Below, in pieces: positions 1 to 64,000 of a stretch of 64,000 nucleotides of DNA. Under the pieces are notes generated by a model. It saw nothing but the letters and a program-made list of their open reading frames with translations. It was not told the DNA's origin and searched no databases. The position numbers were made by a program, and so were the translations under genes. Every line of letters starts with the position of its first letter. Within the stretch, counting starts at the first letter, position 1. The stretch is from Patescibacteria group bacterium (GTDB taxonomy: Bacteria; Patescibacteriota; Microgenomatia; UBA1400; PJMF01): the NCBI GenBank assembly GCA_040879165.1, contig JBBDKV010000013.1, positions 71,967 through 135,966 of the forward strand, written 5' to 3'.

Positions 1-528
1 GTCTGCTTGGTAATTATGAAGATCGGCAAGAAGCGCCAGCGTTTCGAGTAGCGTATCCACACCGTTGCCCGTTTGCGCAGAAATTTCCACCGTGTCAATG
101 TCTCCCCCAAATCCCTGCACCAGCAAGTCATGCTGAGCAAGCTCGGCTTTGACCACGTCAGGGTAGACATTAGGCAGATCCATTTTGTTGATCGCCACCA
201 CTACCTGCACATTTGCAGACTTGATGTGGCGAATTGACTCGATAGTTTGTGGCTTCACACTATCATCTGCTGCTACCACGAGTATCACGATGTCAGTCAA
301 CTCCGCTCCACGTTGACGCATTTTGTTAAAGGCCGCGTGACCAGGGGTATCAATAAAAGTGAGTGGCTTGCCCTGAAATTCAATTTGATACGCGCCAACA
401 TGCTGTGTAATGCCCCCAGCTTCACGAGCTGCCACACGAGATTTGCGAATGTAATCCAGGAGTGTGGTCTTACCATGGTCAACGTGACCCATGATAGTGA
501 TTACTGGTGGTCGGGTGACTAAAGACAT
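1..528 (-). CDS. infB: Translation initiation factor IF-2, N-terminal part; the gene continues beyond the window start. It begins directly at the GTPase domain.
   Basis: Minus-strand translation from an ATG at 528 gives [25 protein letters not shown]...DTPGH...NKMD, a classic IF-2 G domain. It lies just downstream of nusA, the conserved nusA-infB order. Confidence 0.85.
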
Positions 529-540
529 GCGTACTATCCT

Positions 541-1872
541 TTATTTTTGTTCTTCAGGATCACTGGCTGGCGCTTCGGCAGCATCTACCGTTTCAGCTGA
601 TCGAGTATTTGCTGCAGCATATTGCGCATCAAGCTCAGCTTGCTCAACTTCGTATGCTGCTACTTTTTTCTCAAGTAGCTCCATTTGATCTGACTCAAGT
701 TCAAAATTTTGCCACTTGTCCTTAAAGCGAGTTAAGTCTGCAAGCGTGGTCAGTTTGTGTTGAATAAGCAGCTCACGAGTTTCGTCAGCCAATCCTTTGA
801 AAGTATCTATTTCATACTCTTCTGTACCAGTTACTTGAGATTCAATCTGACCAGCCGCTGATTTAACCGTGATTTTATAGCCTGTAAGCTTGGCTGCTAA
901 ACGAACATTCTGACCACCGCGCCCTATTGCCAACGACAATTGGTCATCCGGCACAGTGACAACTGCCACATGCTCTGCTTCATTCAATTCAACAGTCAAG
1001 TGCTCTGCTGGAGCAAGCGCTGCCTGGAGCAAGAGATTCATATCGTCTGAATGAGGAATAATGTCTAATTTTTCATTATTTAATTCGCGAATTACCTCCT
1101 GAACCCGTACTCCTCGTTGGCCAACACAAGACCCAACTGGATCAACGCCTTCTTGAGCTGAGCGAACTGCCAGCTTAGTGCGAACACCAGCTTCTCGAGA
1201 AATCATGGCAATTTCTACAGCACCTGAAGCAACTTCTGGTACTTCACGCTCAAATAATTTAGCAACGAGCTGCTTATCAGCGCGGGAAACAATAACTTGC
1301 TTACCTTTATGCGTTTCTCGAATTTCTTTAATCAAGACTGTAACGCGATTATTCATCCGATAAAACTCGCCACGCATCTGCTCTTCTGGTGGCATATATC
1401 CTTGACCGCGACCAATGTCGAGGACGACGGTGCGACCATCCATACGGAGAATTTGCGCAGTCACAATTTCACCCAATCGCTCGGTATATTCAGAAATAAC
1501 CTGATCTTTTTCTGATTCGCGAATTTTTTGTAAAACAACTTGTTTGGCTGTTTGGGCGGCAATTCGACCAAAACCAGCCGGGGTAACGTCTTCAGATTTT
1601 GTCTCATCCCATTCTAAAATTTCTTCAGTTTCTTCATCAATTTTAGTTGCTGGAGCGCGCAAAATACGAGACTCGCCTGTATCCTCACTGAGGTTAACAT
1701 AGTAGTATTGAGTTTCCTCAAGTGGACCGTATTGTTTCCGATATGCAGATACTAAAGCCTGGCGAATAGCTTCGTAAATCGACTCAACTGGAATTTTACG
1801 CTCATTAGCTATCTGATTGATTGCTGCAGCAAACTCAGTTCGTACAATTTTGCTTTGTGATGCGTCTGACAT
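541..1872 (-). CDS. nusA: Transcription termination/antitermination factor NusA. The start is probably the MSDASQ methionine; the ORF track extends to 1953.
   Basis: N-terminal NusA domain, S1 and KH-like regions (VGSCVGQRGVRVQEVIRELNNEKLDII) and an acidic C-terminal tail. It is followed by infB. Confidence 0.85.
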   Translation of the reverse strand: MSDASQSKIVRTEFAAAINQIANERKIPVESIYEAIRQALVSAYRKQYGPLEETQYYYVNLSEDTGESRILRAPATKIDEETEEILEWDETKSEDVTPAGFGRIAAQTAKQVVLQKIRESEKDQVISEYTERLGEIVTAQILRMDGRTVVLDIGRGQGYMPPEEQMRGEFYRMNNRVTVLIKEIRETHKGKQVIVSRADKQLVAKLFEREVPEVASGAVEIAMISREAGVRTKLAVRSAQEGVDPVGSCVGQRGVRVQEVIRELNNEKLDIIPHSDDMNLLLQAALAPAEHLTVELNEAEHVAVVTVPDDQLSLAIGRGGQNVRLAAKLTGYKITVKSAAGQIESQVTGTEEYEIDTFKGLADETRELLIQHKLTTLADLTRFKDKWQNFELESDQMELLEKKVAAYEVEQAELDAQYAAANTRSAETVDAAEAPASDPEEQK

Positions 1873-2011
1873 ACTTCCTTTATTTTTTTCTTGATTAATG
1901 ATCAAAATACTGGTTGTGAACAAAAAGAGGCTCCATTTTCCCGAGCCCCTCACTTACACAACGAGTATTATTATAATCGAAAACTGCTTGACAAGCAAGC
2001 CAGAGTTGTCG

Positions 2012-2875
2012 CTACAACTTAACTGCTTGTAGCTTTTCAACTGCTTTTTGTTGCTCAGTAGTAAGATTTTCAGGAACTTGAATCACCAGTCGTACGTATA
2101 AATCACCCTTGCCAGATCCGCGTAAAACAGGAACGCCTTCGCCGCGCAAACGTATCAACGTGTGAGAAGGAGTGCCCGGACGAACTTTCAACTTGAGGGA
2201 GTTGTCGATGGTTTTAACTTCAGTCACACCACCAATGGCTGCCATAGAATAGGGTATTTTGTGATCAATGTAGAGATCATAGCCATCTCTGCGATATTCA
2301 GGATGTGTTTTAACATCAATTGAAACATCGAAATCATCAAATCGAATACGAGTGCCGTCGTTAGCACCAGCGGGAATTTTTATGCTGTGCTTTTTCCCGT
2401 TAATTTCTACTTCTTTGGTGATGCCTTTGATCGCATCCATGAAATCAATGGTGAGGGAGTAGCGCGGGCGGCGCGCCGCCTGCGCAAACCCACCTCCAAA
2501 AAATTGTTCAAAAATGTCAAAGGGATCATCAAAATCCACATCACCAAACGGACTCTGCCCACCACTTCCAGAAGTTCGATAGGTATAGGTGAACGGACCT
2601 TGTCGTTGACCACTGAATGGATTGCCACCCATTCCACTTGCTGCATCAAATGCTGAGTGCCCATACTGATCGTAGGAAGATCGTTTTTGTTTGTCGGATA
2701 AAACCTGGTATGCTTCGTTAATCTCCTTAAACTTAGTTTCAGCTTCAGCTTTATTATCTGGATTTTTGTCTGGGTGCCATTTGAGCGCCGCTTTTCTGTA
2801 CGCAGATTTAATTTCTGCATCTGAGGCAGATTTCTTCACTTCTAAAATATCGTAATAATCTCGCTTTGTTGCCAT
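2012..2875 (-). CDS. J-domain co-chaperone of the DnaJ/CbpA type, with no zinc-finger region.
   Basis: J domain with the HPD motif ([16 protein letters not shown]), a G/F-rich linker and a DnaJ C-terminal substrate-binding domain. No CxxCxGxG repeats. Confidence 0.8.
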
Positions 2876-2917
2876 AGACTTCGCATTGTAGCATCAGAAA
2901 AAGTAAAAGTTAAGCAG

Positions 2918-5242
2918 TTATTCAAAGAGTCTGCTAAGTTGGCGTCTATGGAGTATGCAATAGACAAAACAGAAAATTATTCCTGCTACAGAAATGAACG
3001 CACTTCTAAAAAACCATGCTGGATAATAATAGACTTCCACATATTTTGATCCTGCAGGAAGTTCTATCGCTCTCATCCCTTCAAAATTTTGAACCACTAA
3101 CTGCTTGCCATATTCATCTCTAGCCCGAACACTTTCGTCATATCTATCAGCAAGTAGCAACGTTTGATCGCTTATGGTTTCCGCAAATTCTAATACCACT
3201 TTGTTGGGATCTTCTCTCATTTGCTTTAAAATCAACTCATCATCAGACTGAAATCGAAATCTTGATGCAACATCATTTAGTTCAAGAGTAGCGTACACTT
3301 CTGTGTTGTCTACAACAGGAAACTGACTAAGGTCTTCCCGTACTTCAAACCACTCATCTACCAGATAATATTTGACAGCCCAGTCACTCAAAAGTGAATT
3401 TTCTACGTCAATATAATCAATAAAGTTAATCCTAACTTCATCAGAATTTTTCCAGATCAAACTATAATCTCTGGGCAACAGTGTGGTGTATCCGTGCACC
3501 AAGTGCACTCCATAGACCATATTCCAATTAGGAGTGTACCCTTGTTGCAATTGTTTCAACACATTGTGTTCTTGTAACTCCACCTCATCAATAAAAGAAT
3601 CGCTGAATGGATCACGCACAACCAACGCTTCCCAATACGTCCCAAAATCAGTGTAGGGCATGTTGGTATTTCTTGTCAAAACTCTTGATCTACCCTCCAG
3701 TACATCTACAGGTAGTTGTTGCCGATTGCTTTCAATCTGCTTAAAGGTTGGATACACAGAATTTTCAGCGAACAAAAACATCCCCTGAGTACTGAATACC
3801 ATTTCAACTGAAAGAACCAAGACTAGTATCCAAAATTTCTTTTTGTAGTACAGCCAAAGCGATCCGATGAAAAACAGAAGTGACACCGCCAAACTACCAC
3901 TAATAACTCTTGCTATCACTGCGTCTCTTTCCAACGTGTGAAACGCACTCGCTGACAAACGATGTTGAGTTACTTGATTTAAGAAGTTCCAAAGCAAATC
4001 AGGATTCTGTACTGCCAAATAATATGTAGCAGTCAAAACCACACACGAAGCTAGCACAGTAATTACTAAATATTTGTAATATTTTTCAAAAAAGCGCAAA
4101 TACTCTAAGCTTCGAATACTCCAAAAAATAACACTCACGCTCGCTAAAATGAGCAACATACTTGGATACCTACCAATTCTCAGCAGTGGCACGGCTTTTT
4201 GAATAAGATCATATCCAGGCAAATACTCTCCAAGCGAAAAAACAATCGCAACAATGGTGCTTGATGCAAACAACCACATCCACCTATCCCATTTTTTCCA
4301 AAATAAAAATGACAAAGCTACACCAGTAATACCAAGCAGCGTTACCACAAACACAACATTGGGTTGTCCGCTCCAAGCAGGTCCCCACTTCATGCCAGCA
4401 ACAGCACTGTCAAAAAAGTAAGGAGCCAACGGCTTTATTAACATGGCAGGGTGCAACGAACCTACTTGAGCTTGTTCTAATGACTGATCCATCCTAGTTG
4501 ACTGCCATAGCAGTTGAACAAAAGGAATCCAAGCCACCGCAGAGATTATGAGTGTATAAATAGCAGTTTCCGTCCAGCTACCCATCCAACGTAAAAATTG
4601 TTTCTTTTTTTGCAATCTCCAACCTGAAATTAATACTGCATATCCAATTGAAAGCAGTACATGCTGAGGATACCCACCCAAAAACTGCAATAACACTACC
4701 ATCGCAAACAAAAGACGCGCAGTTCTATGATCTAAAATGTGCCAGCCCAACCAAGCTATCCAAGGCAACCAAGTCAAAGACTGCAAGGTAGAAAAATTAT
4801 GCGTACTACCAGCAATTTGAGTCGAAAGCATCCAAAAAAATGCAGCCAAATATTGTTGCCAAATTTGTTTTAAAAATAATTTTGACAAAAAAAACATACC
4901 AACTGCTGTCAACAAGTAATGAACAACAATCAAAATATTTAACGCTACTGCAGGAGAAAAAAACATAAATAAAAGAGTGGATGGATACAGAACGGATTGA
5001 TTAATATCCCCAATCCAAGGTAATCCAGAGAAAATATATGGATTCCACAACGGAAGTATTCCCTGCAACAACCACTGTGCTGTAAAAATTTTTCCAGGCA
5101 CCATTAGTGAAAAATTATCACCAAAAAAAAGTGTCTGATTAAAGTAAAAAGGCAAAAATCGCACTGAAACTAAGATAAACGCACTGCAAAGTAAAACTAT
5201 CAATTGATGAGAAGTAATAAATGTATGTAATTTTTTTATCAT
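2918..5242 (-). CDS. YfhO-family polytopic membrane protein, probably a glycosyltransferase that acts on lipid-linked sugars.
   Basis: About 775 aa with many predicted TM helices and a large C-terminal extracytoplasmic domain. It sits immediately downstream of a GT2 polyprenyl-phosphate glycosyltransferase, the CsbB/YfhO-like arrangement. The start is ambiguous because the ORF track extends to 5314 and overlaps the GT2 gene. Confidence 0.55.
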   Translation of the reverse strand: MIKKLHTFITSHQLIVLLCSAFILVSVRFLPFYFNQTLFFGDNFSLMVPGKIFTAQWLLQGILPLWNPYIFSGLPWIGDINQSVLYPSTLLFMFFSPAVALNILIVVHYLLTAVGMFFLSKLFLKQIWQQYLAAFFWMLSTQIAGSTHNFSTLQSLTWLPWIAWLGWHILDHRTARLLFAMVVLLQFLGGYPQHVLLSIGYAVLISGWRLQKKKQFLRWMGSWTETAIYTLIISAVAWIPFVQLLWQSTRMDQSLEQAQVGSLHPAMLIKPLAPYFFDSAVAGMKWGPAWSGQPNVVFVVTLLGITGVALSFLFWKKWDRWMWLFASSTIVAIVFSLGEYLPGYDLIQKAVPLLRIGRYPSMLLILASVSVIFWSIRSLEYLRFFEKYYKYLVITVLASCVVLTATYYLAVQNPDLLWNFLNQVTQHRLSASAFHTLERDAVIARVISGSLAVSLLFFIGSLWLYYKKKFWILVLVLSVEMVFSTQGMFLFAENSVYPTFKQIESNRQQLPVDVLEGRSRVLTRNTNMPYTDFGTYWEALVVRDPFSDSFIDEVELQEHNVLKQLQQGYTPNWNMVYGVHLVHGYTTLLPRDYSLIWKNSDEVRINFIDYIDVENSLLSDWAVKYYLVDEWFEVREDLSQFPVVDNTEVYATLELNDVASRFRFQSDDELILKQMREDPNKVVLEFAETISDQTLLLADRYDESVRARDEYGKQLVVQNFEGMRAIELPAGSKYVEVYYYPAWFFRSAFISVAGIIFCFVYCILHRRQLSRLFE

Positions 5243-5253
5243 TCGGTGATATT

Positions 5254-5943
5254 TTAATACGGCAACAATCGAATGCCAAAGATAACCCTCAATGCACCAA
5301 TTCCATCCTTCCAAGTGATTTTCTTACCCTCAGAAAAATCTCTCCCCACATAACTAATTGGCACTTCATAGATTCGATAACCGCTGCGTAATAATTTACA
5401 CGTAATTTCTGGTTCAATATCAAATCCTTTAGACCGTAAGTTCAGACTGCGCAAAAGTTTTGTGGGCATCACCTTGTAACAAGTCTCCATATCAGAAAGC
5501 GTTGTATTATACAAAATATTGACCACAAAGTTCAAAAAAGCATTGCCCATTCGATGCCAAAAAAGCAAGTTTAAGTGCGGCCCAAGAAAGCGCGAACCAT
5601 ACACAATTTCATTCTTGCCTTTTTTAATGGGCTCAAGCAGGGCAGAAATATCTTCAGGATCGTACTCAAGATCGGCATCTTGAATCATCACGTAGTCTTT
5701 GGTTACTTTCTCAAGTCCAAACCTGATAGCACTACCCTTACCGCCATTTTCTTTCCTAAAATATTTTATTTTTTTGTCTTTTACAGTCTGAACTTTTTTT
5801 TCCGTTCCATCTGTTGAGCCATCATTTACAACAATAATCTCTTGCACAACGCGCTGTGCTAATAACCGCTGCAAGATTTGCTTCACGGTTGCTTCTTCAT
5901 TAAATACGGGCACTATGACAGATAGCGAAACTTTTTTGTTCAT
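5254..5943 (-). CDS. GT2-family glycosyltransferase, polyprenyl-phosphate sugar transferase of the GtrB/CsbB/DPM1 type.
   Basis: SVIVPVFNEE...VVNDGSTDGT...DADL motifs typical of GT2 dolichyl/undecaprenyl-phosphate glycosyltransferases. Confidence 0.8.
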   Translation of the reverse strand: MNKKVSLSVIVPVFNEEATVKQILQRLLAQRVVQEIIVVNDGSTDGTEKKVQTVKDKKIKYFRKENGGKGSAIRFGLEKVTKDYVMIQDADLEYDPEDISALLEPIKKGKNEIVYGSRFLGPHLNLLFWHRMGNAFLNFVVNILYNTTLSDMETCYKVMPTKLLRSLNLRSKGFDIEPEITCKLLRSGYRIYEVPISYVGRDFSEGKKITWKDGIGALRVIFGIRLLPY

Positions 5944-6010
5944 GCTGACTTTTTACACTGACACAGATCTTATCAGAAAAACCATAGCTTAGAATAGGAA
6001 AAAACGTAGC

Positions 6011-6042
6011 ATTAAAAAATCCCCCTCCGTAAAACGGAGGGG
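6011..6042 (-). terminator. Rho-independent terminator downstream of dnaK.
   Basis: Perfect 9-bp GC-rich stem CCCCCTCCG/CGGAGGGGG with a 5-nt loop. On the minus strand it is followed by ATTTTTTAA. Confidence 0.7.
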
Positions 6043-6097
6043 GATGCAAAACTTTTGATTTTACTCAATGGTGAGTGACAACCTCTAAAAGCGCCAC

Positions 6098-8086
6098 CTA
6101 CTCATTGACCACTTCGCCCTCTTCGGCGTCGCTTTTGTCGTTGTTTTTCTTGGTCTTACCATTTTTAGCTTTAGCAGTCTTGCCTTCAGCTTTTGCTGAT
6201 TCTGCTGAACCCTCATCAGCTCCCTGAGCGCCTGCTGCTGCTTCTGCTCCCTGAGCATCAGCCGGCTGCTCCTTCTGCATCACTTCACCGATTTTTTGAG
6301 CAGACTTGAACATTTCTTCAGTTGCTTTGTCTAACTCTTCTTTGGTTGCTGAATCTTGAGCTGCTAATTCTTTCAATTTTTTAACGTCCTTTTCAATCTG
6401 CTCCTTGTCTGCAGCTTCCAGTTTGTCACCATACTCTTTGAGTTGTTTTTCAATCTCGAAAGAAACGCTATCAGCATGATTACGTGCTTCAACAAGCTCT
6501 CGCTTGGCTTTGTCGTCAGCCGCATGCTTCTCAGCATCAGTCTTCATCTTCTCAACTTCTTCTTCAGAAAGATTGGTCGAGTTCTGAATGGTAATTTTCT
6601 GCTCTTTATTGGTATTCTTTTCCTTGGCTGTTACGTTAAGAATGCCATTGGAGTCAATGTCAAACGTAACTTCAACCTGCGGCACACCTCGAAGTGCAGG
6701 GGGGATGCCGTCTAAAATAAAACGACCCAACGAACGATTGTCTGCCGCCATTTCTCGCTCACCTTGCAAGACATTAATCTCAACTTGAGTTTGATTATCT
6801 GCAGCGGTAGAAAAAGTCTGAGATTTAGTAGTTGGAATAGTCGTATTGCGGTCAATCAATGGAGTACGAACGCCGCCCATTGTTTCCAAGCCCAGAGTCA
6901 GTGGAGTAACATCTAACAACACCACATCCTTGACGTCACCACCAATGACACCGGCTTGAATTGCAGCGCCGATTGCTACTACTTCATCTGGATTAACGCC
7001 TTTATGTGGAGCTTTACCGAAAAATTCCTTGACTTCTTCCTGAATTTTTGGCATGCGGGTCATACCACCAACCAAAACAATATCAGAAATATCTTTGGTC
7101 TCAATTTTTGCATCCTTCATGGCCTTGCGAACAGGCTCAAAACTCTGTTTAACCAGATCACTGACCAATTCTTCAAGCTTGGCTCGCGTTAATGTCAGTG
7201 TCAAATGGAGCGCCTGACCATCTTCACCTTGAGTAATAAACGGTTGATTAATTTCGGTAGTTTGGGCGCTGGAAAGCTCAATCTTAGCTTTTTCAGCGGC
7301 GTCCTTAATGCGTTGTAGAGCCTGCGGATCTTTGGACAAGTCTTTGCCCTGATCCTTTTTAAATTCAGCAATAATCCACTCAATAATTTTGCTGTCAAAA
7401 TCATCTCCTCCGAGGAAGGTGTCGCCATTAGTCGCTTTAACTTCAAAAACACCATCGCCAATTTCCAAAATGGAAATGTCAAACGTGCCACCACCCAAGT
7501 CATAGACTGCAATGGTCGAACTACCTTTTTTATCAAGACCATAAGCAAGCGCAGCCGCTGTTGGCTCATTAACTATCCGCTCAACTGTCAGGCCCGCAAT
7601 TTCACCTGCCTGCTTGGTTGCTTGACGCTGTGAATCATCGAAATATGCTGGAACTGTAATAACCGCACGGGTTACTTCGCCACCCAAGTAGCTTTCAGCA
7701 TCAGCTTTTGCTTTTGCCAAGATTTTGGCAGAAATTTCTTGTGGCGTGTATTCTGTACCATCAATTTTGACCACAGTCATGCCATCTTTACCCTCACCAA
7801 CGTCATAGGAAACGTGTTTTATAGCTTCTTTGACTGCTTTTTCCGAAAGTTTGCGACCCATGAAACGCTTCACAGAATTAACCGTTTTCTTGGAATTCAA
7901 GACCATCTGACGCTTGGCGGCGTCACCAACCAAAGTGTCATCACCTTTAAACGCCACAATTGACGGGAAGGTATTTCTACCTTCTGCCGTTGCCACTACT
8001 TTTGGTGAACCACCTTCCATCACTGCAATTGCAGAGTTAGTGGTACCGAGATCAATTCCAATAATTTTTCCTGTTTGTGTTGCCAT
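6098..8086 (-). CDS. dnaK: Chaperone DnaK (Hsp70).
   Basis: [19 protein letters not shown] and other Hsp70 signature motifs. It lies within the hrcA-grpE-dnaK operon. Confidence 0.95.
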
Positions 8087-8198
8087 GTGTCCTTTCACTG
8101 GTCAAATATACTGTTAATTTTAGCGATTATAGTTAGTGTAACAAATATTAGCAGTTGAGTCAATAGACTGCTAAGAACTTCTAATTGGTCAAGTATTC

Positions 8199-8693
8199 TC
8201 AAGCTCCAAGCACCACCTTGGCATGTTGGATCACTTTGCCGTTCAACTGATATCCTTGCTTCACAATTTTGATCACAACAGCCTCAGATTCGGCTACGCC
8301 GTCCTCAATTTCAACCACTTCCATCTTTTCCAGATCATACGGCTGACCCAGGACTTGCAACTGCTCAAGACCATGCTCAGAAAGCGTTTTCCAAAGCTGT
8401 TCTGTGACCATTAATAAACCCTTGTCCTGCAACTGGTTTGCTGCCATATCCAGATGATCAAGTGGTTGGAGAAGATCTTGAATCAGTGCTTGTTCGGCAT
8501 ACTGCACCAGGTTTTGGCGCTCTTCTGCAGTGCGACGAACCAAGTTTGCATAGTCAGCCTGAGAACGACGTTGCGCCTCCTGACAATTCTGAACTTGCTG
8601 CTGCAGGACAACTAGTTGTTCTTGCAGCGCTTGAGGCGAATCCTCAGCCTTTTTAGTTTTTGCGGTTTTTTTGACTGGTGGTTGCTGTGACAT
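8199..8693 (-). CDS. grpE: Nucleotide exchange factor GrpE.
   Basis: Position between hrcA and dnaK, a coiled-coil N-terminal region and a GrpE-like C-terminal domain. Confidence 0.8.
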   Translation of the reverse strand: MSQQPPVKKTAKTKKAEDSPQALQEQLVVLQQQVQNCQEAQRRSQADYANLVRRTAEERQNLVQYAEQALIQDLLQPLDHLDMAANQLQDKGLLMVTEQLWKTLSEHGLEQLQVLGQPYDLEKMEVVEIEDGVAESEAVVIKIVKQGYQLNGKVIQHAKVVLGA

Positions 8694-8750
8694 AGGCGTT
8701 ATTGTCTGTATTTTCTACCAACTGTCAAGATTACTTTTGTTTTTTGAAAG

Positions 8751-9473
8751 CTAATCGGTCATTTCCTTAACCAAGGAACGAACGTAGCGTACTATTGGAA
8801 TGATGTATGGATAATCAAATCGACTTGATCCAATCACTCCGATACGACAATTTTTTCCTCTCAAAATAAACGAAGTATGGATCACTCCAATTGGCTCAAG
8901 AAATTTGTTTCCAAGCTCTTGACCATAAATAACCTGTATCTGATTGTCACTAACATTGGTTGCAAACATTTCTTCTAAAGTATGAATTTCTTCAATCAGT
9001 TGCAAGACGTTGCGCATCACTTGAATGTCATAAAACTCTGGCATATTAAGCAAGTTTGCATACCCTGAGTGATACACACGGCGATTATCTATCACTGAAA
9101 TACCCAAGGCGTGTGATTTATCTGCCAAAACGTGTGTAATTTCACTCAATAAATCATCTACTACATCTCGAGTATGCCAAATTTTTTCTTTAGCTGAGAC
9201 CTCGTCGGCGACGGACAACTCTTTTTCTTTCATCAATTCGTTGATATACAGCTTCATTGCCCGAGGAGTTGGCAATCGTCCAGAGCTCGTGTGTGATTTG
9301 TTAAGATAGCCTTGTTTGGTCAGGTGTACCATTTCATTGCGAATGGTAGCTGGAGAGACACCTATCGAGTACTTGCGGTCAATGGTGTCTGAACCCACTG
9401 GCTCCGCAGTCTCAATGAACTCTTGAATAATGGCACGCAGAATTTGAATTTGACGAGCACTTAAATCAATCAT
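8751..9473 (-). CDS. hrcA: Heat-inducible transcription repressor HrcA.
   Basis: The N-terminal winged-helix region (ILRAIIQEFIETAEPVGS) matches HrcA. It is the first gene of the dnaK operon. Confidence 0.85.
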   Translation of the reverse strand: MIDLSARQIQILRAIIQEFIETAEPVGSDTIDRKYSIGVSPATIRNEMVHLTKQGYLNKSHTSSGRLPTPRAMKLYINELMKEKELSVADEVSAKEKIWHTRDVVDDLLSEITHVLADKSHALGISVIDNRRVYHSGYANLLNMPEFYDIQVMRNVLQLIEEIHTLEEMFATNVSDNQIQVIYGQELGNKFLEPIGVIHTSFILRGKNCRIGVIGSSRFDYPYIIPIVRYVRSLVKEMTD

Positions 9474-9505
9474 TCGAACAGCCTCTTAACCTATAATATA
9501 CTATA

Positions 9506-9532
9506 TTAGCAATCATAGCGTGTCTTTGCTAA
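9506..9532 (-). promoter_or_regulatory. Degenerate CIRCE-like inverted repeat (HrcA operator) overlapping a sigma70-type promoter for hrcA.
   Basis: On the minus strand the site reads TTAGCAAAG-N9-GATTGCTAA, against the CIRCE consensus TTAGCACTC-N9-GAGTGCTAA. A -35 TTGACA (9535-9540), a 17-nt spacer and a -10 TATGAT (9512-9517) fit around it. Confidence 0.55.
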
Positions 9533-9544
9533 GTTGTCAATGTT

Positions 9545-11023
9545 TTGTACAGCATGACAAAGCTCATAAACTCTGGTACGCTATTTTTAGCGCTTGTTAC
9601 TAACTCTACCATGCCCAGACTAAAATCCCAAACTAAACGCTTGCTTATTACCAAAAGCCTCATTTTATTATTGATTACTGCAACTTTGCTGGCGCTCTTG
9701 GTCAACGTCCAACAAATCACCGACCTACTGGGTCGGGCAACGGCTGAACCAGCAAATATCACTGTTAATACGCAAGCTATTATTGAACCCCTCCCTCGTC
9801 CATGGAGGAACCTCGCACAAGGAGGTGAGTCGGCAGACTGGCGAATGGAGCCAGTTGCCGAACATGTTCGCCCGCTTAACCCAGAGTACATCCGCATTGA
9901 CCATGTGTTTGACTTTTACGATATAGTTCAGGGAAGCTCGGGGAATCTTAGTTTCGATTTTTCAAAATTTGATTTAATCCTTGATGATATTTTGGCCGTT
10001 GGCGCCAAGCCATACATCGCACTCTCGTACATGCCACCAGCTATCGCCGAAGATGATGTGGTATCAGCGCCTCGAAATTATGCAGAATGGCAGTTCGTTG
10101 TGCAGCGGTTGATTGAGCACGTCAGTGGTACCCGTGGCATTCCAGACGTCTACTACGAAGTGTGGAACGAGCCAGATTTGTTCGGGGGCTGGAAATATTA
10201 CGGTAATCGTAATTATCTAACGCTTTATTCGTACGCTGCTCAGGGTGCAAGACAGGCTCGGGTTTCTCAGCAATTTAAAATTGGTGGACCTGCCACTACA
10301 CAACTCTATAAAAACTGGTTTGATGCTTTGGCAGAACACTCCATAGAAAATAACCTTCGACTTGATTTTTTAAGTTGGCATCGTTATAGCACTGACGTCA
10401 ATGATTTTCGCCATGACATGATCAATGCACGAACCTGGCTCCAGAGCTACCCACAGCTAGGATCTTCTGTAGAGCTGCACCTTACAGAATGGGGGCACGA
10501 CTCCGCTAATCACGTCGGATATGACAATATGTTTGGAGCTGCCCATACAACAGCTGCTGGTATTGAAATGATTGGTGTGGTCGATCGGGCTTTTGTCTTT
10601 GAAATCCAAGATGGCAAAGATCCCGCCGGACAACAACTGTGGGGACGTTGGGGTTTGATGACGCATAATGACGTTGGCTTGCGATTAAAACCTCGGTATC
10701 GAGCCTTGGAAATGCTTGAGGAACTTGCGCCTCTTCGCTTGGAAATACGCGGCAAGGGCACGTATGTAAAAGCTGTTGCTTCTCGAGATATTGATGGTCG
10801 AATTACGCTAGTACTCGTAAATTACGATGCCTGGGGGAGGAATCGCGAAAATGTCCCAGTAACTTTGACCAATCTTGAGAGCGGAGCATATACTGTAAGA
10901 ACGCGTTCACTGAGCAATGCACCCACTACTCAACAAATGACGGTTGAAGCCGATACACTCACCACCACTATTCCAATGTCTGCCCAAGAAATAATCTTCG
11001 TTGAAGTTACGAGTGCTTTTTAG
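9545..11023 (+). CDS. Secreted or membrane-anchored glycoside hydrolase of clan GH-A (GH5/GH39-like).
   Basis: N-terminal hydrophobic anchor followed by a catalytic domain with YYEVWNEPDL, the NEP acid/base motif of clan GH-A. Confidence 0.55.
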   Translation: MYSMTKLINSGTLFLALVTNSTMPRLKSQTKRLLITKSLILLLITATLLALLVNVQQITDLLGRATAEPANITVNTQAIIEPLPRPWRNLAQGGESADWRMEPVAEHVRPLNPEYIRIDHVFDFYDIVQGSSGNLSFDFSKFDLILDDILAVGAKPYIALSYMPPAIAEDDVVSAPRNYAEWQFVVQRLIEHVSGTRGIPDVYYEVWNEPDLFGGWKYYGNRNYLTLYSYAAQGARQARVSQQFKIGGPATTQLYKNWFDALAEHSIENNLRLDFLSWHRYSTDVNDFRHDMINARTWLQSYPQLGSSVELHLTEWGHDSANHVGYDNMFGAAHTTAAGIEMIGVVDRAFVFEIQDGKDPAGQQLWGRWGLMTHNDVGLRLKPRYRALEMLEELAPLRLEIRGKGTYVKAVASRDIDGRITLVLVNYDAWGRNRENVPVTLTNLESGAYTVRTRSLSNAPTTQQMTVEADTLTTTIPMSAQEIIFVEVTSAF

Positions 11024-12110
11024 CAGTTTTGACAAGCTTTTGAATGTTTTTCTTAAAAGCATTGACTGAAAATTTTTGAGCATGCTGATGAATTTTTTCA
11101 GGTACAAACTGTATATCTTCCGCTCGTTTAATCGCCTGCTGCAAGCCCGCTGCACTGAGCTGATCAAATAATACTCCGGTCTTTCCATCAATCACCGTTT
11201 CCTTGGGACCACCAGAATTGTGAGCAATCACTGGCACACCATAGCCCATGGCTTCAACGGGCACGATGCCAAAATCTTCATCCTCAACTGGATACAGCAG
11301 TGCTTGAGCGCCTGCGTACAGCTCAGAGAGTGTCTTGTCATCGACAGCGCCCAATAACTCAATGGTTGGGCCAGCTTGTTGCTTAAGCTGATGCAACATT
11401 TTGCCTTCACCAACTACTTTGAGGGGGAGCTTGAGTGAATTGCAGGCTTGAACAGCTAATTCAGGATGCTTTGCGAGCGCTAAACGATTGACATAGAGAT
11501 AATAAGCCTGGTTGTTTCGCTGGGGAGATTTTTCTGGGATTCGAACTGGTGGATACACGATCACGCTATCTCGACGGTAAAATTTTTCGATACGAAAGGC
11601 TGTTTCTTGAGAATTAGCAATGAATTGATCAACTTCTTGTGCTACTTCAAAATCAACCATTCGTAAAAAATGATTAATCAACTGACCAGGAACGCGAGTC
11701 AATGGGTTAGACTGCCAATTTGACATGGTAGTGTACCCATACAGTGAGCGAGCAGGCGTGTGACAATAACAAAGATGGACGCCATTGGGTACACGCACTG
11801 CTTTGGCAAAGTAGGCATTGGAAGAAGAAATGACTACATCGTACGCTGATAAATCAAGATCTTTAAAATACTTGGGGGCCCATATGCGCAGCGGCGAATA
11901 CAACTTGGTATGCCAGGGAATTTTACTCAACCATGTTTCTCGCAAATCCCAATCTGCAAATTTTGACCAATGAATACCTAAGCCTTTTTGGTTAACAAAA
12001 GCGGTGTACACAGGAGCGTCGGGATACAGCTCATGCAACGCCTCCAGCACTCGCTCTGCACCGCCGTACTCAGCCAAGTAATCATGCACTAACGCAATTT
12101 TCATACACAA
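11007..12110 (-). CDS. GT4-family glycosyltransferase.
   Basis: MKIALVHDYL...GGAERV at the N-terminus and the C-terminal GT4 EX7E-type region (GYGVPVIAHNSGGPKETVIDGKTG). Confidence 0.8.
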   Translation of the reverse strand: MCMKIALVHDYLAEYGGAERVLEALHELYPDAPVYTAFVNQKGLGIHWSKFADWDLRETWLSKIPWHTKLYSPLRIWAPKYFKDLDLSAYDVVISSSNAYFAKAVRVPNGVHLCYCHTPARSLYGYTTMSNWQSNPLTRVPGQLINHFLRMVDFEVAQEVDQFIANSQETAFRIEKFYRRDSVIVYPPVRIPEKSPQRNNQAYYLYVNRLALAKHPELAVQACNSLKLPLKVVGEGKMLHQLKQQAGPTIELLGAVDDKTLSELYAGAQALLYPVEDEDFGIVPVEAMGYGVPVIAHNSGGPKETVIDGKTGVLFDQLSAAGLQQAIKRAEDIQFVPEKIHQHAQKFSVNAFKKNIQKLVKTAKKHS

Positions 12111-12112
12111 TC

Positions 12113-13075
12113 CTAAAACAAGGCTTTTTGTATTCCCAGCTCGAACTCATCTTTTGGCAGTAGTGGGATGAGTGAGCGAAATTCAAAGGATTCAAATAAT
12201 TTCGAGGCGGCTTCTTTGTCATAACTATCCACTCGACATGGCTCAAGAGTAAACTCAATCGGCACCTGCCGATCAATCGTCGCCAGCTCCTGGCTGAGGC
12301 GCGCTGCTTCTTCACCTTGCTGCAATTTGGTGAGCAGCGCGCCTTTGAGCACTGGATCTGCTGCTCCAGATGCGGTCACGGTACGGACTGCTTTGAACAC
12401 GTTTTCAAGATTGGAATAGGTATCAATTAACTGCAAGGCTGTTTTTTTGCCCACACCCTTCACACCTGGAATATTATCTGAGGCGTCACCCATAAATGCT
12501 TTGAGATCAACCACCTGTTCTGGCGTGATGCCTTGTTTTTCCAAGACTATTGCTGGGTCATACTCGACAGACTCACTGGCTACACCTTTGCGACCATTGC
12601 GTGATCTACCCGGAATCCAAACATGAGTCTGGTCGGTCACCAGCTGTAATAAATCTTTATCTCCGGTGACAATAATGGTCCGAACGTTCTGATCCTGCTC
12701 AACCGCGGTTGCAATCGTTCCAATCAAGTCATCCGCCTCATAGCCCTCGACTTCAAATTGTGGAATGTTGAGCGTGCTGACTACTTGTTTGACATACTCG
12801 ATTTGCGGCTTAAGATCATCAGGCATTTCGGGGCGCTGAGCTTTATATGCTTCATATTTTTTAACACGCAAAGTGGGTAGTTTGTGATCAAAAGCCACAG
12901 CGATGTATTCAGGTTCCAACTCATTGATGGCAGTCAATAAAATTCTCGAGAATCCATACATCGCATTAACAAGTTCTCCCGTAGCTGTAGTTAAAGGAGG
13001 AAAGGCGTGATAGGCACGATAGATGATACCGTGCCCGTCAAAAATTACGAACCGCTTCTGTTTTGAATTTTCCAT
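12113..13075 (-). CDS. 5'-3' exonuclease / flap endonuclease, a standalone version of the Pol I N-terminal domain.
   Basis: FDGHGIIYRAYHA...TGDKDLLQL...H3TH region matches the 53EXO family. Confidence 0.85.
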   Translation of the reverse strand: MENSKQKRFVIFDGHGIIYRAYHAFPPLTTATGELVNAMYGFSRILLTAINELEPEYIAVAFDHKLPTLRVKKYEAYKAQRPEMPDDLKPQIEYVKQVVSTLNIPQFEVEGYEADDLIGTIATAVEQDQNVRTIIVTGDKDLLQLVTDQTHVWIPGRSRNGRKGVASESVEYDPAIVLEKQGITPEQVVDLKAFMGDASDNIPGVKGVGKKTALQLIDTYSNLENVFKAVRTVTASGAADPVLKGALLTKLQQGEEAARLSQELATIDRQVPIEFTLEPCRVDSYDKEAASKLFESFEFRSLIPLLPKDEFELGIQKALF

Positions 13076-13138
13076 CCACCTATTCTAACACCTTATTTGT
13101 AACCAAAAATTGGTTACAGCACTGACTGCATTGAAACA

Positions 13139-15085
13139 TTATTCGGAAATTTTATTTTTAGGCACACCCATGAGCGCTAAGAACTCATCGCCATCGAGAG
13201 ATTCAAGTTCAAGTAATTTTTTAGAAACTGCATCCAGCTGCTTACGATGTTTTTTCAAAAGTTCCATCGCTCGCTTTTCACCTTGACTAATAATTTTGCG
13301 AATTTCAACATCTACTTCCTGCTGCAGAACATCTGAGATCTTCATCGGCTCACCCATAGCGCGAGTGTAGTTGCTGGTTTCATATTGAGGAGAAAAATTC
13401 ATTGCCCCAAGCTCACTCATACCATAATCCACCACCATCGCTCGAGCAATGCGAGTCGCCCGATCAATATCGCTACTGGCACCAGCAGTTAATTCGTTAA
13501 AAATTAATCGTTCTGCAGCTCGTCCACCAAGGAGTACCGCAATCTCATCGATCAGTTCCGATTTAGTAGTCTGCAATTTATCTCGTTCTGGCGGTGTCAA
13601 CGTATAGCCCAATGCACGTCCACGAGAGATAATCGAGATGCGATGAACCGGATCAGAATGTGGTGAAACATGGGCAACTATAGCGTGTCCAGTTTCATGA
13701 TAGGCAGTCATTTTGCGCTCTAGCACATCTTGCAAACGACGCTTACTTGGTCCTAGCTTCACTTTTAGTGAGGCTTCTTCAATATCAGGCATCCCAATCA
13801 ACGCTCGACTCTCTCGAGCCACAGCAATCGCTGCCTCGTTTAGCATGTTTTCAATATCTGCACCTGAGAAGCCGACTGTTCGCTTCGCCACTTTCAACCA
13901 ATCTAAAGCCTTGGCAAAGGGTTTATTCTTCGAGTGAATAGAAAGAATGTATTTTCGCTCTTCTAAATCTGGCAAATTAACAGTCACTCGGCGATCAAAA
14001 CGACCAGGACGCACCAATGCTGGATCAAGCATGTCACCACGATTAGTGGCAGCCATTACGATCACATTATCATTCTGAGCAAAACCATCCATCTCAACCA
14101 AGATTTGATTTAGGGTCTGCTCACGCTCATCATGGCCACCCATACTGCCATGTCCACGAACCCGTCCAATGGCATCAATTTCATCAATAAAGATGATCGA
14201 TGGCGCAATTTTTTTAGCCGTGGTAAACAGATCTCGAGCGCGTGACGCACCTACGCCTACCAACATTTCCATAAATTCACTGCCCGCGATGGAGAGAAAT
14301 TGCACATTGGCTTCGCCAGCTACCGCTCGAGCCAACAGCGTTTTTCCGGTACCACTTGGACCAACTAACAGCACTCCCTTGGGTGTACGAGCACCCATTT
14401 TGTGATATTTTTTAGGACTTTTCAGAAAATCAACAATTTCCTCTAATTCTTTCTTTGCCTCATCCATACCGCCTACATCTTTGAACGACATGTTCTGTTT
14501 GCCTTTGATAAAAAGTTTTGCCTTGCTGCGACCAATTCCCATGATGCCATCCTGCGCGCCACGAGCTTGACGAAGGAAAAAGAGCGCAAAGCCAACCATC
14601 ACTGCAATCAACAACAGCGTTGGCAAAAATGCCATGAAATACTCCATGAAACCCAAGTTCTGAATATCAAGATCAATGCTGGCAACATCAATATCTGCTG
14701 CCTCTAAAATCTGCAACAGCTGCTGACCATCTTCTTTACGAGTCACTGCTTGAGAACCATCCTCGTAAAAAGCACGCAGATCGGAGCCACTCACCTCCAC
14801 TTTTTCTATTTTTTCTTCACGAATGTCACTCACTAACTGATTGAGAGTAATATCTTCGGCCTGACTGCGGGTGAATGCTGAAATTAAAAATGGCAAAAAC
14901 AGTAGGAACAGCAGAAAATAAACGAAGCCCTTGTTAAAAAGTTTATTCAAATCAATTCGGAGCGTAAAAATCCGACTGGCCGATGCTTCTTTCTGCCGCC
15001 CCTTCTTTGGAGCATTTGGGCTTTCTTGCGCTGACGATTTGTTTGTTTTTGAAGAATTGTTGTTGGTTTTGGATGATTCTGCCAT
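13139..15085 (-). CDS. ftsH: ATP-dependent zinc metalloprotease FtsH.
   Basis: N-terminal TM helices, an AAA module ([23 protein letters not shown]) and the HEXXH zinc motif (HETGHAIV). Confidence 0.95.
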
Positions 15086-15145
15086 AGTTTGAAGGTTTAT
15101 TTCTCAAGATGCCTATTCTATCATGAGCAATTCAAAAAGATATGC

Positions 15146-15472
15146 TTAACGAACGAGTGTTCCTGGTGGTAGCGGTTTGACTGGCCTCAGCAATACTGCT
15201 GTACCATCATCACCGGCTAAGATCATGCCCTGACTCTCCACTCCACGAAAGGTTCTTGGTTCTAAGTTTGCTAAATACGCCACTTGCCGGTCAAGCAAGT
15301 CTTCAGGAGCATACCACTCTCGAATTCCTGACACAACCGTTCGCTCGCCCAACTCACCAACATCAAGAGTTAATTGCAGTAGCTTATCGGCATTTTCCAC
15401 TACTGTTACTGCAGTAACAGTGGCAATTCTAATATCTAACTTTGCAAAATCATCAAATTGAATAGTACTCAT
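15146..15472 (-). CDS. tRNA-binding protein of the CsaA/Trbp111 type (EMAP-like OB fold).
   Basis: KLDIRIATV...VVSGI... pattern typical of the MetRS C-terminal-like tRNA-binding domain. Confidence 0.55.
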   Translation of the reverse strand: MSTIQFDDFAKLDIRIATVTAVTVVENADKLLQLTLDVGELGERTVVSGIREWYAPEDLLDRQVAYLANLEPRTFRGVESQGMILAGDDGTAVLLRPVKPLPPGTLVR

Positions 15473-15500
15473 GCTTCCTTTCTACGTGTTGACCAATTAT

Positions 15501-16544
15501 CTAGCCCAAACCCATCACTTCTCGAACCTCAGCCACTGTATTCTGTGCGATTTCCCGAGCTCGGTCTGCTCCGCCAGCTATCACTGCATTTACAAATCGA
15601 GGGTTTGCTTCTAATTCTTTTCGATGTTCTTGGATGGGTGCTAATTGTTCAAAAATTGCTGCCGCCAAATCTTTTTTGAGATCTCCATACCGAATACCCG
15701 AGCCCTTGTATAACGCCTCATATTCCTTGCGCCTATCAACACCTTGAAATAATTCAACAAAAGTCAACATGTTTGCCACACCGAGTGATTCTTCTCCAGA
15801 TTGGTCAATGTAGCGGTTTCCCGACTTACTCTTGGCGTCTTTTTTAATTGTTCCTTTACCACTGTCAGTTGGGGCAGCTGATAATCGCTTCTGAATTGTT
15901 TTTAGATCATCAGTTAAAGTAATGTAACTACCCTCGACACTCTTACTCATCTTGCCTGCGCCTGCCAGTGAAGGTACGTACTCGCCGGAAGTAACAAATC
16001 GCTGTGGTTCTGGAAAATCTGTGCCATATTCTTGATTGAATCGTCGCGCAATTTCTCGAGTCGCCTCCAGATGCGGTTCTTGATCCAGGCCAACTGGCAC
16101 GAGCCCAGCTTTGTAGATCAAAATATCCGCCGCCATTAACGCCGGATAATTAAGTAGTGCCATCGTGACGTGATCAGGATGTTGTTTGACTTTTTCTTTG
16201 AATGTTGGCAAGTGCTGCATCTTGGCAACGGTCGTCAGTGATGAAAAATAAAAGGCAAGCTCAAGATGTTCGTTCACCATCGATTGCTGAAAGAGAATGC
16301 TTTTGTCAGGATTTAAGCCAGCTGCCAGATAATCCAACATCACTTCTCGCCGATTTTGGCGCAACGTAGCTACATCATACGGCGTGGTAATGGTATGCAC
16401 GTCAGCAACCATATAGAGCGTCTCGTATTCCTGACTATCCTGAAGCTCAAGCATGCCCTTGACTGCTCCGAGATAATTTCCCAGATGCAGTCTGCCGGTC
16501 GCGCGAATTCCTGATAAGACTCGTTGTGCAATTTTTTTACTCAT
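15501..16544 (-). CDS. trpS: Tryptophanyl-tRNA synthetase.
   Basis: Class I HIGH motif (TGRLHLGNYLG) and KMSKS (GAGKMSKS). The size is right for a bacterial TrpRS. Confidence 0.8.
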   Translation of the reverse strand: MSKKIAQRVLSGIRATGRLHLGNYLGAVKGMLELQDSQEYETLYMVADVHTITTPYDVATLRQNRREVMLDYLAAGLNPDKSILFQQSMVNEHLELAFYFSSLTTVAKMQHLPTFKEKVKQHPDHVTMALLNYPALMAADILIYKAGLVPVGLDQEPHLEATREIARRFNQEYGTDFPEPQRFVTSGEYVPSLAGAGKMSKSVEGSYITLTDDLKTIQKRLSAAPTDSGKGTIKKDAKSKSGNRYIDQSGEESLGVANMLTFVELFQGVDRRKEYEALYKGSGIRYGDLKKDLAAAIFEQLAPIQEHRKELEANPRFVNAVIAGGADRAREIAQNTVAEVREVMGLG

Positions 16545-16668
16545 ATTTCCTCTTGAGATCTGCTTGATTTAGATGGGTCATTATACTACGAGATAGAGGT
16601 TAATCATAACCGATGACACGTATCAAATTTGTGCTGATACATATCTAGTACCTGAAGAATGTAAAACC

Positions 16669-17538
16669 CTACAACTCTTCAATTTGAATTGTGGGCTGCA
16701 TGTCTGGGCTGTCGATCATTTTTAAGTATTTTTCTGTGGTGGTAATGCGCTTATGCCCCACTAACTGAGAAACATAAACCAGCGGTGTGCCAGCGCGCAG
16801 CTGTTCAACAATAAAAGTATGTCGTAAATCATTGACTTTGGCATCTTTAATGCCTGCCAATCTAAAATAGCGATCTAGGGCTGTGCGGATATTTCGCACC
16901 AAAAATGGCCGACAGGTTTTGGTCAAAAAGAGGGTTTTTTCTCGGGCACGAGGGCGAACTGCCAGATAATCCATAATTGACTGCTTGCCAGCTGCATTGA
17001 GCGGTACTCTGCGAACTCCTCGAGAATTTTGTGGCTGAACCGTGATCACGTTGCGTTCTAAATCTACGTCACCAACTTCAAGTGCCGCCAACTCACTAAT
17101 ACGCATGCCTGTTTGAAGCAACAACTCAACAACAGCGGACATACGGGCGTCGCCACGACAGGCGTCGCGCAGCGCTCGGTACTCTGTTTTGGTCAGGATA
17201 CGAGGAGGAGCTTGATCAAATTTTGGGTGAGAAACAATTTCAGCAGGATTACGATCTATCGCACCTTCTGCAATTGCAAAACGAAAAAAGGCCTTGATTG
17301 AGTTAATTTTTCGAGAGACAGATTTGCCAGTATAGCGCTGTGTTTTGAGTAATTCTTTAAACTCTTCAATATCTGTGTCAACAATTTGATCCAAAGACTC
17401 ACGATTTTTAGTGTCAGAGACAAATGACAAAAATTGCTCGATATCTTTACTATAAGCGATGACAGTCGCGTGTGCCTTACCATTGTCTTTGAGGTTTGTA
17501 ACAAATTTGCTGTGAATGCCTTGCAATGCTTGATGCAT
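16669..17538 (-). CDS. Tyrosine site-specific recombinase of the XerC/XerD family.
   Basis: C-terminal catalytic region with R...HxxR...Y (LRHTFIVEQL...GHKRITTTEKYL). Confidence 0.8.
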   Translation of the reverse strand: MHQALQGIHSKFVTNLKDNGKAHATVIAYSKDIEQFLSFVSDTKNRESLDQIVDTDIEEFKELLKTQRYTGKSVSRKINSIKAFFRFAIAEGAIDRNPAEIVSHPKFDQAPPRILTKTEYRALRDACRGDARMSAVVELLLQTGMRISELAALEVGDVDLERNVITVQPQNSRGVRRVPLNAAGKQSIMDYLAVRPRAREKTLFLTKTCRPFLVRNIRTALDRYFRLAGIKDAKVNDLRHTFIVEQLRAGTPLVYVSQLVGHKRITTTEKYLKMIDSPDMQPTIQIEEL

Positions 17539-17655
17539 ATAGGAGGTCTTTCTAGTATTTATTTGCTATGCTAGTCTAGTTATTAGAAATGAAACAATCA
17601 TTCACTTGAGTTTTTTCTTGACGTCTTATAATATCATTAGATAGGATTATAAGCA

Positions 17656-18009
17656 ATGCGGACATTATTATATCATCCAATAGCTGTCATCCTCATACTG
17701 CTTGTGGCTGTACTGTTCTATATTTCACTAGACCAAAGCGCACGCAAAGCCGAAGTCTCCACCAAAAATGTCGAGCTATTACAACAGGAAATCACCCAAA
17801 TGACAAGTGACGTTTCACAACTTGAGAAAGATCTAGAGGACAACGATCTTTCATTCACCCAGGAGCAAATTCTCAGAAATGAACTGCGTCAAAAAAAAGA
17901 AGGGGAAGTAGTTTTCCAAGTGCCAGATTTTGAGATTCCCGAACTGCCCCCCGAGCCCACACCTGAGCCGAAAACCCCCTGGCAAGAATGGCGGGAAATT
18001 GTATGGTAA
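17656..18009 (+). CDS. Small bitopic membrane protein with a coiled coil, possibly a FtsB/DivIC-like divisome protein.
   Basis: N-terminal TM helix followed by a heptad-repeat segment and a proline-rich tail. No conserved catalytic motif. Confidence 0.35.
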   Translation: MRTLLYHPIAVILILLVAVLFYISLDQSARKAEVSTKNVELLQQEITQMTSDVSQLEKDLEDNDLSFTQEQILRNELRQKKEGEVVFQVPDFEIPELPPEPTPEPKTPWQEWREIVW

Positions 18010-18084
18010 TTTCACAGAAATGTGTTTCAACAAACAGTGCACTCAGTAGTTACCTAACAAAGCTTTCGCCTTAAAAAGCCTCTG

Positions 18085-19773
18085 TCATTCAGCCTTCGCC
18101 TCAAAATATCCAATCGCTCCCCACAACCGCTCAACAACCCGCTCCCGCCCCATAACTTGCATCAGCTGGTGCAAGTCGGGCGTATTAAGTTGATGCGTAA
18201 GAGCTACGCGAAACGCAGCCATCACATGACCAATGTGACCTTTGAACGAATCCGGCTCAGCCTTAAAAGACTTGAGGTCTCGAGCATACCCTAACTGCTC
18301 AGCAACCAACTGATGCTTCTCAAACCAAGCTTCCTGCGAATCAGCTGGATCGTACGTATCTATCGACTTGCGCAAGGCAACTATGGCATCTTCAGGACTG
18401 ACAATCAATTTTTCATAGGCTGCAGTCCCATCACTTTTGGCGAACAACTCATCATAGAAATAACCAAACAACTCTGGCACATCTGACCAAGTGACGATGT
18501 CTTTTCTTGGCTGCGGCTGATTGCGCTCTATGTTAAAAATTCCCACTGAATACTCTGGGTATGTTTCTAAGTACGTAGCAAAGGCTGGCGAAAACTGCCG
18601 CGCCCATGCTAAAACTGCCTGATAGACATCTTCTGCTTTGAGTTTGGAAACGACATCTCGACTAATATGCTCAAGCTTTTTCAGATCAAAAAGAGCGATG
18701 GTCTTGCCAATTTTGCGCGGATCAAAGAGAAATTCCGTGTAGGGCTTGTCAGGATTATTTCTCCGCCAATCACTAAAATTGGAATTTGCTAAATTGAGTA
18801 AGTACTCAAGTACCGCCACTGGATAATATCCTTGCTCTACATACGAGCCAACTGTCGCTTCGGGATCTTGACGCTTGCTGAGTTTGCGGACAGAATCACC
18901 TTCTTTTTTACCAATGTGAGAAAAATGCATATACGTAGGTTGCGGTATTTCAAGCATTTCAAAAAGTTGCAGATGTAGCGGCAGAGACGACAACCACTCC
19001 TCACCTCGACTAATATGCGTAGTTCTCATCAAGTGATCATCGATAACGTGCGCAAAATGATAGGTTGGCAGACCATTTGATTTAATCAGAACCATGTCAA
19101 AAACATTATTCTCAAACTCAAGCTTGCCGCGGACCAAATCCTTAATACGTATTTTTCGGGATTCTTGTGGCGCTCTGATTCTGAGCACGAACTCGTTACC
19201 CTGCGCCAATTGTTGCTTGATTTCATCCAGGCTTAGGTCGCGATGCTTCGCCCACTTACCATAATATCCTTTTTTGAGCAGACCCGCTGCTTCCTGCTCC
19301 TGCACATTCTGTTCTAACTCCTCCCTCGAACAAAAACACGGATAAGCCAAGCCATGAGCCACCATCCATTTAGCAAAGACAGCATAGATCTTGATGCGTT
19401 CACTCTGCAGGTACGGACCATAATCCCCCTGCTGTTTTTCAGCTGACACAAAACCTTCGGTTGGCGCCACCTGAAAATTTTGCAACGCAGCAATGATTGC
19501 TTCAGTACCCCCCGCAACTTTGCGCGCTTGATCAGTGTCTTCAATGCGAAGAAAGAACACACCATCAGATTGCTCAGCCAACAACTTTGAAATCAAGGAT
19601 GCGTAAATCCCCCCAATATGCACGTACCCGGTAGGACTAGGCGCAAATCTCGTCACAATCGCAGATTCGGGAAGATCTCTTGGTGGATATTTTGCTTCTA
19701 GATCAGCCGGGGTTTCTGTCGTATCTGGATACAACAGTTCAGCTAAGTCACGAAGCTCAGATTGGGTCAACAT
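18085..19773 (-). CDS. gltX: Glutamyl-tRNA synthetase (GluRS/GlnRS family).
   Basis: HIGH-type motif PSPTGYVHIGG and KMSKS-equivalent KLSKR. The length fits GluRS. Confidence 0.8.
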   Translation of the reverse strand: MLTQSELRDLAELLYPDTTETPADLEAKYPPRDLPESAIVTRFAPSPTGYVHIGGIYASLISKLLAEQSDGVFFLRIEDTDQARKVAGGTEAIIAALQNFQVAPTEGFVSAEKQQGDYGPYLQSERIKIYAVFAKWMVAHGLAYPCFCSREELEQNVQEQEAAGLLKKGYYGKWAKHRDLSLDEIKQQLAQGNEFVLRIRAPQESRKIRIKDLVRGKLEFENNVFDMVLIKSNGLPTYHFAHVIDDHLMRTTHISRGEEWLSSLPLHLQLFEMLEIPQPTYMHFSHIGKKEGDSVRKLSKRQDPEATVGSYVEQGYYPVAVLEYLLNLANSNFSDWRRNNPDKPYTEFLFDPRKIGKTIALFDLKKLEHISRDVVSKLKAEDVYQAVLAWARQFSPAFATYLETYPEYSVGIFNIERNQPQPRKDIVTWSDVPELFGYFYDELFAKSDGTAAYEKLIVSPEDAIVALRKSIDTYDPADSQEAWFEKHQLVAEQLGYARDLKSFKAEPDSFKGHIGHVMAAFRVALTHQLNTPDLHQLMQVMGRERVVERLWGAIGYFEAKAE

Positions 19774-19951
19774 AGGAGTTTTTCTACACGTACTCTATTT
19801 ATCTCTGTAGTTGGAATTATACATCAAGAAACAGTCCGGATAACCCGCAAGGTTATAATCCTGAGATCACAAATACAATTATTTGGTCAACAATAAATTG
19901 AGGATTTACCGACTGTCCTTCAGGCACTGACTCTACTCGGTAGTACTATCG

Positions 19952-20338
19952 TTACATTTTCTCTGGGGTTGATTCTTGTTTGTCTAATGTACGAAGAAAA
20001 GCGGCTACATCTAGTGTTCCCGCACGAACTTGGACATAATCTCCGTAGACTTTGCTGAACTCAAGTATTGTTTTAGAGTCAAAATTACCCGAGCTAATCT
20101 GAGCGTCAAGTTCGACGAGTTTCTGTTGAATTATTGCCTTAACATCCTGAGGTGTAGTGGTTTGATCCCCATCGTCTTCACCGCTGTCATGCGTGCCAGA
20201 AAAATGCTGTTCGTTCGCAAAGTTATTTTGTCCTCTAAAGAACCGAAGCCACCCGAACGCAAAACGCCCTTCTCTCACATTTTGCACATCTTGATCTTGA
20301 AAAGCTGGGGAAGTAGTTTCGGAAGATTCTTGTTTCAT
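19952..20338 (-). CDS. Hypothetical acidic protein.
   Basis: 128-aa ORF with no recognisable motif. The coding call rests only on length and position. Confidence 0.3.
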   Translation of the reverse strand: MKQESSETTSPAFQDQDVQNVREGRFAFGWLRFFRGQNNFANEQHFSGTHDSGEDDGDQTTTPQDVKAIIQQKLVELDAQISSGNFDSKTILEFSKVYGDYVQVRAGTLDVAAFLRTLDKQESTPEKM

Positions 20339-20475
20339 ACCGATCTAGTAAATAATATCATGCCACGTGCTAACCGGTCTAGCATCAGACTGAGTCAATG
20401 AAATTATAAGTCCTACACGCATAGCATTCAACTTTCCGCCCTTGCCAGCTGTTTTTGACCAGGATATCGTAAGGT

Positions 20476-21930
20476 ATGCACGCTGAAGTGGTTGATCCTT
20501 TTACGCACATCGTTGCTCCATTTTTTCCTGAGGAAAAATGTGGTGTTTTTGGGGTCTATGGCGCTGGCATGGAAGCCGCGCGCCTAGTACATTCTGGTCT
20601 CTGGGCACTGCAACATAGAGGACAAGAAAGCTCAGGGATTGCTTCTTCAGAAGGCAAGACTATTCGACTTTACAAAGGTGAGGGATTGATCTCACGCGTC
20701 TTCAACGAGGATCATTTGGCTCTCCTTTCTGGGAACTACGCTATTGGTCACAATCGCTACGCAACTTCTGGGGGCTCAGGCAAGACTCACGCGCAACCGA
20801 TTCTAGGTAAACACAATTTGATCGCACTCGCTCACAACGGGAACTTGCCAGATACGTCAGCGCTCGAAAAATATTTGAAAAAACAAGCAATTGATATTTC
20901 GGTCCTGAACGACTCAGAGATGATGCAAGCAGCCATTGAGCATGAATTGCATCGCGGCAACACGATCAAAAAAACGCTTAAAAAACTGCTGCCACTTTTC
21001 ACAGGCGTCTATTGTTTGCTGCTGCTGACCAAAGATAGCTTGATAGCGATTCGAGATCCCTCAGGTGTTCGCCCGCTGAGTTTGGGTAAGCTGAATGGTG
21101 GATACGTTTTTTCCTCAGAAACGTGCGCTTTGGATACTATTGGTGCAACATTTGTGCGTGATATTGCTCCGGGAGAAATGGTAGTGGTCACTGCGCACGG
21201 ACTAAAATCGCACCAATTGCAACCCGGTGATGAAAAATTAGATATTTTTGAGTTCATTTATTTCGCCCGATCAGACAGCATGCTGCTGGGGAAACGAGTT
21301 GACGTTGTTCGTAAAAATTTGGGTCGCCAGCTAGCGCGTGAGACTGATCTGGCTGCAGATGTGGTCATTCCAGTACCTGATTCGGCTGTTTCGGCTGCTA
21401 TTGGTTTTGCGCAGGAAAGTAGCGTGCCATTTGATCACGGCTTGATTAAAAATCGCTACATTCATCGGACATTTATTCAACCAGCTCAAAGATTAAGAGA
21501 GAAAACGGTCAACATGAAACTCAACCCTATTCCTGAAAGCATTTCGGGCAAGCGGGTAGCAATCATTGATGACTCGATTGTCCGCGGCACAACAGCCAAA
21601 AGCCTGGTTGAAAGAGTGCGCTCGGCTGGTGCAGCAGAAGTTCATTTGCTGATAAGTTCACCACCAGTGGTTTATCCTGACTTTTACGGTATCGATACCC
21701 CGCGACAAACAGACCTGATTGCCTTTGAGATGCCCATTAAAAAAATTGTCAAATACGTGGGTGCCGACAGCCTACACTTTTTGTCCTATCAGGGAATGAT
21801 CAAGGCAATAGAATTGCCTGAAAGCACGTTTTGTACGTCGTGTTTTACGGGAAAATACCCGAGTTCAATTGGTAAAAGAAGTCGAGAAATTAAGTCGTGC
21901 GCTCACTCAGACCTAGCTCGTGAGGAGTAG
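20476..21930 (+). CDS. purF: Amidophosphoribosyltransferase (glutamine-PRPP amidotransferase).
   Basis: Ntn-type N-terminal Cys (CGVFGVYG), the PRTase motif VAIIDDSIVRGTT, and a FeS-less C-terminus. Confidence 0.8.
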   Translation: MHAEVVDPFTHIVAPFFPEEKCGVFGVYGAGMEAARLVHSGLWALQHRGQESSGIASSEGKTIRLYKGEGLISRVFNEDHLALLSGNYAIGHNRYATSGGSGKTHAQPILGKHNLIALAHNGNLPDTSALEKYLKKQAIDISVLNDSEMMQAAIEHELHRGNTIKKTLKKLLPLFTGVYCLLLLTKDSLIAIRDPSGVRPLSLGKLNGGYVFSSETCALDTIGATFVRDIAPGEMVVVTAHGLKSHQLQPGDEKLDIFEFIYFARSDSMLLGKRVDVVRKNLGRQLARETDLAADVVIPVPDSAVSAAIGFAQESSVPFDHGLIKNRYIHRTFIQPAQRLREKTVNMKLNPIPESISGKRVAIIDDSIVRGTTAKSLVERVRSAGAAEVHLLISSPPVVYPDFYGIDTPRQTDLIAFEMPIKKIVKYVGADSLHFLSYQGMIKAIELPESTFCTSCFTGKYPSSIGKRSREIKSCAHSDLAREE

Positions 21931-23025
21931 TTTGGGAACGGGCACCGTATCAATAGCATCCCTGTTTGCACGTTGTCGCACCGTTTTTTTCAATTTTGGA
22001 AACAACAAATACAAAAATTCTCGGGCAGCGTGGCGATTTTTTCCTTGATACGGCGCGTCATGAATATCAAAACCTGGAGACGTATTTAATTCGATAATTA
22101 CGTAGCTATGATCTGTCTGCTGCTTGGTAATATCTGCTGTAATAAAGTCAATTCCAGCAAGACTGAGTCCGGGTATCGCCTCCATAGCTTCAAGCGCAAT
22201 TGCGTTAACACTTGGATGTGCCAGATCTGTGCAATCTATGGCTTCTCCGCCCTTTGAGACATTGGAAACTGTTCTTAAAAACACCTGCTGGTTTAGTTTT
22301 GGAATAGATGCCACAGTCATGCCGCACATCTCAAGATTGCTGCGCAGATCTGCATCAATGTTGATTTTACAATGCGATTGAGTGCCCGCTCGTCTAATTT
22401 TTTCTTTGTTTTTGTGTTCGATTAGTTGCCGAATACTTGATTCTCCATCCCCGATCACATTAGCTGGAATTCTGTTGACAATACCTACTACTTTTTCTTG
22501 CGTTGCCAGAATTCGATACTCCTTGCCTTGAAACATCTCTTCAACCAGACTGGTCGATTTACTACCAGCATGAGCAAACGCAAGCTCCAAGGCGCGCTGA
22601 TATTCTGGGTAGCTAGAAACATTGAGGGAAATATTATCGCCTTGGTTGCCGTCTGTTGGCTTGATTGCCAGTGGTTTTTGTAAGCTGTTATAGACTTTTT
22701 TTATGTACTCGGCTGTATCTGTTTTTGTAACCTGGTATCCTTTTGGAGTAGCAATGCCAACTGCGCGTAACAAATTATTGGTTGTGTGCTTATTGGCACA
22801 AGCGTGCTCAGCCAGCGCTGTAGTAGTGGATGGAATTTGGTGATAGTAACTAACGTGCTTGCCCGCATACTCCATACTGACAATCTTTGTGCCTGGTATT
22901 ATTTCCCAACTAATGCCCTGTTTTTCTGCTTCAACCAAAATAATGCGAGAGCTATTAGACAACCGCTTGCCATTTTTCAGGCCTTCTGGAGAGAAATGTT
23001 GTAGTTTTGGTTGTTTGTTTGACAC
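21913..23025 (-). CDS. ATP-grasp family protein (RimK / cyanophycin-synthetase-like ligase).
   Basis: Central ATP-grasp fold signatures (KPTDGNQGDNISL, EYRILAT, IIELNTSPGF). Confidence 0.55.
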   Translation of the reverse strand: MSNKQPKLQHFSPEGLKNGKRLSNSSRIILVEAEKQGISWEIIPGTKIVSMEYAGKHVSYYHQIPSTTTALAEHACANKHTTNNLLRAVGIATPKGYQVTKTDTAEYIKKVYNSLQKPLAIKPTDGNQGDNISLNVSSYPEYQRALELAFAHAGSKSTSLVEEMFQGKEYRILATQEKVVGIVNRIPANVIGDGESSIRQLIEHKNKEKIRRAGTQSHCKINIDADLRSNLEMCGMTVASIPKLNQQVFLRTVSNVSKGGEAIDCTDLAHPSVNAIALEAMEAIPGLSLAGIDFITADITKQQTDHSYVIIELNTSPGFDIHDAPYQGKNRHAAREFLYLLFPKLKKTVRQRANRDAIDTVPVPKLLLTS

Positions 23026-23318
23026 AGGTATATTCTCACTAGTTTAGATAGGCAACTCACCAGCTTGTGGTTTAGAGGTCAAGATTTAGGAGGTCAAGAT
23101 GTAGATGGCATGGTTAGCCAAAACACTGGTGAATAGCTTTTTCTGCTCACAGAAAGAAATGGTACTCTAAAATTGACTACTAAATATCTGTAGTGTTTTT
23201 CCAGTATAGCACACTATTGACTTATAGTGAAATGTTATGAGGTATTTTTGAGAATAACGAATTCTGATTCTATGGCTAACCTCGAGGAATGATTATTTCA
23301 CTTATAAATATATTTGTG

Positions 23319-23618
23319 TCAAATACTACTCGAGGTTTTTTCATACTGCCTTTGTCGTACTGATTCTACCTCGGCAGTAATGTCGCTAAACGCATCGTCA
23401 AACCTAAAATTACGATTATTTGACCTCAATTCTTCCAAAAACGCAAAATTCTTCAAGCGCTCATATTCTTCAAGCTGCTTAAGGTTAATAAGTGCCAGCT
23501 GGGCCTGACTGCGATTCATAACTATGATGGGTTTTTTTGATTTTTGCACCGATTCTGCCACAGCCTTATACTGACGCTGCACTTCTCTGATGGAAATAGT
23601 TTTATTAAGTAGTTGCAT
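23319..23618 (-). CDS. Phd/YefM-family antitoxin-like protein with a C-terminal extension. Orphan: no adjacent toxin.
   Basis: The N-terminus (MQLLNKTISIREVQRQYKAVAESVQKSKKPIIVMNRSQAQLALINLKQLEEYE) matches the Phd/YefM fold pattern. The downstream 290 bp has no ORF. Confidence 0.55.
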   Translation of the reverse strand: MQLLNKTISIREVQRQYKAVAESVQKSKKPIIVMNRSQAQLALINLKQLEEYERLKNFAFLEELRSNNRNFRFDDAFSDITAEVESVRQRQYEKTSSSI

Positions 23619-23854
23619 ACTACAATTGTCATACAATGACACATATCAATTGTCAAACTATTGTCTGACATTTGCAATTACATTCTCAAGAAATTATTTG
23701 TACCGGCACATTGTCAAAGGAAGGTGTCTATTAGCGCAGTCAAAAAAAGGTGACCGATTTGGAACGGTCTCCTAAGTTTGCGGGTCTAGGTCCTCCGCCC
23801 ATGCTTCGGACATTCCCTCGTGTAACTCGGTCAGAGTCAACAACACATATTCAG

Positions 23855-23900
23855 TCACAAAACTATAAGAAAAGACTGCTAGCGCAGTCTTTTCTTATAG
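23855..23900 (-). terminator. Rho-independent terminator immediately 3' of the minus-strand tRNA.
   Basis: Perfect 17-bp stem CTATAAGAAAAGACTGC / GCAGTCTTTTCTTATAG with a 4-nt loop. On the minus strand it is followed by TTTTGTG. Confidence 0.7.
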
Positions 23901-23901
23901 T

Positions 23902-23970
23902 TTGCGGGTCTAGGAGTCGAACCTAGCCTGTGAGATTATGAGCCTCACGTGCACCGTACACTAACCCGCG
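23902..23970 (-). tRNA. tRNA with a CAU anticodon. It is probably the initiator tRNA-fMet because of a C1:A72 mismatch.
   Basis: Cloverleaf drawn by hand: acceptor CGCGGGT/ACCCGCA with an unpaired C1-A72, T-arm CTAGG-TTCGACT-CCTAG, anticodon loop CTCATAA. The gene is a compact 69 nt and CCA is not encoded. Confidence 0.65.
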
Positions 23971-24068
23971 CGATAAGACTCATATTATAGCGACCTTTAC
24001 CCTCCAGGTCAAAACTAGATTATTTGGATTATCTGAATCAGAAAATTTTGGTATAATGCGACTCTGGC

Positions 24069-24142
24069 GCCAGGGTAGCTCAGTTGGTTAGAGCACAGGA
24101 TTCATAAACCTGAGGTCGAGAGTTCGAATCTCTCCCCTGGTA
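24069..24142 (+). tRNA. tRNA with a CAU anticodon, either elongator Met or Ile2 (lysidine).
   Basis: GCCAGGG acceptor, D-arm GCTCAGTTGGTTAGAGC, anticodon loop TTCATAA, T-arm GAGAG-TTCGAAT-CTCTC and a paired acceptor end. Confidence 0.8.
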
Positions 24143-24271
24143 CACTTCAGCAGACAACAACTCAGATTAATTATGCTCTCTAATCCCCTTCCTGCCACCT
24201 GCCGAACCTACAGCACTCATCGCACTGACACAGCTTCATATCCTGCTGATTGGCAAACCCACCAATTAGTC

Positions 24272-24769
24272 AAAATGGGCCAGCCCCATGGTGATCAAAT
24301 TCTAGGTATAGATTCACCCGACGACCCAACCCTGCTTACCAGCGACGGCTGCCTCACCAGCCAACCAGGACTCCACCTCCAGGTTAAAACAGCGGACTGC
24401 CTACCAATCTTGCTCTATCACCCCAAACCGGTAATTGGCGCCATTCATGCGGGAAGGAAGAGTACACAACAACAGATACTATCTAAAGTCTGTCAGCTAT
24501 TACAGGAAAAATTTGCTATTTTTGATCAACTTGCTCTCTGGTTCGGTCCAGCCATATGCGTTGATTGCTACCAAGTCGATCGAGAAATGGATCTGCACTA
24601 TAATCTAATTGCTGAGAATACCAAGCAGCTTCGTCAGTTTTTTTCTAAAGAACAGGCAACGATTTTCAACTCAGACCTCTGTACCGCCCATCATAATGAT
24701 CAGTTTTTTTCGTATCGTCAAGAAGGTCCGCAAGTACCAAGGAATTTTTCAGGCATCGTGCTTGAGTAA
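24272..24769 (+). CDS. YfiH/PgeF-family protein (laccase-domain purine nucleoside phosphorylase / peptidoglycan editing factor).
   Basis: Conserved TADCLP, HAGRK (the HAGWRG region), and a C-terminal C...H...FFSYRQEG pattern. The ORF track starts at 24173 but the domain begins near MGQPHGD. Confidence 0.75.
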   Translation, partial: KMGQPHGDQILGIDSPDDPTLLTSDGCLTSQPGLHLQVKTADCLPILLYHPKPVIGAIHAGRKSTQQQILSKVCQLLQEKFAIFDQLALWFGPAICVDCYQVDREMDLHYNLIAENTKQLRQFFSKEQATIFNSDLCTAHHNDQFFSYRQEGPQVPRNFSGIVLE

Positions 24770-24828
24770 ATGCAGTGTTTACCTAAGCAACAACTTGCCT
24801 CAACCGCAAAAAGCTGTAGACTAGTGCC

Positions 24829-25344
24829 ATGCACCATTCGGCTCAAAAACCACACATTCAACAACCGCATGCTCGTCAGCCACAATCTCGGCGACCACTG
24901 CTTTTAGTCGCACTCGCCCTATTTCTGGCAGGAGCAGGTTTTTATGGTCAACAGCGACTTTGCCAGACAGCTGTGGCAGCTCCATTTTGCGAACAAGAAC
25001 GCACAACTACCTCTTCCTCAAAGAGATTAGCCGAGAGTTATCTAGAATACTCACCTGAAGCATTACAATCTGCACACAACCAAGAAAACACCGTCGTGCT
25101 CTACTTCTGGGCACCTTGGTGCAGCACCTGCTCGACACTCGATCACGATCTGCAAGACGGTATAGCTCAAGTTCCGGATGACATTACGCTGCTGCGCGTT
25201 AATTATGACGAAGAAACAGAGTTGAAGCAGCGCTTCAACGTCGTCACCCAACACACTTTTGTGCAATTAACTGCCAATAATGAGCCAATCACTGTCTGGG
25301 TTGGCGGAGAAATTGAGGAGTTGGTAGAGAATTTGGAGTTGTAG
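24829..25344 (+). CDS. Membrane-anchored thioredoxin-family protein.
   Basis: N-terminal TM helix and a thioredoxin fold with the WCxxC active site (YFWAPWCSTCSTL). Confidence 0.75.
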   Translation: MHHSAQKPHIQQPHARQPQSRRPLLLVALALFLAGAGFYGQQRLCQTAVAAPFCEQERTTTSSSKRLAESYLEYSPEALQSAHNQENTVVLYFWAPWCSTCSTLDHDLQDGIAQVPDDITLLRVNYDEETELKQRFNVVTQHTFVQLTANNEPITVWVGGEIEELVENLEL

Positions 25345-25420
25345 GACTAATTCACCAATCATGGGTGTTGTGCTGACCAAATTGCAGCAAAACATATTTT
25401 TAATTGAATAAACTCTAAAC

Positions 25421-25462
25421 AAAAAAACAGACCCACTTTCGAGGGACTGTCTTTCTATTTTC
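25421..25462. terminator. Bidirectional intrinsic terminator between the convergent trx-like and groEL genes.
   Basis: Stem ACAGACCC/GGGACTGT (one mismatch) flanked by an A-run on one side and a T-run on the other. This gives a U-tract on both strands. Confidence 0.55.
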
Positions 25463-25562
25463 ACGACTTTCACCATGAGGAGCGGATGTTGGCGAGAGAG
25501 GATTAGGTCTCCGGAGGAGGCCGCACAGCGAAGCGCCTCTCTCGCCAATCATCTGCGACGAA

Positions 25563-27203
25563 TTACATCATTCCGCCCATGCCGCCCATGTCAGCTCCGC
25601 CACCGCCACCTGCGGCTGGCTTGGCATCTTCAGGCTCATCAGCGATCAAGCACTCAGTTGTCAGAATCATTGATGACACTGAGGCAGCATTTTGCAAGGC
25701 AGCGATTTCGACCTTAGCAGGTTCAATCACGCCAGCCTTAACCATGTCGCCAAAGCTGTTGTTCATTACATCAAAACCCCAGGTTGGATCGTCTTTTTCT
25801 TTGATTTTGTAGACGACTTCGCCTTCGTTGACTCCTGCATTCTGAGCCAGCATGCGCAGTGGCTCTTCCATCACCTCTCGGATCAGGTCAACACCCATTT
25901 GCTCATCTGGTGAACCAGTTTTCAGTTTCTCCAACGCTTTACCTGCTTGAATAAAGGTCACTCCACCACCAGGGATGATGCCTTCGTCAATAGCCGCACG
26001 TAATGCTTCTTTGGCATCTTTGACGCGCTCCTGCAAGTTCTTCATCTCAATTTCAGTTGAAGCACCTACTTGGATAACGGCAACGCCGCCAGTGAGTTTG
26101 GCTTTGCGCTCTTGGAGTTTTTCAATATCAAACTCAGACGTTGCGTTCTCAATCTGAGCATCAAGCTGAGAAACGCGAGCATCAAGATCAGATTGTGAGC
26201 CTTTACCACCAACAATCACTGTTTCATCTTTACTCGAACGAACAGCATCTGCACGACCAAGGTCTTCAACAGCTGCGTCTTTGAGCTGTCGACCGGCTTC
26301 GCCAGAGATAAGATTGGCTCCGGTCAAGATCGCAATATCCTGGAGCAACTCTTTTTTACGATCACCAAACCCTGGTGCCTTCACTGCCAAGACATTAAAG
26401 GAGCCGCGTAGTTTGTTGACGACTAGTGTAGTCAGCGCTTCACCCTCAACGTCATCTGCAATGATCACCAAATCTTTACTGACCTTCATAAAATTCTCTA
26501 GCATTGGCAAGAGTTCTTGCAAACTAGAAACCTTTTGATCAGTGACCAAGATGTACGGAGCCTTAATTTCTGATTCCATTTTATCTGAATCAGTAACAAA
26601 GTACGGTGAGGCGTAGCCTTTATCAAGAATCATTCCCTGTTTGTGCTCAATGGTGATGTCCATGGTTTTACCTTCTTCAACCTCGACTACACCATCTTTG
26701 CCAACCATTTTCAGAGCTTCGGCAATTTTAGCACCAATAACTTCATTTTGAGCTGAAATAGTGGCTACTTTTTCCCAGTCTGATTGTTTAACTGGCTTGG
26801 CTAAACGACGAATTTCCTTGATTGCTGCCTCAACTGCGCGATCAATACCACGCTTCATGATCATCGGATTAGCACCTGCGGTAACGTACTTCATGCCTTT
26901 ACTAGCAATGTGTTGAGCAAGCAGCGTAGCAGTTGTAGTACCGTCTCCAGCGACATCATTGGTTTTATTAGCGGCTTCTTTGACTAATTGAGCGCCCATG
27001 TTCTCAAATTTATCCTCTAGTGTGATCTCTTTGGCAACACTGACACCATCATGAATGACGCTTGGCGCACCCCATGATTTATCAATGGCTACATTACGAC
27101 CTTTAGGGCCAAGAGTTGTGGTAACCGCAGCAGCGAGCTTGTTAATACCGCTGAGCATTTTTTGTCGAGCATCATCGCCATAAGCGAGTTGTTTTGCTGG
27201 CAT
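25563..27203 (-). CDS. groEL: Chaperonin GroEL.
   Basis: Full-length Cpn60 with the GGM-repeat C-terminus (GGGGGADMGGMGGMM). Confidence 0.97.
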   Translation of the reverse strand: MPAKQLAYGDDARQKMLSGINKLAAAVTTTLGPKGRNVAIDKSWGAPSVIHDGVSVAKEITLEDKFENMGAQLVKEAANKTNDVAGDGTTTATLLAQHIASKGMKYVTAGANPMIMKRGIDRAVEAAIKEIRRLAKPVKQSDWEKVATISAQNEVIGAKIAEALKMVGKDGVVEVEEGKTMDITIEHKQGMILDKGYASPYFVTDSDKMESEIKAPYILVTDQKVSSLQELLPMLENFMKVSKDLVIIADDVEGEALTTLVVNKLRGSFNVLAVKAPGFGDRKKELLQDIAILTGANLISGEAGRQLKDAAVEDLGRADAVRSSKDETVIVGGKGSQSDLDARVSQLDAQIENATSEFDIEKLQERKAKLTGGVAVIQVGASTEIEMKNLQERVKDAKEALRAAIDEGIIPGGGVTFIQAGKALEKLKTGSPDEQMGVDLIREVMEEPLRMLAQNAGVNEGEVVYKIKEKDDPTWGFDVMNNSFGDMVKAGVIEPAKVEIAALQNAASVSSMILTTECLIADEPEDAKPAAGGGGGADMGGMGGMM

Positions 27204-27235
27204 AGATTTCCTTTCTGAAGAAATTACTTAGAATG

Positions 27236-27538
27236 TTACTTTATAATGGCGAGCACGTCCTCAAATTTGAGGAATTGGTACTCGGTATCACCGATTTTGA
27301 ATTCGTTGCCACCCCATTTTTTGTAAATAACCTGATCACCTTTTTTAACAGAGGCAGTGACTTTGGCGCCGTCAATCATGGCAGCATCGCCAACTGCAAG
27401 GACTTTGCCATACTGTGGCTTATCCTCGTGAGAATCAGGCAAATAAATGCCGGAAGCAGTTTTCTTTTCTGCCTCAGCTGGTTCTACCAATACGTACCCT
27501 GGTAGGGGGTGTAATTTTGAAGCAGTGAGTGAGCTCAT
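27236..27538 (-). CDS. groES: Co-chaperonin GroES.
   Basis: 100-aa Cpn10 fold pattern (LHPLPGYVLVEP...GIYLPD...VGD) immediately upstream of groEL. Confidence 0.95.
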   Translation of the reverse strand: MSSLTASKLHPLPGYVLVEPAEAEKKTASGIYLPDSHEDKPQYGKVLAVGDAAMIDGAKVTASVKKGDQVIYKKWGGNEFKIGDTEYQFLKFEDVLAIIK

Positions 27539-27713
27539 AGCAACTCCTTTTTTTGTACTTATGTACTAATACGGTTTGGCAAGCTTGCTAATTCAGCGAG
27601 GTAAGTACCGATGGTCTACTTCGCTGCAAATCTAATTCTAGCAAAAGAGTCAAGACTCTGATAAGCAGATACTATAAAAGACTGCTAAACAATCGTCAAC
27701 GGGCAATTGTGAG

Positions 27714-28388
27714 TTATGTTGTTTTCTGTGACGCTGAACCAGCATCAGGCTCTTGAGAAAAAACTGATTTTTCATCGTCAGCACGAGCTTCATCAGCTGG
27801 TTTTTCCCAAACAGGAGCTTGTTCATGACCGCGGATAACAGATACCCGGGACAGCAGAAAGCCTTCGCAATTTATACCGCGATCTTCAAAATACTGATCG
27901 AGCTCTGCCTGAACAGATCCTTCAATTTGACTACGATTATGAGTGATTTGATCAAGAGTGAGGTTTGATAAAACGCTTGCCACACGACTCCGCGCTGTTG
28001 GACGAACCAGTTTAGAAACGACGTTTTCGCCAATATTTTCCCAAAGTTCGGGGGCATTTTTCCTATCAATTCGAAACAGAATCGATCCTTCGACAGAAAT
28101 CGACTTTCCATCAAACGTTGACGTCTGGATGGGTTGATCCCCCAAGGCTTCGGAGTTTTTGGAAAAGTCAAAACTATCATGAATTGAGTACTCGAGAATT
28201 TGCGCATTGAACAACTTAGCAACTTGCCAAAATGGAATTTTAAAATGCAAACCAGGTCCCCAAACTCGCGGTAAGACGCCGCGACCACGATCGTACACAC
28301 ACGCCACATGACCTGGTGGCACAGAAATAAAAAAGCCACCAACGACTTCGTCGACAAAAAATGAAACAACTAGTTTATCAAATTCCAT
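27714..28388 (-). CDS. SPFH/Band-7 (HflC/K, stomatin-like) domain protein.
   Basis: ISVPPGHVACVYDRGRGV ... SPFH core pattern. The N-terminal hydrophobic region starts at MEFDK. Confidence 0.7.
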   Translation of the reverse strand: MEFDKLVVSFFVDEVVGGFFISVPPGHVACVYDRGRGVLPRVWGPGLHFKIPFWQVAKLFNAQILEYSIHDSFDFSKNSEALGDQPIQTSTFDGKSISVEGSILFRIDRKNAPELWENIGENVVSKLVRPTARSRVASVLSNLTLDQITHNRSQIEGSVQAELDQYFEDRGINCEGFLLSRVSVIRGHEQAPVWEKPADEARADDEKSVFSQEPDAGSASQKTT

Positions 28389-28489
28389 AATATCGCCACG
28401 ATGCAGCAACAGCGCAGCAGATGTATTGTACCCTAGTTGTGCGCGCTAGGGGAAGCAGTAGCTTGTTGACAGCACACTTTGCTGCAAAT

Positions 28490-29266
28490 CTATTTAACAT
28501 CTACTACCACCTTTTCTCCTTGACCAGCTTCTGCTTCTTTCTTCGCTCTGTAATCCTGAAATTTAACCTGAATTGCGCGTCCCGTCGTCAGCAGAATGCT
28601 GAAACACAGCGTAGTAATAATAAACAGCTTTTTTCCCGCAGGGAGCTGAAATATCCAAAACAGAAAAAATGACACCACTGGCAAAATAAATTGCAATTTC
28701 ACCATCTGATTACGACTAATGCGATACGGTGAAATAATGGCAGAAATCACCTCAAGAATCAGTAGTAACCCTGCCTGAACGAAATTCAACTGAAAACTAA
28801 ACTGGGTTAAATCATACCGACCCATAAATTCCAGATTAAACGGCACATCTATGGCTGGCATAAAACCATAGATCAAGTCAAAATCTTCGCCAGTCAAGCC
28901 AGTATTAAACATCTGCCAGAGCATCAGGGCAATGACAATCTGGACAAACAGACCAATTATTTCGGCAATCAACACTCGTCGATTCGACCGCAAGACAGTC
29001 TTTTTTTTCTGAGAGACCACTACTGGCTCAGAAGCATGTGACTGTTCAATGCTTCGCACTTGTTGCTCAATATCTCTTCGGTCTTTCTCCCGCCGCTGCC
29101 CCGCCATCCACAGTGGTAGCAGTAGCACGCGGATGAGGATTGTCAGGAAAATCACCGCCACGCCCATATCGGCATTACCTCGAGTAATTACCTCAAGTAA
29201 CCAGTAAAAGAAAACTAAGACATTAAAAAATGGCTGATAGACAAAGGTTGTGAACAATTCAAACAT
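28490..29266 (-). CDS. yidC: Membrane protein insertase of the YidC/Oxa1 family (short form).
   Basis: YQPFFNVLVFFY...GVAVIFLTILIRVLLLPL conserved first TM region, five TM helices and a basic C-terminus. Confidence 0.8.
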   Translation of the reverse strand: MFELFTTFVYQPFFNVLVFFYWLLEVITRGNADMGVAVIFLTILIRVLLLPLWMAGQRREKDRRDIEQQVRSIEQSHASEPVVVSQKKKTVLRSNRRVLIAEIIGLFVQIVIALMLWQMFNTGLTGEDFDLIYGFMPAIDVPFNLEFMGRYDLTQFSFQLNFVQAGLLLILEVISAIISPYRISRNQMVKLQFILPVVSFFLFWIFQLPAGKKLFIITTLCFSILLTTGRAIQVKFQDYRAKKEAEAGQGEKVVVDVK

Positions 29267-29341
29267 ATTGCTATTCTATACTAAACTTGAAATGTATAAA
29301 AAAAATGAAAACAGAAAAAAACTCACTCGACAACAACTGAG

Positions 29342-29689
29342 CTAACTGGGAAGCTGCTCGCTCTCGATTAAAATACCATTGACCATCGACATTGTATCTC
29401 TTAATGAAATAACCAACTCCTGAGAAAGCTCCATAGTTTCTTCATCCAGCGAAATTTCTTCTAGAGTAAGATTTGATTCTTGCAAGCAGGTATCAAACGC
29501 ATCTTGCAGCCAATCCCCGTGCTCTTCCACCCAAGACTGCCGCTCCAACTTGGGTAAAATCAAAACCTGACGGACAACCTCTGAAACTGCCTTCAGTTCA
29601 CGAGTCTTGAGATATAAATTAAACTTTGTCGATGAAGTAGTCACACTTCGCAACGTCACGCTTGGTACAAAATCATTCATATAATTCAT
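29342..29689 (-). CDS. Hypothetical acidic protein upstream of yidC.
   Basis: 115-aa ORF. It lacks the RnpA RNR motif, so it is not called rnpA. Confidence 0.3.
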   Translation of the reverse strand: MNYMNDFVPSVTLRSVTTSSTKFNLYLKTRELKAVSEVVRQVLILPKLERQSWVEEHGDWLQDAFDTCLQESNLTLEEISLDEETMELSQELVISLRDTMSMVNGILIESEQLPS

Positions 29690-30028
29690 TGCAAAACTCC
29701 AAGTTCTAGTAGTTCTAGATCTACTTCTGGCATTTTAGCGGTATTTGAATGGCGATAGCACCCCTCTGAGTACTTGCCACGCACATACGCTGCTTGGCGG
29801 GCATAGCCATAACTACTTGAGGAGCTACTTAAGGAGGACAAAATTGCCGCAGATGAGCAAATAGGTGCAAGAGAAATGTGGGTAGGGTTTTGCAATGGGT
29901 TCACCATAACGTAAGTATTATATACCATATGGATACGCGTCTTGCTAGTGTTGAGCGCAGGTGCCAGTCAAATCACTACAATACCCATTGCTCTCTAATC
30001 TGGCAAAAGCAGGTATAATATACCTTCT

Positions 30029-31171
30029 ATGCTACGAATCCGCGTCAAAAGCACATCCGAACAACAATCAGCTATCCAACAAGCCACCGCTATTTTGAGT
30101 GCGGGTGGCTTGATTATTTTCCCAACCGAGACCACCTATGGAGTCGGTGTTGACGCCACCAACCCAGCCGCTGTCCAAAAATTACTCAAGTACAAATCTC
30201 GCAGAGAAGGCAAGCCACTCTCCATCGCAGTCAGCTCAGTTGCAATGGCCGCTGAATACGTTGCAGTAAATGACCAAGCAGCCGCTGCCTATCAACAATT
30301 TTTACCCGGTCCCGTCACAGTTGTATCTCAGAGTCGAGGTCGAGTTGCTCCAGAGGTGGCATCTGAATTTAACACGTTGGGCATTCGCATTCCAGATTAC
30401 CCACTGATTCTGCAGCTGATCAACGCGTATGGCAAGCCCATTACCGCCACCTCTGCAAATATGTCTGGAGGAAAGCGTCCATATGATATAGACAGCCTAC
30501 TCAGCCAACTGCCAAAAAAACAGCTTGGGTTAATCGACTGCGTGTTAGATGCGGGAAAATTACCGCCAAATCCGCCATCATTAGTTATTGATACTAGTTT
30601 TTCCGCACCGGTCACGCTGCGCGCTCGGGACGAGCGCGCGTCAGATGAGCGGAGTTTGGATTCAGATGAGGAAGGCTTGGATTCGGCTGCACCCACAACC
30701 TTAGTCTCAGACAGTCCAGAGATGACAGAGCGTATCGCAGGCACCTATTTGCTCAAATATTGGAATGACATTACATCGCGCGGCTTAGTGATTGGGCTGG
30801 ATGGCGAGCTTGGCACCGGCAAAACAGTTTTCGCCAAGGGAGCAGCTGATTTTCTGAAAATACAAGACAAAATGAGCTCACCCACATACACCTATATCGA
30901 AAGTTATGACTTCCCTCGTCATGGCGTGCGTGGACAGCTACATCACTGTGATTTTTGGAAGATCGCCAGTCAAGATGAACTGCGACTGCTGGGAGTTGAT
31001 ACGCTGTTGGGCGCAAAACAAGTGGTGCTGATTGAATGGTGGCAACAAGTAGCCCAATGGCTGTTGCCACAACTGACAATCAAAAACATTCCACTCGTGC
31101 AAATTTTGATACAAGATCCAAACAAAGGAACTGAGCGACGCATACAAATCGATGAATCACATGCCAAATAA
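30029..31171 (+). CDS. Fused t6A biosynthesis protein: TsaC/YrdC (threonylcarbamoyl-AMP synthase) domain joined to a TsaE (YjeE P-loop) domain.
   Basis: The N-terminal half has the YrdC pattern (GGLIIFPTETTYGVG...ATSANMSG). An acidic linker follows. The C-terminal half has the TsaE P-loop GLDGELGTGKT and ...LIEW. Confidence 0.75.
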   Translation: MLRIRVKSTSEQQSAIQQATAILSAGGLIIFPTETTYGVGVDATNPAAVQKLLKYKSRREGKPLSIAVSSVAMAAEYVAVNDQAAAAYQQFLPGPVTVVSQSRGRVAPEVASEFNTLGIRIPDYPLILQLINAYGKPITATSANMSGGKRPYDIDSLLSQLPKKQLGLIDCVLDAGKLPPNPPSLVIDTSFSAPVTLRARDERASDERSLDSDEEGLDSAAPTTLVSDSPEMTERIAGTYLLKYWNDITSRGLVIGLDGELGTGKTVFAKGAADFLKIQDKMSSPTYTYIESYDFPRHGVRGQLHHCDFWKIASQDELRLLGVDTLLGAKQVVLIEWWQQVAQWLLPQLTIKNIPLVQILIQDPNKGTERRIQIDESHAK

Positions 31172-32231
31172 TCAAGATCCACTCATTCTAGCAATAGACA
31201 CTTCCTGCGATGATACCAGTGCCGCCGTGACACAAGGGTGGGTGGTGCGGTCAAATGTGGTGGCTTCTCAAGCTCAGTTGCATAAGAAATACGGCGGCGT
31301 TTTTCCCACCGTTGCCAAGCTTGCCCACGCTCAAAACATTACAGCGACTGTTTCAGCCGCACTGCAACAGGCTCGCATCAACCCTGAGCAGCTATCAGCT
31401 GTAGCGGTCACCATTGGTCCAGGATTGGCTCCGGCTCTGGAAGTAGGGATTCGATTTGCCGAGCAATTCGCCCAACAACATACTAAACCGCTGACTGCCA
31501 TCAATCACCTCGAGGGACATCTACTCTCTGTCCTGGCCAGGCCAAACTCGCGAACAACCGCTCAAGCTCAACCAAATCTTGACACAGTGTTCCCTGCGCT
31601 CGGTCTAATTATCTCTGGAGGACATTCCCAATTTGTGCTCATTAAGCAACTCGGCACCTATCAAATACTCGGCACTACACTTGATGATGCTGCAGGTGAA
31701 TGCTTGGATAAAATTGGTCGGATGGTCAATCTTGGTTATCCTGCTGGTGCAACGATTGAAATTTTAGCGCAACAAGGCAATCCTGAAGCAATTGAGTTCC
31801 CCCTCCCGCTCACTCACCGCAAAGATTTTGACCTCAGTTTTTCTGGCCTAAAAACCTTTGCCCGCAACACGCTTGCCACAACTTCCCCAAAGAAACTTCA
31901 AGACGCGCAATTCATCAAAGATTTTTGTGCCAGCGCCCAGGCAGGTGTGTTCCGACACCTCCTTTACAAGTTTGAACGAGCACTAGCCGCGCACCCAGAG
32001 ATACACAGCGTCTGGCTGGGCGGGGGAGTGGCTGCAAATATGCAATTGCGCAAAAAGCTGCGCAGTACAATCCGACAAACTAACAAGAAAATCCCCCTAC
32101 TCACTCCCTATTCAAAAAAACTTTGTGCAGATAATGCGGCAATGATTGGGGTGGCGATGAACGCAAACACACAAAATACTGTTTATACAAGTGATCAACT
32201 GCAAAGACAGCCGCGGCTTAAATTTGGCTAA
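31161..32231 (+). CDS. tsaD: tRNA N6-adenosine threonylcarbamoyltransferase TsaD (Kae1/Gcp family).
   Basis: LILAIDTSCDDTSAAV, the metal-binding INHLEGH, and GGGVAAN. The ~355-aa length fits TsaD rather than TsaB. Confidence 0.8.
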   Translation: MPNNQDPLILAIDTSCDDTSAAVTQGWVVRSNVVASQAQLHKKYGGVFPTVAKLAHAQNITATVSAALQQARINPEQLSAVAVTIGPGLAPALEVGIRFAEQFAQQHTKPLTAINHLEGHLLSVLARPNSRTTAQAQPNLDTVFPALGLIISGGHSQFVLIKQLGTYQILGTTLDDAAGECLDKIGRMVNLGYPAGATIEILAQQGNPEAIEFPLPLTHRKDFDLSFSGLKTFARNTLATTSPKKLQDAQFIKDFCASAQAGVFRHLLYKFERALAAHPEIHSVWLGGGVAANMQLRKKLRSTIRQTNKKIPLLTPYSKKLCADNAAMIGVAMNANTQNTVYTSDQLQRQPRLKFG

Positions 32232-32414
32232 CTAATCTTGTTTGCCTAAAGCTAAACGCATGCCTTGTGCAGCAATTTTAAAGTCAACGGGCAATATCGA
32301 AGCAAGAAATGCATCCCTAAGACCTGCATCTAATCACCAGTAAATGCAACTAGCTCGTATTTACTAGCATTTCGGAACACTTCTGTTAATTGAGGCATTT
32401 TTTCAGAAAATCAT

Positions 32415-33140
32415 TCATTGATTATTAATTTCACTCTGGTGCTGTTGAAGCTTCCTCAGAGCTTCTTGAGCCTGATCAAGAGCTCTTACTGCTTCACGTA
32501 CTAGCGATGCATTATCATTCTCGCCTTGAGTATCTACCTCTGTGCCACCTCTCTCTGCAATGTTGGCAGTAGTTTCTCCATCGGAGAAAGTAGCTGGCTC
32601 CCCAACAGGTATATCATTGGGTACTTCAACATTTAAGTCTGAATTCAGTGGTGTCGGCTGCGACTCAGCCGCCAAAGCGACATCGCTATTGGTCCCAGAA
32701 GCAGGCGCTGCTCCATTAGTTCTCCGCTCAGGTACCAATGTATCTTTCTCAGTTTGATCGTAGTCCAACGAATCTGTAACTCCTCTGTCATCTTGAGTAG
32801 TATCGGCTGACACAACGCTATTCACCTCATCTGCCTGAGTGTCATCCCCAACTTCCGAAGCTGACCCCTCTTGGGAAGAGCCTGTTTGAGATTTATATTT
32901 CTCATCCAACTCATCAAGCTTCAAAAATTGCTCAAGAGTTAACTCTTGTGGGCGATCTTTGTATACTTTGCGCACTGCTTTAAGGAGCTGCTGAACTCGA
33001 GATTCATCACCAGTTTCTAAACTACTTTCTATCTCATCCAATGAGCTTGAAACTACCGCTCCGACCTCACGATTTGACTCAGCATTATCAAGAGCTTCAT
33101 TTTCTTCTGTACTTACTTCCGGCTGTGTGGTTTCACTCAT
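32415..33140 (-). CDS. Hypothetical acidic, low-complexity protein.
   Basis: Long ORF rich in E/D/S/T with no motif recognised. Confidence 0.3.
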   Translation of the reverse strand: MSETTQPEVSTEENEALDNAESNREVGAVVSSSLDEIESSLETGDESRVQQLLKAVRKVYKDRPQELTLEQFLKLDELDEKYKSQTGSSQEGSASEVGDDTQADEVNSVVSADTTQDDRGVTDSLDYDQTEKDTLVPERRTNGAAPASGTNSDVALAAESQPTPLNSDLNVEVPNDIPVGEPATFSDGETTANIAERGGTEVDTQGENDNASLVREAVRALDQAQEALRKLQQHQSEINNQ

Positions 33141-33261
33141 ATATAGTTTCTGTAAATTGTCTCTGCACAACTATGATCACATTTTTCTACATGAGCTGCA
33201 ACCAGTAAAAAAAGTTGAGATACTATATTCATTAGCAATAGGCAACACAGCTCTCTGCTAC

Positions 33262-35484
33262 CTAGATCGGACACGCACCACTCTCACACTTGAGATGTTC
33301 GTAGTCAATATCCTCCATCACTGTCTCATCTTTTTCAATTTCATTGAGGACACGCATGAATTCGCTGATCGTCACTGGCTGCTCAGGCTGATACTCGTAG
33401 GCAGTGGCGTCTTGTTGTGGCATAACGCTGCAACACTTGATCAACCCTTGATACTTAGACACCATTTCGGCGTATTTTTTGTAGGTAACGCGCTTGGGGT
33501 CGTACTTGAGAGTGTAGGAAACTTGATTGCCAGTGTCTTCAAGTGGCTTGCCTTCAGTGTCAACACCCACAATCCAGTATTTTTCCAAAAGCATTAGCCA
33601 TTTGTACTGTTCTTCGGGAGTAGCTTCTGCTGCGGTGACCAGCTTGCCATTCATGCCTAAGCGGCAGATCAATGGTTGTGTTGGAAAGCCAACAGCTGTC
33701 GAGCCCGAATAGCTGCGCAACTCTTTGACCGGGTACCCTTTTTTAGCATAGCGTTTAACCGAGGCGTCGTCCGAGCGATACTGCACCCAGCGAATGTACT
33801 CACGCATCGAGGGCAAGTGGGCACCTTCTGTCAGGGCAAATAACTTGGAAATAGTACCAGATGGCTTAATGGTAGTGTTGGTGTGTGGTACCACCACGCC
33901 CAGTTTTTTGGAGTAGCTTTCAGCTTCATCAACCACCGCTCGCTTGAAACGTGCCATGGTCTCCCAAAAATCTTTTGATTTTTCTTCATCAATCAAATCG
34001 TGAAATGAATAGCCAAATTGATTCCAAGCAAACTCATGAATGCCAGTCATGCCAACGCCAATGCGATTGGTGCGCTTAACTTCACGATTGTACAAACTAT
34101 CCATGAAAGTATTGACGCGAATCAAGGCGCGGGTAGTCGCCCGATAGGCTTCTTCAGCATCGTCGACAGTTGGCGCGTAATACGGCACGACGTCTGCAAT
34201 CACACAGTAGCCGCCCAACATGTTCAGTGAAATCTCACCGCAAGGGTTGGGAATCTGGGAATAGACTTTAGATGAAGCATTGCGAGCCAAGCGGGAGAGC
34301 ATTTTTTCAGTGCGAGCCAGTGGCTTATATTTCTTGCTCTCGGCGTACTTGCCGTCTTGATAATCTTCGTAGCCATCGTCATTTTGAACAAGTCGATGTT
34401 GATTGATAAAACCAGGTTCACCCGTTCCATCTTCGTACGAAGCCTTCATAATCACTTCCAGCACTTTACGGGAGTGCTTGGTGCGCTGCTTCCAGAATTT
34501 GTCATCAACAGCCACTGAGTTATTCGCACTCCAGAGGAAACCACCTCTTTTGATAGCGATAAAATCGAGAACTTCGGGATCAGTCCAGACTTTGGTGGCG
34601 ATGCGCGCGCTGCGGCGCGCGCCACCCACCAACACACACTCGGCAAGATAATGGTCGGCAAACATCGCCTGCTTCCAGGGAGACATTCCCGCACCTTTGA
34701 TGGTTGCCAGCTTTGAGATTGCATTCATTAATGGTTTTGGGCCAGACGAAGGGCGATTTTGCATGCCTTTAATTGGTTGACCTTTGGCTCGAACGCCAGA
34801 GAAGTTGAGAATCAACAAGTCGTCACGATACTTCTTCTCATAGGCCATCACTTCCAACATCTCAACTGCTTGCGCCCAGCCTTCACGACTGTCAGGCACT
34901 TCAAACCAGTGAATACCATCTTCATGGCCGTATTTATGCTCAGCATCTCGCACACTTTCATCCACCCCCCACACGAAGTCAGGATGTTCGTCATTGATGA
35001 CGCAGCGAACATTTGGCATTAAATCCCAGTTAACGATACACATATCATCATCGTAAGGACGACCTACTCCAGATCCGTTCATCAATAAATAAAATAAAAT
35101 ATACGAACTTGAAGCCGTTGAACAATTAGTAAAGACCTCCATATTGCGCTCACTCTGCGTTTCATCTCCATGCTGCAAGTGGCGACCTGACATTAAAATC
35201 GAACCATTTGAAATGTGTTTGCGCAGCAATTTTTGCTCATCCCTACGGTGACTCGCCATTTTTTTGCCAAGTAATCCTGCATTTCCTGCAGCAACCCGCT
35301 CAGCCACCTCTGCCCAAGTTTCCCAACGCTCTCGACCAGATTTTAGATCTGTCACCCGACGTAAGTAGGTGCGGCGAGCCACAGCAAGTCCCATGCCCTG
35401 ATCTAGTTTTCGATCGATGAATTTCATTTTTTTCTTAGGTAATGTTGACATTGGTGTCTCCTTGTATGCTTGTATTGCTGGCAC
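33262..35484 (-). CDS. nrdJ: Monomeric class II (adenosylcobalamin-dependent) ribonucleoside-triphosphate reductase, RTPR-type.
   Basis: NPCGEISL active-site loop, C-terminal CESGACPI redox cysteines, and ~740 aa. All of these match Lactobacillus-leichmannii-type RTPR. It lies downstream of nrdR. Confidence 0.8.
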   Translation of the reverse strand: MPAIQAYKETPMSTLPKKKMKFIDRKLDQGMGLAVARRTYLRRVTDLKSGRERWETWAEVAERVAAGNAGLLGKKMASHRRDEQKLLRKHISNGSILMSGRHLQHGDETQSERNMEVFTNCSTASSSYILFYLLMNGSGVGRPYDDDMCIVNWDLMPNVRCVINDEHPDFVWGVDESVRDAEHKYGHEDGIHWFEVPDSREGWAQAVEMLEVMAYEKKYRDDLLILNFSGVRAKGQPIKGMQNRPSSGPKPLMNAISKLATIKGAGMSPWKQAMFADHYLAECVLVGGARRSARIATKVWTDPEVLDFIAIKRGGFLWSANNSVAVDDKFWKQRTKHSRKVLEVIMKASYEDGTGEPGFINQHRLVQNDDGYEDYQDGKYAESKKYKPLARTEKMLSRLARNASSKVYSQIPNPCGEISLNMLGGYCVIADVVPYYAPTVDDAEEAYRATTRALIRVNTFMDSLYNREVKRTNRIGVGMTGIHEFAWNQFGYSFHDLIDEEKSKDFWETMARFKRAVVDEAESYSKKLGVVVPHTNTTIKPSGTISKLFALTEGAHLPSMREYIRWVQYRSDDASVKRYAKKGYPVKELRSYSGSTAVGFPTQPLICRLGMNGKLVTAAEATPEEQYKWLMLLEKYWIVGVDTEGKPLEDTGNQVSYTLKYDPKRVTYKKYAEMVSKYQGLIKCCSVMPQQDATAYEYQPEQPVTISEFMRVLNEIEKDETVMEDIDYEHLKCESGACPI

Positions 35485-35507
35485 TTCGCCATATTTTGCT
35501 ACTGCGT

Positions 35508-35990
35508 TTACTTCTCCTCAGACTTTCCTTCAGAAGGCTTTTGTTCTTGGAGCCGGTGAATCTCCTTTTCAAAGTCTTCTAGATTTTCAAAGTCTCGATA
35601 GACACTAGCAAACAGCAGATATGACATTGGGTCAATTTTCTTCAATCTGTTAATGACTAAGTTACCTACCTCCCAGCTTTTGACTTCGCTGGCATCACGG
35701 AGTCGCAGCTTACGTTCAACTTCATCTATTAAATCTTCCACAGCACTCATCGAAACTGGTCGTTTCCAAGTTGCCTTGATAATGCCACGACGAAGTTTTT
35801 CTCGACTAAAGTCCTCGCGCGCACCGTCTTTTTTAATTATTTTTAGCTCGATACCCTCGACACGTTCATAGGTGGTAAACCGCTTACCACACTCAGCGCA
35901 GCTTCGGCGACGTCTGATGCTGGTTTGGTCTTCGGCTTCTCGAGAGTCGATAACAGAAGTGCTGATTTTGGCACAATATGGACATTTCAC
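35508..35990 (-). CDS. nrdR: Transcriptional repressor NrdR.
   Basis: N-terminal zinc ribbon MKCPYCAKISTSVIDSRE...CAECGKRFTTYE followed by an ATP-cone domain. Confidence 0.92.
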   Translation of the reverse strand: MKCPYCAKISTSVIDSREAEDQTSIRRRRSCAECGKRFTTYERVEGIELKIIKKDGAREDFSREKLRRGIIKATWKRPVSMSAVEDLIDEVERKLRLRDASEVKSWEVGNLVINRLKKIDPMSYLLFASVYRDFENLEDFEKEIHRLQEQKPSEGKSEEK

Positions 35991-36032
35991 TCATCACTTT
36001 CTACATGGTCTTGTATTTGATGTGTAATAAAA

Positions 36033-36048
36033 ACACAATATATTGTGT
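36033..36048. promoter_or_regulatory. NrdR box upstream of nrdR-nrdJ.
   Basis: ACACAATATATTGTGT is a perfect match to the 16-bp palindromic NrdR-box consensus acaCwAtATaTwGtgt. It sits 43-58 bp upstream of the nrdR start. Confidence 0.8.
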
Positions 36049-36120
36049 TTCCCGCTTTTTAGGAGTTATAGAATCTCACAGAGTAGGTGAAGCTGTCAAT
36101 GGATATTTGTAGATCAAAAG

Positions 36121-36672
36121 CTAGTAATTATTGCTGACTGACGCTGCCAATTCGTCTTGCACAACCCGAGTATCAGCGGCAACTTGCGTCAAGGCTGAAT
36201 GATGCAGATCGCCCGTTGAATCTGAAATAACTTCAATATGGAGCAGTGATTCAGCTAAAATTTCTGCAAGTTCCTGGCGCATCTCTACTGGTGCTGGCGT
36301 GCCTATGGCCAGTCGAGAGGCTTCTAGTAGATATTTTTGCGACTTACTAAAAGTGCTCACTGCCAGCTCAGGCTGACCTTTTTTCAACAACAGCATGGCT
36401 CGTTGCCGACGCTCATCAGCATACTTAACTTGTAATAAAATTGTCGCATCGCCCTCAGCTTGCAGTAAAGCCAAGCGATCTCGTACCATCAAAACAGGGT
36501 ACAAAGGATGATCAGGTAAAATAGGTCCATTCGTGTAAAATTGTACCGTACTCAACGGAGTAACCTGGCCAACAACCGAGCGATTGGTAGCCACCAAGGA
36601 AACAAGTAAGACCAAAAAGCCAAAAACAGCTAAACCAAGCATGCTTATAAAATGAAGTTTTGTGATCGCCAT
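36121..36672 (-). CDS. Hypothetical membrane-anchored protein.
   Basis: Single N-terminal TM helix and an extracytoplasmic domain with no known motif. Confidence 0.3.
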   Translation of the reverse strand: MAITKLHFISMLGLAVFGFLVLLVSLVATNRSVVGQVTPLSTVQFYTNGPILPDHPLYPVLMVRDRLALLQAEGDATILLQVKYADERRQRAMLLLKKGQPELAVSTFSKSQKYLLEASRLAIGTPAPVEMRQELAEILAESLLHIEVISDSTGDLHHSALTQVAADTRVVQDELAASVSNNY

Positions 36673-36779
36673 AGACGAGTGTATTTGCATTACTATAAAA
36701 TACGTACTTCCTGAAAGGAATTCTGCCAAGGAGTGGTCATTCTAACAGATATTATTGTTTTTTAATTGAGCAATATCAC

Positions 36780-37529
36780 CTACCAAGTATGTGTTAATAA
36801 CACCATACCCCAAATAGCGTGTGACAAAACCAGCGCATAGGCATTTCTCCGCGCATAGAATAGAAAAGCCTGACCAAGACCAAACAAAAACATCACCATC
36901 AAGTAGGGAATAAAGAGCAGTACGTCACCCGCACCAACTTGTGTCAACATATTAGGGATGTGGAAAATCAAGAAAATACTCGCTGTCAATGCTGCTTGGC
37001 TAACCACTGACCACTTGGGATATTTCTCCATAATTACCGTCATAATAAATGAGAAAAAGAGTAGTGTTTCCCAAAATCCCGTCAGTATTGCCAAGATAAA
37101 CTCTCCCCAAAAAACCTCTGAAGAAAAGAGTGCCACTGGCAACACCTGCGCCCCAGTTTGCAATAACACCAAAATACTGGTGGCAAATCCAAACATGCCT
37201 CCTGCTGCCAAGCCCAGAAATAAACCAGGATACAACTTTCGCGCTGAAAAAGTATCTACAATACTTTTTGAGCGCGACATGACAATATATAACCAGACAG
37301 GAAAGCCAAAAAAAATTGCCTTACCGATACTCTCATCAAACCACACAGGAAAACTCTGCAACAAACTGCGATACAAAACCCACATCACCAAAGCCAACAC
37401 AACGATTGGATAAAAGGCGATGAGCGCTGGAGATTGTTGAGTTTTTTTTGTTGGACGAGAAGCTTTACTGGTTGAAGCTGCAGTTTTTCGCTTTGATGCA
37501 CTAGTCCGCGAGGTGGTTTTCGATGGCAT
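36780..37529 (-). CDS. Polytopic membrane protein, putatively of the CPBP / Abi (CAAX protease) family.
   Basis: Multiple TM helices with E..., FxxxH (FLIFHIP) and HAIWG motifs spaced like the CPBP motifs. The assignment is tentative. Confidence 0.4.
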   Translation of the reverse strand: MPSKTTSRTSASKRKTAASTSKASRPTKKTQQSPALIAFYPIVVLALVMWVLYRSLLQSFPVWFDESIGKAIFFGFPVWLYIVMSRSKSIVDTFSARKLYPGLFLGLAAGGMFGFATSILVLLQTGAQVLPVALFSSEVFWGEFILAILTGFWETLLFFSFIMTVIMEKYPKWSVVSQAALTASIFLIFHIPNMLTQVGAGDVLLFIPYLMVMFLFGLGQAFLFYARRNAYALVLSHAIWGMVLLTHTW

Positions 37530-38142
37530 GGATGACTTGCTCTACTGTTTCTTTTTGATTTGTGGAATACGTATCGATGACAATATCGTATAAACTCGGG
37601 TGCCAAAAATCAATTGGATCAGTTGCTTTCATAGTACCAGTTTCTACAATCCATGTCTGCCACTCTTTGGCATACATTCGACGCCACTTTGCCACATTTG
37701 ATTTGTAACGCTTGTTCATGTTGGCAAGTGCAACTTCGGCCGTGACGTCATCACGATTGACAATGCGATCAACTTTGACCGCAGTATTGCTACACTTGAG
37801 TAAAATCTTAAATACCCCCGGCACTTGCTGGGCCAAAAACCCAGACAGCCAAGATTCAATAATCCAGTGCTGTTCAGTGCTCAATTTTTCACGCATGCCC
37901 ATATCAACTTCTCGATCAAAATCATCTGAATAGATATCCGCACTGTGGTGCAACTTACCATCTTTATCCATCAATCCCTTTTCCATAGCGTAGTTACGCA
38001 TGAACGCGCCGCCACTGAAACCCGACCAGCCTTCAAACTTCAGGTCTGGGTGTTCTCTGAGTTGATCGAGCAGAGTGGTTGAACCAGATCCAGGCAATCC
38101 AGATATTGTAATGTTGCGAACAAGTGGTGGTGCTCCTGACAT
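37501..38142 (-). CDS. Archaeal-type cytidylate-kinase-like P-loop kinase (Cytidylate_kin2 family).
   Basis: ITISGLPGSGSTT P-loop, SGGAFMRN and LYDIVIDT blocks that parallel archaeal CMP kinases. It is distinct from the bacterial-type cmk at 45634. Confidence 0.6.
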   Translation of the reverse strand: MSGAPPLVRNITISGLPGSGSTTLLDQLREHPDLKFEGWSGFSGGAFMRNYAMEKGLMDKDGKLHHSADIYSDDFDREVDMGMREKLSTEQHWIIESWLSGFLAQQVPGVFKILLKCSNTAVKVDRIVNRDDVTAEVALANMNKRYKSNVAKWRRMYAKEWQTWIVETGTMKATDPIDFWHPSLYDIVIDTYSTNQKETVEQVIHAIENHLAD

Positions 38143-38275
38143 GTGATTCCTTTGTCTTCAGTTAAAAATTGCAATACTATTGTTATAAACCTCTATTATA
38201 CCTACATACCAGGCAAGTGTCAGCCACGAGACTGAGCTTTTAATGGTTGACGATACGTATTTGGTTCCGTGTGTA

Positions 38276-38842
38276 CTAGCGCGAGCTTTTGCCGGACTGT
38301 TTTGACTGCGCACTCGGCTCTTTTTTAGCAGGCACCTCTAGTTCTAGCTGACAAGTATGAGCATCTTGCATCGTCTCAGTGATTAACTGCACATACTCTG
38401 TGGCGATCTCAAACGAAAAAAGCAGCTTACGATTAGGAAAGTAGTGAAACACTCGATTGCGGCAAGTCAGCCAAGTTTGCCAAAGCTGCTGAGCCAATGG
38501 TTTTCCACACATGTGCACTAGATCATCATATAACCAATACTCGTCCCGCTGGTTTTCTCGAACATCTGGATTGATTGCCCGACCAATTCTAAACCGCCGA
38601 CTATGATATGTTCGCTCATCAATTAACTCGCAATCATATAAATACTGCTTCAAAAATCCTTCATACGCTTTTGACATGGGAAAAATCACAAAAGAATAAT
38701 CGCTCAAGACGACTGTCGACCTTCGTTCGCGCTCATAGAGCAACACACTCAACCGTACCAATTCCTGCTGCGGCTTTCGCAAATACTTAAACCAGGGTTT
38801 ACTAAACACTTCTCTCATAGAATGCAGTACCTGACTCATCAC
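38276..38842 (-). CDS. Hypothetical protein with a possible HEPN-like Rx4H motif.
   Basis: CRNRVFHY fits the R-x4-H signature. No other family features are confidently recognised. Confidence 0.3.
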   Translation of the reverse strand: MMSQVLHSMREVFSKPWFKYLRKPQQELVRLSVLLYERERRSTVVLSDYSFVIFPMSKAYEGFLKQYLYDCELIDERTYHSRRFRIGRAINPDVRENQRDEYWLYDDLVHMCGKPLAQQLWQTWLTCRNRVFHYFPNRKLLFSFEIATEYVQLITETMQDAHTCQLELEVPAKKEPSAQSKQSGKSSR

Positions 38843-38904
38843 TCTTGTTCTATAGTTTATTGGTCGAATTTGCTACACTATACTACCTAGCACAAGTCTA
38901 AAGC

Positions 38905-41400
38905 ATGCTTGCTATGAAAAAAAAGACTCAAAAACACTCAAAGCGTAAACCGTCAAAATCATCGAAAATTATCGCAATGAGCTTGCTTGGTTCGAGTCAA
39001 TCTCAAAAAACAGCTCAGCAGATCAAAAAACAATGGAAAAAACTGCCAACTTTTTCCATACCCAAAGCACTGATTAAGTCCTTGAGCAAGATGTTGAAAT
39101 TCTTTGGGATGCTACTCCTCCTCCCTTTTAAAAATCCCATTGCTCGCTACGGACTATTGATTGTCATCGCACTGAGCCTCTTTGGAATCAGTCGAATGTT
39201 ACAAGATTTACCCTCTCCCAGAAATCTAACAAGTCGTGACAACTTTGCAGTCAGTACACAAATTTTTGATCGAAATGGTCAGTTGTTGTACGAAATTTAC
39301 GCTGATGAAAACCGCATTCCTATCAAGCTTGCAGATCTGCCGCCGCACGTTGGTCAAGCGGCAATTGCCATTGAAGACCAGCATTTTTATAGCCACCATG
39401 GGTTTGACATTCGCGGCATCATTCGCGCTTCGTATCGCAACCTTCAAGGACAGCGCCTAGAAGGCGGTTCCACCATCACGCAACAATTAGTCAAAAATGC
39501 CTTGCTCTCTAGTGAGCGGTCATGGCAACGAAAAATAAAAGAAGCTGTTCTCTCAGTATTTACTGAGCTGCTGTACACAAAAGAAGAGATTTTAGAAATG
39601 TACTTAAACTACATTTCCTACGGTGGTACTGCCGTGGGTATTGAGTCCGCAGCACAATTGTATTTTGATAAACACGCCAAAGACCTAACCGTTGCTGAAG
39701 CAGCTCTGCTTGCCGGTTTGCCTCAGGCGCCAACACGCTATTCACCATTTGGCTCAGATCCAACTCGGTCAAAAAATCGCCAAGAAGACGTTTTAAGAAG
39801 AATGCATGAAGATGCTTACATTACCAGTCTGCAATATGAAACTTCTGTCTCTGACCCCCTCACTTTCGCTTTGTCACGGCAGGACATTGAAGCTCCACAC
39901 TTTGTGTTTTTTGTCAGAGATCTATTATATGAAGAATATGGCACGGAGACTGTGGAGCGCGGAGGATTGCGAGTGACCACCACGCTTGATCTCGACCTGC
40001 AAAAAGCTGCTCAAGCCTCCGTTGCAGCTGAAGTAGCGTCTTTACAAAATATGTCTGTTACTAATGGTGCTTCACTCGTAGTAGCACCGAATACTGGAGA
40101 AATTTTGGCCATGGTTGGCTCTAAAGATTACTTTGCAACTGAATCTGATGGACAAGTTAACGTCACCCTGGCCAGCCGACAACCAGGAAGTTCAATAAAG
40201 CCGTTAATGTACGCAACAGCATTTCAGGAAAAAGTACTGAACCCAGGCACGATGTTACTTGATGTACCAACCTGTTTTACTTCTCAAGGTCAGCAACCGT
40301 ATTGTCCACGCAATTATGATGGAACGTTTCGCGGCCCAGTCACTGTGCGCAATTCGCTCGGTAGCTCTCTCAACATTCCTGCAGTAAAAGGGTTGCGGGC
40401 GCTGGGTCTCCCCAACTTTATTAATCAAGCATCCGCTATGGGTATAACCAGCTGGCAAGACCCCTCACGGTACGGTTTGTCGCTCACGCTTGGAGGTGGA
40501 GAAGTGCGGATGATAGATATGGCACAAGCATTTGGCGTCTTAGCCAACCAAGGAGTCCAAGTTCCCTTATCTCCGTTTCTCAAAGTTGAAGACTATCGCG
40601 GTGAAGTCTTGTTCGAACTAAATCCAGAGGAACGACTTGCAGACTTAGAGTACTTGGCAGAATATGATGACCAACAACAAGGTGATTTAGTTCGCGTAAT
40701 GGATAGTGCTCCTGCATATATGACGAGTCACATCATGCAAGATAATCAGGCCAGGATAGCTGCCTTCGGCCCCAATTCCTCACTCGTCATTCCCAATCAA
40801 GTTGTCAGTGCCAAAACAGGCACCACCAATGATCTACGCGATAACTGGACGATTGGTTTTACCCCTGAATTTCTAGTCATAACCTGGGTTGGCAACAACG
40901 ACAACTCGCCCATGAACCGCCGTTTAGTTTCTGGGGTTACTGGTGCAGCGCCCATTTTCAATGACATTATGAGTTTTATCTTGCAAGATCGCCCTTCAAT
41001 CTGGCAAGAAAAACCAACAGATGTCCTATCAGAAAACGTCTGCCCCCACGGTATGCCACCGCAGGAAGGAGAGAGCTGTCGACTATCTGGTCCAGAGCTG
41101 TATTGGACTGCTAGCCAACCATCAGCTTCCAGAGAAACAAGAACCAATATTTGGATTGATCCTACTACTGGTTTGCCCCCTCCATATGGTGAACAAGTAG
41201 AAGGTTTAGTTTTGGAAGAAAGAACCATTATGCAAGATCCAGTTACTGATATGTACTGCGTAGATTGCAATCGCCCGGTGGATGAAGAAGGACGGGTGCA
41301 ACGAGAACGGCACACCGTGAGCGAAGAATACTCAAGTGAAGATCAAAATGACTGGGGAGAATGGGGAAACTGGGATGAATCTTGGGAAACGAACGAATAA
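38905..41400 (+). CDS. Class A penicillin-binding protein (bifunctional transglycosylase/transpeptidase, PBP1A-like).
   Basis: GT51 motifs (EDQHFYSHHG, GGSTITQQL) and transpeptidase SxxK (SSIKP), SxN (SLN) and KTGTT. Signal-anchor at the N-terminus. Confidence 0.9.
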   Translation: MLAMKKKTQKHSKRKPSKSSKIIAMSLLGSSQSQKTAQQIKKQWKKLPTFSIPKALIKSLSKMLKFFGMLLLLPFKNPIARYGLLIVIALSLFGISRMLQDLPSPRNLTSRDNFAVSTQIFDRNGQLLYEIYADENRIPIKLADLPPHVGQAAIAIEDQHFYSHHGFDIRGIIRASYRNLQGQRLEGGSTITQQLVKNALLSSERSWQRKIKEAVLSVFTELLYTKEEILEMYLNYISYGGTAVGIESAAQLYFDKHAKDLTVAEAALLAGLPQAPTRYSPFGSDPTRSKNRQEDVLRRMHEDAYITSLQYETSVSDPLTFALSRQDIEAPHFVFFVRDLLYEEYGTETVERGGLRVTTTLDLDLQKAAQASVAAEVASLQNMSVTNGASLVVAPNTGEILAMVGSKDYFATESDGQVNVTLASRQPGSSIKPLMYATAFQEKVLNPGTMLLDVPTCFTSQGQQPYCPRNYDGTFRGPVTVRNSLGSSLNIPAVKGLRALGLPNFINQASAMGITSWQDPSRYGLSLTLGGGEVRMIDMAQAFGVLANQGVQVPLSPFLKVEDYRGEVLFELNPEERLADLEYLAEYDDQQQGDLVRVMDSAPAYMTSHIMQDNQARIAAFGPNSSLVIPNQVVSAKTGTTNDLRDNWTIGFTPEFLVITWVGNNDNSPMNRRLVSGVTGAAPIFNDIMSFILQDRPSIWQEKPTDVLSENVCPHGMPPQEGESCRLSGPELYWTASQPSASRETRTNIWIDPTTGLPPPYGEQVEGLVLEERTIMQDPVTDMYCVDCNRPVDEEGRVQRERHTVSEEYSSEDQNDWGEWGNWDESWETNE

Positions 41401-41420
41401 TCGACTAACTACGACACATC

Positions 41421-42695
41421 ATGAATGTATTGAGGAAAGCTTTCTATAATCGACCAACCTCCCGAAGTCCTCAAAAGACTTCTTCTCTACCGTGGTATGA
41501 ACGCAGTAAGTTGATAATTAAGCTCATTTTACTCGGCGTCATTGGCTTTTCTTCTGCTTTGGCTGTCAGCTTGTGGGTGCTCTGGGAAGAACCCATTCGC
41601 TCTCCAATTTCGTCTCTAACCGTATTTCGATTTTTACAAGAATCACGCCTACCAACCAGACCAAACAAAGTCGTCTATGGCTTTTTACCGTACTGGAATA
41701 TGTGCGAGGTGCAACTACAACCCGAGTTAACACATCTTTCCTATTTTTCTCTTACTATCGCAGGGGATGGCAGCATCATCACCAGGGAAAATGATTACCA
41801 GGAGCCCGGATACAACAATCTCCAATCTGAACGTTTTTTTGAATTGAGCACCGAGATGCTGGAGAACCAAGGTGGTGTAGAATTAGTGCTGACTCAATTT
41901 AATAATACTGATATAGCAAGTTTTTTGAGAAACCCTCAGGCGCATCAACAGTTAATCGATTCGCTTGATGGAGTAATTCTGGCGTATCCAATTACCGGAA
42001 TCAACATCGATATCGAACCCAGTGGCTCAGGTAGTGCTCGACTACGCGATGATCTGACAACTTTTGTTACCACTTTGCGAACACACTTGGACACTCGATA
42101 TGATTCGGTACAACTTTCCATAGATGTCTACGCTAGTGCTTCAAATAACCAGCAAATCTGGGATATTCCAGCGCTAGCGCAACAAGTCGATTACATGGTA
42201 GTTATGGCATACGATTTTCACCGACGTACCAGCACTCAGGCTGGTCCAGTCGCCCCACTCTTTGGTGGCAATGATTTGTGGGACAGCGATATCAACCAGC
42301 ATCTTCAAGAATTTATCAAATTTGTTCCTTCAGAAAAAATCTTGCTCGGTGTTCCCTTTTATGGATATGGGTGGCAAACTACTTCGCGTGACGCACAATC
42401 GCACACTTTTCCAAACACTGGCTCTACGGCAAGTATTTCTCGAGTAGAAAGCATACGCGATCGTAGTGAGGAACTGCAAGTTCAAGAACATTGGAGTGAA
42501 GAAGCATTATCACCATACATTTCGTATATTGAAGATGATGAGATTTATGTCATATACTATGAGAACTCAAGGTCAATTTCTTACAAACTGGATTACGTCA
42601 ATCAATTAGACCTTGGAGGTGTGGCTATTTGGGCACTGGGCTACGAAGGCGATTCAAGAGAATTATGGGATGTAGTTGCCAGAAAAATTCAATAG
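41421..42695 (+). CDS. GH18-family (chitinase-like) glycoside hydrolase, anchored and extracytoplasmic.
   Basis: N-terminal TM helix, the DxxDxDxE-type catalytic block GINIDIEP, and DLGGVAIWALG near the C-terminus. Confidence 0.7.
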   Translation: MNVLRKAFYNRPTSRSPQKTSSLPWYERSKLIIKLILLGVIGFSSALAVSLWVLWEEPIRSPISSLTVFRFLQESRLPTRPNKVVYGFLPYWNMCEVQLQPELTHLSYFSLTIAGDGSIITRENDYQEPGYNNLQSERFFELSTEMLENQGGVELVLTQFNNTDIASFLRNPQAHQQLIDSLDGVILAYPITGINIDIEPSGSGSARLRDDLTTFVTTLRTHLDTRYDSVQLSIDVYASASNNQQIWDIPALAQQVDYMVVMAYDFHRRTSTQAGPVAPLFGGNDLWDSDINQHLQEFIKFVPSEKILLGVPFYGYGWQTTSRDAQSHTFPNTGSTASISRVESIRDRSEELQVQEHWSEEALSPYISYIEDDEIYVIYYENSRSISYKLDYVNQLDLGGVAIWALGYEGDSRELWDVVARKIQ

Positions 42696-42802
42696 AAATT
42701 TATTCTTCCAAAGAGGGAGTGAATTTAACACATAGGTATATAACTTAAAAAATAGGACAAATGTTATTGTATTAGTTAATTAGCCATGGTATTATCCGCC
42801 CT

Positions 42803-45400
42803 ATGGCCGGAAGAAAACCCGTAACAAGCAGATCAAAGAATATTAAATCTTATCGATCGCATTTACTACAGTACGCGCTCAAGCAAAAAAAAACCTTTCA
42901 ACAATACTCTTACAACAAACCGTTTACATTTTTTATTCGATTTAAGCAGGGAAATATTTTTTCTAAAGATCGCTACTGGCTCACAAAAGCAGATCAGTTT
43001 TTACAAAACATCTTTTTCCTCTTCACCGCGCTAACGCTTGAATTTTTTCATGCAATTGGCCACAACACCCTACTGCTGTTTAGAAAAAGCTGGAAACTGT
43101 ACAAACGTAGTTGTTCAAAAAAAATCCAGTGGCGGACAGCGTTTTCTTCGATCAGTCATACGTTGAAGCAGCACTCTAACTCGGTGCGATCTGTCGCGTT
43201 GCACCCATTTGTTTCTGGGCAACGAATAGTAGCGCGCTGGAATAGAAAAAAAAGTTGGTCATTTAAGCGTAAGCTGCGCAAGTCTTTTGTCACTGCAACT
43301 CAAACCCCAGAGAAAAAATCTTTTTCGAGTACATTCGCACAAGTACTAGTAGCTCCGTTCAAACCGTTCTACCTCACCGTCCAACTCTTTCCATTGCAAA
43401 CAATCATCGCGCTGGTTCTGAGTACAGCTATTATCAGTAGCAGCTACTGGGTTCATACTTTTATCTTTGAAGATTTGCCCAAACCCGAACTTCTGACACA
43501 ACAAGAACCTGAGATCACCACAGTTATTACCGATCGAGATGGTGAAATCCTGTATCAACTGTATAAAGACGAAAATCGCACCATTATTCCTTTATCTGAA
43601 GTATCTCCTAATTTGGTGTACGCCACCATTGCTATTGAAGATAAAGATTTCTACCTTCATCAGGGATTTTCACTGCGCGGCATTACTCGGGCAATCTGGT
43701 CTAATTACCACAATGAGTCAATTCAAGGTGGTTCCACCATTACTCAACAGCTCGTTAAAAATCGCTTGCTAACCACCGAGCGCACCTTTCAACGGAAGTT
43801 TCGAGAAATTATTCTCGCCGTAATGGCAGAGCGCGTCTATGAAAAAGAAGAAATTTTAGAAATGTATTTTAATCAAATTGCTTACGGCGGAGCAACATAT
43901 GGTGCAGAAGCAGCTGCACAGCGGTATTTCGGTAAATCAGCAAGTGAGCTCAATTTACCTGAGGCAGCGTTGCTTGCTGGATTGCCAGCCGCTCCCAGCG
44001 CTTACTCTCCATTTGGAGCCTATCCAGAAACGGCAAAACTGAGACAGATGCAGGTGCTCAATCGTATGGCAGAAGATGGCTATATTTCTCAAGAAATTGC
44101 AGACCAAGCCGCGCGAGTTGAACTGGCATATGAAGAAGACGTCATCAATATTCAAGCACCCCACTTCGTAATGTACGTGCGCCAATACCTGGCTGACCAA
44201 TTTGGTGAAGAAATGCTCCACAAGGGAGGATTAGTAATTCGCACCAGCCTAGACCTTTCACTCCACAACAAAGCTCAGGAGCTGGTGACAAATGAGGTGC
44301 AATCGTTAGCACATTTGCGAGTGCAAAATGGCGCAACCTTGGTTACCAACCCCAAAACTGGCGAAATTCTTTCAATGGTCGGCAGTACAAATTATTTTGA
44401 TTTTGAAAATGATGGTCAAGTTAACCTCACCATGAGACCAAGACAGCCTGGAAGCTCCATTAAACCGCTTACCTACGCCCTTGCACTTGAACGCGGTATG
44501 TCACCAAATTCGATCATTCAAGACCAACCAACCACCTTTGACATTGCTGGCACAAGACCGTATAGCCCCAGAAATTACGATGGAAAGTATCGTGGCAATG
44601 TTACGCTCAAAGAGGCATTGGCTTCTTCGTACAATATTCCTGCTGTAAAACTACTCAATCAAATTGGTGTTGGGGCCCTCATTGATAAAGCGGAAGCTAT
44701 GGGAATTACAACCTGGGGAGAACGGACTCGCTTTGGTTTGTCGCTCACCCTTGGTGGAGGCGAAGTCCTAATGACCGATATGGCCAAACTCTATGGCGTT
44801 TTTGCCAATCAAGGCTATGCGGTAAACTTGCAACCAATTTTGGAAATCAGAACCTACAAAGGAGAACTTGTATTTGAAAATTCGTGCGCACTGACTGGTA
44901 TGAACTGTGACCGCCGCAAAGTGCTCAATGAAGCCGTCGCGTATCAAATCAGCAACATGCTTTCTGACAATAACGCCCGCGCTCCAGCATTCGGACCTCA
45001 ATCCACACTCTTTATCCCTGATCAAGAAGTAGCTGTTAAAACGGGCACTACCAATAATCTGCGAGATAACTGGACTATTGGGTACACATCTGATCGAGTT
45101 GTAGCCACCTGGGTGGGCAATAATGATAATCAGCCGATGAGCTACGTCGCCTCAGGAGTCACTGGCGCTTCGCCAATCTGGAACTCAGTGGTGCGACTCG
45201 TGCTGGATACCGAACAGCCACATCGCTTCGCAATGCCACAAAACCTTATCAAAGTAGCCATCTGCGCCAGTACAGGCACACTGCCCTGCTCGGGCTGCTC
45301 GCGCGTTGTCGAGGAATATTTTGTTCCTGGTACTGAGCCTACTGTCGCCTGTAATATTGCGGCTCCAGTCAGTATGCCTTCTCCCGTCCGAGAAGACTGA
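42803..45400 (+). CDS. Second class A penicillin-binding protein, a paralogue of the 38905 gene, with a long basic N-terminal cytoplasmic extension.
   Basis: EDKDFYLHQG, GGSTITQQL, SSIKP, SYN and KTGTT. It is about 50-55% identical to the upstream PBP across the catalytic domains by eye. The true start is uncertain. Confidence 0.85.
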   Translation: MAGRKPVTSRSKNIKSYRSHLLQYALKQKKTFQQYSYNKPFTFFIRFKQGNIFSKDRYWLTKADQFLQNIFFLFTALTLEFFHAIGHNTLLLFRKSWKLYKRSCSKKIQWRTAFSSISHTLKQHSNSVRSVALHPFVSGQRIVARWNRKKSWSFKRKLRKSFVTATQTPEKKSFSSTFAQVLVAPFKPFYLTVQLFPLQTIIALVLSTAIISSSYWVHTFIFEDLPKPELLTQQEPEITTVITDRDGEILYQLYKDENRTIIPLSEVSPNLVYATIAIEDKDFYLHQGFSLRGITRAIWSNYHNESIQGGSTITQQLVKNRLLTTERTFQRKFREIILAVMAERVYEKEEILEMYFNQIAYGGATYGAEAAAQRYFGKSASELNLPEAALLAGLPAAPSAYSPFGAYPETAKLRQMQVLNRMAEDGYISQEIADQAARVELAYEEDVINIQAPHFVMYVRQYLADQFGEEMLHKGGLVIRTSLDLSLHNKAQELVTNEVQSLAHLRVQNGATLVTNPKTGEILSMVGSTNYFDFENDGQVNLTMRPRQPGSSIKPLTYALALERGMSPNSIIQDQPTTFDIAGTRPYSPRNYDGKYRGNVTLKEALASSYNIPAVKLLNQIGVGALIDKAEAMGITTWGERTRFGLSLTLGGGEVLMTDMAKLYGVFANQGYAVNLQPILEIRTYKGELVFENSCALTGMNCDRRKVLNEAVAYQISNMLSDNNARAPAFGPQSTLFIPDQEVAVKTGTTNNLRDNWTIGYTSDRVVATWVGNNDNQPMSYVASGVTGASPIWNSVVRLVLDTEQPHRFAMPQNLIKVAICASTGTLPCSGCSRVVEEYFVPGTEPTVACNIAAPVSMPSPVRED

Positions 45401-45411
45401 CAATTGCTGCA

Positions 45412-45627
45412 TTACGCTAGCATCCACAATACATACGCGGTGATAACAGTCAGTAGTAATACAGTGGGCGCAACCATTCGTTCAAGCAACTGCTGGCGTT
45501 TTTTCGCCGCATCTTTTTTCCGTTTTTCGATGCCCTTGCGCTCTTTCTGAGCTTGACGCGCCTCGATAGTGTCGGTTAGCTCTCTGAGAGAGTTGGCTGA
45601 GTCTTCAGATGATTGGTGCGTGCTCAT
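45412..45627 (-). CDS. Small tail-anchored hypothetical protein.
   Basis: 71 aa with a basic coiled region and a single C-terminal TM helix. Confidence 0.3.
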   Translation of the reverse strand: MSTHQSSEDSANSLRELTDTIEARQAQKERKGIEKRKKDAAKKRQQLLERMVAPTVLLLTVITAYVLWMLA

Positions 45628-45633
45628 GATGCT

Positions 45634-46353
45634 TTAGCTTTTTTTACTCGACTCAAGAAGAACTTGCACTTTTGCCACGATCATTTCCACAACTCGCTCA
45701 ATAGATAAATCACTCGTGTCGATGACCCAGGCTTCAGGAACAATTTTAAGGGGATCTGTCTTACGGTTCGTGTCGAGCTCATCTCGCTCCAATAAATCTT
45801 TGTAAACCTGAGCAAATTCAACGTCAGTACCTTTAGTAAGCAACTGCATATGACGACGCTTTGCACGTACTGTGTCACTGGCTGTCAAATAAATTTTTAA
45901 CTGGGCGTCAGGCAATACTGCATACGTTGTGTCTCTGCCCTCCATGACAATGTTTTGATTTTTGGCAATATTTTGCTGCTTGGCGACCAGTGCCTTACGA
46001 ACCAAAGGATGTACCGCAACCTTTGACGCCCCTCTGCCAATTTCTTCAGTTCTGATCTGCCATGAAACATCTTCACCATTTACCTTGACCGTCGTCAGAC
46101 GACCGTCACGCTCATCACCCTTTGGGTTATACATCTCAATGTTTGTTTTTTCGATTAACGCACTAACAGCAGCTTCATCTGTAAGATCAATGTCGGCGTG
46201 TATCGACATCCAGGCCGTAACCCGATACATCGCACCAGTATCCACGTACAAAAAAGCAAGACGATCTGCCACTAGTCGAGAAACAGTACCCTTACCAGCG
46301 GCAACTGGCCCATCAATAGCAATGTGAAAGGGTTGGTTTGTCATATACGGCAA
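45634..46353 (-). CDS. cmk: Cytidylate kinase (bacterial type).
   Basis: HIAIDGPVAAGKGTVSRLVADRLAFLYVDTGAMYR is the canonical Cmk N-terminus. Confidence 0.9.
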   Translation of the reverse strand: MPYMTNQPFHIAIDGPVAAGKGTVSRLVADRLAFLYVDTGAMYRVTAWMSIHADIDLTDEAAVSALIEKTNIEMYNPKGDERDGRLTTVKVNGEDVSWQIRTEEIGRGASKVAVHPLVRKALVAKQQNIAKNQNIVMEGRDTTYAVLPDAQLKIYLTASDTVRAKRRHMQLLTKGTDVEFAQVYKDLLERDELDTNRKTDPLKIVPEAWVIDTSDLSIERVVEMIVAKVQVLLESSKKS

Positions 46354-46446
46354 TCAGTCAGGACTATAACGCGATTATAGTAAGAATGCAAACATCAACA
46401 CTGACCAATGCATACACACAGATACAAACAAAGAAAGCGTCAATCG

Positions 46447-46740
46447 TTATTTTTTACTCGAGCGAGCAGTTTTCTTTTTAGCTGAGGTCTTCTTTTTGGA
46501 AGATTTGGCTGCTGACTTACTTGCGGGCTTTGCTGCTGCTTTAGCCTTAGCGCGGTTAGCTTTTTGTTCTTCCAACGTCCATTCTTCTCGATCAGAAATA
46601 AGCAGACCACCGAGTCCAACAATAATTAACAATAATGGCCATAAATTCCAGAAGTCACGAGGCAGCAAGCCTATATTAACTCCGAGAAATAAGAATCCCA
46701 TTACTACAAGTGCGGCAGGCCAAAAAACACGTTTCGGCAT
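46447..46740 (-). CDS. Small membrane protein with a Lys/Ala-rich C-terminal tail.
   Basis: Two TM helices and a KAKAAAKPASKSAAKSSKKK tail. The start was chosen at MPKRVFW. Confidence 0.35.
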   Translation of the reverse strand: MPKRVFWPAALVVMGFLFLGVNIGLLPRDFWNLWPLLLIIVGLGGLLISDREEWTLEEQKANRAKAKAAAKPASKSAAKSSKKKTSAKKKTARSSKK

Positions 46741-46885
46741 AAATAACTCCTTTTTGAATTGCTGAAAGGTACTATGTCCATTAAAGCAAAGAATAGGACA
46801 TAAAGTCGAGGGGGAATTTGTGCAACAATCTAGAACAATGTGCCAAGTTTCAGTTGATTGATGCAAAACAGCTCGGTCAGTGAAT

Positions 46886-47332
46886 TTAGTATACCGATCG
46901 CTTGAACTGCTTCTGAAGTTCTCGCTTTTGATCTCTTTCTTTCAATTTTCGACGCTTATCATGTGATTTTAGACCTCTGCCAATACCAATTGTCAATTTA
47001 ATGCGATTAGACACCAACTTAAAATTAAGCGCTACTAAACTACGCTTTTTCTGAGTACTCCAGGTTTCCAAATCTTGAATTTCACTTTTCTTAAGTAATA
47101 ATTTCCGGGTTCTCTTTGGTTCATAGTCTGGATTATTGGCAAATTGATACGGTGTAATTTGAGCATTGAGCAAAATTGCCTCACCCCCAACAATACGTAC
47201 GTAACTACCCACTAAACTAGCCCTACCCAGTCGGAGACTTTTGGTTTCCTGACCAGATAGCACAACGCCAGCAGTATATTTCTGCTCGATATCGTATTCG
47301 TGACGAGCATGACGATTTTGTACAAGAATCAT
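46886..47332 (-). CDS. smpB: SsrA-binding protein SmpB.
   Basis: NRHARHEYDIEQKYTAGVVLSGQETKSLR and the C-terminal basic tail match SmpB. Confidence 0.9.
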   Translation of the reverse strand: MILVQNRHARHEYDIEQKYTAGVVLSGQETKSLRLGRASLVGSYVRIVGGEAILLNAQITPYQFANNPDYEPKRTRKLLLKKSEIQDLETWSTQKKRSLVALNFKLVSNRIKLTIGIGRGLKSHDKRRKLKERDQKRELQKQFKRSVY

Positions 47333-47380
47333 AAACCATAGTATACCAGGCTTGACCAAAAACCAGATTGCTACTTGTCG

Positions 47381-49591
47381 TTATAACGGAATTGAGAATA
47401 TTGTTGAGCCGCTGAGCACATAGGCTGTTGCGGTGGATTCTTGAATAAAGAGGTCTGTGGCAGCAGCTAGTGATACATTTTTTATTTCTCGGAGAAACTG
47501 GCCGTCTTTGGTCAAAACTACTAACCGTTGCTGCGCTGACTCAAGAATATAGAGATTCTCAAACTCTTCTCTAGTTACAATGGCCAATCGACCAGTAAAC
47601 GGCTCAGATAAGCCACTGACAGCAAACTCTGCTTGCGATCCCGAGGTATATTTGCGAATTCTTCCATCCTGCGTAGCAATCCAGATATCCCCATCAATCG
47701 CCCAAGATGCCACTTCTTCAAACGAAACACCCAACGGACCAATCAGCCAGCCGATCGGATCAGAAAAATCACTGCCATCAAACAGATACCGATATATATC
47801 TCTTTGATCTGGATTAAAAACATAGAGGTACGGACCAAACGAACCTACGAGCGTGCCTTCTCGATTTGAATCTCCCTCATCTATAATTAAGGCTGGTTCT
47901 GCTGAACTCTCAAGCGGCATTTGGTACAGACCTTGAGCAAGAAAGACCGCACTACTTGCGTCACGCATCACCGCAGATTCAATTGAACCAACAGCTGAAA
48001 CATCAACGGCTTCCATTTGATCTGACTGAAGATCAATTACAATACCTTGTTGAGCTTCCTGATCCAGGACTAATGCTTGGTTATCGCTGGCAATTACGCT
48101 TGAGGCGATGAAACTAGACTCTACTGTTCGCAAATCAAATGCCACAGTCAGCTCTCTCAACTCATCTCTCCCAGAGATAGCCTCCACCAACGCCTGTGTA
48201 TCCGTGCGAAGCTGCTGAGCCAACTCCAAAAGAACGTCCTTGTTTTCATTTTCTGCATCAATAACCACCTCATCAAGCGCAGCAAGCAACCCTTGAGATT
48301 CCTCACGAGCAGTCACTGGGTCACTACTGGCCTGAGCGCGAACGCCATCCAGTCGAGCTTGATACGGCTCGATGATCGTTTGCGCCTCAGTTTGCTGTGC
48401 TTCATATCGCCAATCTAAATAAAACCAGACCGCCCCTAAAACTACCGACACACCAACTATGCTAATAAGCAGTATTCTCAATCGCTTGATTCGTTGCGAT
48501 GGAACATACTCTCGAGTAAAAATTAACTGGCGCAATACAGGAGCCAATTGAGCGATCTGTTTTTTGCAATTTTTCAGAAAGCGCACTACTAAACCCAGCA
48601 AGGATACGAGTACACGCCATGATTTTGCGAAGAGAGCCTTCCACGGAAAACTGTGCTTCGACCTGGATTTTTGTGGGGGCACACCCAGGTTTCGGTCTGC
48701 ACCATCTTCGAACATTTTCGATTGCGCTTGCTCACTAGTACCCAACGCCGTCGGCTGTTTTGCATTTGGCGACTCAGACCGAGCATCAACTCGCGGACTA
48801 TCGGAAGCTACTTCCGAACCAGACGGGGCAGCTGTGTCAGTTGGCGGCTCCGGTTTAGACTGAGTTTCTGACTGAGCTTCCACTAGTGGCTCAGTCGGGG
48901 GAGTTGGATCAGTTGTGAGTGTTGACTCAGTTGGGGAAATTGGCTCAGTCGAGGGCATTGGCTCAGAATCCGGTACATTTTTATCATGCGAGCCCGTTTT
49001 TTGTTCACTTTCTGAGTAATTTTTTTCTTCAACTATTGCAAATCCCAAAGCGCAGCGCGCAGAAGCATCCAAAGAATGTATCGCGGGCACAATTGAAGTC
49101 ACCACGCTATCGGTGTCGAATCCTTTTTGATAGGTGAGAGCAACAGCAGATAAAAATTGCTGCGCATCTAGCGTGGCAAAAATAAATACATCATCCAACT
49201 GAGCTTTACCTTGAATAATTTCAATACTGGCATCAGAAGTCAATACTTCACCAACCGTGTCACTTCGCTTCAAACTAATCGAGCCATGATACGTTGCCAA
49301 AATACTTCTTCCTGGACGGAATACGCCACCTGCCAAGGAACACTGGCATTTCAAATCAGAAAGCTGAGCAATGATGTCTTCAAAGGCTTGATACAGTGCC
49401 TCGGCACTTCTTGGGGGAGCAGCGGTAATATCCTCGACAATGCCTTTGCCAATTGATACAGCGCTTTCACCTTCCACGGCAATAGCAATTACGCAGCTAA
49501 TATTTGTTTCCGTTACCACGTCTATCACATGAGACCAGCCAGTAAACTGTGGCAAACTAACGATTGGAGTTACAGAGATCCTTTGCACCAT
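47381..49591 (-). CDS. Large hypothetical transmembrane protein: cytoplasmic N-domain, Pro/Thr/Ser-rich linker, one TM helix and an extracytoplasmic, possibly beta-propeller, C-domain.
   Basis: 736-aa ORF, a low-complexity PT-rich region and a single central TM helix (LRILLISIVGVSVVLGAVWFYL). No catalytic motif recognised. Confidence 0.4.
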   Translation of the reverse strand: MVQRISVTPIVSLPQFTGWSHVIDVVTETNISCVIAIAVEGESAVSIGKGIVEDITAAPPRSAEALYQAFEDIIAQLSDLKCQCSLAGGVFRPGRSILATYHGSISLKRSDTVGEVLTSDASIEIIQGKAQLDDVFIFATLDAQQFLSAVALTYQKGFDTDSVVTSIVPAIHSLDASARCALGFAIVEEKNYSESEQKTGSHDKNVPDSEPMPSTEPISPTESTLTTDPTPPTEPLVEAQSETQSKPEPPTDTAAPSGSEVASDSPRVDARSESPNAKQPTALGTSEQAQSKMFEDGADRNLGVPPQKSRSKHSFPWKALFAKSWRVLVSLLGLVVRFLKNCKKQIAQLAPVLRQLIFTREYVPSQRIKRLRILLISIVGVSVVLGAVWFYLDWRYEAQQTEAQTIIEPYQARLDGVRAQASSDPVTAREESQGLLAALDEVVIDAENENKDVLLELAQQLRTDTQALVEAISGRDELRELTVAFDLRTVESSFIASSVIASDNQALVLDQEAQQGIVIDLQSDQMEAVDVSAVGSIESAVMRDASSAVFLAQGLYQMPLESSAEPALIIDEGDSNREGTLVGSFGPYLYVFNPDQRDIYRYLFDGSDFSDPIGWLIGPLGVSFEEVASWAIDGDIWIATQDGRIRKYTSGSQAEFAVSGLSEPFTGRLAIVTREEFENLYILESAQQRLVVLTKDGQFLREIKNVSLAAATDLFIQESTATAYVLSGSTIFSIPL

Positions 49592-49695
49592 CTTCGGCTG
49601 TATTGTAACATGAAGCTTCTCGAGAGGATGTTCGGGAAAATTTTGACAACAGGGATCAAAAATGCTCTACTAAAAAACTGAGCATCACGACAGAT

Positions 49696-49962
49696 TTATA
49701 ACAGCACAAAAAACAAACCAAGAACGAATAGAGCTACCAGTAAATGTGCAAAACCGACAAAAAATATGATTGGCGAGAAGGAAGTAATGAGCGTATTTTT
49801 CATTATCTGAATTTGTCGAACCACAATCACGGCAAAAACCGAGTAGCAAAGAGCCGTCAAAATAAATAAAAACTTAAAAAGACTAATCAAAATACTACTT
49901 TGATCAATCGCGGGAAAAGCGAACATTGAAGAACCAGTGTCAAGCACAAACTGTAGCAACAT
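49696..49962 (-). CDS. Small hydrophobic membrane protein, hypothetical.
   Basis: 88 aa with three predicted TM helices. It is adjacent to the membrane PH-domain gene. Confidence 0.3.
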   Translation of the reverse strand: MLLQFVLDTGSSMFAFPAIDQSSILISLFKFLFILTALCYSVFAVIVVRQIQIMKNTLITSFSPIIFFVGFAHLLVALFVLGLFFVLL

Positions 49963-50843
49963 TAATTTATTCTCCCTTCAATTTTTTCTCGCTCTTCTTC
50001 TAGAATTAACTCATTGAGCAACTTTGTAACTCGGGCTGGGTGTGGAACATCACGAAAATCAAACTCTCGTTGCTGAGCTGCTGTCTGCACAAAGACCGTC
50101 CCAAAATCAAATAACGACCTAATTGCTCCGCTAGTCACCGCGGTCACATCTTCAATGTTATCTGTTTTTGCTGATGATATATTGCGATAGATCAGTGACA
50201 AAAAGTCCACGTCAATAATGCGCTCATCAGTAATAATATTGACATTAAAAAACCATGATAAAAAGGACTCAATGATAAAACCTGTTAACAACAGATACCA
50301 AATAATCAGTGCGGCAAACTGATACGTTCCAGGCAGGAAGTCGACAAGACCTACTGAGCTGAATAAAATCGGTAAAAAAGCAAATACAATTGATCCCAAA
50401 ATCCATGGAAGCTGGGTCAACGCGTGCTTACGCAGCACTAAAATAACATGCTCATCAAGATGTTGGGTAGCAAAACGAAAATTAATCGGCTTGGGGGAGT
50501 ACGAGGCAAATGGATTGCTTGATGATTTTTCCTGCCGCATCACATCTGAGTACTCATCAACGTTGCGATGCGCTCCATTCCAGCGAGGAGTAGGATCGCC
50601 TGGATGAGTGGTGATTTGCTGTTCCTGACTGTCCTGGCTACTCGGTGCCGAAGCATCCGCTCGCACTGGAACTTGCTCTTGTGATCGGCTTTCTGCCACC
50701 CCCACGCTGGTGGTTTCTTCTTGGCGCTGAGCCCTTCTACCGTGCGAGCGCTTCGTACGAACTCCACGCAAAATTTTGCGCTGATGATTAATAGAGCTAG
50801 GATCTCCTTGTCTCATTGAACTGTCAAAAATCACGTCTGCCAT
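49962..50843 (-). CDS. Membrane-flanked bacterial PH-domain protein (YdbS/YdbT-like, bPH_2).
   Basis: Two TM helices followed by a PH-like domain. The N-terminus is Ser/Gln-rich and low-complexity. Confidence 0.45.
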   Translation of the reverse strand: MADVIFDSSMRQGDPSSINHQRKILRGVRTKRSHGRRAQRQEETTSVGVAESRSQEQVPVRADASAPSSQDSQEQQITTHPGDPTPRWNGAHRNVDEYSDVMRQEKSSSNPFASYSPKPINFRFATQHLDEHVILVLRKHALTQLPWILGSIVFAFLPILFSSVGLVDFLPGTYQFAALIIWYLLLTGFIIESFLSWFFNVNIITDERIIDVDFLSLIYRNISSAKTDNIEDVTAVTSGAIRSLFDFGTVFVQTAAQQREFDFRDVPHPARVTKLLNELILEEEREKIEGRIN

Positions 50844-50940
50844 GCACGTATTATAGCAGCAATACCTGAGGAACGCCTTGATCAATCACAAATCAAGCAT
50901 CTAGCTATTTTTTTCGCACAAAAGGCGTATACTAGTAGCT

Positions 50941-51303
50941 GTGAAAACAGAAGTCATCAAAGCTGCCTTTACCAATATTCTTTTTGTCATTGGTGTAATT
51001 TTGCTAATATTTGGTTTCATCAGTGGCACACAGACCGCTAGTAAAATACTGTTGTTTGAGCAATATCCCCTCAACTCGTATGAAGAGACGCGGTGCGAAA
51101 TGAATGGCGCATACCCATCAACCCCAAGAGGAGACACTACTATCTCGGCAGAGGATGTAGAAGCTCAACGCGAGCGCTGTTATCGCTCACTCGAACAAGA
51201 ACGAACGCTGAAGCAAGTCTCAGATATTGTAACCGCAACAACTACGCTGATTGCGGGATTTGTGCTGGTACTTAGCTTCAAGCGCTTTATTTTCAAATCG
51301 TAA
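50941..51303 (+). CDS. Small hypothetical membrane protein.
   Basis: 120 aa with N- and C-terminal TM helices. Confidence 0.3.
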   Translation: MKTEVIKAAFTNILFVIGVILLIFGFISGTQTASKILLFEQYPLNSYEETRCEMNGAYPSTPRGDTTISAEDVEAQRERCYRSLEQERTLKQVSDIVTATTTLIAGFVLVLSFKRFIFKS

Positions 51304-51304
51304 T

Positions 51305-51395
51305 GTCTTGATGTGGAGTGCCGTATGCTGGAGCCGTATATGCTGGCGCTGTATGTGGAGTGCTCTATGGAGTGCTGTATATGGAGTGCCGCCAA
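51305..51395. repeat. Short imperfect tandem repeat, about six copies of a 12-15-nt TGGAGTGCYGTAT-like unit, in a convergent intergenic region.
   Basis: Direct reading: ...TGGAGTGCCGTATGC TGGAGCCGTATATGC TGGCGCTGTATG TGGAGTGCTCTA TGGAGTGCTGTATA TGGAGTGCCGCC... Confidence 0.6.
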
Positions 51396-51400
51396 GAACA

Positions 51401-53203
51401 TTAACTGCGCTTCAGTAGTGATAAAAAGGTGGCTTGATCAAGCTCGACTTTACCAAATGCTTTCATGCGTTTTTTACCCTTAGCCTGTTTGGCTAGCAGT
51501 TTTTTTCTTCGAGTGACATCGCCGCCATACAGCTTAGCCGTCACATCTTTGCGATACGCAGAAAGAGTTTCGCGGGCCACCACAGTTCCCCCCACCGCCG
51601 CTTGTATCGGCACCACAAACATTTGTCGAGGAATAAGCGTTGCCAATTTTTCCACAATGCGCCGTCCTTCAACGTGCGCTTGCTCCCGAACAGTGATGAA
51701 GCTGAGTGCAGGAACGGGTTCGTGATTGAGTAAAATCGTCACACAAACCGCATCTACCGCTCGATATTCGCCCACCGTGTACTCAAGAGAAGCGAAGCCA
51801 GAAGAAACAGACTTGAGCTGATCATGGAAATCGGTAATTAATTCTGCCAGCGGAATTGTGCACTGTAGCTTGATGGTCATACCAACTTGTTCGGTTTGTT
51901 CAAGCGCACCACGACGTTCTCGAAACAACTGCACTAAAGAACCAACATACGCTCGAGGAGTCAAAATGGTCACTGCAGCAATTGGCTCTTTTACTTCTTC
52001 AATTTCTGACGGATCAGGCATTTCAATTGGCGTGTTAATTTCAAACTGAGTGCCATCCTTTTTAGTAATCTGATATACAACCGAGGGAGCAGTCGCAATT
52101 AAGTCAAGATTAGCCTCACGTTTTAATCGCTCAAGCACAATCTCGGCATGCAGTACCCCAAGAAAGCCAACACGCAGCCCACTGCCCAATGCCTGCGAAT
52201 GTGTACCAATATATTGCAGTGCTGCATCGCGCAAAATGAGTTTAGACATAGCATCCTGCAAATCAGGAAATTCTGCTTGATCTATTGGGTAGAGCTCCAT
52301 AAATACCAACGGCTGTGGTTCCTTAAAACCAGGCAAAGCTTCTACACTTTCCACTGACGACGCTTCGGTTAAGGTATCTCCAACTCGTAAGCCACGAACA
52401 TCTTTCAGACCAGTTACAACATACCCCACCTCGCCAGATCGCAGCTGAGTAGTGGCAGTCATGGCTGGGGTAAAATGACCAATTTCGCTGGTTAGAAAAC
52501 TTGCTTTTCCCGCTACAAAAGCCATTTTTGTTTGTGGTCGAAGCACACCATTTTTTACTCGAACGAGAGCAATAGCTCCCCTATGCATATCGTACAGAGA
52601 AGTAATGAGCAACGACTGCAATTGAGCCGAGTCATCGCCGCCAGGAGCAGGTATTTTTGCCACTACTGCTTCAAGCACGGCATTGATATTTAAGCCAGAT
52701 TTAGCAGACACCGCGATCATGTCTTCATCAGAAAGATTGCACAACTCCATCACCTCAAGCATAGTGCGCTCCACATCCGCAGCTGGCAGATCAATTTTGT
52801 TAATTACCGGGATAATCGTCAAACCAAGATCCTGCGCCTTCTGATAGGTTGAAAGCGTTTGAGCCTGAATGCCTTGTGTGGCATCAACCACTAACAGCGC
52901 GCCTTCACAAGCTGCTAGTGAGCGACTGACTTCATAGCCAAAATCTACATGACCTGGTGTATCAATTAAATTTAACTGGTACGCCTCTCCATCCGCAGCT
53001 GTGTACTGCATACAAACAGGTGCCAGCTTAATGGTAATGCCACGCTCTTTTTCAATAGGATTGCTGTCCATCACTCGCTCAGTAAAATCACGTTCACTAA
53101 CAGTCTTAGTATGACGAAGAAACTGGTCTGTCAGGGATGTCTTACCATGATCGATATGGGCTATGATGGAAAAATTGCGAATGTGTGAATTTGCGGTAGA
53201 CAT
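51401..53203 (-). CDS. lepA: Elongation factor 4 (LepA).
   Basis: NFSIIAHIDHGKTSLTDQ G-domain and the LepA-specific C-terminal domain (…YGGDVTRKKKLL…). Confidence 0.93.
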   Translation of the reverse strand: MSTANSHIRNFSIIAHIDHGKTSLTDQFLRHTKTVSERDFTERVMDSNPIEKERGITIKLAPVCMQYTAADGEAYQLNLIDTPGHVDFGYEVSRSLAACEGALLVVDATQGIQAQTLSTYQKAQDLGLTIIPVINKIDLPAADVERTMLEVMELCNLSDEDMIAVSAKSGLNINAVLEAVVAKIPAPGGDDSAQLQSLLITSLYDMHRGAIALVRVKNGVLRPQTKMAFVAGKASFLTSEIGHFTPAMTATTQLRSGEVGYVVTGLKDVRGLRVGDTLTEASSVESVEALPGFKEPQPLVFMELYPIDQAEFPDLQDAMSKLILRDAALQYIGTHSQALGSGLRVGFLGVLHAEIVLERLKREANLDLIATAPSVVYQITKKDGTQFEINTPIEMPDPSEIEEVKEPIAAVTILTPRAYVGSLVQLFRERRGALEQTEQVGMTIKLQCTIPLAELITDFHDQLKSVSSGFASLEYTVGEYRAVDAVCVTILLNHEPVPALSFITVREQAHVEGRRIVEKLATLIPRQMFVVPIQAAVGGTVVARETLSAYRKDVTAKLYGGDVTRRKKLLAKQAKGKKRMKAFGKVELDQATFLSLLKRS

Positions 53204-53320
53204 AGAAGTTGGCAGCAGGTCTGCTCGCTGCAGTTTTGCACTGAAACACTGATTACTTCTCACAATACTCACAAATACCAGAAGCTCTGAGAAGTGCAAA
53301 AAAGTATAGCCTACTGTTTC

Positions 53321-53560
53321 TTAAGCCTGAGAAGCAAGTTTACTGAGTTGACTCTTGAGTCGAGCTGCGCGATTTTTAGGAATAACATTGCGCTTCACCG
53401 CTCGATCCATCCTACTGTAGGCATGAGCCACAGCATCTTTTGATGGAGTAGCTTTGAGAGTTTGCACAGCTGACTTCACGCGTGATTTAACGCGGGAATT
53501 AATTACTGCTTTTCGCTTACTCACTCTGAGTGCTTTTTTGGCGTTTTGTAATAATGGCAT
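53321..53560 (-). CDS. rpsT: Ribosomal protein S20.
   Basis: MPLLQNAKKALRVSKRKAVINSRVKSRVKSAV... is the typical S20 N-terminus. The ORF-track ORF is longer but the start was set at this Met. Confidence 0.8.
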   Translation of the reverse strand: MPLLQNAKKALRVSKRKAVINSRVKSRVKSAVQTLKATPSKDAVAHAYSRMDRAVKRNVIPKNRAARLKSQLSKLASQA

Positions 53561-53690
53561 AGATGCGATAGTATACCTAAAATTATAGTTTTTATCAAAC
53601 CCAAAAGCCAGTCGCTGACAATTCAACAGAGTGATCAAAGTATCAGTTTCTAGCATTTCAATCAAACCCCGCACCCCGTATAATAGCCCC

Positions 53691-55385
53691 ATGATTGTTG
53701 GCAACCCTATTAAGAATCTTTTTTCTGGCAATATGCAGTGGCTTGAGAACAAGCAGAGCACAATTTTGTCTGCAGCCAGTATTATTTCTGCTGCCACCAT
53801 TGTCTCAGCGCTTTCGGGCATTATTATCAAACGGATCTTGCTTCACAAGTTTTCCGATACTATACAAGCCCAGGAAGCACTTGAGGCTTTTTGGATCGCC
53901 TTTCAAGTTCCTGATCTGCTTTTTCAATTGATCGTAGTGGGTGCATTTTCAGCGGCATTTATTCCAATTTTTACACGAGTAAGAAATAAAAATGAAGCAA
54001 CAGCCTTCAAGATGAGCTCAATTTTGCTCAATATTGTATTGATGGCTTTTGTATTCTTGGGGTGCATTGTTTTTGTGTTTGCCCGAGAAATTACGGAATT
54101 TAGAACAGGCGCTCAAATCACTACTGAGCAGATAGATATCATCGTTAACCTAACCCGTTTAATGCTCTTTGCGCAATTTTTCTTTGCTGTATCAAACTTT
54201 TTTACAGGCATACTGCAATCATACCATCGATTTATCATCCCTGCCCTGGCTTCGATTCTATACAACATTGGCATCTTGATTGGCGTTTATTTTTTCTCAG
54301 AAAGTATGGGCATCTATGCAGCTGGAGCAGGTGTTTTGATTGGCGCGTTCCTGCATATGTTGATTCAAATCCCACTGATTCTCAAGATGGGCTTCAGATA
54401 CCAACCCGCACTCAATTTCAAGTTTGATGGGGTGAGCGACTTCTTTACCCTCATCCCTCCCCGAATGCTCTCTATTGGCGCCTATGAATTTCGCAAGCTA
54501 CTACTGGGCTTCTTCACAACCAGCATCGGCAACCTTAGCTTTTTAGTGATGTACCTAGCTGTAAATCTGATGGTGATTCCTATTCGCTTTTTTGGAACAC
54601 CTATTGGTCAGGCGGCACTTCCATTTTTATCAGAAGAATCAGACAGACATGAATTGAAGCGGTATAAATCCCTGGTAGTACAATCTCTTAATCAAATTGC
54701 TTTTCTAACCTTGCCAGCATCAGTATTATTGCTGCTACTGCGTGTTCCTGTTGTTCGCCTGGTCTATGGTGTAGATAATTTTACTTGGCCATCAACCATT
54801 CTTACCAGCCAGCTCGTTGGCATCATTGCTATCTCAATTACGGTTCAGGCGTTAGTACAACTACTCATCAGAGCATTTTATGCCTTGCGTGACACTCGGA
54901 CACCACTATTGATTACGGTGCTTGATTTTGTTTTTTATTTGGTACTGGGAGCATTTTTCGTCTTTTACCTCAATTGGGGTGTGATCGGCATTGCCGTTGC
55001 CACAACCCTCACAGCATTTTTTGAGTTTGGTTTGTTTATATATTTCCTCCATCGAAAAGTCGTCGACTTGTTCGACCGAGAATTCTGGATTCCGCAGCTT
55101 AAAATTGTTACCGCCAGCTTTATCATGGCGGTACTCACCTATCTACCCTTTAAAATTTTTGACGAGCTGGTGTTTAATACTTCACGGACAATTGAGCTAA
55201 TTGGTCTAACGGTTTCAACTGCTACGATCGGCATGTTGGTCTATGTATACATCGGGGCGCTACTTGAAATTAAAGAACTGCAATTGATTCGCTCCATCTT
55301 CCAGAGATTCAATACTACGGGCAAAAATTTATCAAAAACACCTGAAGTGGTAGTCGAGAACAGTGGTGAAGATAGCAACGTTTAG
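53691..55385 (+). CDS. murJ: Lipid II flippase MurJ (MviN).
   Basis: 14-TM MOP-superfamily pattern; the N-terminal MIVGNPIKNLFSGN... resembles MurJ. Confidence 0.75.
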   Translation: MIVGNPIKNLFSGNMQWLENKQSTILSAASIISAATIVSALSGIIIKRILLHKFSDTIQAQEALEAFWIAFQVPDLLFQLIVVGAFSAAFIPIFTRVRNKNEATAFKMSSILLNIVLMAFVFLGCIVFVFAREITEFRTGAQITTEQIDIIVNLTRLMLFAQFFFAVSNFFTGILQSYHRFIIPALASILYNIGILIGVYFFSESMGIYAAGAGVLIGAFLHMLIQIPLILKMGFRYQPALNFKFDGVSDFFTLIPPRMLSIGAYEFRKLLLGFFTTSIGNLSFLVMYLAVNLMVIPIRFFGTPIGQAALPFLSEESDRHELKRYKSLVVQSLNQIAFLTLPASVLLLLLRVPVVRLVYGVDNFTWPSTILTSQLVGIIAISITVQALVQLLIRAFYALRDTRTPLLITVLDFVFYLVLGAFFVFYLNWGVIGIAVATTLTAFFEFGLFIYFLHRKVVDLFDREFWIPQLKIVTASFIMAVLTYLPFKIFDELVFNTSRTIELIGLTVSTATIGMLVYVYIGALLEIKELQLIRSIFQRFNTTGKNLSKTPEVVVENSGEDSNV

Positions 55386-55528
55386 TACCGACTATCCCTG
55401 ACAATGAGGACGGTATTAAAGATTGAGCAAGATTTTCACCCCAGCTATATAGTATGATGAGTGATACGAAAACATAGTCTTGTAGTACCTAGAGAAAATT
55501 AGGTACAATGTGAGTAGTAGATACTGCC

Positions 55529-56134
55529 ATGTCCAAAAAGCCTGCCACCATTAATATTAATTTGGTTCCTAAGGATCCTTTTTTTCACACTCCATTAGGG
55601 AGAGCCATGCAGTGGGCACTCTCTGCAGGCAGGTATATCGTAATTTTCACTGAATTAATTGTTATCATTTGTTTTGGTGCTCGTTTTGTTCTTGATCAAC
55701 AATTGCACGACCTTAACCGCCAGATTGTTCAGAAGTCTGAAACAATTCGAGGATATGCAGAACTAGAAGCACAGTTTCGAATTGCTCAATCAAAAGTTGA
55801 AAACATACAACAGATTGAGCAAGATATCAACATCACCGACGTCTTTGCCACGCTGACGCAGGTTACCCCATCAGATGTTGTACTCAATCAACTGTCCATT
55901 CGACCCACCAGTATCACCGTTACCGGTCGGAGCTTCTCTCAGTCAGCATTCAACACCTACATCACCAACCTGCAACTTTCACCACAATTTTTCGATATTC
56001 GGGTGAGTCGAGTTGAATCTGGAGAATCACAGTCGCCAGGGATAAACTTCTCCATTCAGGCACAAACCAAAGAGCCAGCACAGCAAACACGCCAACAAAC
56101 ACGAGAGCCAGCAGGCAATCAGGAGTCACTCTAA
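55529..56134 (+). CDS. Type IV pilus assembly protein PilN-like.
   Basis: N-terminal INL(V)P motif (ININLVPKD), one TM helix and a coiled coil. It is followed by PilO-like and PilP-like genes. Confidence 0.55.
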   Translation: MSKKPATININLVPKDPFFHTPLGRAMQWALSAGRYIVIFTELIVIICFGARFVLDQQLHDLNRQIVQKSETIRGYAELEAQFRIAQSKVENIQQIEQDINITDVFATLTQVTPSDVVLNQLSIRPTSITVTGRSFSQSAFNTYITNLQLSPQFFDIRVSRVESGESQSPGINFSIQAQTKEPAQQTRQQTREPAGNQESL

Positions 56135-56142
56135 GGAAATCT

Positions 56143-56745
56143 ATGGCAGATCGCAAAGACTTACAACATTCACTGAGCGAATTTTATTCACGACCAGCTA
56201 CTTTGGTTACGATGGAGCTATTACTCTCAATCGGTTTAGTGATTATTTTAGGAGTCTTTGCCATCCAACCAACCCTCATTACCATGACTGAGCTCAATCG
56301 TGAAATTGAGGAAAAGGAACAACTAAATGTCCAGCTTGAAAATAAAATAGGATCCTTGCAAAGTGCTCAAAGCGTCTACTCGTCAATCGAGAATCGACTT
56401 GACTTGCTCGATGAAGCCATTCCTTCTCAACCAGAGTTAATACGCACCCTTAAAATTGTGGAACTGCTAGCCACAGAAAATGATGTAGTCATTGAGTCTA
56501 TCAATGTTCCTCGAATTCCCAGTGAAGATGTGCCAGACCGCCTGGCTACACTTGAGCGTCAGGCACTACCCATCTCAGTGAGCGTAGTGGGTGATTACAT
56601 CAGTATTCGCGCCTATGTTGAAGAACTGCGCAATAGTAGAAGAAGTTTTGTCATAGATACAGTAACATTTAACTTACGAGAAAATAGGGGCACGCAACGA
56701 CTGTCTGCTTCCGTAACCTTAAACGCACCTTATTTTAGTGAATAA
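56143..56745 (+). CDS. Type IV pilus assembly protein PilO-like.
   Basis: TM helix, coiled coil and a C-terminal ferredoxin-like region, with the gene-order context. Confidence 0.5.
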   Translation: MADRKDLQHSLSEFYSRPATLVTMELLLSIGLVIILGVFAIQPTLITMTELNREIEEKEQLNVQLENKIGSLQSAQSVYSSIENRLDLLDEAIPSQPELIRTLKIVELLATENDVVIESINVPRIPSEDVPDRLATLERQALPISVSVVGDYISIRAYVEELRNSRRSFVIDTVTFNLRENRGTQRLSASVTLNAPYFSE

Positions 56746-56747
56746 TT

Positions 56748-57251
56748 ATGAAACCAATAATACATCAATCACTCAGCGTAGCCAACAAGCGAACAGCTAT
56801 TAGTCAGCTGGAAAAAATTCGCTCAAGTCAAACTGCGTTGTCAATTTTTATCCTCCTGCTTGTCGCGGTGCTGCTCTGGATTGTTGTCACAGTCTTCTCG
56901 TCACATCGCAGCTCACAAATTGAGCCAGATGTTAAAGCGCTGGCAGCACCGCTAAATCCAAATATTGATACCACTGCCCTTGACATGCTTGAAACAAAAC
57001 GAGTTTTTTCTGAAAATGAATTAGAAGACTTTCCAATTTTTGTTATCATTCGTGACGATCAAGCACAATTTGATCAAATTGTTCCACTTGGCACTCAACC
57101 CATACCTGTTGAACAAGCCATTGAGGAAACGCCTAGCACGCCACAGCCTGCCGCTGAAACCCCTACCGCATCTCCAACGACACCTGATGGTGTTGTAGAA
57201 CCTGAGGAGGATGCTGCTGCTGAAACTGAAGCGCCGCCTGCTACTGAATAG
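56748..57251 (+). CDS. PilP-like or hypothetical pilus-assembly accessory protein with a Pro/Thr-rich tail.
   Basis: TM helix plus a small periplasmic domain. The assignment rests on context only. Confidence 0.3.
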   Translation: MKPIIHQSLSVANKRTAISQLEKIRSSQTALSIFILLLVAVLLWIVVTVFSSHRSSQIEPDVKALAAPLNPNIDTTALDMLETKRVFSENELEDFPIFVIIRDDQAQFDQIVPLGTQPIPVEQAIEETPSTPQPAAETPTASPTTPDGVVEPEEDAAAETEAPPATE

Positions 57252-57372
57252 CTCACTTTGTTATAGAAACACTAGGTAGATTCGTCTTTTCTTTGCATTG
57301 CAGCAGAATAGTATTTTGACTACGATATTGTAAGCGGCTACAAGAGGTAGCATGTGGTGTTGGTGATTTGTT

Positions 57373-58971
57373 ATGAATACTCCCATTCCGGGCTCTAATT
57401 CCATCTTAAATAAGCGTATACCAACCATCATTGGATTGATATTGTTGGTGGTTGCTCTTGTGTTGGGAGTTTTCTTTATCAGTGACGGTCTTGGCGTATT
57501 TGCGCCTCGTGCCACACCAGAAACAACCCCTAAAAAAATTAAAGTTACCAACGTAACTGATAGGAGCTTTACTGTTAGCTTTATGACTGATGAAGCAACC
57601 ACCGGTTTTGTACGCTATGGCACGGATCAGTCCAATCTTGATTCCCAACAAACTGACGATCGCAATAGCCTCAGCAGCAGCGTCGATGAGTATGCCCTGC
57701 ATCACATTACTGTTAGAAGCTTGCAGCCGAATACAGTCTATTTTTACATTCTTGGTACTGGAGCGGGAGCTCGATTCGACAATCAAGGTGAGCCATTTCG
57801 GATTATCACCGCGCGCAGAGGTGTCCCAACGGCAAATGTTCGTAGCGTACACGGCTCAGTACGTTCCGATAGTGGTGCTCCAGCACAGGGAGCGGTAATC
57901 TATCTGTCTAGTGAGGGAGTTGGCGAGATGTCAACGGTCGTGCCACAATCTGGAGCCTGGTCAATTCCAATCTCTCAGGCTCGCACGCCAGATGGTTCTG
58001 AGTATGCTAAATTTGAGGATGAGACTAGCATCCAACTCTTTGTTCAAGGACCTTCACCGCAACAAACAGCTCAAGTAACCACAACCGTTGCCCAAGCACA
58101 GCCCCTTCCAACTTTGACCTACGGCCAATCAGGTGCTGTTCAACAAGCCAGTCAAGGACGACAAGCTGACGCAGCTTCTGACAAAGAAACGAGCGCCCAA
58201 TCAACTCAATCTAATGGAAGAACAACATCCGATGATGATTCCGCCGAAGAGTCAGCCACAGCATCCAGCAGCGTGACATCCGAAAGCTCAGACACTGCAA
58301 GTCCAGCTTCAGGATCAGCGCGCTTGCCACTTGATGAGTACCAAGAAAAAACTGTTTTCGATCTCGATGTTGATAGCAATGAAGAAGATCCGCCAACACT
58401 TACCACAGCCACTCCAATTATTAAAGGTACGATTGATTCAGAAGTTGAAGTAAAGATCACTATTAACTCAGAAACAGCCATCGAAGAAATCCTAACCACT
58501 AATCCCGATGGCACCTTTGAAATTGACACTTCAAAATACGAACAGATACTTGAGCCCGGCGAACACACCATCACCCTCGAATTCACCAACCCGCAAACTG
58601 GGCTTGAAGAGGTGGTAACCAGAACATTTTTCATAGAACCTCAATCGACCAGCACGCAACTTGCCCAAGCCCCTCAGGAAGAGGAGGAGGAGCCATTTGG
58701 CACCACGAGCCCATTCCCCCTTGACCAGTCGTCCACACAAAGCGCTGGTATCACAGATGTCACAGCAACAGACTCCGGCACAGCCACTGATTCGGCTCAA
58801 GCAACCGAAAGTGGTCGAACCAGCATGCCCTCTACGGCCAGCGGCATCCCAGTTTCCGGCTCAGTTGGCACAACTCTAGCCCTGATATTTGGCGGACTCT
58901 TTTTCTTGATCTCGGGAACATGGAGTTTCTGGGTGTCTAGAAATTACGCGCAAGAAAACAGTCGCAGATAA
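57373..58971 (+). CDS. Large cell-surface protein with an FN3/PKD-like N-terminal domain, long Ser/Thr/Ala/Gln-rich regions and a C-terminal TM anchor with a basic tail.
   Basis: N-terminal signal-anchor, KVTNVTDRSFTVSF beta-sandwich-like block, and a C-terminal ...GTTLALIFGGLFFLISGTWSFWVSRNYAQENSRR sorting-signal-like end. Confidence 0.45.
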   Translation: MNTPIPGSNSILNKRIPTIIGLILLVVALVLGVFFISDGLGVFAPRATPETTPKKIKVTNVTDRSFTVSFMTDEATTGFVRYGTDQSNLDSQQTDDRNSLSSSVDEYALHHITVRSLQPNTVYFYILGTGAGARFDNQGEPFRIITARRGVPTANVRSVHGSVRSDSGAPAQGAVIYLSSEGVGEMSTVVPQSGAWSIPISQARTPDGSEYAKFEDETSIQLFVQGPSPQQTAQVTTTVAQAQPLPTLTYGQSGAVQQASQGRQADAASDKETSAQSTQSNGRTTSDDDSAEESATASSSVTSESSDTASPASGSARLPLDEYQEKTVFDLDVDSNEEDPPTLTTATPIIKGTIDSEVEVKITINSETAIEEILTTNPDGTFEIDTSKYEQILEPGEHTITLEFTNPQTGLEEVVTRTFFIEPQSTSTQLAQAPQEEEEEPFGTTSPFPLDQSSTQSAGITDVTATDSGTATDSAQATESGRTSMPSTASGIPVSGSVGTTLALIFGGLFFLISGTWSFWVSRNYAQENSRR

Positions 58972-59078
58972 ACACACACAGCAGTTTGCAAGCAAAAGTA
59001 GTCTTGCAAGCAATAGCAAGCCACAAAAATTTCAAATGTGAAGAAAATGAAGTGTCAGTAGGCGCAAAAAAAGCGCTC

Positions 59079-59199
59079 TGTTCTGGCCTCGACCTATCGT
59101 CCCAATCAGTTGCCCGATTAGTATTGTCAGCGCTGGGGCGTTTCAAGACTCTGTTCGGGAAGGGAAGAGTTGGGACCACCCCGCTCCAGAGACCAGAAC
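59079..59199 (-). rRNA. rrf: 5S ribosomal RNA.
   Basis: The reverse complement contains ...GGTGGTCCCAACTCTTCCCTTCCCGAACAGAGTCTTGAAACGCCCCAGCGC... The terminal helix GTTCTGGTCTC/GAGGCCAGAAC pairs. Confidence 0.85.
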
Positions 59200-59608
59200 A
59201 CAACGCTCGTGTTGCTAGCAGACTTGTAGTGAAATAAGAATAATACAGTGATCGCTTCCTTATTTCGCTATAAGTCTAGTATACCGCGTATTCGCGTCGG
59301 TACTATGGTAAGTAGTACGATTGTTAAAGAGTGCGCACACTCGCTAAAAAGTGAAGAAAGTCAAAGGTATCTCAGAATCAAAAAATCCAATACGTATTCA
59401 TTGCTGAATAGATAATGAACTTTTTTCTCCTGGGACACAGTAAAAGCCATGATGTAGCGCTACACGTTATGAAAGCGATAACATCAACCAAATTGTATGT
59501 TCAATCGACACTTAGTACAGTTAAGCTAAACCTGTCACCAGGCTTACACTGACTGCCTATCAACGTGGTAGTCTCCCACGGGTCTAATGGAGATGATTAA
59601 TCTTGAGT

Positions 59609-59643
<35 letters not shown>

Positions 59644-59786
59644 TGTAGAAATGTAGCTACCCTGCACTGCGCTTGACAGCAACAACAGGTACACTAGGGA
59701 TTTCCTCACCCCGGTCCTCTCGTACTAGGGGCAAATTCTCTCAATCATCTAACGCTGACGGCGGATAGAGGCCGACCTGTCTCACG

Positions 59787-60519
59787 CATGTTAATTCCTC
59801 CTGTTACCAGGGGCATGGACTATACCACCACCCTACATAATTACGTTTGTAGGGGACCGACGTGTTAGCCCTGAATCTATGTTCAGGACTCTGACCATTC
59901 GTTACATGGTCAAGTCTCTACGGGGTCAATATTCCCTTGTTTCTGAGGTGATTACGAACCACCCGAGCTAGTACTGTGCGTTTTTTGGAATAATTTAATC
60001 TTCCAAATTGATCAATCATTTGTGCGAGTTGCACAAAATCTTGAGGAGATTGAATATGTTCAGAAAAATCTAAAATTTGCAACATAAGTTTCGCCTGTTT
60101 TTGTTTCAATAACAAAAACGGAGAAACCGCCTGCAAAATATATCGAATTGATGGACGATCACCGATCGTAAACTCGATAATTCCATCATTTCGTTTCCTG
60201 ATATATCCAACACCTAAACGCTTACGAAGTTGTTCAAATAACACTGTCGCTGTTTCTTTTTGAAATAAAACAACTGAAGGAGCTATTTGAAAATCATATT
60301 TGTAGGTTACATTAGGCTTTAGGCGAACATAAATGCTGCCGTCAGCGTCTAAAAAACCAGCCAAATAAATTAACAACTCACGTTTTGTCATAGTACTAAC
60401 AGAAATACGACTTCCCTCGGGATTATCCTAACACATGACAGGTTAATAAATGTGATAGGACTTCCCCGATATGAGTCAGTTTTAGCTTCCCACATTACTG
60501 TGGGGCACCGCCATAGTTG
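59787..60519 (-). mobile_element. Group I-type intron in 23S rRNA (E. coli ~2593 region, the I-CreI-type site) carrying a LAGLIDADG homing endonuclease ORF.
   Basis: The exon sequence GGGTTCAGACCGT | CGTGAGACAGG is split by a 733-nt insert. The insert ends in G and follows a U. It contains a single-motif LAGLIDADG ORF. Confidence 0.8.
59918..60391 (-). CDS. LAGLIDADG homing endonuclease, single-motif and I-CreI-like.
   Basis: LIYLAGFLDADGSIYV motif; 157 aa; located inside the intron. Confidence 0.85.
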   Translation of the reverse strand: MTKRELLIYLAGFLDADGSIYVRLKPNVTYKYDFQIAPSVVLFQKETATVLFEQLRKRLGVGYIRKRNDGIIEFTIGDRPSIRYILQAVSPFLLLKQKQAKLMLQILDFSEHIQSPQDFVQLAQMIDQFGRLNYSKKRTVLARVVRNHLRNKGILTP

Positions 60520-60565
60520 ACGGTCTGAACCCAGCTCGCGTACCGCTTTAATTGGCGAACAGACA

Positions 60566-60599
<34 letters not shown>

Positions 60600-60603
60600 T
60601 GCA

Positions 60604-61490
60604 CATAAATCCTGTATTTCTACAAGTGTAGACTATATCTTCACCCCTCATTTCAATGCGAGGGGGTCTGGCGTATTATAGAAGGTTAGATTTATCCACT
60701 TAAAAGTGGATAGGCCTTTCTATCTCGTTATAAAAACTCAGTCGTTACGGGGTCAAAGAAAGTTTGTACTGCATACAGCTGACAATATGTGGCGAAATTG
60801 TGGTCAAAAATCTATCTCTACTTCTCGCTGGTATATGCAAACGCGCATATTTTCCCGCAAAATGAATCGATGTTTCTATCCCATAATTTTGCAAAAGTAC
60901 ATATTGCAGTTGTTTATGCTCTAGTAGAGTAAATGAAGATGTGCAGAGATATGCGCCAGATTTATCTGTGCGCATATAGCCATCGTCCATATACCATACT
61001 GCTAAGGCTATGGGTGTTTTTAATAAAGATTGTATGTTGGAAGGAATAATTTTCTTTCCATCTACATAAAACAATGATCTGTAGTGGTCGAATAGAGAAA
61101 GACTGAGTGTGGCAAAACGCCAACGCTTCGTCATCTTCTGATCTCGTCCACTATGTAGCATTGCTTTAGGAGGTCTTCCGACAAAAGGCTTTAAAACGCT
61201 GGTACAGCCAGGTTACATATTCCTTTTGTCTATCTGTTTGTTCAATTTTTAATCGAACATTAAGACCATTCTTTTCTAAACAACCATCACCTAAAATTTT
61301 TTCAACAAGTATTTGTTCTTGTTGAAAGGACAAACTTTCTCGACTTCCCACGGTATTCCCATTTATATCCATATCTCCAAAGTATCATAAATACCCGAAG
61401 AAAAGAAGAAGATATATGAAGGGTTCACCGTTATAAGCCAGATGTTTTCTCAGGAATTACTTCCTGAGTGACCCAAACCCTTAATGGGTT
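60604..61490 (-). mobile_element. Second group I-type intron in 23S rRNA, in the peptidyl-transferase-centre region (after ...GATGTCGGCT, E. coli ~2500-2512). It carries a frameshifted double-motif LAGLIDADG gene.
   Basis: Exons ACCTCGATGTCGGCT | CATCGCATCCTGG are separated by 887 nt. The intron ends in G. Confidence 0.75.
60745..61372 (-). pseudogene. LAGLIDADG homing endonuclease split into two ORFs, 61166-61372 and 60745-61161, by a frameshift.
   Basis: The upstream ORF has ILGDGCLEKNG (motif 1). The downstream ORF, in a different frame, has LAVWYMDDGY (motif 2). Frames differ by +1. Confidence 0.6.
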
Positions 61491-62063
61491 AAGCCGACAT
61501 CGAGGTAGCAAACCGCGCCGACGCTAGGGACGCTTAGGCGCGATAACTCTGTTATCCCCAAGGTAGCTTTTATCCGATAAGCCCGGTGTCTTCCACAAAA
61601 CACACGAGGATCACTATAACCTGCTTTCGCACCTGCTCGGCTTGTATGCCTCACAGTCAAGCACCCGTATGCTATTGCACGTCCAGCCTGATTTCCATCC
61701 AGGCTAAGGGTACCATTGCGCGCTTGCGTTACCTTTTAGCAAGCAACCTCCCCAGTTAAACTACCCACCAAACAGTGTCTCCTCTGAAGTTTGCATTCAG
61801 ATTGGGTGAGCTATTGTACACAAAACGAGTGGTATTTCACTGATGTCCCTCACATAATGTGAGGGACTCCCACCTATACTAAACAATTCCATATACAACA
61901 ACAGTGTCAAGTTGTAGTAAAGCTCTATGGGGTCTTTTTGTCCTGCCGTCAGTAGGCCGCATCTTCACAGCCATTTCAATTTCGCCGAGTAGTAGTTCAA
62001 GACAGTGTGAGACTGGTTAAACCTTTCGTGCGGGTCGCCAATTAAGCGACAAGGAACTTCGCT

Positions 62064-63148
62064 CATTAATACATTTTTACATGTATCTTGTTACTATCCC
62101 ATTAAATGGGACGATGTAGACATTTCTGCTACATTCTCTACGTCGCCGTAGAGGTCGGACTATCTCTTATCACCAGTGTGGTGATCCTAGCGTATAGTCT
62201 CTGAGGATTCTTGAAACACGTCTTGAAAACAATATTTTCTTGTTCTTCCTTTTCCCACATTTATTTTCTCACGCAGTACTAATAATTCTCTCAAACCATC
62301 TTGAGAAAGATGTTTTTTAAGAACCATTATTTTCACTGCTGATTTGAATAAATTAAAATTAGTTTTCTTTCGTTTAGAAAAGAAACTAAATTTTTGAAAA
62401 AATGGAACAATATTTCTTGATAAATCAATTGGACTGGTCACATCATACGAATAGAGACCATCTCTTCTTCTTTTCAGAATACCGCATTTGAATATTTGGA
62501 GTAGTAAAAGAAGCATTGTTTTTTCTTTTTGAGAAACATTAAAACTAAGTACGGGTTGCCACCCAACACTATAGTCTTTCTTTTTTCTCAAAGAGATATT
62601 AAAACTTCCTTCGCCATCAACAAATCCTGCGATATATCCCCCAAGTTGCTGAGAAATTGATATATCATTTGCTTCAACCGTGTAGTCAAGTCTTTCCTGC
62701 TGGTTTTCTGCTAATAGAACATTTTTAGTGCTACTCATAATGATGGCATTCTTACTATATAGTAAGAATCTTACATAAAGCGTAGCGACTAGCTCTACTT
62801 CTTCAGCCCTTGAATTCCTTTTTCTGGGCACAGATTTTCCAGCATATAGCTAGGTTTTACTATGGCAACGATTTTGTTTTACCATAGAACAGTTCACTTT
62901 TGTTACTATTCCGCTAAAGCGGAACGCTCTGCACATTTCTGACAGAGTCTGCATGTCTCCATGCAGGTCGGACTATATCATCTTTTCTTTGAATAAAAGA
63001 AAAGGTTAGCGTATAGTCTCTGAGGATTTCCCGCTAAGCGGGATCTTTCCTGCTGATTGTCTCTATTCAATTGATTTTCACTGCAATTTTACAATTACGA
63101 GTACAATTGACCTCACGAGATGTTCCAGCATTTGGCTAACTTTTATAA
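62064..63148 (-). mobile_element. Intervening sequence in the 23S helix-69/71 region (between E. coli U1917 and A1932). It contains two homologous group I-type catalytic cores and one LAGLIDADG ORF.
   Basis: The 5' exon ends GTAACTAT (U1917) and is paired by an intron IGS GUAGUUAU. The 3' exon resumes AGCGAAGTTCCTTGTCG. Two P7-like GACTA...TAGTC core copies lie at 62152-62215 and 62966-63030, with homologous P9 regions. Confidence 0.7.
62187..62738 (-). CDS. LAGLIDADG homing endonuclease.
   Basis: YIAGFVDGEGSF motif. The start was set at MSSTKNV; the ORF track begins at 62831. Confidence 0.8.
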   Translation of the reverse strand: MSSTKNVLLAENQQERLDYTVEANDISISQQLGGYIAGFVDGEGSFNISLRKKKDYSVGWQPVLSFNVSQKEKTMLLLLLQIFKCGILKRRRDGLYSYDVTSPIDLSRNIVPFFQKFSFFSKRKKTNFNLFKSAVKIMVLKKHLSQDGLRELLVLREKINVGKGRTRKYCFQDVFQESSETIR

Positions 63149-64000
63149 CTACAATGTTTCATAGTTACTGCTGCCGTTCACCGGGGCTTCGATTGTAAGC
63201 TTATCTCGCCGAAGCGAGAAAAACCCACGCACTTAACCTTCCGGCACTGGGCAGGCTTCAGCCCGTATACGGCCTCTTACGAGTTTGCACGGACCTGTGT
63301 TTTTGGTAAACAGTCCATCTCACAACTTTAGCTGCGTCCCTACACCATCCCTCACCAAAATGGTGAGGGGGGTGAGGGAAGGGCATCTCTCGAAATTACG
63401 CCCAGCTGTTTTGCCGAATTCCTTAAACTACTTTCTCTCGCTCTCCTTAGTCTACTCGACCAGACCACCTGTGTCGGTTATCGGTACGATTTGATATGAG
63501 TTTCCTTGCGAAGCTTTTCCAGGATGCTGAAATCACGCACATCTCTCTTGCCCGAAGGCTCAAAAGACCCATCACACTTCAAATAAACGCTTGTCCGGAT
63601 TTGCCTAGACAAACTGTTTTAGTGCTTAGAGACAACATTCACTGCTGCCCATACGCTATCCTGCACCGTCCCTCCCCAAGTCAAACAACTCATACCAAGG
63701 ACTGGAATATTAACCAGTAATCCATCGGCTACCCCGCCACTATAGCGGGCTCACCTTAGGGTCGCCTAACCCGCACACGACGAACGTGGGTGCGGAAACC
63801 TTGGTCATTCGGAGTTGAGGATTCTCACCTCAATTTCGTTACTCATGCCGGCATTCTCACTTCTGATCGCTCCAGCGGCTCCTCACGGGCCACCTTCAAT
63901 GCACACAGAACGCTCCCTTACCACTCCCTTGTCAAAAGACAAAGAAATCCTAAGCTTCGGTTGAATGTTTAAGCCTCGTTGAATTTTCGGCGCATATACC

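Follow-up and report, generated by a model that had tools for sequence, protein, structure and literature searches.

A TsaC–TsaE fusion protein predicted to join two steps of the t6A37 pathway in a clade of Patescibacteria

The window analyzed here, a 64 kb stretch of Patescibacteria DNA, carries two overlapping genes of the t6A37 tRNA modification pathway. [quoted passage not shown] The features, all on the forward strand, are:

30029..31171 (+), tsaC~tsaE fusion gene, a single uninterrupted ORF of 380 aa plus a stop codon
30029..30622 (+), predicted TsaC (YrdC-type, type 1) TC-AMP synthase domain, residues 1–198 (HMM, motifs, fold)
30623..30691 (+), acidic, disordered interdomain linker, residues ~199–221 (AF2 pLDDT, alignment)
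30692..31168 (+), predicted TsaE (YjeE) P-loop ATPase domain, residues ~222–380 (HMM, motifs, fold)
31152..32231 (+), tsaD (tRNA A37 threonylcarbamoyltransferase), 359 aa (TIGR03723, alignment)
31152..31171 (+), overlap between the 3′ end of the fusion gene and the start of tsaD, 20 nt in different frames (sequence read)

The original prediction described a YrdC-type TsaC domain joined through an acidic linker to TsaE, and this description agrees with the HMM matches, the sequence motifs, and the modeled fold. Both halves score above the curated cut-offs of the families Sua5_yciO_yrdC and TsaE, at levels well outside chance expectation, and both match solved TsaC/Sua5 and TsaE chains in a sequence comparison against the PDB. 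The AF2 model of the 380-residue protein (mean pLDDT 86.7) consists of two confident domains. Motif conservation was assessed in an alignment of 30 homologues that share 52–74% identity.

The N-terminal domain matches Pfam PF01300 (Sua5_yciO_yrdC) over residues 22–198, with an E-value of 4.7e-43 and 147.2 bits (cut-off 25.1), and the protein scores 155.5 bits against the NCBIfam equivalog TIGR00057 (cut-off 123.2). The KxR…SxN residue pattern constitutes the catalytic tetrad of TsaC/Sua5 and sets these enzymes apart from their YciO paralogues. The corresponding residues, K56-S-R58 and S142-A143-N144, are invariant in the 30 homologues; the TsaC catalytic tetrad is also mentioned in PMC4615747. 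Most of the domain is modeled with pLDDT above 88, and Foldseek aligns it to E. coli YrdC (1hru; TM 0.80–0.82, rmsd 3.1), as well as to the catalytic domains of Sua5/TsaC2. Although Sua5 and TsaC2 are also the best PDB matches of this half by sequence, a Pfam scan of the fusion protein found no SUA5 domain. Homology, motifs, and fold together show that the N-terminal domain is of the type that makes TC-AMP from threonine, bicarbonate, and ATP, and this activity is predicted for it.

The same three lines of evidence identify the C-terminal domain as a TsaE ATPase, with its activity likewise predicted. Pfam PF02367 (TsaE) matches residues 249–351 (E-value 1.1e-23, 84 bits, cut-off 26.6), and the NCBIfam equivalog TIGR00150 gives 68.9 bits (cut-off 60.1). 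The Walker A motif reads G259-E-L-G-T-G-K265-T266, in which G259, L261, G262, G264, K265, and T266 are invariant among the 30 homologues, as are S284, P285, T286, and Y287 of the S284-P-T-Y-T288 peptide (T288 was seen in the window sequence alone); the alignment shows little or no variation at H306-x-D308, E336-W337, and R370. E336, of the Glu-Trp motif, can be set beside Glu108 of T. maritima TsaE (TmTsaE), a Mg ligand (PMC6009658). Foldseek matches the domain to H. influenzae HI0065 (1htw; TM 0.80, rmsd 2.3), B. subtilis YdiB (5np9), and the TsaE chain of the T. maritima TsaBDE complex (6n9a_E). These results contradict the possibility that the C-terminal half is some other P-loop protein.

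Switch II deviates from the consensus. The canonical TsaE motif in this region is HxDxYR, while the 30 homologues of the fusion clade carry H306-x-D308-x-W310-K311, so that a Trp-Lys pair appears to replace the canonical Tyr-Arg pair. In TmTsaE, the switch II arginine, Arg83, couples ATP hydrolysis to the reset of the transferase (Luthra et al. 2019), and the ATPase coupling of the fused TsaE may thus differ in detail from that of the T. maritima protein. The deviation, together with a topological position equivalent to that of a SUA5 domain (i.e., following a TsaC domain and a flexible linker), could be taken to mean that the TsaE domain has degenerated into a remnant without catalytic activity, a structural appendage that replaces the SUA5 domain of TsaC2. 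We consider this very improbable: the Walker A Lys and Thr, the SPTYT peptide, the Glu-Trp motif, and R370 are conserved as described above, the score exceeds the TIGR00150 equivalog cut-off, and neither the 64 kb window nor any of 81 related loci yielded a separate tsaE.

The two domains are connected by the acidic segment RARDERASDERSLDSDEEGLDS, contained within the 380-aa ORF. The linker is ~20 residues long in the product of 30029–31171, and residues 198–218 are modeled with pLDDT below 50. It is in frame in 30/30 aligned homologues, where it cannot be aligned and differs in length. Across relatives, it ranges from about 20 to 170 residues and varies in composition while the flanking domains are conserved; for instance, the relatives P0068 and P0116 have a low-complexity linker of about 100–170 residues.

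The fusion is not peculiar to this genome. PF01300 and PF02367 fall on one protein in all 120 of the best database relatives (from NCBI, JGI, ENA, and Logan assemblies), and the best 80 GTDB species loci match both domains, up to the limits of their contigs. The lineages concerned include Pacebacteria, Woesebacteria, Beckwithbacteria, and Dojkabacteria, among others, and the fusion is kept in Beckwithbacteria and Dojkabacteria at only 41–45% identity to the window protein. A split tsaC/tsaE version was found in none of the 81 related loci examined. Over 100 independently produced assemblies, drawn from four sources, contain the continuous ORF, and they include contigs of 1.0–1.4 Mb and one record titled complete genome. 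Among the closed or near-closed carriers of the fusion are BOKR01000001.1 (1.17 Mb), BOKX01000001.1 (1.15 Mb), CP011210.1 (Beckwithbacteria, complete), DASPLQ010000012.1 (1.41 Mb), and JGI Ga0613826_000001 (1.21 Mb). A joint conserved to this extent, with its linker in frame in every aligned homologue, is not a frameshift artefact, and the chance that an assembly error or frameshift has joined two separate genes is close to nil; on this point, too, the test proposed to refute the fusion came out in its favor. The original prediction called the architecture unusual. This holds for bacteria in general, and the fusion is absent from the t6A reviews consulted, but its presence in all 120 relatives and in the 80 GTDB genomes makes it the norm within a large Patescibacteria clade. 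Judged by this distribution, and by domains that stay conserved while the linker varies, the fusion is lineage-wide and probably evolutionarily fixed and under selection.

One neighbor of the fusion gene was considered as a further partner. A 115-aa ORF (29342–29689, reverse strand) adjoins the fusion in 69 of 81 loci; its predicted structure, a generic bundle of three helices, has no significant counterpart in the PDB. As a TsaB/Pcc1-like partner it was rejected, since it moves with a yidC/groES/groEL block and is missing from more distant fusion-bearing lineages.

The 359-aa product of the downstream gene scores 330.8 bits against NCBIfam TIGR03723 (TsaD; cut-off 296.1). It matches the TsaD proteins of E. 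coli, Salmonella, and T. maritima with E-values of about 1e-53, and Qri7 with 1e-34. Its HLEGH (metal-binding HxxxH) and DNAAMIG (C-terminal Asp) motifs align with those of E. coli and Salmonella TsaD. As originally described, the fusion gene lies 5′ of tsaD and overlaps it; the overlap spans 20 nt in two frames. The neighborhood is well conserved: among 73 related loci with informative downstream DNA, tsaD overlaps, abuts, or lies within 60 nt of the fusion in 54; the count rises to 61 at a limit of 300 nt and to 69 at 2 kb. The frequent overlap or abutment (54/73) suggests that the fusion and tsaD are co-transcribed and possibly translationally coupled. Some relatives have ORFs inserted between the two genes, such as one of 187 aa without a family match in the relative L001. 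These were considered as substitutes for TsaB, an idea rejected because the inserted ORFs are mutually unrelated.

A further claim, that no tsaB lies nearby, is borne out across the 64 kb window. No tsaB-like ORF was retrieved there by phmmer with the window TsaD, phmmer with E. coli TsaB, or an ASKHA N-lobe HMM iterated from the hits of E. coli TsaB; Pfam and NCBIfam scans recognized no TsaB among 50 window ORFs of 100–870 aa, those of 100–150 aa included; and a regular expression for the GPGS[FY]TG-type TsaB loop had no match in the window ORFs. Nor did 80 related genomes show a tsaB at a distance of up to 10 kb from the fusion. A search of IMG/VR with E. coli TsaB, meant to supply a Patescibacteria TsaB seed, had no hits, and a degenerate DNA pattern for the TsaB loop matched one TsaB, a non-CPR sequence of 55% GC.

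These results are compatible with the TsaB-independent complex suggested in the original prediction. In such a system, of two polypeptides, TsaB would have been lost, TsaD would form a homodimer like mitochondrial Qri7, and the fusion would act on this homodimer. In Firmicutes-type operons, tsaB (and rimI) lie between tsaE and tsaD; here, the TsaE domain is followed by tsaD, usually with an overlap, which leaves no room for tsaB and rimI. In the same direction, the census of CPR genomes by Meheust et al. (2019) recorded TsaB in 415 genomes, TsaD in 1942, and TsaE in 1528 (PMC6744442). However, our search covered about 64 kb of the source genome, and the window TsaD is far nearer to the bacterial TsaDs that form heterodimers than to Qri7, by the E-values given above. 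Moreover, the cultured Saccharibacterium Southlakia epibionticum has a TsaB of only 130 aa (393 bp) that escapes Pfam and is encoded next to tsaE (PMC10633639). A TsaB that Pfam does not see makes an unseen tsaB weak evidence of absence, and the deficit of TsaB in the CPR census is probably at least partly a detection failure. Canonical TsaE, in addition, binds only the TsaB–TsaD heterodimer (PMC6009658). We therefore regard TsaB-independence as doubtful; it is compatible with either a tethered mechanism or a neutral fusion of the two domains. Somewhat less probable still is the more specific proposal that t6A is made by two polypeptides only, i.e., the fusion and TsaD, without TsaB or with an unrecognized substitute, and that the tether puts TC-AMP loading into the TsaE-driven reset.

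How the fused protein might work can be rationalized from characterized bacteria, in which ATP-bound TsaE docks at the mouth of the TsaD active site. TsaE resets the transferase between turnovers by hydrolyzing ATP, and this hydrolysis is needed for multiple turnovers. [quoted passage not shown] E. coli TsaC, in turn, pulls down TsaB and TsaD (PMC4615747). The most likely role of the fusion is that its TsaE domain, by docking on TsaD, holds TsaC tethered to the transfer site and so aids the hand-over of labile TC-AMP. The fusion would hold TsaC and TsaE at a 1:1 stoichiometry. For as long as this docking lasts, with tRNA therefore absent, the TsaD active site would be no farther from TsaC than the linker reaches, and TC-AMP could be loaded onto TsaD locally and not by diffusion. 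ATP hydrolysis would then release the fusion and free the TsaD site for tRNA. In this cycle, the partner of TsaD could be a normal TsaB, a miniaturized TsaB, or a second TsaD. We infer that the locus probably encodes an evolutionarily fixed, bifunctional gene of the t6A37 pathway that acts by such a tethered hand-off.

The alternative is a neutral ‘Rosetta-stone’ fusion, in which two neighboring genes of one pathway became joined as the genome was streamlined, the domains act independently, and the benefit is at most equal-dosage co-expression. The linker, disordered, unconserved, and up to 170 residues long, fits a loose tether and a neutral fusion in a streamlined genome equally well, and Patescibacteria genomes are compact, with overlapping genes. 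Likewise, the t6A-domain fusion TsaN (TsaD-TsaC-SUA5-TcdA) has no channel between its domains (PMC10484737); fusion alone thus does not imply channeling. Nevertheless, a neutral merger is harder to reconcile with the persistence of the fusion across lineages that are only 41–45% identical to the window protein, with the lack of a split version among the 81 related loci, and with the choice of partners, the producer of an unstable intermediate being joined to the only subunit to dock at the consumer's active site. We regard a neutral origin as possible, though rather unlikely.

The predicted machinery shares the TsaC, TsaE, and TsaD families, motifs, and folds of canonical bacterial t6A systems, such as E. 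coli YrdC/YeaZ/YgjD/YjeE and T. maritima TsaB2D2E2, and presumably their chemistry (TC-AMP synthesis, transfer to A37, and ATPase-driven reset). In the canonical systems, TsaC (or TsaC2/Sua5), TsaB, TsaD, and TsaE are separate proteins, whereas TsaC and TsaE form one polypeptide here, in an operon of two overlapping genes, with tsaB outside both the operon and the 64 kb window. The layout of TsaC2/Sua5 is similar, with a catalytic domain of the YrdC type at the N-terminus, then a flexible linker, and an alpha/beta domain at the C-terminus; the fusion differs in ending in a TsaE P-loop ATPase, which belongs to the second pathway step and not to TC-AMP synthesis, instead of a SUA5 domain.

Other natural fusions provide useful comparisons. 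Archaeal Kae1-Bud32 (MJ1130/PRPK; H. volcanii HVO_1895) also includes an ATPase/kinase-type regulatory subunit of the t6A pathway (PMC4615747), but the regulator is joined to the transferase Kae1, whereas here it is joined to the TC-AMP synthase and the transferase is separate; Bud32 and TsaE are, moreover, unrelated and sit on different faces of the transferase (PMC6009658). In Pandoravirus TsaN, as in TobZ and HypF, an adenylate-forming YrdC-like module is fused to a module of the same pathway. In these proteins, the producer is joined directly to the transferase, and an internal channel forms in TobZ and HypF (YrdC-like plus Kae1-like fusions); in the present case, a disordered tether links the producer to the transferase's ATPase partner. 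The locus does not carry a YrdC-Kae1 type of fusion, as tsaD has an ORF of its own, read in a different frame and overlapping the fusion gene by 20 nt. Mycoplasma genitalium MG259 (TsaC/HemK) is likewise a bacterial TsaC fusion in a reduced genome (PMC4615747), but with a methyltransferase outside the t6A pathway as the partner. Southlakia epibionticum ML1 belongs to the same phylum-level group, the Patescibacteria, and its tsaC adjoins tsaD; it encodes TsaC and TsaE, each of 196 aa, as separate proteins, its tsaE forms a pair with the gene of the 130-aa TsaB, and all four t6A genes scored as non-essential by Tn-seq (PMC10633639).

We found no description of a TsaC–TsaE fusion in the t6A literature, reviews included, nor in the literature on t6A in CPR/Patescibacteria. 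The fusion seems not to have been described before, although public databases already contain its sequences as ‘L-threonylcarbamoyladenylate synthase’, the only product name given at NCBI and JGI. This name omits TsaE, and name-based surveys would score fusion-bearing genomes as lacking it.

How TC-AMP travels from TsaC to TsaD, and when TsaC acts in the TsaE-driven cycle, were listed as open points by Luthra et al. (2019). A TsaC–TsaE fusion fixed in a large clade hints, in the Rosetta-stone sense, that TsaC acts when the transferase has TsaE bound, and it is a ready-made construct for testing the timing of TsaC, by comparing fused with split domains or by varying linker length. If t6A were made by two polypeptides, the minimal architectures, Qri7/Sua5 and the four-protein bacterial system, would be joined by a third, with the first TsaE that acts without TsaB; a true absence of TsaB would redefine the minimal bacterial t6A machinery. 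In this tiny-genome member of the Patescibacteria, one protein carries the domains for two separate steps of an essential tRNA modification pathway.

A single chain almost certainly combines a threonylcarbamoyl-AMP (TC-AMP) synthase with the TsaE ATPase, both enzymatic roles being predicted from homology, motifs, and fold, and its gene runs into tsaD:

30029–31171, plus strand: tsaC~tsaE fusion, 380 aa, uninterrupted in the ORF listing
31152–32231, plus strand: tsaD, 359 aa (TIGR03723, 330.8 bits; cut-off 296.1)

The two genes overlap by 20 nt in different reading frames. The fusion ends in ...ATC GAT GAA TCA CAT GCC AAA TAA, with the tsaD ATG inside, and an overlap is kept even from the second in-frame ATG of tsaD, at 31161. 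The Pfam family Sua5_yciO_yrdC covers fusion residues 22–198 (E = 4.7e-43) and Pfam TsaE residues 249–351 (E = 1.1e-23); the fusion also passes the NCBI equivalog models TIGR00057 (L-threonylcarbamoyladenylate synthase; 155.5 bits, cut-off 123.2) and TIGR00150 (TsaE; 68.9 bits, cut-off 60.1). The ORF layout and these matches thus confirm the original prediction of a TsaC(YrdC) domain joined by an acidic linker to TsaE, in a gene that precedes and overlaps tsaD. A perfect TATAAT lies at 30014–30019 (plus strand), 9 nt 5′ of the fusion ATG; no Shine-Dalgarno was found between the two, nor was a −35 match reported. The leader of the fusion mRNA may be very short or lacking altogether.

In an alignment of the fusion with 29 homologues (52–74% identity), the TsaC KxR...SxN tetrad (K56, R58, S142, N144) and PTET motif are invariant, as are the TsaE Walker A motif (G259-x-L-G-x-G-K265-T266), S284-P-T-Y287, H306-x-D308, E336-W337, and R370. 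The canonical TsaE motif is HxDxYR; the clade has HxDxWK at this place, with a Trp-Lys pair apparently replacing Tyr-Arg around the putative counterpart of TmTsaE Arg83. [quoted passage not shown] By sequence, the nearest solved structures are TsaC2, Sua5, and YrdC for the N-terminal half and HI0065, YdiB, and TmTsaE for the C-terminal half. The AlphaFold2 model (mean pLDDT 86.7) has two confident domains separated by residues 198–218 with pLDDT <50; Foldseek matched the first to E. coli YrdC (TM 0.80–0.82) and the second to H. influenzae TsaE (TM 0.80, rmsd 2.3), as well as to the TsaE chains of T. maritima TsaBDE complexes. The window TsaD keeps the HLEGH and DNAAM motifs and matches TsaD from E. 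coli, Salmonella, T. maritima, and Aquifex (E about 1e-52 to 1e-54) far better than mitochondrial Qri7 (E = 1e-34); from its sequence, it looks like an ordinary bacterial TsaD.

The same architecture is widespread. Both Pfam domains are present in all of the 120 best relatives drawn from a 5.8-billion-protein collection (348–509 aa; NCBI, JGI, ENA, and Logan assemblies), named, where a product name is given, ‘L-threonylcarbamoyladenylate synthase’ or ‘hypothetical protein’. The 100% match is an NCBI Patescibacteria MAG protein encoded on a 135,991-bp contig, whose adjoining gene has the locus tag WDZ94_02905. A GTDB scan with one genome per species gave at least 600 pattern matches and at least 590 confirmed relatives, the best 80 of which match across both domains as far as their contigs extend. 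The record titles of these 80 include Pacebacteria/Paceibacterota, Woesebacteria, Beckwithbacteria, Dojkabacteria, Nomurabacteria, and ‘Saccharibacteria’; the Beckwithbacteria carrier CP011210.1 is a complete genome. Because the joined ORF recurs in the 120 best relatives, across four assembly sources, and in the 80 best GTDB species loci, the fusion is genuine and not the product of a frameshift or an assembly error. Many fusion-bearing MAGs among these loci (L004–L083) have the NCBI titles ‘uncultured Pseudomonadales’, ‘Vitreimonas sp.’, ‘Limisphaerales’, or ‘Gammaproteobacteria’; they share the window's gene order, and the titles look like taxonomic mislabels.

The tie to tsaD is also recurrent. 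Of 81 related loci, 73 extend at least 400 nt past the fusion; in 54 of these tsaD overlaps the fusion stop codon or directly adjoins it, in 7 it starts 61–300 nt away, and in 8 it lies 0.5–1.9 kb off behind inserted ORFs. In the remaining 4 (L029; L037; L074, from Beckwithbacteria; L075, from Dojkabacteria), no tsaD was found in the downstream flank. The inserted ORFs (e.g., a HIT-family-like ORF in L043, a pair common to L062 and L064, and a 187-aa orphan in L001) are mutually unrelated, so a conserved extra t6A subunit at this position was rejected. The neighboring ORFs, with HIT-like ones assigned by sequence motifs only, are:

L043 6631–7044, plus strand: HIT-like ORF between fusion and tsaD
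L074 12024–12440, minus strand: HIT-like ORF ~1 kb downstream of the fusion
L079 5594–6010, minus strand: HIT-like ORF directly after tsaD
L062 6075–6958 and L064 11065–11957, plus strand: ORF pair (about 70–90 aa and about 230 aa) between fusion and tsaD
Window 29342–29689, minus strand: orf115, 115 aa, acidic, upstream of and divergent from the fusion

The pair resembles a small mobile module of two genes. In Southlakia, tsaE-tsaB is immediately preceded by a HIT gene (PMC10633639 supplement), and there may be a recurring link between HIT-like adenylate hydrolases and t6A genes, seen in 3 of the 81 loci only. The orf115 product, which has no Pfam or NCBIfam match, adjoins the fusion in the window and 69 of the 81 loci, heading a co-directional block of orf115, yidC, Band7, groES, and groEL; in L024 and L047 it sits just after tsaD because of a local inversion of the t6A gene pair. 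Its AlphaFold2 model, at pLDDT 70, is a bundle of three helices whose PDB matches, BAG domains among them (E about 0.5), are all non-significant, and no family member was found, by HMM search included, in more distant fusion-bearing lineages. Given that absence and those matches, membership of orf115 in the t6A system finds no real support.

Other features of the window are:

59081–64000, minus strand: end of an rRNA operon
61403–64000: 23S rRNA, cut by the window edge and interrupted by an intron and an endonuclease ORF
62949–63189: group I intron in the 23S rRNA
62187–62831: LAGLIDADG endonuclease ORF in the 23S rRNA
59918–60391: further LAGLIDADG ORF
59081–59197: 5S rRNA
32415–33170, minus strand: very acidic low-complexity ORF, 251 aa, just downstream of tsaD
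2918–5314, 47381–49591, and 49962–50885, minus strand: ORFs of 798, 736, and 307 aa with no Pfam match at E ≤ 1e-5

CPR are known to carry insertions in their rRNA genes. The 251-aa ORF matched no family, and none of the 81 related loci has a homologue of it.

The remark that no tsaB lies nearby held up: no TsaB-like ORF was found in the 64-kb window or within 10 kb of the fusion in 80 genomes. The search combined phmmer with the window TsaD as query (window), phmmer with E. coli TsaB and an HMM iterated from its hits, a regular expression for the GPGS[FY]TG loop, and Pfam or NCBIfam scans of 50 window ORFs; the E. coli TsaB query was usefully sensitive, since it picked up the paralogous TsaD in 67 loci. 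Published data point both ways. Meheust et al. 2019 (PMC6744442, Supplementary Data 1) label TsaB ‘depleted’ in CPR: the family was detected in 415 CPR genomes, against 1942 for TsaD and 1528 for standalone TsaE, and the counts for non-CPR bacteria are 840 for TsaB, 995 for TsaD, and 949 for TsaE. On the other side, Southlakia epibionticum, a cultured Saccharibacterium with a closed genome, has a PGAP-annotated TsaB of 130 aa (393 bp) with no Pfam match and, by structure, an RNase-H-like N-lobe, encoded directly 3′ of tsaE and away from the adjacent tsaC and tsaD (PMC10633639 supplement). Since Patescibacteria can have such miniaturised TsaBs, the CPR deficit is at least partly a detection problem. 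The genes tsaC, tsaD, tsaE, and tsaB are essential in most bacteria. In S. epibionticum Tn-seq, all four, including the 130-aa tsaB, scored non-essential (PMC10633639 supplement). Canonical TsaE binds asymmetrically to the TsaB-TsaD heterodimer and to neither homodimer (PMC6009658). Because a mini-TsaB exists, canonical TsaE binds only the heterodimer, and the window TsaD appears ordinary, the proposed TsaB independence of the fusion system is unlikely, and it finds no positive support.

In model bacteria, ATP-bound TsaE occupies the mouth of the TsaD active site and keeps tRNA out (PMC6009658), ATP hydrolysis by TsaE is needed for multiple turnovers as a ‘reset’, and TC-AMP is supplied by TsaC or TsaC2 at an undefined point of the cycle (PMC6009658; PMC6614819); TsaB and TsaD are recovered in pull-downs with E. 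coli TsaC (PMC4615747). On the most likely reading, tethering TsaC to TsaE would fix a 1:1 dosage and, with TsaE docked, would place the TC-AMP producer beside the TsaD pocket; TC-AMP could be loaded first, and ATP hydrolysis would then free the fusion and let tRNA bind. The linker is the sole unconserved part of the 30-sequence alignment, varying freely in length and composition; in the homologues P0068 and P0116 it runs to roughly 100–170 low-complexity residues. Such flexibility and variable length suit a tether, not a rigid channel; they agree equally well with a selectively neutral fusion in a streamlined genome, a possible but rather doubtful reading.

The TsaC, TsaE, and TsaD parts are ordinary family members; it is their arrangement that differs from the known systems compared. 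The t6A literature searched lists other fusions, namely TsaC2/Sua5, Kae1-Bud32, MG259 TsaC/HemK, TobZ, HypF, and Pandoravirus TsaN (PMC4615747; PMC10484737), but not TsaC~TsaE. A full-text literature search turned up no paper in which t6A genes are connected with CPR or Patescibacteria. The fusion sequences are already public with both Pfam domains precomputed; therefore, the novelty lies in recognition and interpretation rather than in new sequence. The fusion has moderate interest, since it touches a question in the t6A cycle that is acknowledged to be open; in addition, surveys that go by product name will wrongly count TsaE as missing from this clade.
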